DNA from: a virus
Lineage: Duplodnaviria; Heunggongvirae; Uroviricota; Caudoviricetes
Length of the DNA stretch: 9,906 nt
Reading direction: 5' to 3' (one strand)
IMG/VR virus record: IMGVR_UViG_2563366903_000019
How positions within the stretch are numbered: the first letter of the stretch is position 1; every line of letters begins with the position of its first letter. The position numbers and the translations under genes are program-made. Shown here one piece after another: positions 1-9,906 of this stretch. The notes under the pieces are model-generated. The model did not search any database, was not told the origin of the DNA, and saw only the letters and a list, made by a program, of their open reading frames with translations.

Positions 1-1239
1 ATGAGCAGCGCAATTCATAGACTTAGCGACACTCTTTTACGAAAATTAAGCGGATCACCAACCACAAAAAACGCCTTTTTTAATGACGGTGGCAATCTTA
101 GCGTAAGACATTCCACCAGCGGCCTGTTAACCTGGTATTTCACTTACAGGGCCGGAACTGGTAGGCAGGTATCACCGGAACGTCTGAGACTGGGCAATTA
201 TCCCGATCTGAGCCTGAAAGCAGCCCGGGAAAAAGCAGCACAGTGTCGCGCCTGGCTGGCTGAGGGGAAAAATCCGCGCTATGAGCTTAATCGTGCTGTA
301 CAGGATGCGTTAGCCCCCGTGACAGTTAAGGACGCGCTCACTTACTGGCTTGAATCGTATGCAAAGGAAAAGCGCACTGACTACGAATCACTGAAAAGCC
401 GGATCAATAAACACATAATCAGCCAGATTGGCGCTTTGCCGTTGGAAAAATGCGAGCTACGGCACTGGTTGGCATGTTTTGACCAGATGGCAAAGCGAAG
501 CCCAGTATCTGCCGGATTTTTGCTACAGGTATGCAAACAGGCGCTTAAGTACTGCCGAAAACGACGATACGCAATCAGCAACGTTCTTGATGATATGGTT
601 GTCGGTGATGTGGGAAAAAAAGCAGAAGTGAGCGAGCGCGTACTAACAAACAAGGAGCTTGGGGAATTACTCCGCGCCCTGGATGACAAAATATTCCCTC
701 CATACTACAGCGCCCTAATTCGCCTCCTGATTGTTTTTGGATGCCGTACCACTGAGCTAAGGCGCTCTGAGGTGCAGGAGTGGGATTTTAAAGAAATGCT
801 CTGGACAGTACCGAAGGAGCACAGCAAAACGAAGGTCGCCATATTCAGGCCAATACCGGAAAGCATTTTGCCGTTCGTCACGCAACTGGTGGAGCAGAAC
901 AGACACACGGGCTTATTGCTTGGTGAACTGAAAGGACAATCTTCGGTAGCAGAGTACGGAAGAACAGCGCACAGACGAATTAATCAAGCCCCTTGGACGT
1001 TACACGATATCCGGCACACATTTACAACCATGCTGAACGATTTAGGCGTGGATCCGCATATTGTCGAGCAGCTTACAGCCCACCAGATGCCAGGGATGCA
1101 GCGAGTCTATAACCACTCCCGTTATCTTGATGCAAAACGTGATGCTCTTAATCTATGGGTAGACCGTCTCGAGCTTCTCCAGAACAATGATGAAAAAATC
1201 GTTGTTATGACCCCGCGAATTTACACCCAAAATTCTTGA
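1..1239 (+). CDS. int: Tyrosine-type site-specific integrase, P4-like family
   Basis: 412-aa ORF. N-terminal arm-binding-like region (LSD...DGG..L...Y pattern), conserved Arg in GCRTTELRR, HxxR box (LHDIRHT) and C-terminal VYNHSRYLD with the presumed catalytic Tyr. ORF begins at window position 1, so the true start could lie upstream. Confidence 0.85.
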   Translation: MSSAIHRLSDTLLRKLSGSPTTKNAFFNDGGNLSVRHSTSGLLTWYFTYRAGTGRQVSPERLRLGNYPDLSLKAAREKAAQCRAWLAEGKNPRYELNRAVQDALAPVTVKDALTYWLESYAKEKRTDYESLKSRINKHIISQIGALPLEKCELRHWLACFDQMAKRSPVSAGFLLQVCKQALKYCRKRRYAISNVLDDMVVGDVGKKAEVSERVLTNKELGELLRALDDKIFPPYYSALIRLLIVFGCRTTELRRSEVQEWDFKEMLWTVPKEHSKTKVAIFRPIPESILPFVTQLVEQNRHTGLLLGELKGQSSVAEYGRTAHRRINQAPWTLHDIRHTFTTMLNDLGVDPHIVEQLTAHQMPGMQRVYNHSRYLDAKRDALNLWVDRLELLQNNDEKIVVMTPRIYTQNS

Positions 1240-1658
1240 CAAATTACGGCTGTTTTTTCTTTAAGAGATTATAGCCGTGAATAGATCTTAGAATATCGGG
1301 GAATATCTGCAAATATCTTCTCTTTATATGTGTCAACTATCGAAAAAAATTGAAATGTCTTCTTCTGAGTTCTTATTCTCTGTTACTTGATTGTTCCAAC
1401 ACCTGATGGTTTATCTATTTGTTTTTAATGAGGTAATTCAGGTGCTATGCCAAATGACGACATTTTTTGTTGCGTCGCTTAAAAACTCGTGACACGATTT
1501 TAAACACTAACGAGCTTCTACGAACCTTAGCGAACAAAGCCTTTAGCATGGTTGTGTTTTTAATTTAAGAGGTGAAAAAGAATCTAAGTAATATCCGATC
1601 TCATATATCTACAGCTAAGAGAAAAGTTTATATACGTAATTTTTATGTAGGTTTTTGT
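1240..1658 (+). promoter_or_regulatory. AT-rich int-alpA intergenic control region (presumed alpA promoter/leader)
   Basis: About 420 bp with no credible ORF and visibly lower GC than flanking genes; three AATATC direct repeats in the 1290s-1320s; strong SD-like AAGAGGTGA around 1566-1574 with no well-spaced ATG. Confidence 0.3.
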
Positions 1659-1868
1659 ATGCGTGAAATAAATGAAGATCGCGTAATCCGTGAGGATGAA
1701 TGTCGTAAGTTAACTGGAGTGTGCCGCACTACACGTTACGAACTGGAGAAAAAAGGGCGCTTTCCGTCACGTCTTAATCTGGGCGGTCGTTCTGTAGGGT
1801 GGCTGCTGTCCGAGGTTATGGAATGGGTTAAAAGCCGGGATCGCATTAATTCAGGTAAGGCAGTGTAA
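1659..1868 (+). CDS. alpA: AlpA-family phage transcriptional regulator (small HTH protein)
   Basis: 69-aa product MREINEDRVIREDECRKLTGVCRTTRYELEKKGRFPSRLNLGGRSVGWLLSEVMEWV matches the size and pattern of AlpA-type regulators. ATG at 1659 is in frame within the longer 1572 (GTG) ORF; start choice is uncertain. Confidence 0.7.
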   Translation: MREINEDRVIREDECRKLTGVCRTTRYELEKKGRFPSRLNLGGRSVGWLLSEVMEWVKSRDRINSGKAV

Positions 1869-1884
1869 AGGGGAGCATATGACA

Positions 1885-1915
1885 CATAAAACAAAGGCGA
1901 CCTGGGGCGGTCGCC
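1885..1915 (-). terminator. Putative rho-independent terminator for minus-strand transcript
   Basis: 7-bp GC-rich stem GGCGACC / GGTCGCC (1896-1902 / 1909-1915) with 6-nt loop; on the minus strand it is followed by TTTGTTTTAT. Lies about 90 nt downstream of the minus-strand gene stop. Confidence 0.4.
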
Positions 1916-2006
1916 AATGGGAAAACACTAAACATAAGCCCGAACATCATAGCGATTTGCTGGCTGGTGGGCAATGTGCTCAGTGTGCTGGCTTGCTGGT
2001 GGACTA

Positions 2007-2189
2007 TCAGCCTTTTGGTTCTATGCCTTCTTTGCGTAGCTTGTCACGACAGGCATTTTTAACCCATGAACTGAAATTACCAGGCCCAGCAACTTCGTTA
2101 ATTTGTTGCAACAATGTGTCTTCGAAGCGGATGTTTTTCTTTGTGCTGCCAGAGCGATCAAATTTTGGTTTCTCATTTTTTTCTTGCAT
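2007..2189 (-). CDS. Small ribbon-helix-helix-like DNA-binding protein (possibly YlcI/YnfO DUF3950-like)
   Basis: 60-aa ORF with a basic N-terminus, a beta-strand-like KKNIRFED, then two helices (TLLQQINEVAG, NFSSWVKNACRDKLRKE), which is typical RHH architecture. Codon usage looks coding. Own terminator downstream and palindromes upstream. It lies antisense inside the long + ORF 1879-2538, so it is ambiguous. Confidence 0.45.
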   Translation of the reverse strand: MQEKNEKPKFDRSGSTKKNIRFEDTLLQQINEVAGPGNFSSWVKNACRDKLRKEGIEPKG

Positions 2190-2234
2190 TGGTACGTACC
2201 ACCGTTATAAACTGAAACCCAATGGTACGTACCA
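2190..2234. promoter_or_regulatory. Twin palindromic operator-like sites TGGTACGTACCA
   Basis: Identical 12-bp perfect palindromes at 2190-2201 and 2223-2234 (centres 33 bp apart), immediately upstream of the minus-strand RHH gene start and about 100 bp upstream of the + strand ATG at 2335. Confidence 0.4.
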
Positions 2235-2334
2235 TATTGAAGATACGCAACCATTAAATACAGCGAAGCCCCGCAGTGGTGGAACACTCGCAGGGCTTCT
2301 AACCACCAACGATAGAAAGCGTATCGAGGTAGCT

Positions 2335-2538
2335 ATGAGAAATCATACCACACACCCGCAAGGGCGGGACTCGCACAACCTGAATAAATACATCTGGCGT
2401 TTTATCGCCCTGAGCACGGCACAACCGCGCGTGATTACCATTGAGGCCACCAGCGAACAGGAAGCACGCCTGCAATCCCCGGCTGGCTGCGTGATGGTAT
2501 TCGCCGCCCGTATTCGTCAGGGGGTGTTCCATGCCTGA
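2335..2538 (+). CDS. Small hypothetical protein (possibly host cell division inhibitor Icd-like)
   Basis: ATG at 2335 preceded by GAGGT (2326-2330). 67-aa product MRNHTTHPQGRDSHNLNKYIWRFIALS... with E. coli-like codon usage. Stop overlaps the start of the next gene (ATGCCTGA). It is the 3' part of the 219-aa ORF 1879-2538, sharing its stop. Confidence 0.45.
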   Translation: MRNHTTHPQGRDSHNLNKYIWRFIALSTAQPRVITIEATSEQEARLQSPAGCVMVFAARIRQGVFHA

Positions 2539-2851
2539 TATGTCAAATTACCAGTACCTGATTAATCCGCATTTTAACTGTGAGCATGATATTGCTAAAA
2601 AAGTTTATTCCGCTGCGGATGGGGCTACTGACAATATATCAATGGCTGTTGCCTCAATTGGTAACCTGATGTGGTATGCGTCAGAAAATGAGGAATATGA
2701 CGAAAAGGCCATGCGCATTGATATGGGTAATATCGGTTTGTTACTGGCAATGCTTGGGCAGTTTGATATTTCGTTACGGTGCACCATTGAAAATGCCAAA
2801 GATGCATTAAATGCTATAAAGAAAGCGAATACTGATTTAAATCGGGGATAA
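2531..2851 (+). CDS. Hypothetical protein (106 aa), low-GC accessory gene
   Basis: ORF with GGGGG 9 nt upstream; start overlaps upstream stop; GC visibly lower than neighbouring genes; no motif I can recognise. Confidence 0.6.
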   Translation: MPDMSNYQYLINPHFNCEHDIAKKVYSAADGATDNISMAVASIGNLMWYASENEEYDEKAMRIDMGNIGLLLAMLGQFDISLRCTIENAKDALNAIKKANTDLNRG

Positions 2852-2857
2852 ATAATC

Positions 2858-3157
2858 ATGAGAACATATTTATCTGGCTTGACTGCCAGCGGTTATGCAC
2901 ACCCCCAAATTATCCCCGGCGCTATTTATCTGGATAAGAACGGTAACAGAGTAACGGTAAAAGAACTGATGTTTGACCGAGTGTATTTTATCCGTGATGG
3001 CTATTCATTTCTTAGTTCGCTGAACGTGGAGATCTTTATTAGCAGATTCAGGCGGGAAATCCCGCTTTCCAGAAATAACCATGTGTCATGTATGGATGTT
3101 GATAAAAAACTACAGGAACTAAAAAACATGATTGCCGCGTGGAGAGAGCAGAAATGA
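2858..3157 (+). CDS. Hypothetical protein (99 aa), low-GC accessory gene
   Basis: Starts 6 nt after the upstream stop; its stop overlaps the primase ATG (ATGA at 3154-3157); low GC; no recognisable motif. Confidence 0.6.
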   Translation: MRTYLSGLTASGYAHPQIIPGAIYLDKNGNRVTVKELMFDRVYFIRDGYSFLSSLNVEIFISRFRREIPLSRNNHVSCMDVDKKLQELKNMIAAWREQK

Positions 3158-5277
3158 AAAAAGCGCCAAATTTAAAACACCAGCCACGTGACAAAATGAC
3201 GGAAGTCATCATTTTTGCGGGTAGTGATGCGTGGGCACATGCGAAGCAGTGGCAGGAACAGGACGGGCGACTGGCTGGCGACAGCGTGCCTCCTGTCTGG
3301 CTTGGAGAGCAACAACTTGCCGAACTGGATAAGCTGCAAATTGTGCCGGAAGGCCGAAAATCAGTACGCATATTCAGGGCCGGACATCTTGAGCCAGTAA
3401 TGATCAAGGCGATTGGTCAGAAGCTGGCGGCGGCAGGCGTACAGGATGCAAATTTTTACCCTGATGGAATGCACGGTCAGGAGGTGGAGAACTGGCGCGA
3501 ATATCTAGCCCGTGAGCGGCAGAATCTTTCTGATGGTCTGGTTATTGAGTTTCCGGTAAAGAAAAAAGATACCGGAAGCCATAGCGATGACGAATTAAAG
3601 CCACGCGTTGAAAGTCGCGCCGATGGTGTTTTCTGGGTAACGCCCAAAGTGGATAAGCAGTCAGGCGAAATTATCCGGCCTGAGACGTGGTTATGTTCTC
3701 CGCTTGAACTACTGGGAACGGGGACGATCGGTAAAGAGCATTACCGCGTGATGCGCTGGAAAAAAACCGCAAACCATGAAGTCATCACAATGGCGATCCC
3801 GTGTGGTGGTATCGGCGACCGTGACGGCTGGCGGTTACTTAAAGATCACGGGCTGAACGTGACAACCAACGGCAAATACAGGGCAATCCTGGCGGACTGG
3901 ATGCAGTTAAGCGGAAGCCATGAGGAATGGCAGTTAAGCACAACAACGGGCTGGCATTTTGGCGCGTACATCATGCCGGACGGTTCGATCATTGGTGAAT
4001 CTGAAAAACCGATCCTGTTTACCGGAAAAAGCGCCGCGATTAACGGTTATTCCGTGGCGGGCACGGCGGATGGCTGGCGCGACAGCGTGGCGCGTCTGGC
4101 TGGCGGTAATGCCTCAATGATGCTGGGTGTGGCAACGTCACTGGCAGCGCCTTTAATTGGCCTTGTGGGTGCTGACGGCTTCGGGGTGCATCTTTTCGAA
4201 CAGTCATCGGCAGGTAAGACCACCACGCAGAACATCGCATCAAGTTTATGGGGAGAGCCGGACGCGCAGCGGCTGACCTGGTACGGCACGGCGTTAGGTA
4301 TTGCCAATGAGGCCGAGGCCCATAATGACGGGCTTTTACCACTGGATGAGATAGGCCAGGCCGGAAATGCGCGGGAAGTGTCAACGTCTGCTTATACGCT
4401 GTTTAACGGTTCAGGGAAATTGCAGGGGGCGAAGGATGGCGGCAACAGGGAGATCAAACACTGGCGAACGGTGGCAATCAGCACCGGAGAAATGGACGTT
4501 GAGACATTCCTCAAAAGTGAGGGGATAAAAGTTAAGGCGGGGCAGCTTGTCCGACTGCTTAACGTTCCGATGGAAAAAGCCACGAAATTTCACGAATACA
4601 GCAACGGTAAGGAACATGCTGACGCGTTAAAGGATGCCTGGACAGCAAATCACGGGGCGGCGGGTCGTGAGTGGGTTAAATGGCTGGCAGGCCACCAGCA
4701 GGAGGCAAAGGATACGGTAAGGGAATGCCGCGAACGGTGGCGCAACCTGATACCGGAGAGCTACGGCGAGCAGGTCCACCGCGTGGGTGAACGTTTCGCC
4801 ATACTGGAGGCCGCGCTTGTGCTTTCCGGTCATGTAACTGGCTGGGTCGTGCAGGAATGCCGCGACGCGATACAGCATAACTTTAATGCCTGGGTGAAGG
4901 AGTTCGGCACGGGTAACAGGGAATTTAAACAGATGGTTGAACAGGCTGAGGCGTTTTTGTCGTCGTTTGGGTTTAGCCGCTACCTTCCGTACCCCAATAC
5001 AGATGAGCGTGATTTACCGATTAAAGAGCTTGCCGGATACAGAAAAGGGAGCATTCGCAACGAAGATGACGAGATGCGCTATTACACGTTCCCGCACGTG
5101 TTTGAGAGTGAGATAGCGAAGGGATTTAATCCGGCGCATTTTGCGCGTGCCCTGGATGCTGCCGGAATGCTGGAGAAGGGAAGCGATCGCCGATACAAAA
5201 AAAAGGCGCTGGGCAAGATTGGGGGTAAGCAGCATGTTTTTTACGTGCTGATGTTCCAGCCTGATGATGAAGATTAA
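3154..5277 (+). CDS. Primase/helicase-like replication initiator (P-loop NTPase; DUF927/P4-alpha-like Pri-Rep class)
   Basis: About 707-aa ORF from ATG 3154 (SD GGAGAGAG at 3141-3148); ORF track gives a GTG at 3139. Walker A-like EQSSAGKTT; position immediately upstream of the iteron array matches satellite replication proteins. Confidence 0.8.
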   Translation: MKKAPNLKHQPRDKMTEVIIFAGSDAWAHAKQWQEQDGRLAGDSVPPVWLGEQQLAELDKLQIVPEGRKSVRIFRAGHLEPVMIKAIGQKLAAAGVQDANFYPDGMHGQEVENWREYLARERQNLSDGLVIEFPVKKKDTGSHSDDELKPRVESRADGVFWVTPKVDKQSGEIIRPETWLCSPLELLGTGTIGKEHYRVMRWKKTANHEVITMAIPCGGIGDRDGWRLLKDHGLNVTTNGKYRAILADWMQLSGSHEEWQLSTTTGWHFGAYIMPDGSIIGESEKPILFTGKSAAINGYSVAGTADGWRDSVARLAGGNASMMLGVATSLAAPLIGLVGADGFGVHLFEQSSAGKTTTQNIASSLWGEPDAQRLTWYGTALGIANEAEAHNDGLLPLDEIGQAGNAREVSTSAYTLFNGSGKLQGAKDGGNREIKHWRTVAISTGEMDVETFLKSEGIKVKAGQLVRLLNVPMEKATKFHEYSNGKEHADALKDAWTANHGAAGREWVKWLAGHQQEAKDTVRECRERWRNLIPESYGEQVHRVGERFAILEAALVLSGHVTGWVVQECRDAIQHNFNAWVKEFGTGNREFKQMVEQAEAFLSSFGFSRYLPYPNTDERDLPIKELAGYRKGSIRNEDDEMRYYTFPHVFESEIAKGFNPAHFARALDAAGMLEKGSDRRYKKKALGKIGGKQHVFYVLMFQPDDED

Positions 5278-5299
5278 TCCCCTGTGTGAGGAAAAAAAT

Positions 5300-5615
5300 T
5301 GCGGGTTATGCGGGTTATCCTGTGTATAAGTGTATTAAGTGCATGAATATAAAGGAAACCAATAACCCGCACGTAACCCGCAAAAGGGCATTTATAACCC
5401 GCAAAAGCACGATTATAACCCGCAGGCGAATAACTGAAGTAACACCGGACAGTCATGCGTAACCCGCAGAAAAAACCCCGTTTGCGGGTTATTTTGAGCG
5501 TTTTGCGGGTTACGTGGTGAGCAAATAATAAACAGGGCGTTTTGCAAAATACTGATATAAAAGGATAAAAAATGGTTAGCACGCTAAGATAACCCAATAA
5601 CCCGCATAACCCGCA
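5300..5615. repeat. Iteron array / putative origin of replication
   Basis: About 11 copies of RTAACCCGCA in both orientations (5300-5309, 5310-5318, 5362-5371, 5373-5382, 5394-5403, 5415-5424, 5459-5468, 5483-5492, 5504-5513, 5597-5606, 5607-5615) plus an AT-rich stretch at 5520-5590, directly downstream of the replication gene. Confidence 0.75.
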
Positions 5616-5647
5616 CATGTTTCTATATATATAAATTGAGGTGGCAA

Positions 5648-5899
5648 ATGACCAGAACACGCAGAGACAGAACAGAGCCAAAATATAAAGCGTTAGACAT
5701 GACTGAGCACACCTTAAAGGTGGCAATCAGAACGATAGACCGCCACACGCGGGAAGGATACGCGAAGGAACATCCCGACCTGATAAGCGCATTCATGACC
5801 ACGGCGGCGGCAAACTTTGCCACGCTGACAGAACGGGAGATTGCCGAAGCGGAACAGGTAACAACCATCAACGTTAAAACCGGAGAGGTGGAATCATGA
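5648..5899 (+). CDS. Hypothetical protein (83 aa)
   Basis: ATG at 5648 with GAGGTGG just upstream; stop overlaps the ssb start (ATGA at 5896-5899), indicating translational coupling. Confidence 0.55.
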   Translation: MTRTRRDRTEPKYKALDMTEHTLKVAIRTIDRHTREGYAKEHPDLISAFMTTAAANFATLTEREIAEAEQVTTINVKTGEVES

Positions 5900-6306
5900 C
5901 AGCACAGATAGCGGCTTACGGTCGGCTGGTGGACGACCCGCAGGTAAAACAGACCAGCAAGGGCACACCGATGACGCTGGCGCGTATGGCGGTATCACTG
6001 CCATGCAGTCAGGCACAGGACGGACAGGCGACGTTATGGCTATCGGTCATCGCATTTGGTAAGCAGGCCGACTTCCTGGCTAAACATCAAAAAGGCGACG
6101 TTGCCAGCGTATCCGGCACGATGCAGGTCAGCCAGTGGACCGGACAGAACGGGGAGACGCGTCAGGGTTATCAGGTTATTGCAGACAGCGTAATCAGTGC
6201 CCGTGCGGCACGTCCTGGCGGGAACAGACGCAAAACCACAGGCGCACAGGGTAATCAGCCACCAGCGGGAGGCGATGACCCTTACGGTGATGATATTCCG
6301 TTCTGA
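5896..6306 (+). CDS. ssb: Single-stranded DNA-binding protein (SSB family, short linker)
   Basis: 136-aa product with OB-fold-like core (IAAYGRLVDDPQV..., LWLSVIAFGKQADFLAKHQKGDVASVSGTMQVSQWTGQNGETRQGY) and the hallmark acidic C-terminal tip DPYGDDIPF. SD GAGAGGTGG upstream. Confidence 0.85.
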   Translation: MTAQIAAYGRLVDDPQVKQTSKGTPMTLARMAVSLPCSQAQDGQATLWLSVIAFGKQADFLAKHQKGDVASVSGTMQVSQWTGQNGETRQGYQVIADSVISARAARPGGNRRKTTGAQGNQPPAGGDDPYGDDIPF

Positions 6307-6316
6307 GGGGGTGACG

Positions 6317-6589
6317 ATGGTACATGACCGCATAGCGGAAGAACTCGAAGCGAAAGGATTTTACCGGAGGGCGGCGGCGCGATGGGGTGAAGTCATGCAG
6401 CTGGTGGAGACAGACAAGGAACGGCATCAGGTTACGATGCGACGGCTGGAATGTTCCAGGAAGGCACAGAGGCCACCGGAGCCGCCGGATAACTTCGGAG
6501 ACCTGAGAAAGGCAGTCGATCGCACTTATGCTGAAATGGGTATAGATGGTGTAAGCGATGAAATATGGCGTAATTACCCAGGCAGCTAA
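6317..6589 (+). CDS. PerC-family transcriptional regulator-like protein
   Basis: 90-aa product MVHDRIAEELEAKGFYRRAAARWGEVM... matching the PerC/Pch-like N-terminal motif as I recall it. SD GGGGG 5 nt upstream of ATG 6317; the ORF track's 6197 extension overlaps ssb. Confidence 0.65.
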   Translation: MVHDRIAEELEAKGFYRRAAARWGEVMQLVETDKERHQVTMRRLECSRKAQRPPEPPDNFGDLRKAVDRTYAEMGIDGVSDEIWRNYPGS

Positions 6590-6594
6590 TCAAC

Positions 6595-6618
6595 AGCCGG
6601 AGTAATCCGGCTTTTTTG
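6595..6618 (+). terminator. Rho-independent terminator
   Basis: Stem AGCCGG / CCGGCT with loop AGTAAT, followed by TTTTTT. Confidence 0.6.
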
Positions 6619-6623
6619 TACCC

Positions 6624-6667
6624 AAAAAAAGCCCGATAAGTACAGGAGGCATCTTATCGGGCTTTTG
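6624..6667. terminator. Putative bidirectional terminator hairpin
   Basis: 10-bp stem GCCCGATAAG / CTTATCGGGC (6631-6640 / 6653-6662), with an A7 run before and a T run after. Confidence 0.5.
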
Positions 6668-6710
6668 CATATGAGGTTTTTTTTGGCGCACTGACACACA
6701 TGATCGGGAT

Positions 6711-6760
6711 CATCATTTCATAATTTGCAACACAACTCAACATCATTGCATAAAATGCAA
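6711..6760. repeat. Two 20-bp direct repeats upstream of and overlapping the capsid-operon promoter
   Basis: CATCATTTCATAATTTGCAA (6711-6730) and CATCATTGCATAAAATGCAA (6741-6760), 17/20 identical, 30-bp register. Confidence 0.5.
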
Positions 6761-6773
6761 TCATGATTATAAT
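6746..6773 (+). promoter_or_regulatory. Sigma70-like promoter of the capsid operon
   Basis: -35 TTGCAT (6746-6751), 16-bp spacer, perfect -10 TATAAT (6768-6773); predicted start near 6780, about 50 nt before ATG 6830. Confidence 0.5.
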
Positions 6774-6778
6774 CAGAT

Positions 6779-6794
6779 CTGGATGAACATCCAG
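6779..6794. promoter_or_regulatory. Operator-like palindrome at predicted transcription start
   Basis: CTGGATGAACATCCAG, a 16-bp near-perfect palindrome (half-sites match 7/8) immediately downstream of the -10 element. Confidence 0.4.
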
Positions 6795-6829
6795 TTATGA
6801 TTTTTTAAGTCAAAGAGGAATTTCTTACT

Positions 6830-7036
6830 ATGGCTGAAGAGAAAAAAGGCGGTGTTTCGGTGTACATAAGCCCCGACATCGTGAAGGCGCTCAAGGAACG
6901 CCACCAGCAGAACGTAAAAGCAGGCATTGCGGCAGGACTTGATCCGCTGGCGATGGTTGAGCCGTCAACAGGCTGGCAGGTACGCGCCTATTTACGCGCG
7001 GCGCTGGGTATGAATCAGGTTCACGGGGGTGAATAA
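6830..7036 (+). CDS. Hypothetical protein (68 aa), first gene of capsid operon
   Basis: ORF with AGAGG about 11 nt upstream; its stop overlaps the capsid gene start (TAATG); no recognisable motif and no cysteines. Confidence 0.55.
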   Translation: MAEEKKGGVSVYISPDIVKALKERHQQNVKAGIAAGLDPLAMVEPSTGWQVRAYLRAALGMNQVHGGE

Positions 7037-8091
7037 TGACAGTAAAAGCAATAGCACTTAACACTAACCAGCTTTTTGCGTACCTGAATCGCGAGGATAT
7101 TGCGGAATTTAAATTCAGTCCGCTGTTTACCGCGCTGTTTTTCCCGAACGTGGCGACATTCAACACACAGGACATCATGTTAGATAACCTGGATATTGAA
7201 GAAGTCACTATGTCGGCGTTTTGTTCGCCTATGGTGGGTAGCCAGGTTCAGCGCGATAAAGGGTACGAAACAAGCATTATTCGCCCTGGCTACATGAAGC
7301 CAAAACACGAAATCGATCCATTAAAAACAATAATGCGCATGGCTGGAGAAGATCCAGCACAGCTTAACGACCCTACCTACCGCCGTATGCGCCTGATTAC
7401 TGGCAACATGCGCCGCCAGATAAACGCCATTAAAGCGCGCGTGGAATGGCTGGCGGTGAATGCGATAACGACCGGAAAAAACATCATTGAGGGCGAAGGC
7501 ATAGAACGCTATGAAATCGACTGGAAGATCCCAAGTAAAAATATCGCCAGACAGGGACATGGCAAAAAGTGGTCAGAGGCAGATAAGGAAACACACGATC
7601 CAATCTATGACATCGAGCTTTATGCTGATCAGGCTGGTTGCCCCGCAAACGTCATGATTATGGGCGCTGAGGTATGGCGAACGTTACGCAGCTTTAAAAA
7701 ATTCCGTGAGCTGTACGATCTTTCCCGTGGTTCAGAGTCCGCCGCAGAGCTGGCCTGTAAAAACCTGGGCGAAGTGGTGAGCTTTAAAGGCTATCTGGGC
7801 GATATTGCCCTTATCGTCTATTCCGGCAAATACGCCGACAGCGACGGCACAGAAAAATATTTCCTTGAGCCTGATTTGCTTGTCCTGGGCAACACCAACA
7901 ATAAAGGGCTGGTGGCCTATGGTGCGATTATGGATCAGGACGCAGTAAGAACGGGGGCAACGCAAAACATGTACTACCCGAAAAACTGGATTGAGGACGG
8001 AGATCCGGCGATTGAGTACGTGCAGACGCACAGCGCACCGCAGCCGGTTCCGGCAGATATTCGCAAATTTGTTACTGTCAAAATTGCTTAA
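7036..8091 (+). CDS. Major capsid protein, lambda gpE family (HK97 fold)
   Basis: 351-aa product aligns by eye with lambda gpE as recalled: FKFSPLFTALFF vs FKFDPLFLRLFF, PGYMKPKHEIDP vs PGYVKPKHEVNP, EDPAQLNDPTYRRMRLITGNMR vs EDPQNLADPAYRRRRIIMQNMR, YPKNWIEDGDPAIEYVQTHSAP vs YPKNWVTTGDPAREFTMIQSAP. Confidence 0.9.
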   Translation: MTVKAIALNTNQLFAYLNREDIAEFKFSPLFTALFFPNVATFNTQDIMLDNLDIEEVTMSAFCSPMVGSQVQRDKGYETSIIRPGYMKPKHEIDPLKTIMRMAGEDPAQLNDPTYRRMRLITGNMRRQINAIKARVEWLAVNAITTGKNIIEGEGIERYEIDWKIPSKNIARQGHGKKWSEADKETHDPIYDIELYADQAGCPANVMIMGAEVWRTLRSFKKFRELYDLSRGSESAAELACKNLGEVVSFKGYLGDIALIVYSGKYADSDGTEKYFLEPDLLVLGNTNNKGLVAYGAIMDQDAVRTGATQNMYYPKNWIEDGDPAIEYVQTHSAPQPVPADIRKFVTVKIA

Positions 8092-8102
8092 CGGGGGATT
8101 CT

Positions 8103-8438
8103 ATGGACACTCCATACATTGAGTTATTTGCAGGCAGTCAGCAGGTCGCCACGACGCTGGTACATTTTGCCGCTGATGCTGGCGTTATCCAGGAATTTAC
8201 CCCGCTGATGCTGGCGGACAATGGCGAGTTTAAGCCGTGGGATGGTCAGGAATCTGGCAAGGCTGTTTATCTGACTTCGTACCCCGTGGACACGTCAAAG
8301 CAGAAATCAGCACAGTGTTACAAGACGGGGATATTTAATATCGCCGCCGTAAACTGGCCTGAGAGCGCCGACACTGACGCGAAAAAATGCGCCGCCTTTG
8401 CGGGTTCTGGCGTATCCGTTCAGCCGCTGGCGCGATAA
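8103..8438 (+). CDS. Head decoration protein, lambda gpD-like
   Basis: 111-aa product with TPLMLADNGEFKPWDG and CYKTGIFNIAAVNWPESADTDAKKCAAFAGSGVSV, matching lambda gpD (TPLMLDTSSRKLVAWDG ... [36 protein letters not shown]). SD ACGGGGGA upstream. Confidence 0.85.
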   Translation: MDTPYIELFAGSQQVATTLVHFAADAGVIQEFTPLMLADNGEFKPWDGQESGKAVYLTSYPVDTSKQKSAQCYKTGIFNIAAVNWPESADTDAKKCAAFAGSGVSVQPLAR

Positions 8439-8450
8439 GCAGGGGAAACG

Positions 8451-8864
8451 ATGGCAACGAATGAAAGCATCATGGCGCTACCGCTGGCGAGTAAATTTAA
8501 AGCAGAAGCGCGGGCAATGGCTGACAGAGGTTTATCAACCTACGAGGCCGTATATCAACTCAACAAACTGGAAGAACAGGACAAGCCGCGCGCTGATGCG
8601 ATTATGGCGCTTCATGAACATAACGACTATCAGCCGCTGTTACGTGCAATGGCAAACGTGCCATGTATTAGCGTCGATAATGCTCGTGAAATCCTGAACA
8701 TGACCATAGAGCAGGAGCGCCCAAAGGTTGCACCAGAGCTTACCGCAGCCTTTGAAAACTTTATGGACATGCACAGCCCGCAAGCCGTATCAGCTGGCAT
8801 GGCGTACGATGGCAGAAACCAGGGCGATGACGGCGACATCGATCGCATGCTGAAAACCATCTGA
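8451..8864 (+). CDS. Hypothetical protein (137 aa), last gene of capsid operon
   Basis: ORF with AGGGGA 4 nt upstream, followed directly by a terminator; acidic C-terminus; occupies the position lambda gives to FI but shows no similarity to it that I can see. Confidence 0.6.
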   Translation: MATNESIMALPLASKFKAEARAMADRGLSTYEAVYQLNKLEEQDKPRADAIMALHEHNDYQPLLRAMANVPCISVDNAREILNMTIEQERPKVAPELTAAFENFMDMHSPQAVSAGMAYDGRNQGDDGDIDRMLKTI

Positions 8865-8868
8865 GACA

Positions 8869-8894
8869 AGGCCGGAGAAATCCGGCTTTTTTTT
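8869..8894 (+). terminator. Rho-independent terminator
   Basis: Stem GCCGGA / TCCGGC with loop GAAA, followed by T8; nearly identical in sequence to the terminator at 6595-6618. Confidence 0.65.
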
Positions 8895-8960
8895 ACGGGT
8901 CCTTTCCGGCATATGGACCCGTTACGGGGCGGCGACCTCGCGGTTTTTCGCTATTTATGA
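8895..8960. other. cos site: lambda-like cosQ-cosN core (cosN GGGCGGCGACCT at 8927-8938)
   Basis: ACGGGTCCTTTCCGG ... GTTACG GGGCGGCGACCT CGCGGTTTTTCGCTATTTATGA; the last 33 nt match the left end of lambda (GGGCGGCGACCTCGCGGGTTTTCGCTATTTATGA) at 32/33 from memory, and the upstream part resembles the lambda right end. Confidence 0.75.
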
Positions 8961-9031
8961 GCCTTTTCAGGGGGGGGTGGTGGTTTTGTTGTTTGCTCTA
9001 TCTTTATGAATGAAAAGGGAAAGATGCAAAC

Positions 9032-9069
9032 AATACACCAACCTGAAGCAGTAATTAAGTTGGTGTATT
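9032..9069. promoter_or_regulatory. 11-bp perfect inverted repeat in cosB-equivalent region (candidate TerS binding site or 5' hairpin)
   Basis: AATACACCAAC (9032-9042) and GTTGGTGTATT (9059-9069) separated by 16 nt, abutting the ATG at 9071. Confidence 0.4.
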
Positions 9070-9070
9070 A

Positions 9071-9613
9071 ATGAAATCGCACCTGATGAACAAAAAAAAC
9101 ATGGCGAAAAGCTGCCGTGTAAGTGCGACAGCGTTCGACAAGTGGGGAGTGACTCCCGTTGAACGTAAAGGCCGTGAGGCGTTTTACGATGTTGCCAGCG
9201 TGATAGACAATAGGGTTAACAATGCAATTAGCCAGCTTACAAACGACAAAGGCGATATTGATGATGATGAACTCTTACGAGTCAGGATCAGATTACTGAC
9301 AGCACAGGCGGAGGCGCAGGAACTTAAAAACGAGCGCGATCGCGGTGACGTGATCGATACTGAGTTTTGCCTGTACGCGCTTTCAAAGCTGGCGAGTCAG
9401 ATTTCATCAATCATGGACAGCCTCCCGCTTACTATGCAAAGGAGCTTCCCACAGATTACCCCCGCCATGCTGGATAGGCTTAAAAGGGAAGTGGTTAAAG
9501 CCTGTAATGCCAGTGCCAGAGTTGCCGACAACCTCCCACAGATACTGGCTGATTACTTGAAAGAAACAACCGGAAACGTACCGGAAAAGTTGCAGCCGAA
9601 TAAAGATAAGTAA
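9071..9613 (+). CDS. Terminase small subunit, lambda Nu1-like
   Basis: C-terminal two-thirds align with lambda Nu1 as recalled: LLTAQAEAQELKNERDRGDVIDTEFCLYALSKLASQISSIMDSLPLTMQRSFP vs LTRAQADAQELKNARDSAEVVETAFCTFVLSRIAGEIASILDGLPLSVQRRFP. The N-terminal HTH region is divergent. Alternative start at ATG 9086 (MNKKN..., matching Nu1 MEVNKK...). Confidence 0.85.
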   Translation: MKSHLMNKKNMAKSCRVSATAFDKWGVTPVERKGREAFYDVASVIDNRVNNAISQLTNDKGDIDDDELLRVRIRLLTAQAEAQELKNERDRGDVIDTEFCLYALSKLASQISSIMDSLPLTMQRSFPQITPAMLDRLKREVVKACNASARVADNLPQILADYLKETTGNVPEKLQPNKDK

Positions 9614-9624
9614 CGTAGTACGCT

Positions 9625-9906
9625 ATGACTGAATCCGAAATACTGCGATTAATCCGCCGCGTCTCTGGAATCAGCCAGCAGGCTGACGAACAGACCACGC
9701 AGCCGGACAGCGTGACAGCCGAAAACTATGCGCGTGTTGTTGCTGAGGTGATGCGCCGTGATGGTATAGAACTTAATGGCGTGGATATGCGCAACATACG
9801 AACCAGAGTTCTTGAGTTGCTGGCCTACCGTCGCCGCGTGGAGATGTATCGGGAGAAGGAGAAAATAACGTACCACTGGAAGAAGCCGGAGCGGTTGCGG
9901 CGGTAA
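9625..9906 (+). CDS. Hypothetical protein (93 aa) downstream of terS
   Basis: Complete ORF ending at the window edge, 11 nt after the terS stop; weak SD; Arg-rich C-terminus; not similar to the lambda gpA N-terminus as I recall it. Confidence 0.5.
   Translation: MTESEILRLIRRVSGISQQADEQTTQPDSVTAENYARVVAEVMRRDGIELNGVDMRNIRTRVLELLAYRRRVEMYREKEKITYHWKKPERLRR

Follow-up and report, generated by a model that had tools for sequence, protein, structure and literature searches.

Here we describe a 9,906-nucleotide stretch of viral DNA (hereafter the window) that is, with high confidence, the gene-bearing body of a classical Gram-negative phage-inducible chromosomal island (PICI) of the EcCICFT073 family, with its own small terminase replacing Rpp. 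Such an E. coli PICI is a small mobile element that needs lambda-like phages for its spread, and good descriptions of such elements already exist. The window extends from the int ATG to the last stop codon; the att sites are thus not within it. No end-to-end match was found among public genomes or IMG/VR contigs, the best reaching 96% identity at 98% coverage. An initial annotation had read the window as an integrative satellite that depends on lambdoid cos phages as helpers. This reading is supported by the mobilization of the collinear EcCICFT073 by lambda and phi80, and the link to lambdoid helpers by a relative that shares the terS cassette (strain Z0117EC0116, about 90% identity) and is embedded in a lambda-like prophage (HE-PICI). 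The gene map that it gave, from int, AlpA and coupled ORFs through primase, iterons, SSB and PerC to capsid, cos and TerS, also stands, with every element at or near its proposed place:

1..1239, +, tyrosine integrase, P4-like (PF13356 arm-binding domain and PF00589 catalytic domain)
1240..1658, no strand, int-alpA intergenic region, AT-rich (about 34% GC)
1659..1868, +, AlpA-family regulator/excisionase, 69 aa (PF05930, E 2e-16)
2007..2189, -, YlcI/YnfO family (DUF3950) small protein
2341..2538, +, Icd-like protein (phrog_6196)
2531..2851, +, hypothetical protein, 106 aa (phrog_15327), overlapping the end of the Icd-like gene
2858..3157, +, DUF4222 protein, RgdR family, 99 aa
3154..5277, +, Pri-Rep replication protein (DUF927 and HTH_56; phrog_1139 'DNA primase', E 1.7e-190)
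5300..5615, no strand, replication origin (iterons): 11 exact TAACCCGCA copies in both orientations, directly 3' of pri-rep
5636..5899, +, hypothetical protein, 87 aa (phrog_1231), its end overlapping the ssb start
5896..6306, +, single-stranded DNA-binding protein (SSB)
6317..6589, +, PerC-family regulator
6830..7036, +, hypothetical protein, 68 aa (phrog_3255), its end overlapping the capsid gene start
7036..8091, +, major capsid protein, lambda gpE-family homologue (PF03864, E 1e-49)
8103..8438, +, head decoration protein, lambda gpD-family homologue (PF02924)
8451..8864, +, 137-aa homologue of the lambdoid gpC C-terminal Nu3/scaffold domain (hhalign)
8893..8965, +, cos core: cosQ/R4-like box, cosN and I2-like segment
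8969..9070, +, cosB specific to the satellite, with no relation to the R boxes of phage 21 or to EcCICFT073 cosB
9071..9613, +, small terminase TerS, Nu1-family, full length, 180 aa (PF07471, phrog_57)
9625..9906, +, conserved protein, 93 aa (phrog_1561)

Gene content and family assignment

Gene for gene, the window is collinear with EcCICFT073, the prototype Gram-negative PICI from E. coli CFT073 (Fillol-Salom et al. 2018, 2019), for which induction, packaging and transfer by lambda and phi80 were shown experimentally (PMC6092414, PMC6739421). Both carry, in this order, int, alpA, a leftward ylcI/ynfO, an icd-like gene, small ORFs, DUF4222 (RgdR), pri and an iteron ori, then an 85-87-aa ORF, ssb, perC, a 68-aa ORF and the E-like capsid gene and, finally, the D-like decoration gene, a 137-aa ORF, cos, a packaging-specificity gene and a 93-aa ORF. 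Identity to the EcCICFT073 counterpart is 77% for Int, 57% for AlpA, 98% for the Icd-like protein, 33% for the DUF4222 protein (against C1493; the RGD motif is missing from the window copy), 98.5% for SSB and 86% for the 93-aa protein, and the DNA of the late module (window 5720-8968) is 92.8% identical. Both elements have a lambda-like cosQ and cosN and a private cosB. They differ in the packaging-specificity gene (a 180-aa Nu1-family TerS in the window versus the 144-aa RppA, with no detectable sequence similarity), in cosB, in the number of cos sites (one versus two in EcCICFT073), in the C-terminal part of Pri-Rep (DUF927 and HTH_56 versus D5_N/DUF5906/Pox_D5), in the Int target (cspD-clpS for the window type versus ycfD(roxA)-phoQ) and in four additional small ORFs upstream of DUF4222 in EcCICFT073.

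The domain content agrees with this family identity. All five core components of the SatelliteFinder 'Type A' PICI (de Sousa et al. 2023; PMC10085698) are in the window (integrase, AlpA-type regulator, primase-replicase, capsid-type gene and small terminase), which is free of the 'forbidden' phage components. Type A PICIs have been reported in E. coli; the study is a catalogue, and how the TerS of a cos-type PICI works lies outside its scope (PMC10085698). The pairing of a P4-type integrase and AlpA with a lambda-type head and packaging module, around which the initial annotation was organized, is present, but it is the defining layout of an already named PICI family, which that annotation had missed, and not a new one.

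The lysis, tail, portal and large-terminase functions that had been called absent were indeed missing in six-frame tblastn and ORF family searches. With lambda and 21-type queries for TerL, W, portal, C, FI, FII and tail proteins, six-frame tblastn matched only Nu1, D and E; no protease or lysis gene was found in any frame of the window, and none of its ORFs matched a lysis or defence family. The genes that define cf-PICIs (the EcCIEDL933 family), for TerL, portal, protease, HNH and head-tail connectors, are missing in all six frames, no ORF matches the Psu, Sid, Delta or epsilon (Ash) families of P4-like satellites, and the cos is of the lambda type, with a 12-nt end, not of the P2/P4 type. 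We therefore consider it extremely improbable that the element is a capsid-forming PICI or P4-like satellite instead of a classical PICI, even with its own capsid, decoration and scaffold-domain homologues, an Int, AlpA and Icd-like gene reminiscent of P4, and an early module shared whole, at 99.4% identity, with the cf-PICI of strain TOE17. Module swapping with cf-PICIs is seen among the relatives, and in TOE17 the junction between early and late modules lies just past perC, at about 6616. The TOE17 perC carries an internal stop.

Integration, induction and replication

The int genes of E. coli N10 and TOE17 are 96-99% identical and located at the cspD/yljB-clpS att site; the initial annotation had expected the 3' end of a tRNA or tmRNA, whereas att in relatives with the window's integrase is the yljB 3' end, upstream of clpS. 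Comparison of empty and occupied sites places the att core, ATGATAGTTAT(T/C)TATCA, between cspD/yljB and clpS. The window integrase belongs to the cspD-clpS-targeting type, with an att core already listed in 2018: EcCIIHE3034 and EcCI18098 have the identical core ATGATAGTTAT and the cspD-clpS site (Fillol-Salom 2018, Table S1), in a comparison made by listed site, att core and size (10.5-10.8 kb versus about 11.3 kb). In the closest genomes the element lies between cspD/yljB and clpS without a surrounding prophage; a complete prophage in the flanks had been named as evidence against a satellite. HE-PICIs (PMC10111431) lie in a prophage late gene, whereas relatives with the window's integrase are in the chromosome.

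The correct start of alpA is 1659, and the intergenic region before it (1240..1658) presumably holds the alpA promoter and a helper-sensing control region, by reference to PMC6092414. Integrated at the yljB 3' end, as its integrase-sharing relatives are, the island would be induced when a lambdoid helper turns on alpA, as in experiments with EcCICFT073, and AlpA and Int would then excise it. The Icd-like, 106-aa and DUF4222 ORFs have ends that overlap or abut, which fits their earlier description as small coupled genes; that description does not extend to YlcI/YnfO (2007-2189), on the minus strand and the sole leftward gene in the window. A longer ORF (1879-2538) with the Icd-like gene as its 3' part is probably spurious.

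The N-terminal ~163 aa of Pri-Rep are common to EcCICFT073 Pri (78%) and are followed by the DUF927 helicase and the HTH_56 domain. Its recognizable domain is the DUF927 (Cch/SaPI-Rep-like) helicase, with no recognizable primase catalytic domain; 'primase', as the gene had been called, holds as a PHROG family label. Just downstream, TAACCCGCA occurs 11 times within 5300-5615, versus 0.08 expected by chance. From this anatomy and the pri-ori experiments on EcCICFT073, we infer that the DUF927 Pri-Rep would bind the TAACCCGCA iterons and replicate the excised circle into concatemers, aided by the island's SSB.

This copy might be a PICI by descent that is now a fixed, non-mobilizable island: the window sequence holds neither att sites nor flanks, it is a unique mosaic without an end-to-end match elsewhere, and relatives do decay, as the internal stop in the TOE17 perC illustrates. 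We regard this as unlikely, given that 16 of 16 genes are intact, as are the iterons and cos, and that the late genes are under purifying selection.

The capsid module

Terminator-like hairpins lie 3' of perC (6595-6612) and 3' of the 137-aa ORF (8868-8889). The 68-aa ORF that precedes the capsid gene (6830..7036) is found in about half of related loci. The major capsid protein shares 94% identity with EcCICFT073 c1499, and no phage capsid protein exceeds 46% identity to it; its gene has a dN/dS of 0.13. The decoration protein is 98% identical to the EcCICFT073 copy (dN/dS 0.06). The 137-aa ORF, previously unannotated, aligns with residues 368-488 of 21-type gpC (hhalign probability 98.3%, E 1.3e-14) and is the counterpart of EcCICFT073 c1501 (92% identity). 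The dN/dS values of the capsid-module genes (0.06-0.24) indicate purifying selection. The island would also express homologues of the lambda scaffold (Nu3 domain), coat (E) and decoration (D) proteins, all three under such selection. In EcCICFT073, interference with lambda persisted when the capsid or decoration gene was deleted (PMC6092414), and PMC10111431, citing the PMC6092414 work, reports that transfer does not need the capsid gene. The capsid module may therefore be accessory.

A decayed, cryptic lambdoid prophage with a few head and packaging genes left, as opposed to a dedicated satellite, would also carry capsid, decoration, scaffold-domain and Nu1 homologues and a cos that are all of the lambda type, and such islands, for example O-island 51/CP-933C, were once annotated as defective prophages (PMC3378721). 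We find this origin very improbable. Int, AlpA and Pri-Rep are of the P4/PICI type, not lambdoid; among 50,697 phage records none exceeds 46% identity to the capsid protein or TerS, which thus represent an old separate lineage, not debris of a recent phage; and hundreds of genomes show the same compact layout with intact ORFs, dN/dS being far below 1. Moreover, the TerS lineage never adjoins a TerL gene, the att ends are clean and at a documented PICI site, and helper-dependent mobilization has already been shown for the collinear EcCICFT073.

cos, cosB and the small terminase

The cos is of the lambda/21 type. Its cosQ(R4)/cosN/I2 block is conserved with phage 21, PhiR5_1 and EcCICFT073 cos1, and includes a cosQ/R4-like box (GGGTCCT, 8897-8903) and, as cosN, the exact 12-mer GGGCGGCGACCT (8927-8938). 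Homology with EcCICFT073 extends past cosN but not into cosB, ending near 8968, which makes cosB and terS one cassette. Within cosB, conservation singles out two invariant blocks as candidate sites for TerS binding: GGTGGTGGTTTTGTTGTT (8979-8996), located where lambda has R3, and CAATACACCAACCTGAA (9030-9046). An 11-bp inverted repeat in cosB has a right arm that is not conserved.

TerS, full length but diverged, sits in the rppA slot and has the C-terminal region that is missing from Rpp (Rpp comparison: PMC9026076). Its DNA-binding domain is N15-like (53% identity), its central and C-terminal region is nearest to the TerS of the lambdoid phage PhiR5_1 (52-56%), and the C-terminus bears an extra 13-aa tail. 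A test for tracking of the helper TerS by the C-terminus gave identities to lambda of 41% versus 35%, with all variants still nearest the PhiR5_1 type. Across variants that are 82-97% identical overall, the DNA-binding domain and the two cosB blocks are nearly invariant. Of the complete E. coli genomes, 14% carry the terS cassette, which was never seen with an adjacent TerL gene and never co-occurs with rppA. In a census of 80 related loci, TerL, portal and RppA were each found in none. Upstream sequence of 8.5 kb or more preceded terS in 45 of these loci, and Int, Icd, DUF4222, SSB, MCP and Dec each occurred in 41-44 of the 45.

These features suggest how the island may be packaged. The island's cosQ and cosN are of the helper type, and helper TerL could therefore nick and terminate packaging there. 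The private cosB would be read by the island TerS through its N15-like winged-helix domain, and the Nu1-type C-terminal half, the part missing from Rpp, would recruit helper TerL, so that concatemeric island DNA would be packaged in helper-made heads and then joined to helper tails. The same logic operates in pac-type SaPIs (for example SaPIbov1), where a satellite TerS with the helper large terminase redirects packaging (PMC10530653). The likeness is one of analogy, not homology: SaPIs use headful (pac) packaging with a TerS of a different family, whereas the window uses cos; they add Ppi against helper TerS, and have the Stl repressor where the window has an AlpA activator. A literature search found no experiments on this element or on any cos-type PICI TerS.

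A PICI whose TerS serves mainly as an interference factor or decoy, forming mixed oligomers with helper TerS or titrating TerL while packaging needs helper TerS, is a less probable reading but one with an appreciable chance of being correct. The terS gene takes the precise position of rppA, and the two genes exclude one another; Rpp, with its TerS-like winged-helix domain, heterodimerizes with helper TerS (PMC6739421); and in its central oligomerization region the island TerS shares 40-55% identity with phage TerS proteins. Unlike Rpp, however, TerS retains the whole of the Nu1-type C-terminal half, to which TerL binding has been mapped (PMC9026076), and the near-invariance of the private cosB and the DNA-binding domain across cassette variants suggests genuine cos recognition. 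Interference and packaging are, in any case, not exclusive roles. The 93-aa gene (dN/dS 0.23) lies 3' of terS in the window, and downstream of rppA and cos2 in EcCICFT073.

Gene content and family assignment

The 9,906-bp window begins with the ATG of its first gene and ends with the stop codon of its last, and thus looks like an element cropped from first gene to last. Profile searches bore out every member of the gene list proposed in the initial annotation. Fifteen of the 16 genes are on the + strand; the sole leftward gene is ylcI/ynfO, as in EcCICFT073, the prototype Gram-negative phage-inducible chromosomal island (PICI).

Principal genes of the window
1–1239, + strand: integrase (Int) at the left end, with P4-type arm-binding (PF13356) and catalytic (PF00589) domains
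From 1659 (true start), downstream of int: AlpA regulator (PF05930, E = 2e-16)
2007–2189, − strand: YlcI/YnfO (DUF3950), 60 amino acids
2341–2538, + strand: Icd-like gene, in a run of small genes whose ends overlap or abut
2531–2851, + strand: ORF of 106 amino acids, same run
2858–3157, + strand: DUF4222 gene, same run
3154–5277, + strand: Pri-Rep replication protein, 707 amino acids (DUF927 and HTH_56; phrog_1139)
After Pri-Rep: SSB, then PerC (profile searches)
Late genes: capsid protein of the lambda E family (PF03864), decoration protein of the lambda D family (PF02924) and small terminase (TerS) of the Nu1 family (PF07471)

The recognisable domains of Pri-Rep, DUF927 and HTH_56, are the marks of a replicative helicase of the Cch/SaPI-Rep type, and the label 'primase', which follows its placement in 'DNA primase' families by PHROGs, is to be read with that caveat. 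Its N-terminal 170 residues, which are common to the Pri protein of EcCICFT073, matched no Pfam domain. Directly 3′ of the Pri-Rep gene lie 11 copies of the nonamer TAACCCGCA, with both orientations represented (5300–5615; 0.08 copies expected on average in shuffled sequence). The origin and the cos site are two real cis-acting sites.

Within the small-gene run, a + strand ORF of 219 amino acids (1879–2538) overlaps the leftward ylcI/ynfO gene, and homology backs the final 65 codons alone, which make up the Icd-like part. The Icd-like gene is longer (408 nt) in the annotation of strain TOE17, and its true start is uncertain. The DUF4222 product belongs to the RgdR family, whose members control motility and LEE/type III secretion in EHEC; its identity to C1493 is only 33%, and the RGD motif at residues 20–22 is missing. 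With this protein and PerC, the island carries two families of virulence-linked regulators. PICIs transfer virulence regulators and defence genes among enterobacteria and interfere with temperate phages; no ORF of the window matched any PADLOC defence-system model. No Rfam family reached its gathering threshold in the window, the regulatory region at 1200–2600 gave sub-threshold noise only, and a promoter scan returned fewer matches than in shuffled controls. Terminator-like hairpins were found after perC (6595–6612) and after an ORF of 137 amino acids, just before cos (8868–8889).

The gene order of the window is that of EcCICFT073 (22931–33655 of its locus, L005, between roxA and phoQ), almost gene for gene.

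Identity of window segments and proteins to EcCICFT073
Window 5720–8968 (87-amino-acid ORF, ssb, perC, 68-amino-acid ORF, capsid, decoration, 137-amino-acid ORF, cos core): 92.8%, DNA
Last gene, 9625–9906: 88.7%, DNA
Int: 77%, protein
AlpA: 57%, protein
SSB: 98.5%, protein
Capsid: 94%, protein
Decoration: 98%, protein

The main difference between the two islands is the packaging cassette, which in the window holds a TerS and another cosB. They also differ in the type of Int and att, in the helicase part of Pri-Rep (DUF927 in the window, D5_N/DUF5906/Pox_D5 in EcCICFT073) and in the number of cos sites (one in the window, two in EcCICFT073).

Gram-negative PICIs have a unidirectional int–alpA–pri organization, an ori downstream of pri, a lambda-like cos, frequent capsid homologues and private att sites, and they have no lysis or tail genes (PMC6092414; PMC10111431). 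SatelliteFinder defines the PICI core by five components (integrase, AlpA-type regulator, primase-replicase, capsid gene and small terminase), and complete 'Type A' elements are known in E. coli (PMC10085698). All sequence hallmarks of Gram-negative PICIs are present in the window: int at the left, AlpA, a primase-replicase with an iteron ori, and capsid, terS and cos. Its size is also typical (about 10–15 kb for PICIs; about 11.3 kb for the relative in E. coli strain N10), and large terminase (TerL), portal, tail and lysis genes are missing. The absence of these four functions had been noted in the initial annotation and was confirmed here, with no ORF matching the families concerned. A six-frame tblastn search of the window with lambda and 21-type Nu1, A, W, B, C, D, E, FI, FII and tail proteins agreed, with matches to Nu1, D and E only.

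The window does not have the defining features of the following element types. A lambdoid phage or prophage would bring a complete head–tail–lysis set, TerL next to TerS and an immunity region; the six-frame search matched Nu1, D and E only, and the flanks of its relatives are chromosomal. For a capsid-forming PICI (cf-PICI), Pfam and PHROGs profiles, and six-frame searches with lambda and 21-type versions, found no TerL, portal, prohead protease, HNH or connector genes. A cos PICI of the type that carries Rpp, the EcCICFT073-type packaging redirector, would have an Rpp protein (about 144–153 amino acids, winged HTH, without a TerL-binding tail) next to cos; no ORF matched RppA by blastp or any PDB chain by sequence. 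P4-like satellites, typified by Psu, Delta, Sid and epsilon (Ash), an alpha primase-helicase and a P2-type cos, have Int, AlpA and an Icd-like protein in common with the window, but these do not define the family; no ORF matched the Psu, Sid, Delta or Ash families, and the cos is of the lambda/21 type.

The satellite interpretation is thus supported, and the window element is a mosaic PICI of an already named and catalogued family. The combination of a P4-type integrase and AlpA with a lambda-type head and packaging module, which the initial annotation made its organising observation, is indeed present but is already the defining layout of this family; as that of a textbook PICI, the architecture of the window adds nothing new. 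Experiments on helper-dependent induction, excision, replication, packaging and transfer concern EcCICFT073 and a few other islands only (PMC6092414), and we infer from homology that the window element would be mobilised in the same helper-dependent manner.

Integration site and mosaicism in relatives

Among 5,426 complete E. coli genomes, the best match to the window is strain N10 (96% identity over 98% of the window), in which the element lies between cspD/yljB and clpS with no phage genes around it. Alignment of an empty site (L003) with N10 placed the att junctions at an imperfect 17-bp direct repeat, ATGATAGTTAT(T/C)TATCA, at the yljB 3′ end and about 85 bp upstream of clpS; the repeats bound an element of about 11.3 kb. 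The core ATGATAGTTAT, located at cspD–clpS, is listed as the PICI attC of EcCIIHE3034 and EcCI18098 (Fillol-Salom et al. 2018, Table S1). Relatives with 96–99% identical int genes occupy the cspD/yljB–clpS interval and have a matching empty site; judged on these relatives, the element has an att site of its own that prophages do not use. A tRNA or tmRNA 3′ end had initially been suggested as the target. No such gene is present at the insertion site in the relatives, the window contains no tRNA, and the site is the yljB 3′ end; the suggestion is therefore wrong for this integrase type. The satellite reading itself held when the relatives' flanks were inspected for a complete prophage, as these consist of chromosomal genes.

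The 17-mer AATGGTGTAGTTAATTT, found near both ends of the N10 element, was rejected as att, since no more than 72% of the joined flanks matched in the empty-site comparison; the true core is farther outward. Its two copies (7963 and 19007 in the N10 locus, L001) are accompanied by GTTCG-rich repeats and are probably arm-type sites of Int. Past the right end of the window, N10 has about 1.2 kb from the last gene to attR (L001 17876–19104) with no annotated gene.

No end-to-end match to the window was found among the complete E. coli genomes or IMG/VR contigs, and in comparisons with EcCICFT073 and N10 its identity profile is patchy, with some blocks at 100% and others at 56–80%. The absence of synonymous divergence in the 68-amino-acid ORF was considered as a sign of nucleotide-level constraint and rejected, the profile being a recombination patchwork and many relatives having no such ORF.

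Module exchange between classical PICIs and cf-PICIs can be seen directly in strain TOE17 (L093, NZ_CP069093.1, locus 6501–19617). Its element, also at cspD–clpS, is 99.4% identical in DNA to window 1–6616 (int to perC). Immediately past the terminator of perC (window about 6616), this early half meets a complete cf-PICI late module with an HK97 capsid, protease, portal, connectors, HNH, P27-type TerS and TerL. In strain Z0117EC0116, a PICI with the same terS–cosB cassette (L009, 631–10512; about 90% identical) interrupts the portal gene of a lambda-like prophage; the TerS of that prophage (L012) equals lambda Nu1 at 179 of 181 residues. This arrangement is the published helper-embedded (HE-PICI) configuration, in which an integrase of a dedicated clade places the island in a late gene of the helper prophage. 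Relatives with the integrase of the window are chromosomal; the HE-PICI, which shares the late cassette only, has a different int. In the Z0117EC0116 island, the slot of the 137-amino-acid ORF holds a 127-amino-acid protein with an HTH-regulator annotation; neither perC nor the 68-amino-acid ORF is present.

The TerS–cosB cassette and its distribution

The only DNA common to the window and any of 50,697 phage records is the segment 8889–8972, which matches the cos of phage 21 and of other lambdoids, with PhiR5_1 as the best match. It contains the lambda/21 cohesive-end 12-mer GGGCGGCGACCT (exact at 8927–8938), and by the annotation of the phage 21 record this conserved stretch comprises the R4 box, which we take to be the element now called cosQ (from lambda cos), the cosN segment and the IHF site I2. 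A single cosN-like sequence is present in the window with up to two mismatches allowed. EcCICFT073 differs in having a second cos, which is inverted and lies between rppA and the last gene (L005 33340–33276, corresponding to window 8896–8960).

To the right of about 8968, the window sequence is unrelated to the R boxes of phage 21. Homology to EcCICFT073 also breaks at about 8968, between cosN and cosB, and returns at 9625; the replaced segment contains a different cosB and a Nu1-family TerS of 180 amino acids. EcCICFT073 itself has no TerS, and its 144-amino-acid RppA forms heterodimers with the TerS of the helper, which is thereby redirected to the private cosB (PMC6739421); Rpp is without the C-terminal 30–40 residues to which TerL binding maps (PMC9026076). 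By blastp, the TerS of the window has no detectable likeness to RppA and no window ORF matches RppA; nor is TerS detectably similar to any PDB chain. The ORFs of 137 and 93 amino acids were likewise rejected as Rpp homologues, with no match to PDB chain sequences, among which the published RppC structure should be represented.

The TerS is full length, aligning with phage TerS through residue about 166–168 and continuing for 13 C-terminal residues beyond. Among phage proteins, N15 gp1 comes nearest (46% identity), and each of the 153 matches is below 60%. The two ends of the protein have different closest relatives. Residues 1–60, the DNA-binding domain, are closest to N15 (53%, with a short wing in common; 26–33% for the other phage TerS compared), and residues 95–168 are closest to PhiR5_1 (56%; 34–40% for the others compared). 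To see if the C-terminal part is matched to that of the helper, the prophage-embedded relative of Z0117EC0116, whose host TerS is nearly lambda Nu1, was compared with lambda; identity is 41%, against 35% for the window TerS, and all variants are closest to the PhiR5_1 type. The extra tail of about 13 residues (NVPEKLQPNKDK and similar; window 9575–9613) is present in all satellite TerS variants; the TerS proteins of lambda, 21, N15 and PhiR5_1 are without it.

Across five cassette variants, TerS proteins are 82–97% identical, with residues 1–50 almost invariant and a variable C-terminal part. Two cosB DNA blocks are invariant across the same five: GGTGGTGGTTTTGTTGTT (8979–8996), which lies 53–70 bp from the left end of cosN and is thus at the R3 position in lambda, and CAATACACCAACCTGAA (9030–9046). 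Both are candidate binding sites. N15 has GGTTGTTGTTT at its R3 position (L007, about 50–62). At this position, TerS-type cassettes have (GGT)n followed by TTTTGTTG, and cos1 of the Rpp-type EcCICFT073 has the reverse complement, CACCACCACCAC (L005, about 32610–32625). The motif is thus the same in opposite orientation for two different winged-helix specificity proteins, which may be chance.

The cosB–terS cassette was found by megablast in 769 of the 5,426 complete E. coli genomes (14%), with 760 nearly full-length copies. At equal sensitivity, the rppA cassette was found in 269 genomes (about 5%; 53 full-length copies), a figure in which diverged RppB and RppC alleles are probably under-counted. 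IMG/VR contains 126 relatives, and our census took in 80 loci together with flanks of up to 10 kb. None of the 80 had TerL, a full portal gene or RppA. Where the sequence upstream of terS spanned 8.5 kb or more (45 loci), most PICI genes were nearly constant (Int in 41, Icd-like, DUF4222 and SSB in 44 each, capsid and decoration in 43 each, and the 93-amino-acid ORF in 41), and the 137-amino-acid ORF (18/45), PerC (15/45) and the 68-amino-acid ORF (21/45) were variable. By this census, the TerS lineage is satellite-specific, and terS and rpp are alternative occupants of one slot. In most loci of the lineage, Int is 21–42% identical to that of the window. Scans of one genome per species with TerS, with sensitivity limited to a few peptide patterns, returned no relatives.

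Rpp is the only mechanistically studied packaging device of cos PICIs, and the terS-plus-cosB cassette is the commoner of the two in E. coli genomes. It appears to be uncharacterised: the searchable literature yielded no characterisation of the mechanism of a TerS-type cassette or of the role of a scaffold–coat–decoration trio. The window is modestly useful as a pointer to this common cassette and to a conserved, selected trio of that kind.

The capsid module and a possible packaging route

No phage capsid protein exceeds 46% identity to that of the window, which represents an old lineage and was not captured recently. The 137-amino-acid ORF (8451–8864) corresponds to c1501 of EcCICFT073, which is blank in the 2018 tables. 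Four lines of sequence comparison show this ORF to be a homologue of the Nu3/scaffold domain at the C-terminus of lambdoid gpC. The ORF matched positions 494–567 of 583 of PHROG 53 (E = 7e-10) and residues 416–497 of gpC of the 21-type prophage of CFT073 (blastp, E = 1e-9); phmmer gave E = 2e-13 against gpC, and hhalign aligned its small family with gpC residues 368–488 of 501 (probability 98.3%, E = 1.3e-14). The match of the family to lambda gpC was weaker (75% probability), and a database protein of 195 amino acids bridges the ORF and gpC. An exhaustive HMMER search found a narrow family of only 8 representatives. Some homologues are named 'phage head-tail connector protein' at NCBI, a name we set aside, as no NCBIfam or Pfam model backs it. 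The AlphaFold model of the 137-residue protein is all-helical and of moderate confidence (pLDDT 73.5), with no significant Foldseek match in BFVD or PDB; that of the 93-residue product of the last gene (pLDDT 62.7) was too poor for a fold search.

In comparison with EcCICFT073, the capsid, decoration and scaffold-domain genes have dN/dS values of 0.13, 0.06 and 0.24, respectively, and all three are thus maintained by selection. EcCICFT073 is packaged in phage-sized heads, and deletion of c1499 or c1500 does not relieve its interference (PMC6092414).

By homology to the EcCICFT073 experiments, a helper would trigger alpA expression; the island would then excise, replicate from the pri-ori, be packaged at cos by a lambdoid terminase and be transferred in virions of the helper. 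The helper TerL would be able to use the helper-like cosQ and cosN of the island, and the island TerS may read the private cosB through its N15-like domain. It would also recruit TerL directly, because the Nu1-type C-terminal half is kept; Rpp instead needs the helper TerS as an adaptor. Our tentative proposal, which we regard as possible rather than probable, is that TerS-type cos PICIs follow a second hijack route, at least as common as that of Rpp, in which an N15-like TerS and a private cosB recruit the helper TerL and make the helper TerS dispensable, and in which a matched shell kit (Nu3-type scaffold domain, E-type coat and D-type decoration) co-assembles on helper portals into satellite-specific or hybrid procapsids. 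A live alternative is that the island TerS acts as an interference protein, through mixed oligomers or titration of TerL; this could also be a function added to packaging.

Four genome copies of 11.3 kb amount to about 45 kb. The packaging range of the lambda head is roughly 78–105% of 48.5 kb, within which 45 kb falls.

What the first reader, a model, noticed from the sequence alone, without database searches (positions are those of the whole stretch)
1879..2334. Antisense RHH-like gene with twin perfect palindromes, embedded in a long sense ORF
The sense strand offers a 219-aa ORF (1879-2538) with an excellent SD (AGGGGAG), but its middle translates to low-complexity sequence. The antisense strand there encodes a convincing 60-aa ribbon-helix-helix-like protein with its own downstream terminator hairpin (1896-1915 plus a T-tract). 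Two identical 12-bp palindromes TGGTACGTACCA sit 33 bp apart directly upstream of it. This may be a divergent repressor/operator switch between alpA and the replication operon, analogous in role to a satellite master repressor, or a case of true overlapping genes.
Basis: partly seen in the sequence, partly recalled or inferred. Interest (0 to 1): 0.6.

Follow-up and report, generated by a model that had tools for sequence, protein, structure and literature searches.

The report
Satellite immunity switch with overlapping genes
This is the early control region of an E. coli phage satellite: a small repressor gene, its two DNA operators and a probable small antisense RNA all lie inside, and opposite to, a longer gene whose frame is kept open, which offers a testable answer to how these islands stay silent.

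Summary

- **Repressor gene.** The 60-aa minus-strand gene (2007-2189) is a real YlcI/YnfO (DUF3950) protein with a ribbon-helix-helix fold. RefSeq already annotates it, but no function is known.
- **Operators.** The two TGGTACGTACCA boxes sit at fixed positions in about 49 of 54 homologous loci. Their centres change with the protein's beta-strand region. Other E. coli PICIs carry different small proteins, each with its own repeat pair over a rightward promoter.
- **Sense ORF.** The 219-aa ORF is not an artefact. It corresponds to P4 eta, with the Icd-like 67-aa gene nested like kil. Its frame stays open across the opposite-strand gene(s) in 17 of 18 cross-genus loci and in five differently built E. 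coli elements.
A conserved ~80-nt cis-antisense RNA (2340 to 2255, minus strand) covers the Icd-like ribosome site and resembles IncQ RepX.

Nothing here is shown experimentally. I judge it a new variant of known satellite and plasmid control systems.

The parts
1662..1868 (+). alpA (context): the activator/excisionase-type gene. Its stop codon directly precedes the long ORF's ribosome site.
   Evidence: Pfam Phage_AlpA, 60.3 bits. RefSeq annotates the same gene in E. coli TOE17.
1869..2538 (+). Shine-Dalgarno AGGGGAG (1869-1875) plus the eta-like long ORF (ATG 1879, 219 aa). The ORF runs antisense through the repressor gene, both operators and the antisense-RNA target, and ends in the Icd-like domain.
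   Evidence: ORF. Frame open in 17 of 18 cross-genus loci with 0 stops against 3-10 in each other frame. Also open in five E. coli elements with other modules. Null model P = 0.004 for the window. P4 eta is a 214-aa ORF that overlaps the end of vis and carries the same C-terminal domain. The 219-aa form is deposited in GenBank as 'Icd-like'.
2335..2538 (+). Nested in-frame Icd-like gene (67 aa; kil-like) with its own GAGG ribosome site at 2326-2329. Its stop codon overlaps the next gene's ATG (2531).
   Evidence: NF033153, 69.1 bits. PGAP calls the 67-aa form in NDM2 and APEC.
2007..2189 (-). Gene for a 60-aa ribbon-helix-helix protein (YlcI/YnfO, DUF3950): the proposed repressor.
1896..1915 (-). 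Terminator-like hairpin with a T-tract, 92 nt downstream of the repressor gene.
   Evidence: The stem is kept and the loop varies in L002 and L003.
2190..2201 (.). Operator box 1 (TGGTACGTACCA). It abuts the repressor gene's ATG and lies in the spacer of the candidate rightward promoter.
2223..2234 (.). Operator box 2 (TGGTACGTACCA). It overlaps the -10 of the candidate leftward promoter and lies just downstream of the rightward promoter's predicted start.
2184..2211 (+). Candidate rightward promoter P_R: -35 TTGCAT (2184-2189), 16-nt spacer containing box 1, -10 TATAAA (2206-2211).
   Evidence: TCTTGCAT is kept in 48 of 49 loci, because Gln2 is always coded CAA. A TAnnnT hexamer follows 16-18 nt downstream, read by eye from the same listing. 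Other E. coli elements have clear TTGACN-17/18-TAnnnT promoters with their repeats in the same places. The consensus scan did not list it.
2222..2250 (-). Candidate leftward promoter for the repressor gene: -35 TTGCGT (2250-2245), 17-nt spacer, -10 TACCAT (2227-2222, inside box 2).
   Evidence: Read from the sequence. TTGCNT-17-TACCAT recurs in about ten of the listed loci (L005, L007, L011, L012, L014-L016, L020, L021, L025). Weak match to consensus and not listed.
2255..2340 (-). Predicted ~80-nt cis-antisense RNA (RepX-like). It has a 5' hairpin (complement of 2310-2326), linker GUUGGUGGUUA, and a terminator-like hairpin (complement of 2265-2299) with tail GCUGUAUUU. It covers the ribosome site and start codon of the Icd-like gene.
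   Evidence: Consensus fold -21.96 on the minus strand against -12.47 on the plus strand. 98.4% of cells paired, 11 pairs with compensatory changes, 0 of 500 shuffles as good. 127 G.U cells against 0 A.C cells. A covariance model built without IncQ sequences hits the RepX position in an RSF1010-type plasmid, 35.9 bits, E about 1e-5.
2342..2350 (-). Candidate extended -10 (TGGTATGAT) of the antisense RNA, inside codons 3-6 of the Icd-like gene. Predicted start near 2336.
   Evidence: G, T, A and T of G-n-TAnnnT are invariant in 41 of 41 aligned loci, although these encode different first genes (alignment A3).

Best explanation
The window is a Gram-negative phage-inducible chromosomal island / P4-like satellite. 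Positions 1869-2538 are its early control ('immunity') region, and it has three layers.

**1. Repressor and operators.** A 60-aa ribbon-helix-helix protein made from the minus strand binds as dimers to two 12-bp boxes 33 bp apart.
- Box 1 lies in the spacer of a rightward promoter (TTGCAT-16-TATAAA) that would drive the Icd-like gene and the replication operon.
- Box 2 lies on the -10 of the protein's own leftward promoter.
- Binding should therefore repress the replication operon and autoregulate the repressor.

**2. Antisense RNA.** A constitutive ~80-nt RNA with two hairpins, similar to IncQ RepX, starts at about the Icd-like start codon and runs leftward. It pairs with the ribosome site and AUG of the Icd-like gene and blocks its translation. 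By analogy with P1 c4/icd/ant and with P4, this would expose the transcript to premature termination before the primase gene.

**3. Override ORF.** The 219-aa plus-strand ORF is the counterpart of P4 eta.
- It starts at a strong ribosome site immediately after alpA and is in frame with the nested Icd-like (kil-like) gene.
- It is kept free of stop codons across the repressor gene, the operators and the antisense-RNA target.
- When a helper phage switches on alpA, transcripts from the alpA promoter are translated continuously through this ORF.
- That would by-pass the antisense block on the internal start, protect the RNA from Rho, and interfere with convergent repressor and antisense-RNA transcription, committing the island to replication.

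**Shown versus inferred.**
- Shown by computation: the protein's family and fold, conservation and covariation of the operators, RNA structure conservation and its strand, the similarity to RepX, and conservation of the open frame and its phase.
- Inferred: DNA binding, promoter use, existence and action of the RNA, and the override by translation.
For: **Protein**
- DUF3950 at 33.1 bits against a cut-off of 25. YlcI_YnfO_N at 31.1 bits against 30.
- AlphaFold model: mean pLDDT 75.6, helices at residues 24-34 and 39-54 after an extended N-terminus.
- Family member P0111 scores 27.8 bits on RHH_1 and 22.3 bits on DUF3950.

**Operators**
- Boxes at -44 and -11/-10 in about 49 of 54 loci.
- Residues before the IRF strand track the box centre:
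  - TKKN with ACGT
  - TMKH with AGTT/AACT
  - TMKN with AGGT/ACCT
  - TRRT with TCGC/TCGA
- CFT073, NDM2 and three other E. coli elements each have a different small minus-strand protein with its own repeat pair. In four of the five the pair lies on a TTGACN-17/18-TAnnnT promoter.
- AlpA is 96% identical in NDM2, where the operators are unrelated.
- TCTTGCAT is kept in 48 of 49 loci through a fixed CAA codon.

**RNA**
- Structure conservation and strand.
- My covariance model hits the RepX site of an IncQ1 plasmid at E about 1e-5.
- The 11-nt linker TAACCACCAAC is identical to that of RSF1010.
- RepX is a 75-nt RNA antisense to the repA ribosome site and start codon (PMC8136791).

**ORF**
- Frame openness.
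- All 8 minus-strand genes in six E. coli elements lie in the same phase relative to the Icd frame (coordinates).
- P4 eta is a 214-aa ORF overlapping the end of vis, with NF033153 at its C-terminus, 73.9 bits.
- AlpA over-expression drives EcCICFT073 replication (PMC6092414).
Against: - There are no expression or binding data of any kind.
- The promoter scan found no site here at its threshold. Both divergent promoters have weak -35 elements.
- The repressor gene has no recognisable Shine-Dalgarno sequence, because box 1 abuts the ATG.
- The window protein does not hit Pfam RHH_1 directly. Foldseek and sequence searches of the PDB were not significant.
- Rfam RF00043 scores only 16.5 bits against a gathering score of 55.
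- The RNA's U-tail is weak in the window (GCUGUAUUU).
- In the window alone, the frame opposite the 60-aa gene would stay open 74% of the time by chance. The case for a selected overlap therefore rests on the intergenic part and on comparison between loci.
- One satellite-type locus (L004) has lost the phase and the open frame.
- The lineages compared are not independent, so the covariation counts overstate the number of events.
- KKN-type strands occur with both ACGT and GCGC box centres, so there is no simple recognition code.
Confidence: 0.7

Rival explanations
1. Only the minus-strand repressor gene is real. On this view the 219-aa sense ORF is a 'shadow' ORF, open because its third codon positions coincide with those of the antisense gene. 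The true plus-strand gene would then be just the 67-aa Icd-like gene.
For: - Only the last 67 aa match a family.
- PGAP calls the 67-aa form in some genomes.
- The part opposite the 60-aa gene stays open in 74% of synonymous resamplings.
- The same shadow frame is open in about half of the SymE-type loci, where it is not in phase with any downstream gene.
Against: - The 136-154-nt intergenic part has 0 stops in the Icd frame against 3-10 in each other frame, in 17 of 18 loci.
- The distance between the two ATGs is always 2 mod 3 (137 to 155 nt) in satellites but varies in SymE-type loci.
- ORFs of 219-428 aa persist over five unrelated inserts.
- Null model P is 0.004 or lower.
- A ribosome site plus ATG follows the alpA stop in most lineages examined.
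- P4 eta has the same layout.
Confidence: 0.15
2. The twin palindromes are bound not by the 60-aa protein but by AlpA, or by a helper-phage or host factor. On this view the small protein has another role.
For: - AlpA is the known activator of these islands (PMC6092414).
- No binding data exist for the 60-aa protein.
- YlcI/YnfO homologs in lambda-like phages have no such boxes upstream.
Against: - The box centre changes with the small protein's strand region.
- The small gene and its repeats are swapped as one unit, while AlpA stays 96% identical.
- The same protein-and-boxes module occurs next to SymE-like genes, where tblastn with the window's AlpA and integrase finds nothing in the flanks.
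Confidence: 0.08
3. The conserved hairpins at 2265-2326 act in the sense mRNA, as a leader that hides the ribosome site or attenuates transcription. On this view no antisense RNA is made.
For: - The small hairpin at 2310-2326 overlaps the first base of the GAGG ribosome site (2326-2329) and so could mask it.
- Rfam's RF00043 model matched the plus strand.
- Both strands of a hairpin can fold.
Against: - There are 127 G.U cells and no A.C cells when read on the minus strand.
- Consensus energy is -21.96 on the minus strand against -12.47 on the plus strand. For the window itself the values are -37.3 against -27.7 kcal/mol.
- T-rich tails follow the large hairpin on the minus strand in many lineages.
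- An invariant -10 on the minus strand sits at the right distance.
- The homologous position in IncQ plasmids encodes RepX, an antisense RNA demonstrated experimentally.
Confidence: 0.12

Closest known systems
Satellite phage P4 immunity region (vis - eta/kil nested genes, promoter PLE, CI RNA with seqA/seqC)
   Same: - The position is the same: directly after the alpA/vis gene and before the primase operon.
- A long ORF (214 aa in P4, 219 aa here) starts at the end of vis/alpA and ends in an Icd-like domain (NF033153).
- A shorter in-frame product is nested at its 3' end.
- An internal promoter and an RNA-based block lie inside the long ORF.
- In P4, translation of eta from the upstream promoter prevents termination.
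   Different: - P4 uses a trans-acting processed CI RNA that pairs with seqA/seqC. Here Rfam C4/isrK models and my own model find nothing of that kind.
- This element instead has a protein repressor gene on the opposite strand, with twin operators, plus a cis-antisense RNA.
- The N-terminal parts of the two long ORFs are unrelated.
IncQ plasmids RSF1010/R1162: repressor F plus the RepX countertranscript controlling repA-repC
   Same: - A two-hairpin RNA of about 75-85 nt lies antisense to the ribosome site and start codon of the first gene of a replication operon.
- The 11-nt linker TAACCACCAAC is identical.
- An upstream ORF is translated through the large hairpin.
- A small repressor acts on the operon promoter.
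   Different: - The Rfam family threshold is not reached (16.5 bits against 55).
- F lies on the same strand as repA, and I did not test it for relatedness to the 60-aa protein.
- The downstream gene is Icd-like rather than a helicase.
- The element is an integrated satellite, not a plasmid.
pMV158-type dual copy control (RHH repressor CopG plus antisense RNA II acting on repB); from my own knowledge
   Same: It combines a very small ribbon-helix-helix repressor with an antisense RNA that blocks translation of a replication gene. The best structural match to the 60-aa protein is a plasmid copy-control protein (ORF56 of pRN1).
   Different: - copG is co-transcribed with repB rather than divergent from it.
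- There is no overlapping sense ORF.
- No sequence relationship was tested.
Phage P1 immI operon (c4 RNA - icd - ant); from my own knowledge (Biere et al. 1992)
   Same: An antisense RNA blocks translation of a small Icd gene, and the loss of translation terminates transcription of the downstream genes.
   Different: - c4 acts in trans on sites upstream of icd.
- No Rfam C4 match was found here.
- P1 has no RHH repressor in this operon.
SaPI/PICI master repressor Stl (Rpr) of Gram-positive islands
   Same: A repressor gene is transcribed divergently from the excision/replication operon, with operators in the divergent region. Repressor types are highly diverse between related islands.
   Different: - Stl proteins are much larger helix-turn-helix proteins, inactivated by helper-phage proteins.
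- In these islands the helper is known to act through alpA transcription.
- There is no evidence that the RHH protein senses the helper.
- No second operator site exists elsewhere in the window.

Membership tests
YlcI/YnfO family (NCBIfam NF041551) / Pfam DUF3950 (PF13132) | Profile score above the curated cut-off. | tested here: met
   NF041551 at 31.1 bits (cut-off 30). PF13132 at 33.1 bits (cut-off 25). RefSeq names the identical protein YlcI/YnfO family.
Ribbon-helix-helix superfamily (CopG/Arc/MetJ) | Strand-helix-helix topology of about 45 residues. | tested here: met
Ribbon-helix-helix superfamily (CopG/Arc/MetJ) | Sequence-profile match to an RHH family (for example Pfam RHH_1). | tested here: inconclusive
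   The window protein has no direct hit. PDB profile hits to CdbA, NikR and CopG have E of 0.2-0.6. Homologs P0111 and P0080 pass the RHH_1 cut-off.
Ribbon-helix-helix superfamily (CopG/Arc/MetJ) | Dimerises and binds short repeated or palindromic operators through the paired strands. | not testable with these tools
   Only indirect support: twin 12-bp boxes that covary with the strand region.
R1162-like plasmid antisense RNA (Rfam RF00043; RepX) | Covariance-model score at or above Rfam's gathering score. | tested here: not met
   16.5 bits in the window and 17.9 bits in L033, against a gathering score of 55.
R1162-like plasmid antisense RNA (Rfam RF00043; RepX) | Two hairpins separated by a short linker, lying opposite the ribosome site and start codon of the first gene of a replication operon. 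| tested here: met
   Structure and strand. Position over GAGG 2326-2329 and ATG 2335. My model hits the RepX site of pSRC15 at 35.9 bits, E about 1e-5.
R1162-like plasmid antisense RNA (Rfam RF00043; RepX) | The RNA is actually transcribed and lowers expression of the target. | not testable with these tools
   Only a conserved minus-strand -10 (TAnnnT invariant in 41 of 41 loci).
P4 eta/kil nested genes | A long ORF beginning at or overlapping the end of the alpA/vis gene. | tested here: met
   Window: alpA stop at 1866-1868, ribosome site 1869-1875, ATG 1879. P4: ATG 8812 lies inside vis, 8764-9030.
P4 eta/kil nested genes | C-terminal Icd-like domain with an internal in-frame start that has its own ribosome site. 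| tested here: met
   NF033153 at residues 171-214 of the 219-aa ORF and at 85-132 of the 137-aa form of the P4 ORF. Internal starts: GAGG-ATG at 2335 here, GGAGG-ATG in P4.
P4 eta/kil nested genes | CI RNA with seqA/seqC immunity sites inside the ORF. | tested here: not met
   No Rfam C4 or isrK match in the window at E up to 1. A different system occupies the place.
P4 eta/kil nested genes | Translation of the long ORF suppresses premature termination. | not testable with these tools
   Inferred from the conserved open frame and phase and from the P4 precedent.
Host cell division inhibitor Icd-like (NF033153) | Profile score above the cut-off. | tested here: met
   69.1 bits for the 67-aa form and 65.9 bits for the 219-aa form (cut-off 25). 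Inhibition of cell division was not tested.
SymE/SymR type I toxin-antitoxin | SymR RNA (Rfam) opposite a SymE-family gene. | tested here: not met
   The window has no SymE gene. SymE-type relatives of the module (PF08845) gave no SymR match either.
PICI master repressor (Stl/Rpr type) | Repressor divergent from the operon it silences, relieved by a helper-phage protein. | tested here: inconclusive
   The divergent layout and operators are met. Interaction with the helper cannot be tested. The published inducing route runs through alpA.

The most novel reading that the evidence does not exclude
The most novel reading is that the overlap itself is selected, and that the region works as a translational override switch.

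- A translated eta-like ORF has been kept open for hundreds of codons across an opposite-strand repressor gene (two such genes in some islands), its operators, two divergent promoters and an antisense-RNA gene.
- This holds in at least eight lineages and six unrelated 'immunity types'.
- Ribosomes loaded at the alpA-coupled start would read through the repressor's own gene and the antisense-RNA target, switching the island from silent to replicating.
- The hypervariable RHH/operator cassettes would then be the long-sought immunity (master-repressor) determinants of Gram-negative PICIs.
Probability: 0.4. Interest if true: 0.8.

Novelty: new variant of a known kind. Interest (0 to 1): 0.68.

Why it matters
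[quoted passage not shown] The region studied here supplies a concrete candidate.
- A small RHH repressor with its own operators over a rightward promoter is present in the prototype EcCICFT073 and in every E. coli island I opened.
- It comes in at least six interchangeable specificities.
- That diversity is the pattern expected of an immunity or incompatibility determinant.

**Links to known systems.**
- A plasmid copy-control RNA (RepX type) is tied to phage satellites.
- The P4 eta/kil logic appears to be general in these islands, even where the RNA immunity of P4 has been replaced by a protein repressor encoded on the other strand.

**Annotation.** PGAP currently calls the plus-strand gene at 67, 135, 157 or 219 aa in different genomes. 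A deliberately maintained sense/antisense protein-coding overlap would be an instructive case for gene callers.

**Application.** PICIs are being engineered as delivery vehicles. The elements that keep them silent are therefore of practical interest.

Tried and rejected
- **Shadow-ORF assumption.** I first took the 219-aa ORF for a shadow-frame artefact. The cross-locus frame analysis overturned this.
- **Codon-position test.** A substitution test by codon position cannot separate the two genes, because their third positions coincide (worked out from coordinates). I used stop-codon counts, phase and resampling instead.
- **PDB sequence searches.** phmmer against the PDB found nothing. The profile search gave only sub-significant RHH hits.
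- **Rfam.** Scans gave no family above its gathering score. They found no SymR, C4 or isrK.
- **Finding RSF1010.**
  - blastn of the leader against plasmids did not find it.
  - The accession NC_001740 is not held.
  - I located an IncQ1 plasmid with the Rfam consensus string instead.
- **pAL5000.** This blastn hit was not pursued.
- **Pseudoknot idea.** Pairing between the large hairpin's loop (TGGTGG) and the downstream CCACCA fitted two loci by eye but not a third. I dropped it without a formal test.
- **P4.** My RNA model has no match in P4.
- **Lambda.** Lambda's YlcI/YnfO homolog has no TGGTA boxes upstream, so I found no sign of cross-talk with the helper.
- **Forti et al. 1999.** The paper on the P4 nested genes is not held in the library. 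That point rests on PMC10111431 and on my own knowledge.
Full report
**Setting**

The window is a Gram-negative phage-inducible chromosomal island / P4-like satellite. Its genes, in order:
- integrase, 1-1239
- alpA, 1662-1868
- the region in question
- an Icd-like gene, 2335-2538
- a 106-aa ORF
- a DUF4222 gene
- a DUF927 primase/helicase-type gene, 3139-5277
- SSB
- a capsid-type gene (351-aa ORF 7036-8091) and a small-terminase-like ORF; these two assignments are mine and no domain search was run on them

The nearest relative is in E. coli TOE17: 99.4% identity over 1560-2860, inserted next to yljB/cspD. Parts of this stretch match 1392 of 5426 complete E. coli genomes.

**Checking the observation**

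- The 219-aa ORF at 1879-2538, with AGGGGAG just upstream.
- The 60-aa minus-strand ORF at 2007-2189.
- A minus-strand hairpin at 1915-1896 with a T-tract.
- Two perfect TGGTACGTACCA palindromes at 2190-2201 and 2223-2234.
- No other copy occurs in the window, even with two mismatches allowed.

**The 60-aa protein**

- It passes the curated cut-offs of Pfam DUF3950 and NCBIfam YlcI_YnfO_N.
- RefSeq already annotates the identical protein as 'YlcI/YnfO family protein', and it has been seen on at least 1000 contigs.
- I found no paper that gives the family a function.
- An exhaustive profile search found 119 cluster representatives sharing the motif ST-x-K-x-IRF-x-x-x-LL-x-x-I ... FS-x-WVK-x-AC.
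- The AlphaFold model (mean pLDDT 75.6) has an extended N-terminal segment followed by two helices.
  - ORF56 of pRN1
  - ArtA
  - Arc
  - a TCP domain

  By my own knowledge the first three are ribbon-helix-helix proteins and the TCP domain is a related fold.
- A family member (P0111) passes Pfam RHH_1 and nearly passes DUF3950.
- The direct sequence and Foldseek searches were not significant.

I accept the ribbon-helix-helix assignment.

**The boxes as its operators**

I fetched 54 loci encoding relatives of the protein, from Escherichia, Pantoea, Erwinia, Serratia, Photorhabdus, Xenorhabdus, Proteus, Enterobacter and others.

About 49 of them have two GGT-N4-ACC boxes at -44 and -11/-10 from the ATG.

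The outer half-sites TGGT/ACCA are kept. The central four bases differ by clade, and they change together with the residues just before the IRF strand:

| Residues before IRF | Box centre |
|---|---|
| TKKN | ACGT |
| TMKH | AGTT / AACT |
| TMKN | AGGT / ACCT |
| TRRT | TCGC / TCGA |

These are clade-level associations and represent few independent events. KKN also occurs with GCGC centres, so there is no simple code.

Module exchange within E. coli is stronger evidence.
- CFT073 (the prototype EcCICFT073), NDM2 and three further islands each carry a different small minus-strand protein at this position.
- Each has its own pair of repeats: GTGGGCCACACCT, GTGTTTAACACCT, TGTGCGCACA, TGTACGTACGTAAC, or TGTAAGAC/GTCTTACA.
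- In four of the five the repeats sit on a clear rightward TTGACN-17/18-TAnnnT promoter, one repeat in or next to the spacer and one after the -10.
- AlpA is 96% identical in NDM2, where the operators are unrelated. AlpA is therefore not the binder.

In the window the equivalent rightward promoter would be TTGCAT (2184-2189), a 16-nt spacer, then TATAAA (2206-2211), with box 1 in the spacer. TCTTGCAT is preserved in 48 of 49 loci because the second codon is always CAA.

A leftward TTGCNT-17-TACCAT promoter, whose -10 is half of box 2, recurs in about ten of the listed loci. Both promoters are below the threshold of the consensus scan.

Between box 2 and the Icd-like ATG, all loci share this layout:
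- a large G+C-rich hairpin (window 2265-2299)
- a linker, TAACCACCAA
- a small hairpin (2310-2326)
- the ribosome site, then the ATG

Evidence on which strand is functional:

| Measure | Minus strand | Plus strand |
|---|---|---|
| Consensus fold over 41 sequences (kcal/mol) | -21.96 | -12.47 |
| Window sequence alone (kcal/mol) | -37.3 | -27.7 |
| G.U cells in the consensus structure | 127 | 0 |

- On the minus strand, 98.4% of cells are paired. Eleven of 20 pairs show compensatory changes, and no shuffle out of 500 does as well.
- Because every wobble pair falls on the minus-strand reading, the selected structure is the minus-strand RNA.
- A minus-strand -10 (TAnnnT preceded by G) is invariant in 41 of 41 sequences. 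This holds even though it lies inside the first codons of different protein genes. It predicts a start at about the Icd-like start codon.
- T-rich tails follow the large hairpin in many lineages, but only weakly in the window.

Relationship to RepX:
- Rfam gave only sub-threshold hits, but both were to RF00043, the R1162-like plasmid antisense RNA.
- A covariance model built from my alignment, without any IncQ sequence, hit an RSF1010-type plasmid exactly opposite the repA ribosome site (35.9 bits, E about 1e-5).
- The 11-nt linker TAACCACCAAC is identical.
- That plasmid RNA, RepX, is an experimentally shown 75-nt, two-hairpin antisense RNA that covers the repA ribosome site and start codon and controls copy number (PMC8136791).

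**The sense ORF is real, and it is the P4 eta counterpart**

I expected a shadow ORF. In the window alone, the stretch opposite the 60-aa gene would indeed stay open 74% of the time. The comparison between loci says otherwise.
- In 17 of 18 satellite-type loci the Icd frame is open for 400-850 nt upstream.
- The 136-154-nt intergenic part has no stop in that frame, against 3-10 in each other frame.
- The distance between the two ATGs is 137, 140, 143, 146, 149, 152 or 155 nt, always 2 mod 3. The single exception (L004, 139 nt) has a closed frame.
- In the SymE-type loci described below, the distance varies in phase and the frame is not kept.
- Five E. coli islands with quite different inserts, two of them with two minus-strand genes, have ORFs of 306-428 aa from just after alpA to the Icd stop. 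They have 0 stops inside the ORF in that frame, against 14-28 in each of the others.
- All eight minus-strand genes lie in the one permissive phase.
- The joint chance that all eight leave the frame open is about 3e-4.
- A null model combining dinucleotide shuffles with synonymous resampling gives P = 0.004 for the window, and fewer than 1 in 2000 for each of the others.
- In most of the lineages examined the ORF begins with a ribosome site plus ATG right after alpA; CFT073 and L064 have no obvious ribosome site there.

Comparison with P4:
- The ORF called eta is 214 aa, starts inside the end of vis (the alpA homolog), and ends in the same Icd-like domain (NF033153, 73.9 bits). A nested shorter product has its own GGAGG-ATG.
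- Full-length Eta is made only from the upstream late promoter.
- The truncated form is Kil.
- Eta translation prevents termination (PMC10111431).

The window therefore has the P4 eta/kil architecture. P4's CI RNA immunity has been replaced by a repressor gene on the opposite strand plus a cis-antisense RNA.

**Proposed mechanism (inferred)**

- *Silent state.* The RHH protein occupies both boxes, shutting the rightward promoter and limiting its own synthesis. The antisense RNA blocks the internal Icd-like start, so any leaky transcript is left untranslated and prone to termination before the primase gene.
- *Induction.* The helper phage raises alpA transcription, AlpA activates its own promoter, and AlpA over-expression is enough for replication of EcCICFT073 (PMC6092414). 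Transcripts from alpA carry ribosomes into the long ORF. Continuous translation through the antisense target would by-pass the RNA block, and convergent transcription would depress repressor and antisense-RNA synthesis.
- *Diversity.* The many cassette specificities suggest an immunity or incompatibility role.

**Comparison with what is known, and novelty**

The parts are known kinds:
- RHH repressors with paired operators
- RepX-type countertranscripts
- P4 eta/kil
- P1 c4/icd

All three protein products are already deposited.

What I could not find described is:
- the RHH/operator cassette as a regulator of Gram-negative PICIs
- a RepX-like RNA in satellites
- a repressor gene lying antisense inside the eta-like ORF, with the frame kept open

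In the held library, no paper contains PICI, AlpA and ribbon-helix-helix together. [quoted passage not shown]

I class it as a new variant of a known kind, of real interest to people who work on satellites, and resting so far on comparative inference only.

Noticed in passing
L020-L052 (e.g. L033 3531-4162): In Enterobacter, Buttiauxella, Kluyvera, Leclercia, Scandinavium and related genomes, the same module precedes a different gene. The module is the YlcI-like gene, twin boxes, RepX-like hairpins and the linker TCTAACC-N-CACCAAC. It sits in front of a SymE-family toxin gene (PF08845) rather than an Icd-like gene. tblastn with the window's AlpA, integrase and primase finds nothing in the flanks. 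The control cassette therefore seems portable between satellites and toxin loci.
   Followed up: partly
L058 2502-2592 (plasmid pAL5000, Mycolicibacterium fortuitum): My RNA model scores 46 bits (E about 8e-8) on the minus strand of this actinobacterial plasmid. blastn with the window leader also hit the same place. The hit lies in the same orientation as the annotated genes. This may be a distant RepX-like RNA or a G+C-rich coincidence.
   Followed up: no
L059 375-462 (IncQ1 plasmid pSRC15): In RSF1010-type plasmids the repressor gene F is translated through the large hairpin. Its stop codon TAA is the UAA of the conserved linker CUAACCACCAAC. This parallels the upstream ORF that reads through the hairpins in the satellites, though in another frame.
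   Followed up: partly
L060, L062, L063, L064, L002 (E. coli PICIs): There are at least six different small-repressor/operator specificities at the same position between near-identical alpA and Icd-like flanks. One variant (L063) pairs a 63-aa protein ending in GIEPKG, like the window's, with a SWIM zinc-finger gene on the same strand. PGAP start calls for the Icd-like gene vary in the genomes I opened: 67, 135 and 157 aa, and one entry flagged as a partial pseudogene.
   Followed up: partly
L066 228-422 (lambda-like phage ev207, right end near cos): Lambda and many lambdoid phages, which are known helpers of E. coli PICIs, encode a YlcI/YnfO homolog between bor and the right end. No TGGTA-type boxes are visible upstream of it.
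   Followed up: partly
window 5300-9906 versus L001 13000-19301: The regulatory region is 99.4% identical to that of E. coli TOE17. However, the window's late genes (a 351-aa capsid-type ORF at 7036-8091 and a 180-aa small-terminase-like ORF at 9071-9613, by my own unsearched assignment) appear to differ from TOE17's HK97-type capsid/protease/portal/HNH/terminase set. The late zone looks mosaic. The two were not aligned.
   Followed up: no
window 1959-1975 and 1991-2007; 1995-2011 and 2039-2054: A 17-nt imperfect direct repeat (GCTGGCTGGTGGGCAAT / GCTTGCTGGTGGACTAT) lies just downstream of the repressor gene's stop codon. Two weak plus-strand terminator-like hairpins lie at the 3' end of the repressor gene, one across its stop codon and one inside it. 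The number of such sites is near the shuffle expectation, so they are probably chance.
   Followed up: no
L044 (Enterobacter sp. RIT637), SymE-type locus: The SymE-like gene's start codon reads ATT instead of ATG, while the surrounding leader is intact. This may be a silenced toxin copy.
   Followed up: no
window 2531-2851: The 106-aa ORF after the Icd-like gene has no family match. It has the same length and relative position as P4 ORF106 (DUF5375), and its ATG overlaps the Icd-like stop codon (ATGCCTGA), which suggests translational coupling down the operon.
   Followed up: no

Follow-up and report, generated by a model that had tools for sequence, protein, structure and literature searches.

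The question raised by this locus is what two small AT-rich genes are doing between an icd-like gene and the replicase of a phage satellite, and whether they reached that position as an inserted cassette. Both genes, ORF1 (2531..2851, + strand, 106 aa; phrog_15327/phrog_6805) and ORF2 (2858..3157, + strand, 99 aa; Pfam PF13973, DUF4222), lie in a window of 9,906 nucleotides, which is the whole stretch of DNA that was analysed. A sequence-only reading had placed two translationally coupled small genes of 106 and 99 aa at 2531-3157; these coordinates were confirmed, and the genes are tightly packed.

Organization of the satellite and its early operon

By its gene content, the whole window is classed as an integrative E. 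coli phage satellite, an EcCICFT073-type PICI, with a unidirectional int, alpA, pri-rep, an iteron ori located 3′ of rep, PerC, capsid-morphogenesis genes and a Nu1-type small terminase. The window begins with a tyrosine integrase (1-1239) and AlpA (1572-1868), followed by a YlcI/YnfO gene on the minus strand (2007-2189), the icd-like gene (2335..2538, + strand; NCBIfam phage_ICD_like, 2.4e-19), ORF1, ORF2 and a DUF927-type primase/replicase (3154..5277, + strand; Pfam DUF927, 1.6e-48; phrog_1139 DNA primase). The iteron TAACCCGCA is present in 11 exact copies, in both orientations, within an unstranded block at 5300..5615, against 0.08 copies expected by chance, and no copy was found elsewhere in the window, the cassette included. 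This block is a probable replication origin, since its position 3′ of rep agrees with that of the origin described in PMC6092414, and it is followed by SSB, PerC, a capsid-E-like gene, a head-decoration gene and the Nu1-type small terminase. The left 6.6 kb of the window is 99.4% identical to an island of strain TOE17, whose right arm is of the HK97, capsid-forming type, unlike that of the window; this comparison agrees with published reports that left arms are common to PICIs and cf-PICIs. Upstream of icd, Rfam gave no credible match to an immunity RNA of the C4/CI type, and a scan for promoters and terminators did no better than on shuffled sequence. The Ash/epsilon domain was absent from the long ORF at 1879-2538, and no Ash domain was detected in the window.

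The genes of the early operon are tightly packed. The ORF1 ATG (2531) overlaps the end of the icd-like gene, whose stop codon lies at 2536-2538, by 8 nt; the spacing between ORF1 and ORF2 is 6 nt, with GGGGA as a Shine-Dalgarno sequence, and the ORF2 stop overlaps the primase ATG (3154) in an ATGA at 3154-3157 when the RefSeq primase start is used. Both ORFs were intact in 7/7 diverged copies, and dN/dS was below 1 in all pairwise comparisons of these copies, with a median of about 0.3. Together with the matches to phrog_15327 and DUF4222, these observations establish that ORF1 and ORF2 are genuine genes under purifying selection and not chance ORFs.

The GC content had been described as visibly below that of the primase, and this was borne out, at 39-42% against 54-57% in the flanking genes. 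Specifically, GC was 0.393 in ORF1 and 0.417 in ORF2 versus 0.574 in the icd-like gene and 0.537 in the primase, and the corresponding GC3 values were 0.38 and 0.45 versus 0.65 and 0.58. The same composition was found, without exception, in the alleles occupying this slot in E. coli PICIs, where the upstream small genes have a GC of 0.37-0.47, the DUF4222 genes 0.40-0.51 and the flanks 0.50-0.59. Since all slot alleles are AT-rich, low GC alone is no proof of a recent foreign insertion.

A fixed slot upstream of the replicase

In 16/16 annotated E. coli loci, the window included, an icd-like gene is followed by one to four small genes, then by a DUF4222 gene of 95-100 aa and then by the replicase, onto which the DUF4222 gene overlaps by 4 bp. 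The genes found in the slot measure only 57-154 aa. In 11 further viral-contig loci of non-window type, DUF4222 also runs into the replicase, with an overlap of 4 bp in 10 of them and of 1 bp in the other, and in one Klebsiella element (L013) a 190-aa gene is found between DUF4222 and the replicase. A profile search of genome contigs with the DUF4222 alignment returned a single locus only, the pattern being too narrow. As the slot is never empty, the earlier description of a cassette inserted upstream of the primase gives way to one of allele replacement in a slot that is always filled.

The replicases encoded downstream of DUF4222 belong to four catalytic families, namely DUF927, two "DNA primase family" types and a RepA helicase. 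All four have in common an N-terminal domain (about 125 aa) with 50-90% identity across the families, the remainder being unrelated. DUF4222 is classed as a core gene that keeps its position while its alleles are exchanged without regard to the replicase. This comes near to the outcome that had been named as contrary to the cassette proposal, that is, homologs that are invariant core genes with a replication role: a DUF4222 gene is indeed present in every related element sampled, but its sequence is far from invariant and a replication role is not assigned.

ORF2 as a divergent DUF4222/RgdR allele

ORF2 encodes a basic protein (99 aa, pI 9.6) that matches Pfam DUF4222 (PF13973) over residues 17-67 with 60.2 bits (cut-off 27; E 1.4e-16) and is 29% identical to RgdR (E 7e-12). 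RgdR (ECs1581), a 99-aa protein of EHEC O157:H7 O-island 51 / CP-933C / Sp7, regulates type III secretion as well as motility (Flockhart et al. 2012, PMC3378721; PMC10877973). When expressed alone, it raises LEE1 expression and type III secretion, represses motility and increases Congo-red binding, and it binds DNA weakly and non-specifically (PMC3378721); RgdR-type activities are known from experiments on ECs1581, C1493 and ECED1_1787 (PMC3378721). The RGD motif that marks RgdR in the strict sense is not found in ORF2, whose residues 20-22 are P20-G21-A22; both R20 and D22, which affected RgdR activity (PMC3378721), are accordingly absent. All residues that are invariant in the family, as defined by an alignment of 10 diverse satellite DUF4222 members, are kept (G7, S11, G12, G21, D26, G29, R46, G48, Y49, F60 and F64). 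ORF2 is thereby assigned as a new, divergent allele of the DUF4222/RgdR family, core by position. The claim that the locus had no described homolog does not hold for ORF2, which has an experimentally studied homologue in RgdR/ECs1581 (PMC3378721), and neither does the claim that it carried no recognisable motif; ORF1 has no Pfam match.

The structure model of ORF2 reached a pLDDT of only 49, from a shallow alignment of close homologues. SH3-like small barrels (PWWP, Hfq, Tudor) abound among its Foldseek matches, none of which is significant, and an SH3-like small barrel fold for ORF2 is a lead only. Profile searches of PDB sequences with the ORF1 and ORF2 families gave no match. Since the model is unreliable, DNA binding by ORF2 would be an extrapolation from RgdR alone.

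ORF1 as a satellite-restricted orphan

ORF1 encodes an acidic protein (106 aa, pI 4.7) that matches phrog_15327 over its full length (residues 1-106; 5.7e-71) and carries the core IGxLM...Y...DM..IG of its family, in which, among 43 sequences, M47, Y56 and G69 are invariant and G44, L46, D64 and M65 nearly so. An exhaustive HMMER search among 1.84 billion proteins gave 16 representatives at 50% clustering, and a profile search widened the family to 124 clusters at about 30% identity, from Klebsiella, Erwinia, Serratia, Raoultella and Phytobacter among others. Wherever the gene context was examined, the relatives lie in a run of small genes between alpA/icd and the primase of an integrative satellite, and this synteny is conserved in Klebsiella, Erwinia and Serratia satellites. 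ORF1 is therefore classed as an orphan of a small Enterobacterales family restricted to satellites. The absence of a described homolog, claimed for both genes, holds in this case, as no functional homologue of ORF1 was found.

The AlphaFold2 model of ORF1 is a confidently predicted antiparallel helical hairpin (pLDDT 87), for which Foldseek searches of PDB and BFVD gave generic hairpins only (E at least 0.46); an assignment of function from structure was consequently dropped. Other candidate identities were also set aside. Homology to the 72-85-aa slot proteins of phrog_2196/5796 was given a probability of 0.9% by hhalign, despite a likeness of motif by eye, and in Klebsiella elements a single operon contains genes of both kinds. 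The name "ubiquinol-cytochrome C reductase", which many ORF1 homologues bear, is unsupported by Pfam for ORF1 and by NCBIfam for ORF1 and a Klebsiella homologue. A WXG100/ESAT-6-like identity was rejected because the WXG motif is missing, the loop reads SENEEYD and the best Foldseek E was 0.79; no PDB sequence match for ORF1 was found in this test.

Allele exchange and the linkage of the two genes

The variability of the locus, suspected from the window itself, was confirmed by comparison with OI-51. The window primase is 97% identical to ECs_1582 of OI-51, yet identity between ORF2 and RgdR, which is encoded beside ECs_1582, is no more than 29%, and the segment running from the 3′ end of icd to the last 15 codons of ORF2 has been replaced, with three other small genes in the place of ORF1. 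The DUF4222 alleles form discrete types, the window type being 88-99% identical within its group and 28-39% identical to the others. Window-type alleles are found with replicases R1 and R2 and RgdR-type alleles with R1, R3 and R4, and the replicase N-domain is 89-90% identical between elements with different DUF4222 alleles. The allele thus tracks neither the catalytic core of the replicase nor its N-domain, and the ORF1 and ORF2 haplotype was found before at least two unrelated primase types.

The boundaries of the exchanged segments recur. DNA similarity to five elements (L002-L006) ends at window positions 2533-2539, within or next to a conserved left recombination arm at the 3′ end of icd (about 2497-2534, + strand), and resumes at 3113 in four of them (L002, L003, L005 and L006) and at 3152 in the fifth comparison. 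Position 3113 opens the right recombination arm, formed by the last 15 codons of ORF2 and the replicase N-domain (3113..3540, + strand). An internal junction lies in the first 12 codons of ORF2 (MRTYLSGLTASG, 2858..2893, + strand), as revealed by two chimeras (L179/L180, on the same contigs as L073/L050) in which these 12 codons are joined to an RgdR-type core and the adjoining ORF1 is 93-94% identical to that of the window. In another chimera (L015), a window-type ORF2 core carries the RgdR-type tail NVFRGKK. Among E. coli genomes, the left flank was matched in 1733 and the whole cassette in 447. These comparisons show that the central core of DUF4222 is exchanged by homologous recombination, and the recurring breakpoints and the three chimeras identify the cassette as a haplotype shuffled by recombination and not as an insertion.

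About 9% of complete E. coli genomes carry the pair, and the two genes are found together almost without exception, with ORF1 in 474 genomes (513 places) and the ORF2 core in 472 (509 places). On viral contigs, both genes, 6 nt apart, were found at 72 of 74 scorable loci, and at the remaining two ORF1 adjoined an RgdR-type core. In distant relatives of ORF1, other genes intervene or DUF4222 is absent (L010, L011, L110 and L111), and two RgdR-type loci (L005 and L020) have DUF4222 proteins that are 93% identical and upstream neighbours that are 7% identical. Such contexts show that ORF1 is optional, one of a pool of small genes filling the space between icd and DUF4222. As ORF1 occurs with another DUF4222 core and its distant relatives with none, and as neighbours vary freely in RgdR-type loci, the linkage looks historical rather than functional. 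The two-gene unit proposed earlier is accordingly not an obligate pair, its members being separable in L179/L180.

DUF4222 in lambdoid phages and in the K-12 prophage e14

The window-type and the short Klebsiella DUF4222 alleles gave no tblastn match in 50,697 phage genomes. With RgdR as the query, a 59-aa phage form of DUF4222 (Pfam 7.9e-19) was found in 111 phage records. Where such records were inspected, its place is downstream of cII in the early-right operon, and it mostly runs directly into gene O, which it overlaps; in one of them, DUF4222 is followed by an antirepressor-like gene and then by the replication gene. The phage ORF is often unannotated, and a minus-strand ORF or an out-of-frame 112-aa "YmfM" is shown instead.

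A case of this kind was observed in E. coli K-12, where the prophage e14 holds an unannotated DUF4222 ORF inside ymfM (NC_000913.3, 1204001-1204180; 67 bits versus Pfam DUF4222), starting at a TTG with GGAGA 7 nt upstream. Among divergent phages, substitutions in the overlap fell at positions 1, 2 and 3 of the DUF4222-frame codons in the numbers 6, 3 and 25, and dN/dS in the overlap was about 0.02 in the DUF4222 frame versus about 6 in the YmfM frame; the non-overlapped N-terminal half of YmfM is constrained in its own frame (dN/dS 0.28). The paper that assigned SfiC to ymfM cloned the whole ymfM ORF, and a search of its text found no mention of frame-specific controls, so that the filamentation can be attributed to neither frame yet. 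A strongly constrained DUF4222 ORF inside ymfM means that the assignment of the SfiC division inhibitor needs re-examination.

Proposed role of the locus and alternative explanations

The favoured reading, which we hold to be somewhat better than an even bet, is that the two genes are the variable middle of an EcCICFT073-type early operon, in which ORF2 would be a trans-acting modulator of the host and ORF1 a helical-hairpin adaptor or inhibitor. AlpA would activate the island, and ORF1 and ORF2 would be expressed together with the replicase. ORF2, a small basic protein, would then act in trans, possibly with the weak, non-specific DNA binding described for RgdR, and would alter nucleoid-dependent transcription of the host, and perhaps division of the cell, as satellite replication begins; it would not be an allele-specific cofactor of the replicase. 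ORF1, as modelled, may bind a host or helper protein as an adaptor or inhibitor, a reading that comes from a generic fold with no significant structural match. Two points weigh against this picture: ORF2 lacks R20 and D22, and the near-universal overlap with the replicase start, which recurs with lambda-O-type initiators in phages, is what would be expected of an accessory to replication.

Several findings argue for a host-acting DUF4222 modulator. In EcCICFT073, rep under pBAD plus ori was enough for replication according to the text of PMC6092414, which does not give the exact cloned fragment. The iterons are found only 3′ of rep, the DUF4222 alleles are freely exchanged, and the phenotypes of RgdR are exerted in trans. 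Additionally, no PADLOC match was obtained, and the defence hotspots of PICIs lie elsewhere.

The strongest alternative, unlikely in our estimation and kept alive by the near-universal coupling to initiator genes, is that DUF4222/ORF2 is an accessory of the replication module, made in a fixed ratio with the initiator and either helping at the origin or recruiting host replication proteins via the shared N-domain, with ORF1 as unrelated cargo. The 4-bp overlap is conserved with four replicase families sharing one N-domain, a single conserved block of DNA spans the 3′ tail of DUF4222 and the replicase N-domain, and DUF4222 also stands directly before lambda-O-type initiators in lambdoid phages and e14; ORF2 is basic, and RgdR binds DNA. 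However, replication from rep and ori proceeded without DUF4222 (PMC6092414), and DUF4222 does not co-vary with either the catalytic core or the N-domain. The coupling itself is broken by the antirepressor-like gene that separates DUF4222 from the replication gene in some phages (L028) and by the 190-aa gene of the Klebsiella element, and the phenotypes of RgdR are strong without induction of the island.

A more specific version of host modulation can be drawn from the phenotypes of RgdR. These three phenotypes resemble loss of H-NS function, and antagonism of H-NS by DUF4222 is our own suggestion by analogy, since the authors of the RgdR study made no such proposal. In its broadest form, which we consider doubtful, ORF2, RgdR and the e14 ymfM ORF would constitute a single class of early proteins, widespread in phages and satellites and made with the initiator, that reprogram the host as replication starts by antagonising H-NS-type silencing or by blocking the FtsZ ring; both the SfiC/YmfM filamentation and the RgdR-dependent loss of motility would come from the DUF4222 frame, and the alleles would have diversified against a host target.

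The sequence-only reading had instead regarded the pair as a variable accessory cassette for helper-phage interference, anti-defence or anti-phage defence. Its premise of variable small genes stands: the segment varies beside near-identical primases, its genes are small and AT-rich, ORF1 is acidic, as are many anti-defence proteins and DNA mimics, and neither allele was found in the 50,697 phage genomes. The defence part is not supported, as no defence signature was detected with PADLOC, Pfam or NCBIfam; in PADLOC-DB, no match was significant, the only one for ORF1 being a fragment of DdmE (E 0.037), with none for ORF2. Moreover, the published defence hotspots of PICIs lie downstream of pri and at the two ends (5′ and 3′) of the island (PMC11364771). 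ORF2 is not optional, since some allele of its gene was present in each of the related elements sampled; the slot holds only genes of 57-154 aa, and the two genes are separable. This explanation is consequently rated as improbable.

Least probable of all, and only a slim prospect, is a toxin-antidote-like pair, with growth or division arrested by the basic DUF4222 protein and the acidic product of the upstream gene acting as its antidote. In its favour, every annotated E. coli locus analysed has an acidic protein encoded ahead of the basic one, the packing of the genes is tight, the clone causing SfiC/YmfM filamentation contains the e14 DUF4222 ORF and RgdR abolishes motility. Against it, several viral-contig loci have a basic or near-neutral protein (pI up to 10.4) as the upstream neighbour, phage DUF4222 genes have no acidic partner, relatives of ORF1 occur without DUF4222 or joined to a different core, RgdR alone is tolerated on a plasmid (PMC3378721), and Pfam and PADLOC detected no toxin-antitoxin domain. 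A universal rule of an acidic partner upstream of a basic DUF4222 held in the annotated E. coli loci and failed in the viral contigs, and a type II toxin-antitoxin pair was rejected, since no such domains were found with Pfam, NCBIfam or PADLOC and co-occurrence is not obligate.

Comparison with known systems

What had appeared as a candidate new defence system is replaced by a divergent allele of a satellite regulator from a known family, accompanied by a small orphan protein. The likeness of ORF1 to known two-helix antiparallel hairpins of about 100 aa, such as WXG100/EsxB, the TraM anti-activator and HP0062, is generic: Foldseek E values were at least 0.79, sequence similarity was not found and ORF1 has no WXG. 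In the left operon of P4, epsilon/Ash and orf151, small genes whose products interact with the helper or the host, likewise stand ahead of the alpha primase within a single early operon. This layout is like that of the window, and no sequence relationship between the two was detected; the Ash of P4 is described in PMC10085698.

The closest comparison for ORF2 is RgdR of OI-51 (PMC3378721), which is also a basic DUF4222 protein of 99 aa whose gene overlaps by 4 bp a primase 97% identical to that of the window. It differs in its low overall identity, in having RGD and not PGA at residues 20-22 and in its upstream partners, which are ECs1578-1580 and not ORF1. EcCICFT073, the prototype E. coli PICI, shares with the window the layout of int, alpA, icd, small genes, DUF4222, primase, SSB, PerC, a capsid-E-like gene and a decoration gene. 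Unlike the window, it carries an RgdR-type protein (C1493), which activates type III secretion as RgdR does (PMC3378721), together with four small genes (73-77 aa) in the place of ORF1 and a primase of a different family. In lambdoid phages (SfII, Stx phages and BZS1) and in e14, as in the window, DUF4222 lies 5′ of an initiator gene that it overlaps, in this case between cII and O; the phage protein is reduced to a core of 59-60 aa, without the N-terminal SGLTASG segment and the C-terminal helix of the E. coli PICI proteins. These comparisons indicate that DUF4222/RgdR is no curiosity of EHEC, as it keeps a fixed position at the head of replication modules, both in satellites of enterobacteria and in some lambdoid phages. 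Its alleles are shuffled apart from the replicase, and one N-terminal domain is common to replicases of four catalytic families, so that the role of this gene in the life cycle of these elements becomes a well-defined question.

A DUF4222 reading frame within e14 ymfM and in phage records

In the prophage e14 of E. coli K-12, an unannotated DUF4222 ORF of 59 aa was identified inside ymfM (Pfam 8.6e-19; NC_000913.3 1204001-1204180, corresponding to 5502-5681 of the e14 locus, L030). It occupies the 3' half of ymfM, out of frame with this gene, overlaps the start of ymfN/oweE, and begins at a TTG codon with a GGAGA Shine-Dalgarno sequence. Across phages, dN/dS was about 0.02 in the DUF4222 frame versus about 6 in the YmfM frame. 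The DUF4222 ORF is present within the clone from which the SfiC/YmfM filamentation phenotype was published, and searching the text of the paper for frame-specific controls returned no mention of them.

In two phage records, MK416017 (L024) and ON470622 (L025), the phage form of the DUF4222 ORF lies on the plus strand at 3480-3659, beneath a deposited minus-strand hypothetical gene that covers it (3438-3725 in both). For replication gene O, the annotation in ON470622 begins at 3724 but the frame opens at the ATG at 3649, and in MK416017 O is annotated solely as a short 3' fragment (4291-4617).

The replicase N-terminal domain and the repeats downstream of the primase

When positions 3154-3540 of the window were compared with the equivalent regions of other E. 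coli satellite loci (L002-L005, L015 and L020-L022), the N-terminal domain (about 125 aa) proved to be shared, at 50-90% identity, by replicases of four unrelated catalytic families, namely DUF927, two primase types and a RepA helicase. No Pfam family was found for this shared domain, and its coding region forms a single conserved DNA block with the 3' tail of the DUF4222 gene. Directly 3' of the primase, TAACCCGCA occurs in 11 exact copies, in both orientations, between 5300 and 5615 (0.08 copies expected by chance) and nowhere else in the window; the block is probably the iteron origin.

Gene starts and the int-alpA region

A 219-aa ORF (1879-2538), whose C-terminal end is an icd-like domain, overlaps a minus-strand YlcI/YnfO (DUF3950) gene at 2007-2189. 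Since the starts of icd-like CDSs in RefSeq differ widely among genomes (63-158 aa), the true icd-like start is uncertain. The longest PerC ORF spans 6197-6589, but the PerC domain opens only at residue 41, which probably places the actual start codon near 6317. In the near-identical island of strain TOE17, the annotation gives PerC as a pseudogene that contains an internal stop (L001:13018-13290). The int-alpA intergenic region (1240-1570) is very AT-rich (GC 0.33-0.34) and is presumed to be the alpA regulatory region.

ORF1 homologues, satellite copy number and known systems

Many ORF1 homologues from Klebsiella, Erwinia and Serratia (P0074-P0160) carry the NCBI/UniRef name 'ubiquinol-cytochrome C reductase', which looks like a propagated misannotation, since no Pfam or NCBIfam model supports it. 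In three Klebsiella pneumoniae loci (L007-L009), the satellite with the ORF1 homologue has phage capsid genes on one side and Dit/tail genes on the other, and may be helper-embedded, integrated inside a prophage late region.

The ORF2 core was matched at six places in E. coli CREC-629 (H105, NZ_CP024815.1), and a maximum of six copies per genome was likewise observed for ORF1, indicating that one chromosome can hold several related satellites.

In the Erwinia locus, RexA and RexB genes lie just 3' of the primase (L010:10945-12238), in keeping with the published finding that a defence hotspot lies downstream of pri. The left arm of the window (1-6616) is 99.4% identical to that of the TOE17 island, whereas the right arm of the latter is an HK97-type capsid-forming (cf-PICI) module and that of the window an EcCICFT073-type capsid-E/decoration/Nu1 module, showing that whole arms are swapped between PICIs and cf-PICIs.

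Follow-up and report, generated by a model that had tools for sequence, protein, structure and literature searches.

A probable LexA site and a conserved pair of operator-like repeats at the capsid promoter of an EcCICFT073-type phage satellite

Among described satellites, the packaging module of Staphylococcus aureus, operon I of the SaPIs, offers the closest precedent for the locus analysed here, and PMC6092414 cites Ubeda et al. (2007) for its repression by LexA. For Gram-negative phage-inducible chromosomal islands (PICIs), the searchable literature treats AlpA and the early genes; we found in it no description of the timing of capsid or packaging genes, and LexA occurs there in reference lists only. 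A second precedent, relevant to the small first gene of the operon, is CopG of pMV158. This ribbon-helix-helix repressor of 45 aa is encoded by gene 1 of its own operon and represses its own promoter via TGCA-N5-TGCA over the -35 box, additional sub-sites lying along that same face of the DNA (PMC2724298).

The 9.9-kb window (the whole stretch of DNA analysed, 9,906 nt of the IMG/VR record IMGVR_UViG_2563366903_000019) is a PICI of the EcCICFT073 type, a lambda-cos E. coli phage satellite, and its features are collected in Table 1. With SaPI operon I it shares a satellite morphogenesis or packaging operon that has its own promoter, is insulated from the early genes and is predicted to stand under the SOS repressor, so that expression would coincide with the induction of a helper prophage. 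It differs from the staphylococcal operon in its Gram-negative host, in a box of the E. coli type (CTG-N10-CAG) and in genes homologous to lambda E and D. Moreover, an extra operator pair is present here, only some lineages have the LexA box, and LexA control is a prediction.

Table 1. Features of the island and of its capsid control region, with positions in the window
Feature	Position	Strand	Description
Tyrosine integrase gene (int)	1-1239		
alpA	1572-1868		
DUF4222 gene			among early/replication genes of the island
DUF927 primase gene	3139-5277		
SSB gene			among early/replication genes of the island
PerC-family gene (perC)	ends 6589		immediately upstream of the capsid control region
Intrinsic terminator	6595-6617	+	stem AGCCGGAGTAATCCGGCT then T-run; ends the early (alpA to perC) transcription unit
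Bidirectional terminator-like hairpin	6627-6666		AAAAGCCCGATAAG ... CTTATCGGGCTTTT; arms 14 nt, 100% complementary
Putative operator R1	6716-6730		TTTCAtaattTGCAA; imperfect left half TTTCA; centre ~-57; core of the first repeat annotated earlier
Putative operator R2	6746-6760		TTGCAtaaaaTGCAA; perfect TTGCA-N5-TGCAA; centre ~-27; contains TGCA-N5-TGCA
-35 hexamer	6746-6751	+	TTGCAT; 3/6 match to TTGACA (TTG)
-10 hexamer	6768-6773	+	TATAAT; 6/6 match; 16 bp after the -35
Predicted LexA operator (SOS box)	6777-6796		ATCTGGATGAACATCCAGTT; ~-3 to +17 of the predicted start; contains 6779-6794
Conserved T-run and Shine-Dalgarno region of the small ORF	6801-6820	+	TTTTTTAAGTCAAAGAGGAA
Small ORF	6830-7036	+	68 aa; gene 1 of the capsid operon; orphan family PHROG 3255
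Lambda-E-like major capsid gene	7036-8091	+	Pfam Phage_cap_E 9.6e-50; PHROG match
Lambda-D-like decoration gene	8103-8438	+	HDPD 2.6e-17 (Pfam); PHROG match
137-aa ORF	8451-8864	+	last gene of the capsid operon
Terminator	8868-8889		end of the capsid operon

The packaging part of the window comprises a cos site that hardly differs from lambda cosQ/cosN, together with a gene for a Nu1-like small terminase (terS), and homologues of the capsid and decoration genes are known in EcCICFT073 as c1499 and c1500 (PMC6092414). The control elements of the capsid operon sit in the sole sizeable intergenic gap, directly 3' of two hairpins and 56 nt ahead of gene 1. The first of these, the intrinsic terminator, is retained in most relatives; the second is likewise conserved in relatives and, as a terminator-like structure, would insulate the capsid promoter. 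Because these two terminator-like hairpins close the early operon, the capsid genes need a promoter of their own. The block from 6712 to 6829 that would provide it is retained in about 900 of 5426 complete E. coli genomes (~1 in 6), and the same region is present in E. coli Nissle 1917. The block also occurs in 80 IMG/VR satellite contigs and in other genera.

The first-pass annotation had placed a near-consensus sigma-70 promoter, TTGCAT-16 bp-TATAAT, in this gap. Its location was confirmed, and the wording is apt for the -10 hexamer but not for the -35, which agrees with the consensus only in its TTG; this partial match and the spacer of 16 bp (6752-6767) form a counter-point to be kept in mind. 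A standard promoter scan, with a threshold of 4/6 at the -35, did not list the combination, and a match to TTGNNN-N16-18-TATAAT arises in 19% of shuffled windows, so that the single promoter match, taken alone, is within chance. Relatives carry TTGCAC or TTGCAA at the -35 and TAWAAT at the -10 in all lineages compared, with TAAAAT in the L096 and L098 lineages. The TTG of the -35 is likewise conserved, although it belongs to R2 as well. Further downstream, the AGTCAAAGAGG block in the T-run and Shine-Dalgarno region is invariant across lineages. From these sequences, a sigma-70-type promoter most likely serves the capsid operon, with a predicted transcription start at about 6780-6782. Since the -10 match is perfect or 5/6, the core promoter looks independent of an activator and should be active unaided.

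Three sets of relatives were compared. The first consists of 80 IMG/VR satellite contigs whose capsid proteins are 91-100% identical. The second, at 59-68% capsid identity, comprises relatives from Salmonella (L095), E. coli (L096/L097), Edwardsiella (L098/L099) and Lelliottia (L145), and also includes Pluralibacter L148, which was added through its homologue of the small ORF. The third set (L083-L085, L093, L146 and L147; ~53-56% identity) is without the small ORF. Against L095, L096/L097 and L098, four-fold degenerate sites of the capsid gene are 25-37% identical, that is, saturated, while the 125-bp promoter block is 57-73% identical. The invariant columns of this block are those of R1, R2, the -10, the T-run and the ribosome-binding region, and conservation ends upstream of 6711. 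The promoter and operator elements are thus under clear purifying selection, and it is on account of their context and conservation, not of single-element statistics, that we regard them as real.

Two 20-bp direct repeats, one of them overlapping the -35, had been annotated earlier at 6711-6730 (CATCATTTCATAATTTGCAA) and 6741-6760 (CATCATTGCATAAAATGCAA); they are identical at 17 of 20 positions and lie 30 bp apart. Positions and overlap hold good, whereas the unit has to be redrawn, as what is kept of each repeat across lineages is TTGCA-N5-TGCAA (often ATTGCA-N5-TGCAAT). Judged by this conservation, the functional unit is a 15-bp inverted repeat that occurs twice, as R1 and R2, rather than a 20-bp direct repeat. 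R1 was found in 82 of the 82 loci of the close set, and it takes the form ATTTCA/ATTGCA-N5-TGCAA in the relatives from Salmonella, divergent E. coli, Edwardsiella and Pluralibacter. The columns of R2 are invariant in a six-lineage alignment, despite the saturation of the four-fold sites in the capsid gene. R2 lies within an extended 11+11 palindrome (6741-6765) and overlays the -35 hexamer and most of the spacer; its centre is 30 bp from that of R1 (32 bp in Edwardsiella). The repeat motif exceeds chance, with three matches against 0.14 expected and none of 200 shuffles reaching three. It occurs nowhere else in the window, the alpA promoter region included. The position of R2 would be more in keeping with a repressor than with an activator of class I or class II. 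The suggestion that the elements of this region are repressor operators is therefore borne out in so far as they are conserved, operator-like and overlap the promoter in a layout that fits repression over activation; the direct-repeat unit and the dismissal of LexA that accompanied it are not.

The 68-aa product of the small ORF is the best candidate for a protein that would read this pair. Its gene is always co-inherited with the R1/R2 promoter, follows it directly and overlaps the start of the capsid gene. One satellite (L068) carries a promoter and small ORF of the L096 type together with a capsid gene that is 91% window-like, with a recombination joint between them, which implies that promoter and small ORF move as a unit. 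An AlphaFold model of the product shows a beta element and two helices (mean pLDDT 75), and fold and profile searches gave no significant match. The sole alignment returned by hhalign, itself non-significant, sets residues 9-21 of the small ORF (VSVYISPDIVKAL) on the ribbon and first helix of CopG (LTITLSESVLENL), and in the same register the pattern GGVSVYIS-PDIVKALKE of the small ORF faces KRLTITLS-ESVLENLEK of CopG. That R1 and R2 are bound by this product, acting as a CopG-like ribbon-helix-helix autorepressor, is possible, if on the doubtful side. The analogy extends to the promoter, as both have a TGCA-N5-TGCA core overlapping the -35 (here R2, tTGCAtaaaaTGCAa, 6746-6760), a small repressor or candidate repressor as first gene of the operon, and several sub-sites on one DNA face. 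In contrast to CopG, the product here has 68 aa, a 12-residue inter-helix loop and no significant match in sequence or fold. Its sub-sites are 9, 21 and 9 bp apart instead of one turn each, and the downstream genes are those of the capsid, not of a replication initiator as in pMV158.

Alternatively, R1 and R2 could be bound by a factor from outside the capsid module, either host CytR or a helper-phage protein such as CII, acting as repressor or activator; the small ORF would then have another role, for instance in capsid assembly. We consider this quite unlikely. CII recognises TTGC-N6-TTGC, and the repeats of L084 and L093 also read TTGC-N6-TTGC-N6-TTGC. Both belong to the satellites without the small ORF (L146/L147, L083-L085, L093), which still have TTGCA-type repeats 5' of the capsid gene, in the form of three direct ATTGCAY repeats with a period of 10-11 bp. 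A scan with the fixed triple repeat yielded for the most part tandem repeats of no relation to these. A shared external factor is conceivable here and would account for both repeat layouts. As regards lambda, no TTGCA-N5-TGCAA was found at a regulatory site, and the phage was dropped as a source of the motif. CytR recognises octamers (GTTGCATT) in direct or inverted arrays (PMC3454398). R2 can be read as ATTGCATA-a-AATGCAAT, with octamer matches of 6/8 and 7/8, and the arrangement is flexibly direct or inverted across relatives; Pluralibacter L148 even has a perfect AATGCAAC-N13-GTTGCATT, of the class described as optimal for CytR (PMC3454398). However, CytR requires flanking CRP sites, of which none with two or fewer mismatches lies near R1/R2; the sole CRP-like site with three mismatches overlaps the -10 and is at chance level. 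The orientation of R2 is also the reverse of the classical CytR palindrome, TGCAA-N2-3-TTGCA, and the elements overlap the core promoter instead of lying between two activator sites. Finally, the strong-looking core promoter makes an activator unnecessary, and nucleoside control has no evident rationale at this operon.

The regulators encoded by the island itself, AlpA and PerC, are improbable as proteins that bind the repeats and thereby switch the capsid operon on or hold it off. Gram-negative PICIs have AlpA as their master activator (PMC6092414), perC lies immediately upstream of the capsid control region in the window, and the capsid operon of the satellites without the small ORF has a gene of the AlpA family in third place, 3' of the TTGCA repeats. 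Nevertheless, perC is missing from many islands with the same promoter, Nissle 1917 included, and AlpA of the window shares only 27% identity with AlpA of Nissle 1917, while R1, R2 and the box are nearly the same. The alpA promoter region, moreover, is without a TTGCA-type motif, although AlpA is reported to autoregulate. Both proteins are poor candidates, and the binding for which the first-pass annotation proposed to test them is not favoured by these comparisons. Two further genes were set aside as well: DUF4222 is not universal and was rejected as a universal island regulator, and a 219-aa ORF has an Icd-like rather than a repressor-like C-terminus.

The second element of interest is the perfect palindrome CTGGATG-AA-CATCCAG at 6779-6794, which had been recorded previously as lying at the start site with CTG-N10-CAG spacing; place and spacing are as recorded. 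A perfect 7+2+7 palindrome turns up in 46% of shuffled windows and is, considered alone, within chance. The palindrome is contained in a predicted SOS box that starts 4 nt after the -10. In order to score it, a symmetrised LexA matrix was built from 18 E. coli boxes listed in PMC3009722. The box in the window reaches 16.1 bits, within the range of the 18 known boxes (6.6-27.6, leave-one-out). The runner-up site in the window has 8.7 bits, more than 7 bits lower, and there is no other SOS-like site in it. Only 1.5% of shuffled windows match the score of 16.1 bits, and 1.17 Mb of unrelated viral DNA contain five sites of at least 16 bits (~4/Mb), some of them obviously true SOS boxes.

It had been argued that CTGG, in place of CTGT, made a canonical LexA site improbable. 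This objection is not borne out, since two genuine E. coli SOS boxes, those of ruvA (CGCTGGATATCTATCCAGCA) and cho (CACTGGATAGATAACCAGCA), likewise show CTGG/CCAG in each half (PMC3009722), the score lies in the known range, and a Lelliottia relative carries a canonical CTGT-N8-ACAG (CACTGTTTTTTCATACAGTT) in the corresponding place. In the window, the half-sites CTGGAT/ATCCAG agree fully with those of the ruvA box, which was found 5' of ruvA in MG1655, and the spacer ATGAACAT differs by a single base from that of the recA box (ATGAGCAT). Unlike most SOS boxes, the box in the window has T, not A, before CTG, while most related islands have A. A box of at least 16 bits is present in 80 of 82 related loci, and the copy in the window is the weakest common variant (16.1 bits versus ~18.5-20.2 in most relatives). 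Homologous boxes score 20.1 bits in Salmonella, 17.7 in Pluralibacter and 20.9 in Lelliottia. Salmonella retains CTGG-N8-CCAG; Pluralibacter L148, in which the box lies ~11 bp further downstream, retains the CTG-N10-CAG spacing but loses inner stem pairs. Altogether, the start-site palindrome is a probable LexA (SOS) repressor site. The divergent E. coli lineages (L096/L097/L068) and Edwardsiella L098 are without a LexA-like box and have kept R1 and R2, from which we conclude that LexA control would be a lineage-specific layer over a universal R1/R2 pair.

The palindrome could also act in RNA, as a hairpin of the 5' leader that forms an attenuator with a U-run, past which a Q-like helper antiterminator would let transcription proceed, the promoter being constitutive as is lambda pR'; we give this reading little credence. 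A terminator scan lists 6779-6794 followed by TTATGATTTTTT, a -10-like TATGAT lies at 6796-6801, and the Pluralibacter hairpin (ACTGGA...TCCAGT), with T6 immediately after it, falls entirely inside the predicted transcript. Q-type systems combine a binding element between -35 and -10, a -10-like pause element and a downstream terminator (PMC6606751), and the likeness to lambda pR'-qut is apparent in a strong constitutive-looking promoter before morphogenetic genes, in a protein-binding element between -35 and -10 and in a hairpin with T-run downstream. Here, however, neither pause element nor terminator is conserved: TATGAT varies among relatives, and the hairpin is absent in the L096 and L098 lineages. 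The start predicted above falls inside the 5' arm and would truncate the hairpin, and the U-run is 6 nt from the stem. The variants seen in relatives (A before CTG, G6785 to A, and CCAG to ACAG in three loci) approach the LexA consensus, and the last of them disrupts the RNA stem yet improves the match to LexA; the palindrome thus behaves like a DNA site, and its variation suits reading by a LexA dimer more than it does an RNA hairpin. No resemblance to phage late promoters emerged: when 6590-6835 was compared with 50,697 phage records by a distant BLAST, all matches were short, AT-rich and attributable to chance (the best to a T1-like phage, E 0.02). No Rfam family reached its gathering score, and a sub-threshold AsxR match covers only the terminator. 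The known antiterminator AlpA of Pseudomonas aeruginosa, whose residue numbers run to at least 142, combines an N-terminal ring with a 21Q-like fold; the islands' PF05930 AlpA proteins of 68-98 aa look unlike it and are set apart from it by their descriptions, and the link to this larger protein was dropped.

A reading of the repeats as replication-origin iterons of the island is hardly credible: they do form an AT-rich intergenic stretch with repeated motifs at helical spacing, but origin-type iterons lie elsewhere, as at least 12 copies of TGCGGGTTA/TAACCCGCA at 5299-5616 directly after the primase gene, beside which PICI origins are found (PMC6092414), and R1/R2 are kept with three unrelated types of initiator (DUF927, D5_N/DUF5906 and AAA_25).

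We therefore return to repression, and lean, if only slightly, towards a sigma-70 promoter that would be repressed by LexA and by a second operator-binding protein, for which the 68-aa product is the best candidate. According to this proposal, the early operon would stop at its two terminators and leave the capsid genes to rely on their own sigma-70 promoter, which LexA, bound to the predicted box, would keep off. DNA damage, which also induces lambdoid helper prophages, would derepress the capsid genes through the removal of LexA. The second protein, seated on R2 and aided by R1, would act as a further repressor; the distance of 30 bp between the two sites amounts to about three helical turns, which makes cooperative binding on one DNA face plausible. 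The product of gene 1 would be the preferred second repressor, autorepressing as CopG does. We infer protein binding, the start site and the identity of the second repressor from where the elements lie, from the purifying selection on them, from the score against the LexA matrix and from the patterns of co-inheritance. 

Pure autorepression alone does not explain dependence on a helper phage. In SaPIs, helper proteins inactivate Stl, and one may speculate about a comparable two-key lock here, formed by LexA and an orphan CopG-like repressor from the small ORF, in which a helper product inactivates the small repressor and the operon opens only when SOS induction and helper coincide. We regard this as rather unlikely.

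Promoters, SOS boxes and palindromic operators are ordinary, and LexA control of a satellite packaging operon is already known in staphylococci. What appears to be new, by the searchable literature, is the conserved pair of TTGCA-N5-TGCAA sites and the small ORF inherited along with it, as well as the predicted LexA-type control in a Gram-negative PICI. The layout suggests how a satellite may silence its capsid genes until DNA damage or a helper phage intervenes. If the proposal is true, SOS control of satellite morphogenesis operons arose in Gram-positive and Gram-negative satellites alike, and the TTGCA-N5-TGCAA pair marks a second regulator that is common to islands of Escherichia, Salmonella, Edwardsiella and Pluralibacter. 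As roughly every sixth complete E. coli genome carries the element, that of Nissle 1917 included, these predictions are directly testable in strains already in use. Expression of alpA has been reported to be helper-dependent but SOS-independent (PMC6092414), and the confinement of the single SOS-like site of the window to the capsid promoter agrees with that report.

Upstream of the capsid promoter, the islands of other E. coli genomes differ, as seen when their upstream junctions were compared with that of the window (hits H8-H20 and H40-H63 among the promoter-region matches in complete genomes). In many EHEC-type islands, an insert of approximately 360 bp with extra small hypothetical genes separates perC from the conserved terminator-promoter block, and in other islands perC is replaced by a different gene; the limit of conservation across these islands is the first or the second terminator. 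Immediately 5' of R1, one of the putative operators, and within the interval marked by the first-pass annotation, lies the palindrome ATGATCGGGATCAT, which contains two GATC sites. This palindrome is not kept in the L077 and L036 groups of satellite loci, and it probably lies outside the control region.

The region in front of the capsid gene was also compared in related satellites that lack the small ORF, namely L146 and L147 of E. coli, L083 of Kluyvera, and L084, L085 and L093. These carry three direct ATTGCAY repeats with a period of 10-11 bp, about 60-120 nt 5' of the capsid gene, as well as an extended -10 element (TGATAnnAT) upstream of that gene. In L084 and L093, the repeats can also be read as TTGC-N6-TTGC-N6-TTGC. 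In L146 and L083, the two satellites scanned, the capsid operon has a gene of the AlpA family in third place. A mosaic island is found in the IMG/VR contig L068 (locus positions about 2680-4056), whose capsid gene shares 91% identity with that of the window but whose promoter and small ORF belong to the divergent L096 type (66%), which places a recombination joint at the boundary between small ORF and capsid gene.

Features of the window outside the capsid promoter, with the upstream junction
Feature	Window position	Remarks
219-aa ORF	1879-2538	C-terminal domain of Icd-like type (host cell-division inhibitor; NCBIfam, E 2.5e-18)
9-mer array	5299-5616	immediately 3' of DUF927 primase gene
PerC ORF as called	6197-6589	130 aa, GTG start, overlaps SSB gene
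Probable PerC start	6317	ATG
~360-bp insert, equivalent position	6590-6625	many EHEC-type islands
Palindrome	6700-6713	
137-aa ORF	8451-8864	after decoration gene
cos site	8895-8960	
Cohesive end	about 8927-8938	12 nt
Nu1-like gene	9071-9613	downstream of cos

Since the Pfam match in the PerC ORF begins at residue 41 and one close relative is annotated with 90 aa, translation probably starts at the internal ATG. Relatives have several genes where the window has the single 219-aa ORF, of which the C-terminal part alone has a domain assignment. The 137-aa ORF resembles the C-terminal part of a head-maturation-protease family (phrog_53, E 7e-10); because the corresponding protease region in lambda is the nested Nu3 scaffold, its product may be a scaffold-like protein. 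The 9-mer array, in which TGCGGGTTA or the complementary TAACCCGCA occurs 12 times or more and in both orientations, is the iteron-type replication origin expected for the island. The cos site is almost the same as lambda cosQ-cosN and reads, in order, TTACGGGTCCTTTCCGG, GTTACG and GGGCGGCGACCTCGCGG.

Follow-up and report, generated by a model that had tools for sequence, protein, structure and literature searches.

The window (the whole stretch of DNA that was analysed, 9,906 nucleotides) carries an operon of four genes, orf68, an E-like capsid gene, a D-like decoration gene and orf137, whose coordinates and order are exactly those given in the initial annotation of this DNA (Table 1). This region (6830-8864) is almost certainly the conserved c1498-c1501 operon of a Gram-negative PICI of the EcCICFT073 family. 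The operon is already known, having been described in 2018 (Fillol-Salom et al., PMC6092414); the initial annotation missed this prior publication of the whole feature, and also missed the Nu3-type homology of the 137-aa ORF. What we add to the 2018 description is the Nu3-type scaffold predicted in that ORF, together with a private capsid clade, a fixed E-then-D gene order and a longer N-arm of the capsid protein.

Table 1. Features of the window, with positions counted from its first nucleotide
Feature	Position	Strand	Description
PICI backbone	1..6589	+	Family matches and annotation of the near-identical element in L001 (E. coli N10)
Integrase	1-1239	+	Tyrosine integrase, left end
AlpA	1572-1868	+	PF05930
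DUF3950/YlcI-like gene	2007-2189	-	Family match
DUF4222	2858-3157	+	Family match
DUF927 primase	3139-5277	+	Family match
SSB	5896-6306	+	Family match
PerC	about 6317 to 6589	+	Pfam domain
Terminator-like hairpin and T run	6595..6612	+	After perC; upstream boundary of the operon
Putative regulated promoter	6716..6773	+	Half-site, palindrome, -10
Leader hairpin	6779..6794	+	CTGGATGAACATCCAG; then T-rich run, then ribosome-binding site AAAGAGG
orf68	6830..7036	+	68 aa; ortholog of c1498
E-like capsid gene	7036..8091	+	351 aa; ortholog of c1499
D-like decoration gene	8103..8438	+	111 aa; ortholog of c1500
orf137, Nu3-like	8451..8864	+	137 aa; ortholog of c1501
Intrinsic terminator-like hairpin	8868..8889	+	9 pairs, then TTTTTT; closes the operon
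Lambda-type cos site	8890..8970	+	cosQ-like sequence, then cosN
Nu1-type small terminase (terS)	9071..9613	+	Full-length, 180 aa; Pfam Phage_Nu1 2.3e-23, phrog_57 3e-53
orf93	9625..9906	+	Conserved satellite ORF, last gene; phrog_1561 5e-56

The operon and the element that carries it

The two hairpins that flank the operon are nearly identical in sequence (repeat family D10 in L001). Within the putative promoter region lie the half-site TTTCATAATTTGCAA (6716-6730), the perfect palindrome TTGCATAAAATGCAA (6746-6760), which overlaps a weak -35, and, below the palindrome, a perfect -10 TATAAT (6768-6773). This region and its palindrome have been kept across the satellites of E. coli, Salmonella and Edwardsiella, and a search for the motif of the promoter region gave 5 matches against 0.7 expected by chance; the leader hairpin is kept in the E. 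coli and Salmonella copies, and not in L006 or the Edwardsiella copy. The operon had been credited with its own promoter and its own terminator. For the terminator this agrees with the terminator-like hairpin that closes the operon; the promoter is a prediction from conservation, the sigma-70 consensus scan having called none on the plus strand ahead of the operon.

The window is a classical Gram-negative PICI of the EcCICFT073 type. Integrase, AlpA and primase are co-oriented with the integrase leftmost, which is the layout of a PICI, and the size expected of such an element (about 10-15 kb, att-bounded, with no full structural or lysis set) is seen in the near-identical copy of E. coli N10, where att-like repeats lie 11,044 bp apart (about 11.0 kb in total). 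The N10 copy is integrated at a chromosomal site, between cspD/yljB and clpS, and it ends ~1.1 kb past the window; this additional stretch is repeat-rich non-coding DNA followed by clpS, with no more genes. Scans with Rfam, PADLOC and NCBIfam were all empty. Helper-dependent induction, replication and high-frequency transfer have been demonstrated for the ortholog EcCICFT073 (PMC6092414).

The combination of a helper-type cos with a packaging-redirection gene, also characteristic of PICIs, is provided here by the 12-nt cohesive end GGGCGGCGACCT (cosN, 8927-8938) and a TerS of Nu1 type. The first ~42 nt from 8927 are almost exactly the left end of lambda (divergence starts after position 34) and the cosB region beyond ~42 nt is unrelated to lambda; this cos is consistent with the published description of that of EcCICFT073 (PMC6092414). 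TerS and lambda Nu1 have 35% identity over 179 aa, and the terS gene sits in the slot held by rppA in EcCICFT073 (a 144-aa ORF in CFT073). We do not consider it to be an Rpp protein (RppA and RppC have about 144-153 aa), since it is a full-length Nu1 homolog of 180 aa and phmmer matched it to no solved chain, including the deposited RppC. Nor could orf93, which is present in N10, Nissle and CFT073, be assigned to the Rpp proteins, as it matches no solved chain.

Portal, protease, large terminase, tail and head-tail connector genes are absent both from the window and from the whole 11.0-kb N10 element, in which the shell genes and terS are the only phage-derived structural or packaging genes. 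The initial annotation had correctly reported that the window contains neither portal nor protease. It had also considered that the remaining head genes of a capsid-forming satellite might lie outside the window, or that portal, protease, terminase and tail genes might follow just beyond it in lambda order, as in an ordinary defective lambdoid prophage. Only the capsid, decoration and small-terminase genes of the window count in favour of either idea, and the context in N10 speaks against both: the att-bounded element of 11,044 bp holds only the genes of the window and ~1.1 kb of non-coding DNA before clpS, and the CFT073 and Nissle elements give the same picture, with no further head genes. 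Besides, a prophage should not show the head order E, D, Nu3-like instead of the lambda order A, W, B, C/Nu3, D, E, FI, FII with tail genes following, nor be flanked by PICI genes and the chromosomal clpS, and a capsid-forming PICI should have its own large terminase, portal, prohead protease and connectors, all missing from the window and from the complete element. Without portal, protease, large terminase and tail genes the element is neither of the two, and we regard the chance that it is one of them as practically negligible.

Four conserved proteins

That a satellite here carries gpE-like and gpD-like genes of its own is borne out by family matches as well as by the PICI context. The E-like protein is a full-length match to Pfam PF03864 (Phage_cap_E; 9.6e-50, 169.9 bits for a cut-off of 22.9) and to phrog_29 (9e-107), and is 43% identical to lambda gpE in pairwise comparison; among solved structures it matches 3BQW (6.5e-227), which is the crystal structure of the c1499 capsid protein itself, and lambda 7VI9 (9e-82). 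Its best identity among 396 matching phage records is 46%, and the satellite capsid proteins form a satellite-only clade, sister to the capsid proteins of lambdoid phages. The N-terminal insertion relative to gpE that had been noticed is real: the N-arm is 8 residues longer, of which 4 are added at the N-terminus and 4 are inserted near residues 19-23.

The product of the next gene is a predicted head decoration protein of the gpD/SHP family, as proposed, with matches to Pfam PF02924 (HDPD; 2.6e-17, 63.5 bits for a cut-off of 29.1) and phrog_49 (7e-27) and 37% identity to gpD over 76 aa; its best solved relative is SHP of phage 21 (1TD0, 5.6e-13). The small protein encoded by orf68 is satellite-specific. 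Its gene is translationally coupled to the capsid gene by a TAATG overlap and lies upstream of E in L006, L007, L008 and L012, being missing in L009-L011. The protein matches phrog_3255 (8e-37), no Pfam or NCBIfam family, and none of 12 lambda head and tail proteins in profile comparison; its AF2 model (a beta-hairpin and two helices, pLDDT 75) has no Foldseek match in the PDB below E = 1. Lambda gpW has 68 aa as well, but a relationship to it was rejected (no Pfam gpW match, hhalign probability of 0.2% against lambda W), and a ribbon-helix-helix regulator is likewise unsupported by the Foldseek search of the model.

The element had been described as having no scaffold, and here our conclusion is different. 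On sequence and profile evidence, orf137 encodes a short, free-standing scaffolding-protein homolog of Nu3 type, related to the Nu3 region with which lambdoid protease/scaffold proteins end. Two IMxL...P..(T/S)V..A..IL repeats can be recognised in it, at about aa 6-38 and 49-83, and its FENFMDMHSP tail is conserved. Its match to phrog_53 (7e-10) falls in the C-terminus of that family, at positions 494-567 of 583. With the 501-aa S49 protease/scaffold of the CFT073 helper prophage it shares the last repeat and the C-terminal motif (38% identity to residues 416-497, BLASTP E = 2e-10), and tblastn places a homolog directly upstream of D-E in phage 204576. Plain BLASTP against lambda gpC was not significant, so that intermediate sequences and profiles were needed: P0041, a 195-aa stand-alone Nu3-like protein with four repeats instead of two, matches orf137 (phmmer, 6e-5) and lambda Nu3 (2e-16), thereby bridging the two, and hhalign pairs orf137 with lambda Nu3 at a probability of 84% (E = 8e-6), C/Nu3 being the only match of its profile among 12 lambda proteins. 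The AF2 model is all-helical, and a fold search of it against BFVD found nothing significant. The name "phage head-tail connector protein", given to orf137 by NCBI in some genomes, is unsupported by NCBIfam, Pfam or PHROG.

The operon is present at full length and 90-99% identity in 592 of the 5426 complete E. coli genomes, with intact ORFs of constant length, and all four genes are under purifying selection (dN/dS of 0.10-0.17 for E, 0.06-0.15 for D, 0.20-0.25 for orf137 and about 0.26-0.31 for orf68). In each of the nine satellite copies examined (from Escherichia, Salmonella, Edwardsiella and Serratia, plus one unassigned read-assembly contig), E is linked to D and precedes it, whatever the replication or packaging module, and the private capsid clade and the longer N-arm are likewise common to the nine. 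In lambda, as in five other phages or prophages, the order is C/Nu3, D, E, so the swapped order that had been pointed out with respect to lambda is confirmed. Neither orf68 nor the Nu3-like gene occurs in every satellite sub-lineage, and the minimal conserved unit is therefore only E and D. The taxonomic breadth given here comes from protein searches and from look-ups of single contigs; a capsid-protein scan of genome contigs gave no confirmed locus.

Published genetics and the possible role of the shell genes

Several experiments on EcCICFT073 bear on the function of the operon. Deletion of c1499 or c1500 leaves transfer with the resident helper normal and does not relieve interference with lambda, and c1499::cat islands are transferred with lambda and phi80 (PMC6092414). 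Islands in which cas9 replaces c1498-c1501 still yield transferable, transducing particles, the operon being used as an "adaptable module" for cargo (PMC10530653), and among cloned EcCICFT073 genes none but rppA inhibits lambda (PMC6739421). Within the literature searched we found no report of the protein composition of the particles.

The initial annotation suggested that the satellite redirects capsid size by substituting its own capsid protein. Small capsids are indeed made by PmCI172, which also has a capsid homolog (PMC6092414; PMC6893505), and a capsid protein with an N-arm 8 residues longer than that of gpE and a scaffold with two repeats, where P0041 has four, might with some natural helper build small heads for one or two 11-kb genomes. 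We think this very unlikely, as the proposal is contradicted by what is known of an ortholog with 94% identity. In addition to the silent c1499 and c1500 deletions and the cas9 replacement, all DNA packaged by EcCICFT073 with lambda was phage-sized and no PICI-monomer band was seen with the resident helper, and transfer improved when the size of the island was kept constant, which fits full-size cos packaging (PMC6092414). One could object that the phage-sized DNA was due to a disrupted c1501 (c1501::tetA), but we reject this explanation, because the recombineering primers place the tetA cassette of the published island immediately after the c1501 stop codon, and the operon was thus intact in that experiment.

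Could the operon then be no more than a leftover, devoid of function, of late genes captured from a helper? The lack of a phenotype in any published assay and the use of the operon as a cargo site (PMC10530653) would agree with this, but dN/dS values of 0.06-0.3, intact ORFs of constant length in 592 E. coli genomes, and a deep satellite capsid clade (identity down to about 47%) in which gene order has been kept over four genera make it, in our opinion, highly improbable. There is thus a mismatch between a capsid/decoration pair, the most common genes of phage origin in PICIs of this family, under strong purifying selection in at least four enterobacterial genera and published knockouts that are, every one of them, silent.

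To account for it we favour, tentatively and with somewhat less than even confidence, the hypothesis that the operon encodes an auxiliary satellite shell that assembles on the portal and protease of the helper. Upon induction by a lambdoid helper, the operon would be transcribed from its conserved, probably activator-dependent promoter. The satellite capsid protein, with its own short scaffold, would then polymerise on the helper portal and protease into proheads of normal (lambda-class) size, made of satellite capsid protein alone or mixed with helper gpE, and cognate D-like trimers would lock the expanded shell. Finally, helper TerL, directed by the satellite TerS (by Rpp in EcCICFT073), would fill these heads with cos-to-cos PICI concatemers. 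Such a module would be an auxiliary, conditionally useful supply of satellite-compatible heads rather than a device for size redirection, and this would explain why it is dispensable with a fully competent laboratory helper.

We count in favour of the auxiliary shell that the gene set corresponds to the shell genes of the lambda head module, without exactly those parts that a lambdoid helper supplies, and that with the predicted Nu3-type scaffold the module becomes a complete shell kit. In lambda, gpD binds only expanded gpE lattices, and the retention of a cognate decoration gene is thus an argument for the satellite capsid protein ending up in an expanded shell filled with DNA. Purifying selection, the presence in 592/5426 genomes, the fixed E-D linkage, the private clade with its longer N-arm, and the last repeat and C-terminal motif kept in the scaffold homolog are further points for it; the silent knockouts (PMC6092414, PMC10530653), the fact that only rppA inhibits lambda (PMC6739421) and the promoter being a prediction are points against. 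Against it as well is the loss of orf68 and the Nu3-like gene in some sub-lineages.

The C-terminal motif of the helper scaffold is retained in the satellite homolog, which resembles the way SaPI1 CpmB competes with the 80alpha scaffold. This raises a different idea, namely that the satellite homologs co-assemble with, or titrate, the portal or scaffold of some lambdoid phages besides lambda and phi80 and poison their heads, as an anti-phage or anti-helper module. A narrow target range of this kind would fit both purifying selection and null phenotypes with lambda; moreover, the PICI region after ori usually holds interference genes (PMC6739421), and the capsid homolog Ccm of SaPIbov5 interferes with its helper (PMC6092414; PMC8569155). 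We nevertheless find it rather unlikely, considering that deletion of c1499 or c1500 gives no relief of lambda interference, that the cloned genes do not inhibit lambda, that PADLOC returned no match and that a decoration protein which co-evolves and is specific to expanded shells would be superfluous in a pure poison.

It has also been proposed that satellite capsid genes have a backup role, helper-embedded PICIs being found most often inside gene E and capsid genes being the commonest late gene (21 of the 29 reference Gram-negative PICIs; PMC10111431). The module would here let the satellite use helpers with interrupted or defective shell genes, such as prophages split by an embedded PICI, or cryptic lambdoid prophages with portal, protease, TerL and tail genes still in place. 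L008, an E-then-D satellite inserted in an Edwardsiella lambdoid prophage, is a case in point, except that it breaks the portal gene and not E, so that E-D would not complement it. Since, in addition, the element of the window occupies a chromosomal site (judging from N10) and redundancy is not essential according to the same study (PMC10111431), we consider a backup role decidedly unlikely; it is really a special case of the auxiliary-shell explanation.

If an auxiliary shell is indeed made, the particles themselves might be chimeras, with a satellite shell (capsid, decoration and a transient scaffold) and a portal, protease, TerL and tail stolen from the helper, the private shell being conditionally advantageous. 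This is possible, if doubtful. The gains might include a wider helper range, the use of defective prophages, particle stability or escape from capsid-sensing immunity, and a stronger version would have small heads formed with some natural helper. PICIs of the EcCICFT073 family, found in roughly one in ten complete E. coli genomes, spread virulence and other accessory genes.

Comparison with known systems

EcCICFT073 has the same four genes, of the same lengths (68, 351, 111 and 137 aa) and in the same order, with amino-acid identities of 98.5% (c1498), 94.0% (c1499), 98.2% (c1500) and 92.0% (c1501), and on either side of them PerC, the terminator, cos and the 93-aa ORF are common to both elements. 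It differs by having rppA (144 aa) after cos, where the element of the window has a Nu1-type terS (180 aa); the latter element also has a primase of DUF927 type and a relative, in N10, located between cspD/yljB and clpS. With the head module of lambda the satellite shares homologs of E, D and the C-terminal part of Nu3, besides a lambda-like cosQ/cosN and Nu1, in the order E, D, Nu3-like instead of Nu3, D, E. It is without portal, protease domain, TerL, W, FI and FII; its scaffold is shorter and free-standing, the N-arm of its capsid protein is 8 residues longer, and it has an additional 68-aa gene.

SaPI1 CpmB is, like the orf137 product, a small helical satellite protein that shares a C-terminal motif with the helper scaffold. 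CpmB competes with the 80alpha scaffold and acts on the helper capsid protein, lowering capsid size. Here, in contrast, a cognate satellite capsid protein is encoded as well, and no size change has been reported (PMC6092414). Ccm of SaPIbov5 offers a second parallel, in that a cos-type satellite encodes a homolog of the major capsid protein of its helper. We know of no decoration or scaffold homologs that accompany Ccm. It produces small isometric capsids and interferes with the helper (PMC6092414; PMC8569155), whereas the EcCICFT073 ortholog causes neither size change nor interference with lambda or the resident helper (PMC6092414).

Finally, the capsid-forming PICIs (EcCIEDL933) combine, as here, a PICI backbone (int, alpA, primase) with satellite-encoded capsid genes. 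Their head and packaging gene set is complete, with portal, protease, TerL, HNH and connectors; the capsids they build are PICI-sized, and tails are all that they steal (Alqurainy et al., bioRxiv 10.1101/2022.09.08.507074), whereas the element of the window has only shell proteins and TerS. If its particles do prove to be chimeras, this element would stand, as a stable intermediate, between the classical PICIs, for which everything is stolen, and the capsid-forming ones, for which only the tail is.

Genes and signals of the capsid operon

The four open reading frames of the operon lie exactly where the initial annotation had placed them, and its recognition of a gpE-like and a gpD-like product is borne out by comparison with lambda. 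The 351-aa product belongs, over its full length, to the lambda gpE family (Pfam PF03864, 9.6e-50; phrog_29, 9e-107) and is 43% identical to gpE across 328 residues; the N-terminal insertion noticed at first consists of four extra N-terminal residues and a four-residue insertion. The 111-aa protein matches PF02924 (2.6e-17), is 37% identical to gpD, and has the SHP of phage 21 as its closest solved relative. The swapped gene order is a real difference, since lambda and five other phages or prophages examined (the CFT073 icd prophage, an Edwardsiella prophage, Gifsy-1, vB_EcoM-569R10 and phage 204576) all have the order B, C/Nu3, D, E, whereas E precedes D here. The small orf68, joined to the capsid gene by a TAATG overlap that couples their translation, has phrog_3255 as its sole family match and no match among lambda proteins; a structural neighbour search with its AF2 model (a beta-hairpin and two helices) returned nothing significant.

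The initial annotation was mistaken, however, in describing the operon as devoid of a scaffold. The product of orf137 matches the far C-terminal end of a PHROG family of head maturation proteases (positions 494-567 of 583; 7e-10). It shares 38% identity with residues 416-497 of the S49 protease/scaffold (501 aa) encoded by the CFT073 helper prophage (E = 2e-10), while a full HMMER search across 1.8 billion representatives finds at 6e-5 a stand-alone database protein of 195 aa (P0041), which itself matches lambda Nu3 at 2e-16. A profile built from the satellite orf137 family, compared with 12 head and tail proteins of lambda, found C and Nu3 only, its residues 43-117 aligning with Nu3 residues 118-187 (hhalign probability 84%, E = 8e-6). 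The protein has the Nu3 repeat twice plus a conserved FExFM..HSP tail, AF2 predicts an all-helical fold, and its sole phage tblastn match lies immediately upstream of D-E in phage 204576. Judged by homology, the satellite encodes a putative short scaffold of the Nu3 type. The RefSeq name "phage head-tail connector protein", carried by orf137 in some genomes, is supported by no Pfam, NCBIfam or PHROG model; the homology is to Nu3-type scaffolds.

Features of the window, with positions along the whole stretch
Feature	Position	Size	Remark
219-aa ORF (+)	1879-2538	219 aa	no family match
DUF3950/YlcI-like gene (-)	2007-2189		overlapped by the 219-aa ORF
PerC ORF, mechanical call	6197-6589		begins at a GTG within the SSB gene
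Terminator hairpin	6595-6612		nearly identical to the one at 8868-8889
Half-site	6716-6730		related to the palindrome, 30 nt upstream of it
Perfect palindrome	6746-6760		TTGCATAAAATGCAA
Perfect TATAAT	6768-6773
Leader hairpin	6779-6794
Ribosome-binding site			within the conserved 120-nt upstream region
orf68	6830-7036	68 aa
E-like capsid gene	7036-8091	351 aa	gpE family
D-like decoration gene	8103-8438	111 aa	gpD/SHP family
orf137	8451-8864	137 aa	Nu3-type scaffold homolog
Terminator hairpin	8868-8889		operon terminator
cos cohesive end	8927-8938		GGGCGGCGACCT
TerS gene	9071-9613		full-length Nu1 homolog

The operon terminator that had been claimed is present as a hairpin, one of two that bracket the operon. 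Both are copies, nearly identical to each other (89% in the E. coli N10 locus L001, at 11895-11921 and 14168-14194), of a single 27-nt sequence, and the operon thus lies cassette-like between direct repeats. The claim of an own promoter is not confirmed: upstream of the operon, a consensus scan of the + strand gave no sigma-70 promoter, but the 120 nt upstream, with their palindrome and TATAAT, are strikingly conserved across E. coli, Salmonella and Edwardsiella satellites, and we infer that they may act as an activator-dependent promoter.

The element and its boundaries

The window is a classical Gram-negative PICI (phage-inducible chromosomal island), with the gene order integrase, AlpA, DUF4222, DUF927 primase, SSB, PerC, capsid operon, cos, TerS and a 93-aa ORF. 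In E. coli N10, the right-hand 3.2 kb (window 6700-9906) recur at 96.5% identity in an element of matching overall gene content, which sits between cspD/yljB and clpS, with att-like repeats 11,044 bp apart, and which holds the genes of the window, about 1.1 kb of non-coding DNA rich in repeats, and nothing more. Portal, protease, large terminase, connector and tail genes are absent from the window and from the complete N10 element, so that the absence of portal and protease noted at first extends to the whole element; the PICI gene set, the att-like bounds and the lack of other head genes uphold the satellite call. Two other possibilities had been raised, an ordinary defective lambdoid prophage and a capsid-forming satellite with its remaining head genes outside the window. 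Since none of these genes is found in the N10 element, the first is contradicted and the second excluded; we consider the reading of the element as a prophage or a cf-PICI refuted, its chance being negligible.

The non-coding tail of the N10 element contains, after orf93 and ahead of attR (L001 15259-15694), blocks of about 50-60 nt, each present two or three times, e.g. CTAACCCGTTGAT...GGCGCGGTAACT.GCTGA, which could be protein-binding iterons. The 219-aa ORF is probably not a gene; in the same region of the N10 copy RefSeq annotates a short Icd-like gene instead. The true start of PerC is probably an ATG near 6317, since the Pfam PerC domain begins only at residue 41 of the ORF.

Satellite relatives and selection

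Against 396 matching phage records the satellite capsid protein reaches a top identity of 46%, and proteins 47-93% identical to it occur in Escherichia, Salmonella, Edwardsiella, Lelliottia, Serratia, Cedecea and Scandinavium. The context of seven relatives was inspected (two from E. coli, two from Salmonella, one each from Edwardsiella and Serratia, and an unassigned read-assembly contig, L006). Each of the six long loci is a satellite of the int-alpA-primase type in which E precedes D and which brings neither portal nor protease of its own; the contig, of 3.7 kb, holds only the operon, in the same order. Besides the window, all nine satellite copies, N10, Nissle and CFT073 included, have E then D. 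By neighbour joining, the satellite capsid proteins, which share a longer N-arm, group in a single clade, sister to those of lambdoid phages. The invariant core is E and D, since orf68 and the Nu3-like gene are restricted to sub-lineages, a deeper branch having an AlpA-domain gene after D.

Of 5426 complete E. coli genomes, 592 carry the operon at full length, with 90-99% identity. The dN/dS values (0.10-0.17 for E, 0.06-0.15 for D, 0.20-0.25 for orf137, about 0.3 for orf68) show purifying selection on the four genes and contradict the reading of the operon as a functionless remnant, which we regard as very improbable.

Some loci deserve separate mention. In a Salmonella locus (L011 1-21032), a satellite with gpE-type capsid and D-like genes lies inside the part of a P2-like prophage that encodes tail and baseplate. 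Capsid proteins of the P2 type are of another family than gpE; if this prophage is the helper, the role of the satellite capsid gene could not be co-assembly with the helper capsid protein. In Edwardsiella tarda (L008 765-12681), an E-then-D satellite lies within the portal gene of a lambdoid prophage (fragments at 765-1625 and 11908-12681), an example of the helper-embedded PICIs that PMC10111431 describes. A sub-lineage at about 55% identity (L010 10001-11392) has E and D in one frame, separated by a stop codon and 9 nt. In a database protein of 463 aa (P0071) E and D are fused, and its length is precisely what translation through this stop would give; the fusion may be genuine or may reflect an error in sequencing. 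A peptide-pattern scan of genome contigs with the capsid protein matched 31 stretches, none confirmed by tblastn, which looks like a limit of the scan or of species-representative sampling rather than biology, since close capsid homologs are present in many enterobacterial genomes.

Possible roles and comparison with EcCICFT073

The capsid operon is already in the literature. E. coli CFT073 has the same operon adjoining PerC, in its PICI EcCICFT073 (amino-acid identity with the window 98.5% for orf68, 94.0% for E, 98.2% for D and 92.0% for orf137); the supplementary tables of Fillol-Salom et al. 2018 list c1498 (68 aa), c1499 (capsid, 351 aa), c1500 (head decoration) and c1501 (137 aa). The c1499 protein has been crystallised, and its structure (PDB 3BQW) is matched by the E-like protein of the window at 6.5e-227.

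Published assays find the operon dispensable. Islands lacking c1499 or c1500 are transferred by the resident helper, and interfere with lambda, just as intact ones do, and c1499::cat islands are still transferred by lambda and phi80 (PMC6092414); a synthetic island with cas9 in place of c1498-c1501 still yields transducing particles (PMC10530653); and, according to a later survey, a capsid gene occurs in 21 of 29 reference Gram-negative PICIs and is not needed for transfer (PMC10111431). We also considered a broken operon in the tetA-marked island and rejected it, since the primers place the cassette just past the stop codon of c1501. Among genes cloned singly, c1503 (rppA) alone inhibits lambda (PMC6739421); that the operon interferes with phages other than those assayed so far seems to us unlikely, and that it serves as a backup for helpers with broken shell genes rather more so. 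The size redirection by capsid-protein replacement proposed initially is contradicted for lambda, with which EcCICFT073 packages phage-sized DNA, and for the resident helper, which gives no PICI-monomer band (PMC6092414); we hold redirection with some other helper to be a slim prospect.

The gene set of the operon is exactly the shell subset of the lambda head. Proteins of the gpD type bind expanded gpE lattices only. A cognate decoration gene is kept beside the capsid gene in every satellite examined, which argues that the satellite capsid protein reaches the mature, DNA-filled shell. We tentatively favour, at somewhat less than even odds, the reading of the operon as an auxiliary shell kit working on the helper portal and protease. 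The satellite capsid protein would polymerise on these, guided by its own short scaffold, into heads of normal size, which the D-like protein would stabilise and the helper TerL would fill under direction of the satellite TerS. Such a role fits the lack of a knockout phenotype, as a competent helper provides both gpE and gpD regardless; it does not explain the selective condition that maintains the module.

The initial observation was thus largely correct and its interpretation partly supported; the feature is already known. What we add is the assignment of c1501/orf137 to the Nu3-type scaffolds, the recognition that satellite capsid proteins form a clade of their own with a fixed E-then-D order and a longer N-arm, estimates of selection, and the conserved palindromic region as a putative promoter. 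The finding would gain interest only if particles proved to have chimeric capsids.

Directly after the operon terminator comes a lambda-type cos, whose first ~42 nt from 8927 match the lambda left end almost exactly before the cosB region diverges, followed by the TerS gene, its product 35% identical to lambda Nu1. This TerS retains the C-terminal region, which in lambda Nu1 binds TerL. In EcCICFT073, by contrast, the same slot holds the shorter RppA, and Rpp and TerS seem to be exchangeable modules of islands that are otherwise nearly identical.

Follow-up and report, generated by a model that had tools for sequence, protein, structure and literature searches.

A chimeric cos site next to a Nu1-family small terminase gene in a phage-inducible chromosomal island of the EcCICFT073 family

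Introduction

Phage-inducible chromosomal islands (PICIs) belonging to the EcCICFT073 type, found in Gram-negative bacteria, depend on a helper phage for their induction, replication and transfer. The presence of a chimeric cos site in an E. coli PICI is established for EcCICFT073 itself, where an Rpp adaptor accounts for the foreign cosB. The cosQ and cosN of this island are like those of lambda and phi80, its cosB is unrecognisable, and its cos1 site is required for transfer (Fillol-Salom et al., PMC6092414, PMC6739421). The cosB of cos1 in this island is recognised by Rpp-TerS; the Rpp proteins are thought to be derived from the small terminase (TerS) and act only together with the TerS of the helper (PMC6739421). 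Murialdo and Feiss described four such cos sites and proposed that they contain a single R3-like site at bp 48–65; they also pointed out that the Rpp proteins, 139–154 aa in length, are devoid of the C-terminal 30–40 residues by which TerS binds the large terminase (PMC9026076). The SatelliteFinder scheme counts TerS, which redirects packaging, among the core components of PICIs (PMC10085698).

Here we present a comparative analysis of the cos region of a related island. A first-pass annotation, made from the DNA sequence alone, had proposed that this region combines a helper-type cosQ–cosN with a satellite-specific recognition region for the TerS-like protein of the element, a principle already established for the sister element EcCICFT073.

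Results

Identification and genetic organization of the island

The analyzed stretch of DNA (9,906 nucleotides, referred to below as the window) is a PICI of the EcCICFT073 family, a satellite of lambda-like phages. It extends over 9.9 kb, beginning with the start codon of the gene for a tyrosine integrase and ending with the stop codon of an ORF encoding a 93-aa protein. The predicted products are, in order, the integrase, AlpA, a DUF4222 protein, a DUF927 primase, SSB, PerC, a 68-aa protein, a gpE-family capsid protein, a gpD-family decoration protein, a 137-aa protein, a Nu1-family small terminase and the 93-aa protein. This organization (int – alpA – primase/replication – morphogenesis/packaging, approximately 10 kb, with neither tail nor lysis genes) is typical of Gram-negative PICIs of the EcCICFT073 type. 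The assignment is based on the presence of the int, alpA, DUF927 primase, SSB, PerC and gpE-/gpD-like genes, as well as on gene-for-gene synteny with EcCICFT073, which was located in the CFT073 genome at L005:22931-33700. The best genomic match of the window (96% identity over 98% of its length) was found in E. coli N10, in which the island is inserted between cspD/yljB and clpS.

The first-pass annotation had described the proteins of the element as only moderately similar to those of lambda, and this was confirmed: the capsid protein is 43% identical to its lambda counterpart, the decoration protein 37% and TerS 35%. They are far more diverged from lambda than is the cosQ–cosN DNA.

The left half of the cos site

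The region of interest begins behind the 137-aa ORF with a predicted intrinsic terminator (8868–8896, plus strand), composed of a 9-pair stem (8868–8889) followed by a T run, and placed directly 5′ of cosQ. This hairpin is also found in front of cos1 of EcCICFT073. The elements that follow are all on the plus strand. The cosQ sequence (ACGGGTCCTTTCCGG, 8895–8909) is identical to that of lambda and N15, and differs by one base from that of phi80. The cosQ–cosN spacer (8910–8926) ends with TTACG and has in the window the form GGCATATGGACCCGTTACG, shared with phage PhiR5_1 and EcCICFT073 cos1; about 20 variants of this spacer occur in the island family. The 12-nt cohesive-end sequence of cosN, GGGCGGCGACCT, was found once in the window, at 8927–8938. 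It agrees with cosN of lambda and phi80 at 12/12 positions and with that of N15 at 10/12, and cosN together with the adjacent spacer matches lambda-type phages, not N15. As in lambda-like cos sites, cosQ is located about 17 bp 5′ of cosN (the distance between them is that of lambda) and the 12-bp cosN has flanking CG (TTACG-GGGCGGCGACCT-CGCGG). The conserved spacer separating cosN from cosB (bp 13–46; 8939–8972) contains CGCTATTTATGAG, which is near-invariant in the family and forms an apparent recombination junction.

The cos sequences were compared without gaps, with cosN as the anchor and bp numbers counted from cosN. As claimed in the first-pass annotation, cosN and its flanks are lambda-like: the window and lambda are identical at 57/68 positions between −32 and +36 (cosN 12/12; bp 13–36 21/24; left 32 nt 24/32). 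Within the left 32 nt, the window and lambda agree fully in the cosQ core ACGGGTCCTTTCCGG and in TTACG, and differ in the 12-nt spacer between them. Over bp 37–144 the identity to lambda is at background level (40/108). Phage PhiR5_1 gave 64/68 and 41/108 for the same two intervals, and EcCICFT073 cos1 gave 64/68 and 22/108. BLASTN searches against 50,697 phage records matched the window to lambda-type cos sites with E = 5e-15 and identified about 100 such sites (E-values down to 1e-23), and all of these alignments end by position 8972 (bp 46) of the window. HK97, whose terminase and cos type are unrelated, was absent among the BLAST matches listed.

The departure from lambda had originally been placed immediately to the right of TATTTATGA. 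This holds insofar as bp 37–144 show only background identity and no lambda R sequence is present in the cosB of the window, but the similarity to phage cos sites extends beyond TATTTATGA through TTTTCAGG, as far as bp 46.

R-like elements in the island-type cosB

For comparison of the region to the right of the junction, 86 loci encoding relatives of TerS were collected from IMG/VR and genome assemblies, including islands of Enterobacter and Kosakonia whose TerS is only 56–59% identical to that of the window; these loci contain 57 distinct upstream regions. A genome scan with the single TerS protein had returned no loci, and an alignment-based scan only three. The blocks conserved across the 57 upstream regions are cosQ, TACG-GGGCG, CGCTATTTATGAG, TGGTGGTGGTTTTGTTGTT, CTATCT.TATGAAT, CAAYACACCAACCTGAA and AAGT..TAT..ATG.

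As judged from the sequence, a 12-bp G/T-rich element occurs three times in the cosB of the window, in the R3–R2–R1 layout of lambda; the three copies are candidate TerS binding sites. The R3-like copy (GTGGTGGTTTTG, bp 51–62; 8977–8988, direct, plus strand) lies within the conserved block TGGTGGTTTTGTTGTT (8978–8993). It is followed by an A/T-rich spacer (8997–9030, plus strand) with the conserved CTATCT.TATGAAT motif, occupying the place of lambda I1 and representing a possible bend site. The R2-like copy (bp 105–116; 9031–9042) is inverted, i.e. located on the minus strand, and reads CAATACACCAAC on the plus strand. The R1-like copy (GTTGGTGTATTA, bp 133–144; 9059–9070, direct, plus strand) abuts the start codon of terS and overlaps its likely ribosome-binding region. 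Thus, an R3 site is present near bp 50–65 and R2 is inverted with respect to R3 and R1, as in lambda, but the elements themselves are unlike lambda R.

Several results point to these three copies as related sequences. The reverse complement of the R2 12-mer was run along the plus strand of seven representatives, including Enterobacter and Kosakonia islands, and in all seven its best match was at bp 50–52; in diverged relatives it also best-matched bp 133–134. The Enterobacter and Kosakonia islands retain the R3 site (bp 50–52) without the R1 site. Shuffled sequences gave a joint probability for the R3 and R1 matches of 0.002 in the window, and of <0.0005 in L015, the E. coli-type locus that has diverged most. 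The degenerate pattern GTKGGTGTWTTG matches exactly three sites within 95 bp, at 8977 (+), 9031 (−) and 9059 (+). A repeat finder paired the R3 region with the R2 region as imperfect inverted repeats (18 nt at 78% and 20 nt at 70%), and a Smith-Waterman comparison of this inverted similarity gave a p value of about 0.013. It should be noted that R3 of the window agrees with the R2-derived motif at only 8/12 positions and that this motif was drawn from the same sequences. The register of R3 agrees with that of R3 in lambda (bp 49–64) and N15 (bp 48–59) (PMC9026076, PMC4669245). R2 is the most conserved block of cosB: in 13 diverse sequences from different genera its ACACC(A/C)AC sequence does not vary. 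In other subgroups R1 is degenerate, and the Enterobacter and Kosakonia relatives lack it.

The window therefore has in common with lambda the identical cosQ and cosN, the direct-inverted-direct order of R sites, the location of terS directly downstream and a TerS homologous throughout. They differ in the R sequences, which are of the CGTTTCC type in lambda and of the G/T-rich GTnGGTGTWTTG type in the window, and in spacing, which is tighter in the window (R3–R2 about 54 vs. 60 bp; R2–R1 28 vs. 42 bp). In addition, an IHF consensus is present between R3 and R2 only in lambda. No match to this consensus (WATCARNNNNTTR) with up to two mismatches was found in bp 63–104 of the window, so that the I1 element of a lambda-like cos is absent in this form; the same scan detected one-mismatch sites in lambda (bp 79) and phi80 (bp 74), although the consensus is weak and bending may still occur.

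The first-pass annotation had drawn attention to two other features of this region, a G8 tract and an 11-bp perfect inverted repeat. Both are present, yet neither is conserved in the form described. The G8 run (8970–8977) lacks one base relative to the usual G6TGGTGGTGG and belongs to a G-run/(GGT)n tract of variable length (8970–8983, plus strand; G8TGGTGG in the window), which overlaps the start of R3. Relatives have G9, G11 or one GGT fewer at this place, and since they differ there in both length and composition, the tract was rejected as a functional element and is regarded as incidental. The distance from cosN to the ATG of terS is 144 bp in the window and 145 bp in 78/86 loci.

The inverted repeat (9032–9042/9059–9069) is perfect only in the subgroup of relatives to which the window belongs. 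In 12 distinct relatives 67% of the pairing is retained, with no compensatory changes, every change breaking a pair. The repeat is better read as the R2/R1 pair, its left and right arms corresponding to two of the three R-type sites, which would evolve separately as candidate protein-binding sites.

The small terminase encoded by the island

The terS gene (9071–9613, plus strand) encodes a full-length Nu1-family small terminase of 180 aa (Pfam PF07471, E = 2e-23; 83 bits against a cut-off of 30), which also matches PHROG 57 (small terminase) over residues 1–175. Its alignment with lambda Nu1 spans residues 3–180 (35% identity) and takes in the C-terminal segment. The closest phage TerS is gp1 of N15 (46% identity). 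A sequence search of the PDB with TerS revealed no match to gpNu1 or RppC.

Comparison of separate parts of the protein indicates that TerS is a mosaic of an N15-like DNA-binding domain and a PhiR5_1-like core and C-terminal half. Residues 1–47 are 60% identical to N15 gp1, as opposed to 32–38% for lambda-type proteins, and have the deletions that distinguish N15 gp1 from lambda Nu1. The recognition-helix region (ATAFDKWG) is identical at 6/8 positions to that of N15 gp1 (VQAFDKWG). For the core and C-terminal half, the closest match is Nu1 of the lambdoid phage PhiR5_1 (60.6%; 64% in the core region), which is also the phage with the best cosQ–cosN match. Residues 126–166 are 51% identical to PhiR5_1 Nu1 and 32% identical to lambda Nu1. 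Since identity in the C-terminal part to any known phage Nu1 is only 32–51%, binding of TerS to the large terminase of a given helper is not assured. Among the TerS proteins of the island family, conservation is highest in the DNA-binding domain (74–98%) and lowest in the last 41 residues (29–68%).

An AlphaFold2 model of TerS, built from an alignment of 11 sequences, was too poor to reveal a winged helix (mean pLDDT 50.6, with values below 50 over residues 1–50), but at the sequence level the N-terminus aligns with the DNA-binding domains of N15 and lambda. No homolog of gpA/TerL was found in 87 TerS loci, 33 of which extend for 1.5 kb or more downstream of the gene; in this respect terS of the window differs from that of lambda, which is followed by a large terminase gene. 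No sigma-70-like promoter for terS was detected between the upstream terminator and the gene.

Mosaicism and distribution of the cos/terS region

Ten cosN 12-mers are present in the island family, all of them differing at bp 6–12; in natural phages cosN also varies in its right half, at bp 7–12 (Feiss et al., PMC4669245). The cosN and spacer variants are paired with several cosB subtypes in many combinations, and the left and right halves of cos reassort freely across the 86 related loci. One of the spacer types of the family is that of EcCICFT073 cos2. When IMG/VR was scanned for the rare variant TACG-GGGCGGAAGGCG-CGCGG, 55 loci were identified, about 50 of which run into a true lambda cosB (AAGGCGTTTCCGTTCT...) and lambda Nu1, and four into the island-type cosB and island TerS, the phage-type and island-type right halves splitting directly after TATTTATGA. 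The many cosN/spacer/cosB combinations and the split observed for GGGCGGAAGGCG indicate that the left half tracks lambda-type phages, the presumed helpers.

The right half, on the other hand, travels with the DNA-binding domain of the island TerS. R2 has the form ACACCAAC in islands whose TerS contains ..VSATAFDKWG.. and the form ACACCCAC in those with ..VG(V/L)T(A/S)FDKWG.., which provides a weak hint that the recognition helix and R2 may co-vary. Some association was also observed between the C-terminal type of TerS and the cosQ/cosN type, but it is inseparable from clonal linkage.

The cosB–terS cassette was found in 772/5426 complete E. coli genomes (14%), including O157:H7 and other pathogenic lineages. 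Thus, the cosB that the first-pass annotation had called private is indeed absent from phage records past bp 46, but it is common in E. coli and its partner protein has an N15-type DNA-binding domain. The rppA-type cassette was detected in 97/5426 of these genomes, i.e. the cosB–terS cassette is about eight times more frequent, with the reservation that the search for rppA would miss more diverged Rpp variants, e.g. rppC.

Discussion

The anatomy, homologies, conservation and mosaicism of the cos/terS region support, in context and by comparison, the original reading of this cos as a chimera of a helper-type left half and a satellite-specific recognition region, since the published relative EcCICFT073 has a cos of the same kind (similar in its left half and unrelated in the right) and since the two halves reassort.

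In our opinion, the region 8868–9070 is probably a PICI cos site in which a helper-type left half is joined to a satellite cosB read by the island's own TerS, which recruits the large terminase (TerL) of the helper. DNA binding by TerS, recruitment of the large terminase, cutting at 8927–8938 and interference with the helper are all inferred from the sequence. According to this model, the left part of cos (cosQ, spacer, cosN and bp 13–46) would either be maintained in identity with that of lambdoid helpers or be exchanged with it again and again, which would enable the large terminase of the helper to nick this site and to end packaging there. TerS of the island would bind R3 and R2 (and R1) by means of its N15-type winged-helix domain, and its lambdoid-type C-terminal half would recruit the large terminase of the helper. 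The recruited enzyme would nick the helper-type cosN and later terminate at cosQ/cosN, with the result that island concatemers, and not helper DNA, would be cut and packaged.

Such a mode of packaging would resemble the "own TerS" strategy of SaPIs, applied to cos packaging, in contrast to the use of an Rpp adaptor. In both cases a satellite-encoded TerS, acting with the large terminase of the helper, would redirect packaging to the satellite. SaPIs, however, package by the headful (pac) mechanism, have a TerS of an unrelated family and block the helper with a separate protein, Ppi; for the window, known here from its sequence, cos-type packaging with defined ends is expected, and there is no known equivalent of Ppi.

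The comparison with EcCICFT073 raises the question of whether the island TerS might itself act as an Rpp-like adaptor, forming mixed dimers or oligomers with helper Nu1 that read the island cosB, the large terminase being brought by the helper subunit or by both, and packaging of the helper being poisoned. The two islands are alike in family, gene order, terminator, cosQ/spacer/cosN, and the junction after TATTTATGA, which in both is followed by a non-phage cosB and then by a gene for a DNA-recognition protein; terS is located exactly where rppA is in the syntenic island. The 64% identity of the TerS core to PhiR5_1 Nu1 makes mixed oligomers plausible, and the Rpp proteins, thought to be TerS-derived, need the helper TerS (PMC6739421). 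In other respects the two islands differ. EcCICFT073 has an unrelated cosB and encodes a 144-aa RppA instead of a 180-aa Nu1 homolog; it carries cos1, rppA and an inverted cos2, whereas the window has one cos and no cos2; and three R-like repeats are present in the window, while none have been reported for EcCICFT073 cos1. Island TerS shows no detectable similarity to RppA (BLASTP E = 1.4), and the window contains no RppA-like ORF. Unlike the Rpp proteins (PMC9026076), it is full length and aligned to the end of Nu1 (residue 180), and therefore does not belong to the Rpp group. Moreover, the N15-type deletions in its DNA-binding domain may misfit the lambda dimer interface that is mimicked by Rpp. 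We consider this adaptor role, which partly overlaps with the explanation given above, rather unlikely.

Another explanation is that the cosB belongs to N15- or Monarch-like phages whose terminase packages the island, TerS being a passenger or an aid. Apart from being the phage with the closest TerS and a similar recognition helix, N15 has an R3 (GAGGTTGTTGTT) that is also G/T-rich, and TTGTTGTT is common to N15 and the window; the 'Monarch' prophages are N15-like and have a tripartite cosB (PMC4669245). Nevertheless, TTGTTGTT lies 10 bp farther from cosN in the window than in N15, and the in-register identity of the R3 sites is weak. N15 possesses a single R3 and a remote inverted site inside gene 1, while the three R-like copies of the window are upstream of terS; no further R copy with up to two mismatches was found within terS, so that the cosB is not of the simple N15 type. 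The Monarch group is described as having the very recognition helix of N15, from which that of the window differs at 2/8 positions, and the window does not belong to the Monarch group as described, this group being known here by its description only. Furthermore, DNA similarity past bp 46 was found in 0 of 50,697 phage records, the closest phage TerS reaches only 46% identity, cosN and the spacer fit lambda-type phages, and all examined loci encoding a TerS at least 56% identical to that of the window have island architecture and no large terminase gene. An origin of this kind is improbable, because no phage record shares the cosB and no phage TerS exceeds 46% identity.

A purely regulatory role of the repeat at 9032–9069, acting as an RNA or DNA hairpin that controls terS (e.g. 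by hiding the ribosome-binding region) and not as terminase sites, has a predicted fold of −16 kcal/mol (z = −3.4), a 3′ arm that holds GGTG and stops one base before the start codon, and the terminator upstream of terS, for which no promoter was found, in its favour, but was rejected as the least probable of these explanations since there is no covariation across the 12 distinct relatives, drift being confined to the right arm and the left one being invariant (only the latter is kept in Enterobacter and Kosakonia) and a third, direct copy being present at the R3 position.

We found no paper in which a Nu1-type TerS with its own cosB was tested or dissected in a cos-type island. Our comparisons suggest that the cosB–terS cassette, encoding a complete TerS together with a lambda-style three-site cosB, is a second solution at the locus occupied in EcCICFT073 by the rppA cassette. 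More speculatively, and with considerable reservation, the cassette could be a self-sufficient TerS-replacement module, which, unlike Rpp, would use the large terminase of the helper without the helper small terminase. If so, it might be the commonest, and perhaps the ancestral, device used by enterobacterial PICIs to hijack packaging, from which Rpp might have arisen by C-terminal truncation. Both cos and TerS would then be two-part mosaics, whose helper-facing halves (cosQ–cosN and the C-terminus of TerS) might be re-matched time and again to their current helpers by recombination at TATTTATGA, and the slippage-prone G/(GGT)n tract might tune the distance between cosN and R3.

If the cassette works as in the packaging model given above, the "own TerS" strategy of SaPIs would be extended to cos packaging, and the family would constitute a natural test of which halves of TerS and cos carry specificity for the helper and which for the satellite. 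It would also bear on how the Rpp proteins arose and supply engineered transducing particles with a packaging signal that is both defined and compact. Although the principle will not surprise a specialist, the three-site cosB, the double mosaic and the prevalence of the cassette are useful and directly testable.

Variation in the cos region

Comparative sequence analysis showed that the cosN 12-mers of loci L099–L153 and L055–L064 differ widely at bp 6–12 (bp numbering counted from cosN), with ten variants in the island family. One variant, GGGCGGAAGGCG, is frequent in lambda-type viral contigs containing a true lambda cosB and Nu1.

Directly upstream of R3 lies a G-run/(GGT)n tract (window positions 8970–8983), whose length differs between close relatives (window and loci L019–L098): G6, G8, G9, G11 or one GGT fewer. 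The tract looks slippage-prone, and its length variation moves the cosN-to-cosB spacing by 1–3 bp. The Rpp-type cos1 of EcCICFT073 carries, at bp 54–65 (locus L005, positions 32603–32614), the sequence CACCACCACCAC, which corresponds in reverse complement to the window's (GGT)n (bp 51–59; 8977–8985). This correspondence could be due to chance or could reflect a common motif present in inverted orientation.

The window also contains a direct repeat, TATGAATGAAA (9005–9015) and TATTAATGAAA (9066–9076), with copies 61 bp apart, the second of which spans the terS start codon. This repeat may be the remnant of a duplication from which the R sites arose.

TerS and the adjacent ORF

The TerS proteins of the E. 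coli islands end with a 14-aa C-terminal tail, TTGNVPEKLQPNKDK (encoded at 9572–9613 in the window), which neither phage Nu1 proteins nor the TerS of Enterobacter-type islands possess. The last ORF of the window (9625–9906; 93 aa, phrog_1561) is shared with EcCICFT073. In the latter, its counterpart is located beyond the inverted cos2, whereas in the window, which lacks cos2, it is placed 11 bp after terS.

Capsid module and helper-embedded relatives

Four loci, L012–L014 (Enterobacter) and L016 (Kosakonia), are helper-embedded islands: each lies in a lambdoid prophage, inserted within its capsid gene E. They share with the window a module composed of capsid, decoration, cos and TerS, and their integrase gene, on the opposite strand, adjoins the truncated E gene.

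Between the decoration gene and cos, the window contains a 137-aa ORF (8451–8864) matching the C-terminal part of phrog_53, a head-maturation-protease PHROG (E = 7e-10). In lambda, the Nu3 scaffold is nested in the C-terminal part of the head-maturation protease; direct BLAST comparison of Nu3 with the 137-aa ORF was negative. The island may carry a trio of capsid, decoration and scaffold-like genes.

Follow-up and report, generated by a model that had tools for sequence, protein, structure and literature searches.

To our knowledge, Rpp is the only packaging-hijack mechanism that has been worked out for the lambda-dependent islands of enterobacteria. The Rpp proteins of EcCICFT073-type PICIs, which are 135–153 aa long and lack the core and tail of TerS, act via a heterocomplex with TerS (Fillol-Salom et al. 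2019, PMC6739421) and need the helper TerS to recruit TerL, their own tail having been lost (PMC9026076). In pac-type SaPIs, as outlined in a preprint (10.1101/2022.09.08.507074, citing Ubeda 2007 and Ram 2012), a satellite TerS homologue redirects the TerL of the helper, the satellite having no TerL of its own. Among E. coli islands, EcCIIHE3034 and EcCI18098 were stated to ‘encode TerS’, the protein itself being unstudied, and both are listed at the cspD–clpS attachment site (Fillol-Salom et al. 2018, ISME J, PMC6092414). The DNA analysed here, a window of 9,906 nt, represents an approximately 10-kb PICI-type satellite of E. coli with a TerS gene beside its own cos. It lies at the same attachment site as these two elements, has the same gene order and TerS, and differs from them in nothing of substance; residues 1–174 of its 180-aa TerS are identical to the EcCIIHE3034 protein (174/174 aligned). 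The window island is therefore of the same element type as EcCIIHE3034, and its terS has been known as a gene since 2018. The reading developed below, to which we assign a probability of roughly 0.55, is that this TerS is a packaging-specificity subunit that would deliver the TerL of the helper to the satellite cos.

The island carries the features by which Gram-negative PICIs are recognised (int, alpA, primase/replication genes, a single gene direction and a dedicated att site), and the full virion and lysis gene set is absent from it. Its structural genes form a capsid module on the + strand (7036..8864), comprising a gpE-like major capsid protein (7036-8091; 43% identity to lambda E), a gpD-like decoration protein at 8103-8438 and, at 8451-8864, a 137-aa ORF whose only matches are PHROG 1999 and, weakly, the C-terminal part of a profile for proteases. 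The last of these was considered as a Nu3-like scaffold and rejected, having no BLASTP similarity to lambda Nu3 and one weak PHROG match. This operon is closed, just 5' of cos, by an inverted repeat resembling an intrinsic terminator (8868..8889, + strand), with a 9-bp stem containing five G-C pairs followed by a T-run. Portal, protease and tail genes were found neither in the capsid module nor elsewhere in the window, and neither the window nor the complete island of strain N10 revealed a TerL gene in an ORF and annotation survey. In lambda the TerL gene follows and overlaps Nu1, whereas here the slot in which phages place it, directly 3' of terS, holds a 93-aa ORF (9625..9906, + strand; PHROG 1561) that is common to terS-type and rppA-type sister islands. 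This ORF was also considered as a mimic of the lambda gpA N-terminus, to which it shows no similarity. The combination of a helper-type TerS homologue, no satellite TerL and a predicted recognition site of its own is that of the SaPI-type TerS systems, although the latter, as far as the preprint describes them, are headful (pac) systems of a Gram-positive host with an unrelated TerS family and a Ppi companion, while the island is cos-type, its TerS belongs to the Nu1 family and no Ppi-like candidate was identified among its ORFs. The island likewise shares a capsid protein and a TerS of its own with the cf-PICIs, but those elements encode a full set of capsid, protease, portal and connector genes with HNH-TerS-TerL, where the island has only the E-like, D-like and TerS proteins.

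The TerS ORF extends from ATG to TAA at positions 9071-9613 of the + strand. The protein matches Pfam PF07471 (Phage_Nu1) over residues 33-148 (E=2.3e-23; 83 bits against a cut-off of 30) and PHROG 57, ‘terminase small subunit’, over residues 1-175 (E=2.9e-53), and hhalign aligned its residues 6-166 with residues 3-180 of lambda Nu1 across 161 columns at a probability of 99.9%. These alignments identify a genuine, full-length member of the lambda Nu1 small-terminase family, and, with a best phage match of only 46% identity, the protein forms a lineage of its own that has no close phage relative. Like lambda gpNu1, to which it is related end to end (35% overall identity), the protein has a three-part layout of DNA-binding domain (DBD), assembly core and tail, and its gene likewise follows cosN and cosB. 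The predicted DBD (residues 1-55; 9071..9235) is a winged helix-turn-helix of N15/D3 type, and thus of another subclass than the lambda domain and about 14 residues shorter; the central helical core (residues 69-125; 9275..9445) aligns with the lambda self-assembly region, and the tail (residues 126-180; 9446..9610) aligns with the gpA-binding tail of lambda and ends in a satellite-specific extension of 12-14 aa that lambda lacks, all three on the + strand.

Conservation is unevenly spread over these parts, in a pattern other than the one first proposed. The preliminary description had held the C-terminal region to be strongly conserved and the N-terminal domain divergent; in fact the tail is only 29-32% identical to those of lambda and N15 TerS (13/41 positions, or 32%, for residues 126-166 against lambda), and it is the central core that is conserved, at 30/57 (53%). 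With 53% identity there, against 35% in the DBD (18/52, with about 20 gap columns) and 32% in the tail, the oligomerisation core is the conserved part; its assembly sub-region is 51% identical to lambda and 61% to PhiR12, and the core as a whole, at 51-61%, is the best-conserved block relative to phage TerS proteins. The predicted domain bias in divergence from lambda Nu1 was borne out only in that the core stands out, and then weakly (four-segment chi-square p=0.03), since DBD and tail do not differ (Fisher p=0.83). The N-terminal domain is indeed divergent from lambda, but not from TerS proteins of N15/D3 type, to which it is 55-60% identical: 55-56% to N15 gp1 (alignment and tblastn), and 59.6% to TerS of Pseudomonas D3/F10-like phages over residues 6-52 (tblastn). 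The candidate recognition helix, SATAFDKW, has six of eight positions in common with SVQAFDKW of N15. By alignment, then, the satellite N-terminus belongs to the known N15 type and is neither orphan nor novel. Such mosaicism of domains is the norm in the Nu1 family: lambda and N15 TerS are 31% identical in the DBD and 80% in the tail, while lambda and 21 are 53% identical in the DBD and 32% in the tail, so that the satellite tail is as divergent from lambda as the tail of phage 21 is (13/42 in both cases). The C-terminal half of N15 gp1 is lambda-like (78%), whereas that of the satellite is so to only 42%. Its best match is PhiR5_1 Nu1, at 57% over the C-terminal half and 21/42 (50%) in the tail, and the weak conservation of the tail relative to every known phage TerS counts against delivery of TerL by this protein.

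The cos site adjoining the gene combines a lambda-like nicking region with a different cosB. On the + strand, a cosQ-side flank (GGGTCCTTTCCGGCATATGGACCCGTTACG; 8897..8926) lies 5' of cosN, and within it GGGTCCT at 8897-8903 is, by position, presumably the counterpart of lambda cosQ. The cohesive end (GGGCGGCGACCT; 8927..8938) is identical to that of lambda, as are 21 of the 22 bases 3' of it (8939-8960), giving 33/34 identity to the lambda left end. Further on, an R3-like site with a GTTGTT core as in N15 R3 (8979..8996, + strand), unique in the window, begins at +53/54 from the cohesive end. It is followed on the opposite strand by an inverted R2-like copy (GGTTGGTGTATTGTTTGC; 9026..9043, or +100..+117) that matches it at 14/18 positions, a level reached by only 2/5000 shuffles, and then by a direct, partial R1-like copy on the + strand (GTTGGTGTATT; 9059..9069, or +133..+143). 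The latter forms a perfect 11-nt inverted repeat with 9032-9042 (2/5000 shuffles) and has three matches in the window at ≤1 mismatch (1/200 shuffles), the two exact ones being the cosB copies. This layout of R3, inverted R2 and R1 has the order and orientation of lambda cosB, although the R sequences differ, and the three elements together constitute a candidate TerS binding site (8979-9069). The cosB of N15, in contrast, has a single R3, GAGGTTGTTGTT at bp 48-59, while that of Monarch N15-like prophages is by description tripartite and so resembles the satellite site, their recognition helix being described as identical to that of N15, which the satellite helix is not (Feiss et al. 2015, PMC4669245). 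Six satellites representing three genera (E. coli, Enterobacter and Kosakonia) have the R3-like site at +53/54 with its sequence preserved, and their TerS DBDs are 73% identical. Two details count against the preferred reading: the R3-like core is 5-8 bp distal relative to N15 R3, and no IHF consensus was found at ≤1 mismatch between the R3-like and R2-like sites of the E. coli satellites.

The R1-like element ends two bases 5' of the terS start codon, which itself lies at +145 from the cohesive end, and this closeness could point to a protein that serves mainly as a DNA-binding regulator or cos-occluding factor, in autoregulation or cos protection, and recruits no terminase. The winged helix-turn-helix belongs to a MerR-like fold class typical of transcription factors, and the weak top fold matches are to MerR-family regulators. 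They come from Foldseek of an AF2 model, built from 22 satellite homologues, against the PDB, which found nothing at E<0.2; the model was of low confidence (overall pLDDT 58, with the helix/helix/beta-hairpin/helix of the DBD at 46-59), and this, with the lack of a significant fold match, counts against the preferred reading. A PDB sequence search with TerS also gave no match to the lambda Nu1 DBD (1J9I) or to RppC; this carries no information, since the Nu1 structures solved so far are all N-terminal fragments and the DBD of the satellite falls in the N15 subclass. A regulator of this kind is nonetheless very improbable, as TerS homology spans the whole protein, assembly core and tail included, the gene sits relative to cosN where a terminase gene does, and lambda too has its R1 near the start of Nu1 (PMC9026076).

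Comparison of sister islands at the same att site shows exchange of the DNA that follows +34 of cos. Up to this point they are identical, and beyond it they have, in place of terS and its cosB, rppA together with a different cosB in an otherwise near-identical island, or else no gene and a cosB of PhiR12 type; the rppA-type and gene-less islands also share the cosQ flank of the window. In one of them (L006), rppA occupies the same slot as terS, directly 3' of cos. The RppA used as comparator comes from a sister island whose DNA is 97.7% identical to the CFT073 rppA locus, and it keeps the published contact residues R21, T22, R25 and K29. On these comparisons, three cassettes can replace one another at a joint fixed 34 bp into cos: TerS with its cosB, Rpp with its cosB, and a phage cosB alone. 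Taken together, the adjacency to cos, the R-like repeats, the conserved position of the R3-like site and the exchange in the rppA slot agree with the preliminary description in so far as it took the element for a helper-dependent satellite, and they make its TerS very probably a packaging-specificity determinant for its own cosB. A need for such a determinant also follows from N15: terminases of lambda or 21 type fail to package DNA with an N15-type cos, and a chimera joining the N15 DBD to the lambda C-terminus is functional with lambda TerL (PMC4669245), so that a satellite with this cosB would need its own TerS.

The cosQ side points to a possible helper. The 31-nt flank of the window (8896-8926, including the C that precedes the cosQ-side flank) is identical to that of PhiR5_1 at 31/31 positions and differs from those of PhiR12 and of the 21-like prophage in the CFT073 RefSeq record, which served as comparator; PhiR5_1-like lambdoid phages are thus a candidate helper class. 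Satellites embedded in their helpers allow a more direct comparison, and an integrase-based search for them returned two relevant loci, one of which lacks terS. In Kosakonia (L018), the cosQ flank of an embedded satellite matches that of the helper at 30/31 positions and the unusual cohesive end GGGCGGCAGACT is common to both; in E. coli PK8275 the flanks match at 29/30. In both cases the cosB of the satellite differs completely from that of the helper. Judged from these sequences, the parts of cos that TerL reads track the helper in embedded satellites, and cosB never does. Transfer data are less favourable: when prophages were induced in the native strains of EcCIIHE3034 and EcCI18098, hardly any transfer of these islands occurred (<1 to 110 transductants), and the study identified no helper (PMC6092414); this near-zero transfer counts against the preferred reading.

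If TerS tails were matched to the TerL of the helper, embedded satellites should resemble the resident Nu1 in this region, and they do not. Two terS satellites reside in prophages whose gpA N-termini are of lambda type (48/48 and 40/48 positions identical to lambda gpA); between satellite tail and resident Nu1 tail, only 14/42 and 16/42 positions agree, and between the two satellite tails 14/42. A comparable degree of agreement is seen between lambda and 21 (13/42), whose TerL-binding specificities differ, and this counts against direct recruitment; a satellite tail matched to the helper Nu1 tail is rejected by these two cases. They also remove, together with the tail identity of 29-32%, the premise on which plugging into the helper TerL had earlier been proposed, namely a conserved gpA-interacting C-terminus. 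The unmatched tails would speak for an Rpp-like mode, in which TerS co-assembles with helper Nu1 through its core, the satellite DBD binds cosB, the helper tail holds TerL, and the withdrawal of the mixed oligomer from the helper cos poisons helper packaging. Conservation of the core above all other parts relative to phage TerS (51-61%) and the location of terS in the slot of rppA, whose product is known to use a TerS heterocomplex (PMC6739421), would suit such a mode. The presumed task of both proteins is to provide the helper terminase with a cosB specific to the satellite. Several observations make it rather unlikely all the same. TerS has no sequence relation to Rpp (BLASTP E=1.3; hhalign probability 0.1%), and Rpp contacts lambda TerS residues 1-98 (e.g. 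Y50 and E65), in the matching stretch of which satellite TerS has a deletion. Moreover, Rpp lacks core and tail, whereas the satellite TerS has both, aligned to lambda 84-180, and a tail with no function should decay as it did in Rpp, yet that of the satellite is under purifying selection.

Among 5426 complete E. coli genomes, terS is present in 768, with at least 80% of the gene in 759, and the cassette also occurs in O157:H7; it is about eight times commoner than the rppA cassette, which was found in 97 of the 5426. The dN/dS of terS is 0.09-0.19 overall, 0.06-0.28 in the core and 0.17-0.24 in the tail, and the gene is thus under purifying selection throughout, the tail included. Within the satellite lineage the DBD is the most conserved part of the protein and the tail the most variable, with two E. 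coli alleles (ASARVADNLPQILADYL and ACTKLDENIPRMLSDYL). These values bear on a further alternative, that terS is a captured late gene with no essential role and that the island is packaged merely by having a cos. PICIs and helper-embedded PICIs often take up late genes (PMC10111431), c1499 and c1500 of EcCICFT073, for capsid and decoration proteins, offer a parallel in which capsid genes are dispensable (PMC6092414), and in one sister island the slot holds no gene beside a cosB of phage type. Chance capture is improbable, however, for a protein that forms its own lineage (best phage match 46%), remains paired with a cognate cosB from genus to genus, is maintained at such dN/dS values and at at least 80% of its length in 759 genomes, and accompanies an N15-type cosB that neither lambda nor 21 terminase uses (PMC4669245). 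Because Rpp lost its tail while satellite TerS keeps one that is constrained, we count the selection on the tail in favour of direct TerL recruitment.

Under the preferred reading, in which satellite TerS delivers helper TerL to the satellite cos, the N15-type winged-helix domain would read the satellite cosB (R3, inverted R2 and the R1-like element), beginning 53 bp from the cohesive end, and the TerL of the helper would be brought to cosN and cosQ of the island by the remainder of the protein, in the simplest case by the C-terminal tail that it has retained. Concatemers of island DNA would then be cleaved and packaged in place of helper DNA, or in competition with it, and the helper TerS might not be needed. 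Such a mode would be the cos-phage counterpart of the pac-type SaPI TerS strategy and, within enterobacterial islands, an alternative in the same slot to the Rpp strategy of EcCICFT073-type elements. A stronger form, which is speculative and which we hold to be unlikely, is one-way packaging parasitism independent of helper TerS, in which the N15-type TerS and cosB could not be read by lambda or 21 helpers and the tail had become adapted to binding TerL proteins from several lambdoid lineages; with its own E-like and D-like shell, the element would then be intermediate between Rpp-type and capsid-forming PICIs. If this were true, the helper would supply the island with no more than portal, protease, TerL and tail. 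As leads, the analysis offers a candidate TerS binding site, at 8979-9069, and a candidate helper class, the PhiR5_1-like phages.

The ORF at 9071-9613 (+; 180 aa) encodes a small terminase subunit (TerS) that is of the lambda Nu1 type by family. It matches Pfam PF07471 (E = 2.3e-23), is matched along its full length by PHROG 57, and aligns with lambda Nu1 in hhalign at 99.9% (residues 6-166 versus 3-180), bearing out the preliminary description of a real, Nu1-like TerS at this position. The sole feature of Nu1-type TerS that it lacks is an adjacent TerL gene, an absence expected in a satellite. Identity with lambda Nu1 is 35% over the whole protein, and the closest phage match is N15 gp1 (46%). 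The C-terminal, gpA-interacting region had been thought strongly conserved and the DNA-binding domain (DBD) at the N-terminus divergent. Relative to lambda, however, identity is 35% in the DBD (18/52, with ~20 gap columns), 53% in residues 69-125 (30/57) and 32% (13/41) in the part aligned with the last 40, TerL-binding residues, which is followed by a 12-14 aa extension. Identity is heterogeneous along the protein, if only with weak significance (p = 0.03), but the N-terminus and the tail (residues 126-180) do not differ in their divergence (p = 0.83). It is therefore the central oligomerisation core, rather than the gpA-binding end, that is conserved. Only with lambda as the yardstick is the N-terminal domain divergent: the DBD shares 55-56% identity with its N15 gp1 counterpart, and residues 6-52 share 59.6% with TerS from many D3/F10-like phages of Pseudomonas. 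For the C-terminal half, the nearest matches are PhiR5_1 Nu1 (57%) and PhiR12 Nu1 (53%), both from E. coli phages and both with an N-terminus unrelated to that of the satellite protein. Such domain mosaicism is normal for the family; for example, DBD and tail identities are 31% and 80% between lambda and N15 TerS, and 53% and 32% between lambda and 21.

ORF calling and Pfam/PHROG profile searches place all genes of the window in one orientation as a single string. The integrase (1-1239, +) is followed by an AlpA-type regulator, an Icd-like protein and a DUF4222 protein, then by a DUF927 primase/helicase (3139-5277), an SSB and a PerC-like activator. Genes for a gpE-like major capsid protein (7036-8091; 43% identity with lambda E) and a gpD-like decoration protein (8103-8438) precede a 137-aa ORF (8451-8864; PHROG 1999), a terminator-like hairpin (8868-8889) and the cos site, downstream of which lie terS and a 93-aa ORF (9625-9906; PHROG 1561). 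As the window opens on base one of the integrase ORF (position 1) and closes with the last ORF's stop codon (final base, 9906), the att sites and the ~1.3 kb of pre-clpS island DNA seen in E. coli strain N10 fall outside it. The N10 copy of the element is 96% identical, is flanked by cspD/yljB and clpS, and is without portal, protease, TerL, tail or lysis genes. Its att site and layout are those of the PICIs EcCIIHE3034 and EcCI18098 (supplement of PMC6092414; comparison locus L016), and the window TerS is identical to that of EcCIIHE3034 at 174/174 aligned residues. The island's own gpE-like and gpD-like proteins (7036-8438) occur without a portal or protease, and their EcCICFT073 homologues are reported to be dispensable for transfer and interference (PMC6092414). 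The 137-aa ORF matches the C-terminal end of a head-maturation-protease profile weakly (E = 7e-10), has no BLASTP similarity to lambda Nu3, and may be a scaffold-like protein. The 93-aa ORF, which has no Pfam match and no similarity to the gpA N-terminus, occupies the slot of the TerL gene in phages and is kept in both terS-type and rppA-type sister islands.

The satellite TerS forms a separate lineage of ~80 clusters (74-99% identity) from E. coli and Shigella, with a second branch (57-60% identity) in Enterobacter, Citrobacter and relatives. Members of this branch reside in helper-embedded satellites within the capsid gene of lambdoid prophages, where the gene order (capsid, decoration protein, small ORF, cos, TerS) is unchanged; in the Enterobacter satellites an AlpA-like HTH protein replaces the 137-aa ORF. 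Within the lineage, mean entropy is lowest in the DBD and core (~0.18 bits) and highest in the tail (0.57 bits), of which E. coli has two alleles. Every part of TerS is under purifying selection (dN/dS 0.09-0.19 overall, 0.17-0.24 in the tail), and the tail, which is the more divergent part, also has the higher dS, a sign of old alleles and not of decay. Alongside these values, that terS is a captured and dispensable gene seems improbable. Among 5426 complete E. coli genomes, 768 carry the gene (in O157:H7 between roxA and phoQ) and 97 carry the rppA cassette, which fills the terS slot in sister islands.

The cohesive end GGGCGGCGACCT (8927-8938) and the next 22 bases are as in lambda at 33/34 positions, while the sequence starting at +35, counted from the cohesive end, is unrelated to lambda. 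This region holds an R3-like 18-mer, GGTGGTTTTGTTGTTTGC (+53..+70), an R2-like inverted copy of it (+100..+117; 14/18 matches, reached by 2/5000 shuffles) and an R1-like direct partial copy, GTTGGTGTATT (+133..+143), ending two bases before the TerS start codon. The R1-like and R2-like elements pair as a perfect 11-nt inverted repeat (2/5000 shuffles), and no R-like elements were found elsewhere in the window. Order and orientation are those of R3, inverted R2 and R1 in lambda, 21, phi80 and 'Monarch' N15-like prophages (PMC9026076; PMC4669245). The R3-like element lies near the position of lambda R3 (bp 50-65) and at +53/54 in 6/6 terS-type satellites examined (E. coli, Enterobacter, Kosakonia); it has the GTTGTT core, the part on which N15 R3 critically depends (PMC4669245), but is 5-8 bp more distant from cosN. 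A search at up to one mismatch between the R3-like and R2-like sites of the E. coli satellites gave no IHF consensus. Just before the R3-like site, a G-run/GGT-repeat tract (8970-8978) varies among islands, with G8-TGGTGG in the window, G6-TGGTGGTGG in IHE3034 and N10, and G3-(TGG)4 in O157. With 1 nt less in the window copy, the R3-like site lies at +53 rather than +54; the difference may be genuine variation or a sequencing error in the homopolymer.

Sister islands at the cspD-clpS att site are identical across cosQ and cosN up to +34. Past this point, one carries another cosB and a 144-aa RppA (DNA 97.7% identical to the CFT073 gene, published contact residues present), and another a cosB identical to that of phage PhiR12 at 75/76 positions, with neither terS nor rppA. 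The satellite TerS has no detectable sequence similarity to RppA and is not an Rpp. The island with the PhiR12-type cosB, in E. coli SCU-172 (L005, 11671-12240), has it at its forward cos; a second, inverted cos ~500 bp downstream has a cosB with the GGTGGTTGTTGTT motif of the terS type, a pair reminiscent of EcCICFT073, for which two cos sites are reported. In E. coli MSHS 133 (L021, 380-3043; cspD-clpS site), a terS+cosB cassette with the second tail allele and cohesive end GGGCGGCAGACG adjoins a ClpP-like protease/major-capsid fusion gene in place of the E-like and D-like pair, so that packaging cassette and capsid module assort independently.

Two embedded satellites with terS were recovered. 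In Kosakonia (L018), the host prophage encodes Nu1 and gpA 86% and 88% identical to those of lambda; the cosQ flanks of satellite and helper agree at 30/31 bases and the unusual cohesive end GGGCGGCAGACT is common to both, but their cosB regions are unrelated. In E. coli PK8275 (L023, 504-12574), the satellite, which carries a TIR-domain gene and a gene of an abortive-infection family besides terS, lies in gene E of a prophage that is lambda-type almost throughout, with Nu1, gpA and cos essentially those of lambda. Its cosQ flank is 29/30 identical to the helper's, its cosB is its own, and its cohesive end GGGCGTCAGGCG is unlike the helper's at five positions. The window's cosQ flank is identical to that of PhiR5_1 (31/31). 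A satellite of the same integrase clade in a lambda-like capsid gene of Cedecea sp. (L019, 9837-20092) had no Nu1-like TerS by tblastn, so the packaging determinant varies among embedded satellites too.

A full-length TerS without TerL, a cognate and co-conserved tripartite cosB, exchange with an rpp+cosB cassette, a match to the helper in the TerL-read cos parts but not in cosB, and purifying selection together support a role for TerS as a satellite-specific packaging-specificity subunit delivering helper TerL to the island cos, and make the role first suggested for it plausible. A purely regulatory role is highly improbable. Lambda and 21 terminase do not package N15-type cos DNA (PMC4669245), so ordinary lambdoid helpers would not recognise an island with such a cosB unless it supplied a reader of its own; a TerS chimera that joins the N15 DBD to the lambda C-terminus is functional with lambda TerL (PMC4669245). 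The satellite TerS would read the satellite-specific cosB and bring helper TerL to the island cos by direct binding via its tail, and we put the probability of this direct recruitment at about 0.55. In its favour, the tail has been kept under constraint, unlike that of Rpp proteins, which use helper TerS to engage TerL and have lost theirs (PMC9026076). Against it, the tail is no nearer to lambda's than is that of 21 (13/42 in each case), and is unlike the resident helper Nu1 tails in the two embedded cases (14/42 and 16/42) despite the lambda-type gpA N-termini of both helpers. Co-assembly with helper Nu1 through the core, the conserved part of the protein, would instead give an Rpp-like outcome on a TerS scaffold, and we regard this as less probable but plausible.

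Recent summaries of satellite packaging strategies name four: a shared helper cos, SaPI TerS with Ppi, Rpp, and the complete cf-PICI module. In strategy, the satellite TerS is the cos-phage analogue of SaPI TerS. Fillol-Salom et al. (2018) reported that EcCIIHE3034 and EcCI18098 encode TerS and are barely transferable from their native strains (PMC6092414), and a literature search found no publications characterising the protein. The gene has therefore been known since 2018 and belongs to a known class, while its protein is uncharacterised; the preliminary description was right about the feature and its satellite placement, and inaccurate in the conservation pattern it gave. The interest of the satellite TerS lies in how abundant it is, in how clear a cognate site it has, and in the easily testable alternative that it offers to the Rpp mechanism.
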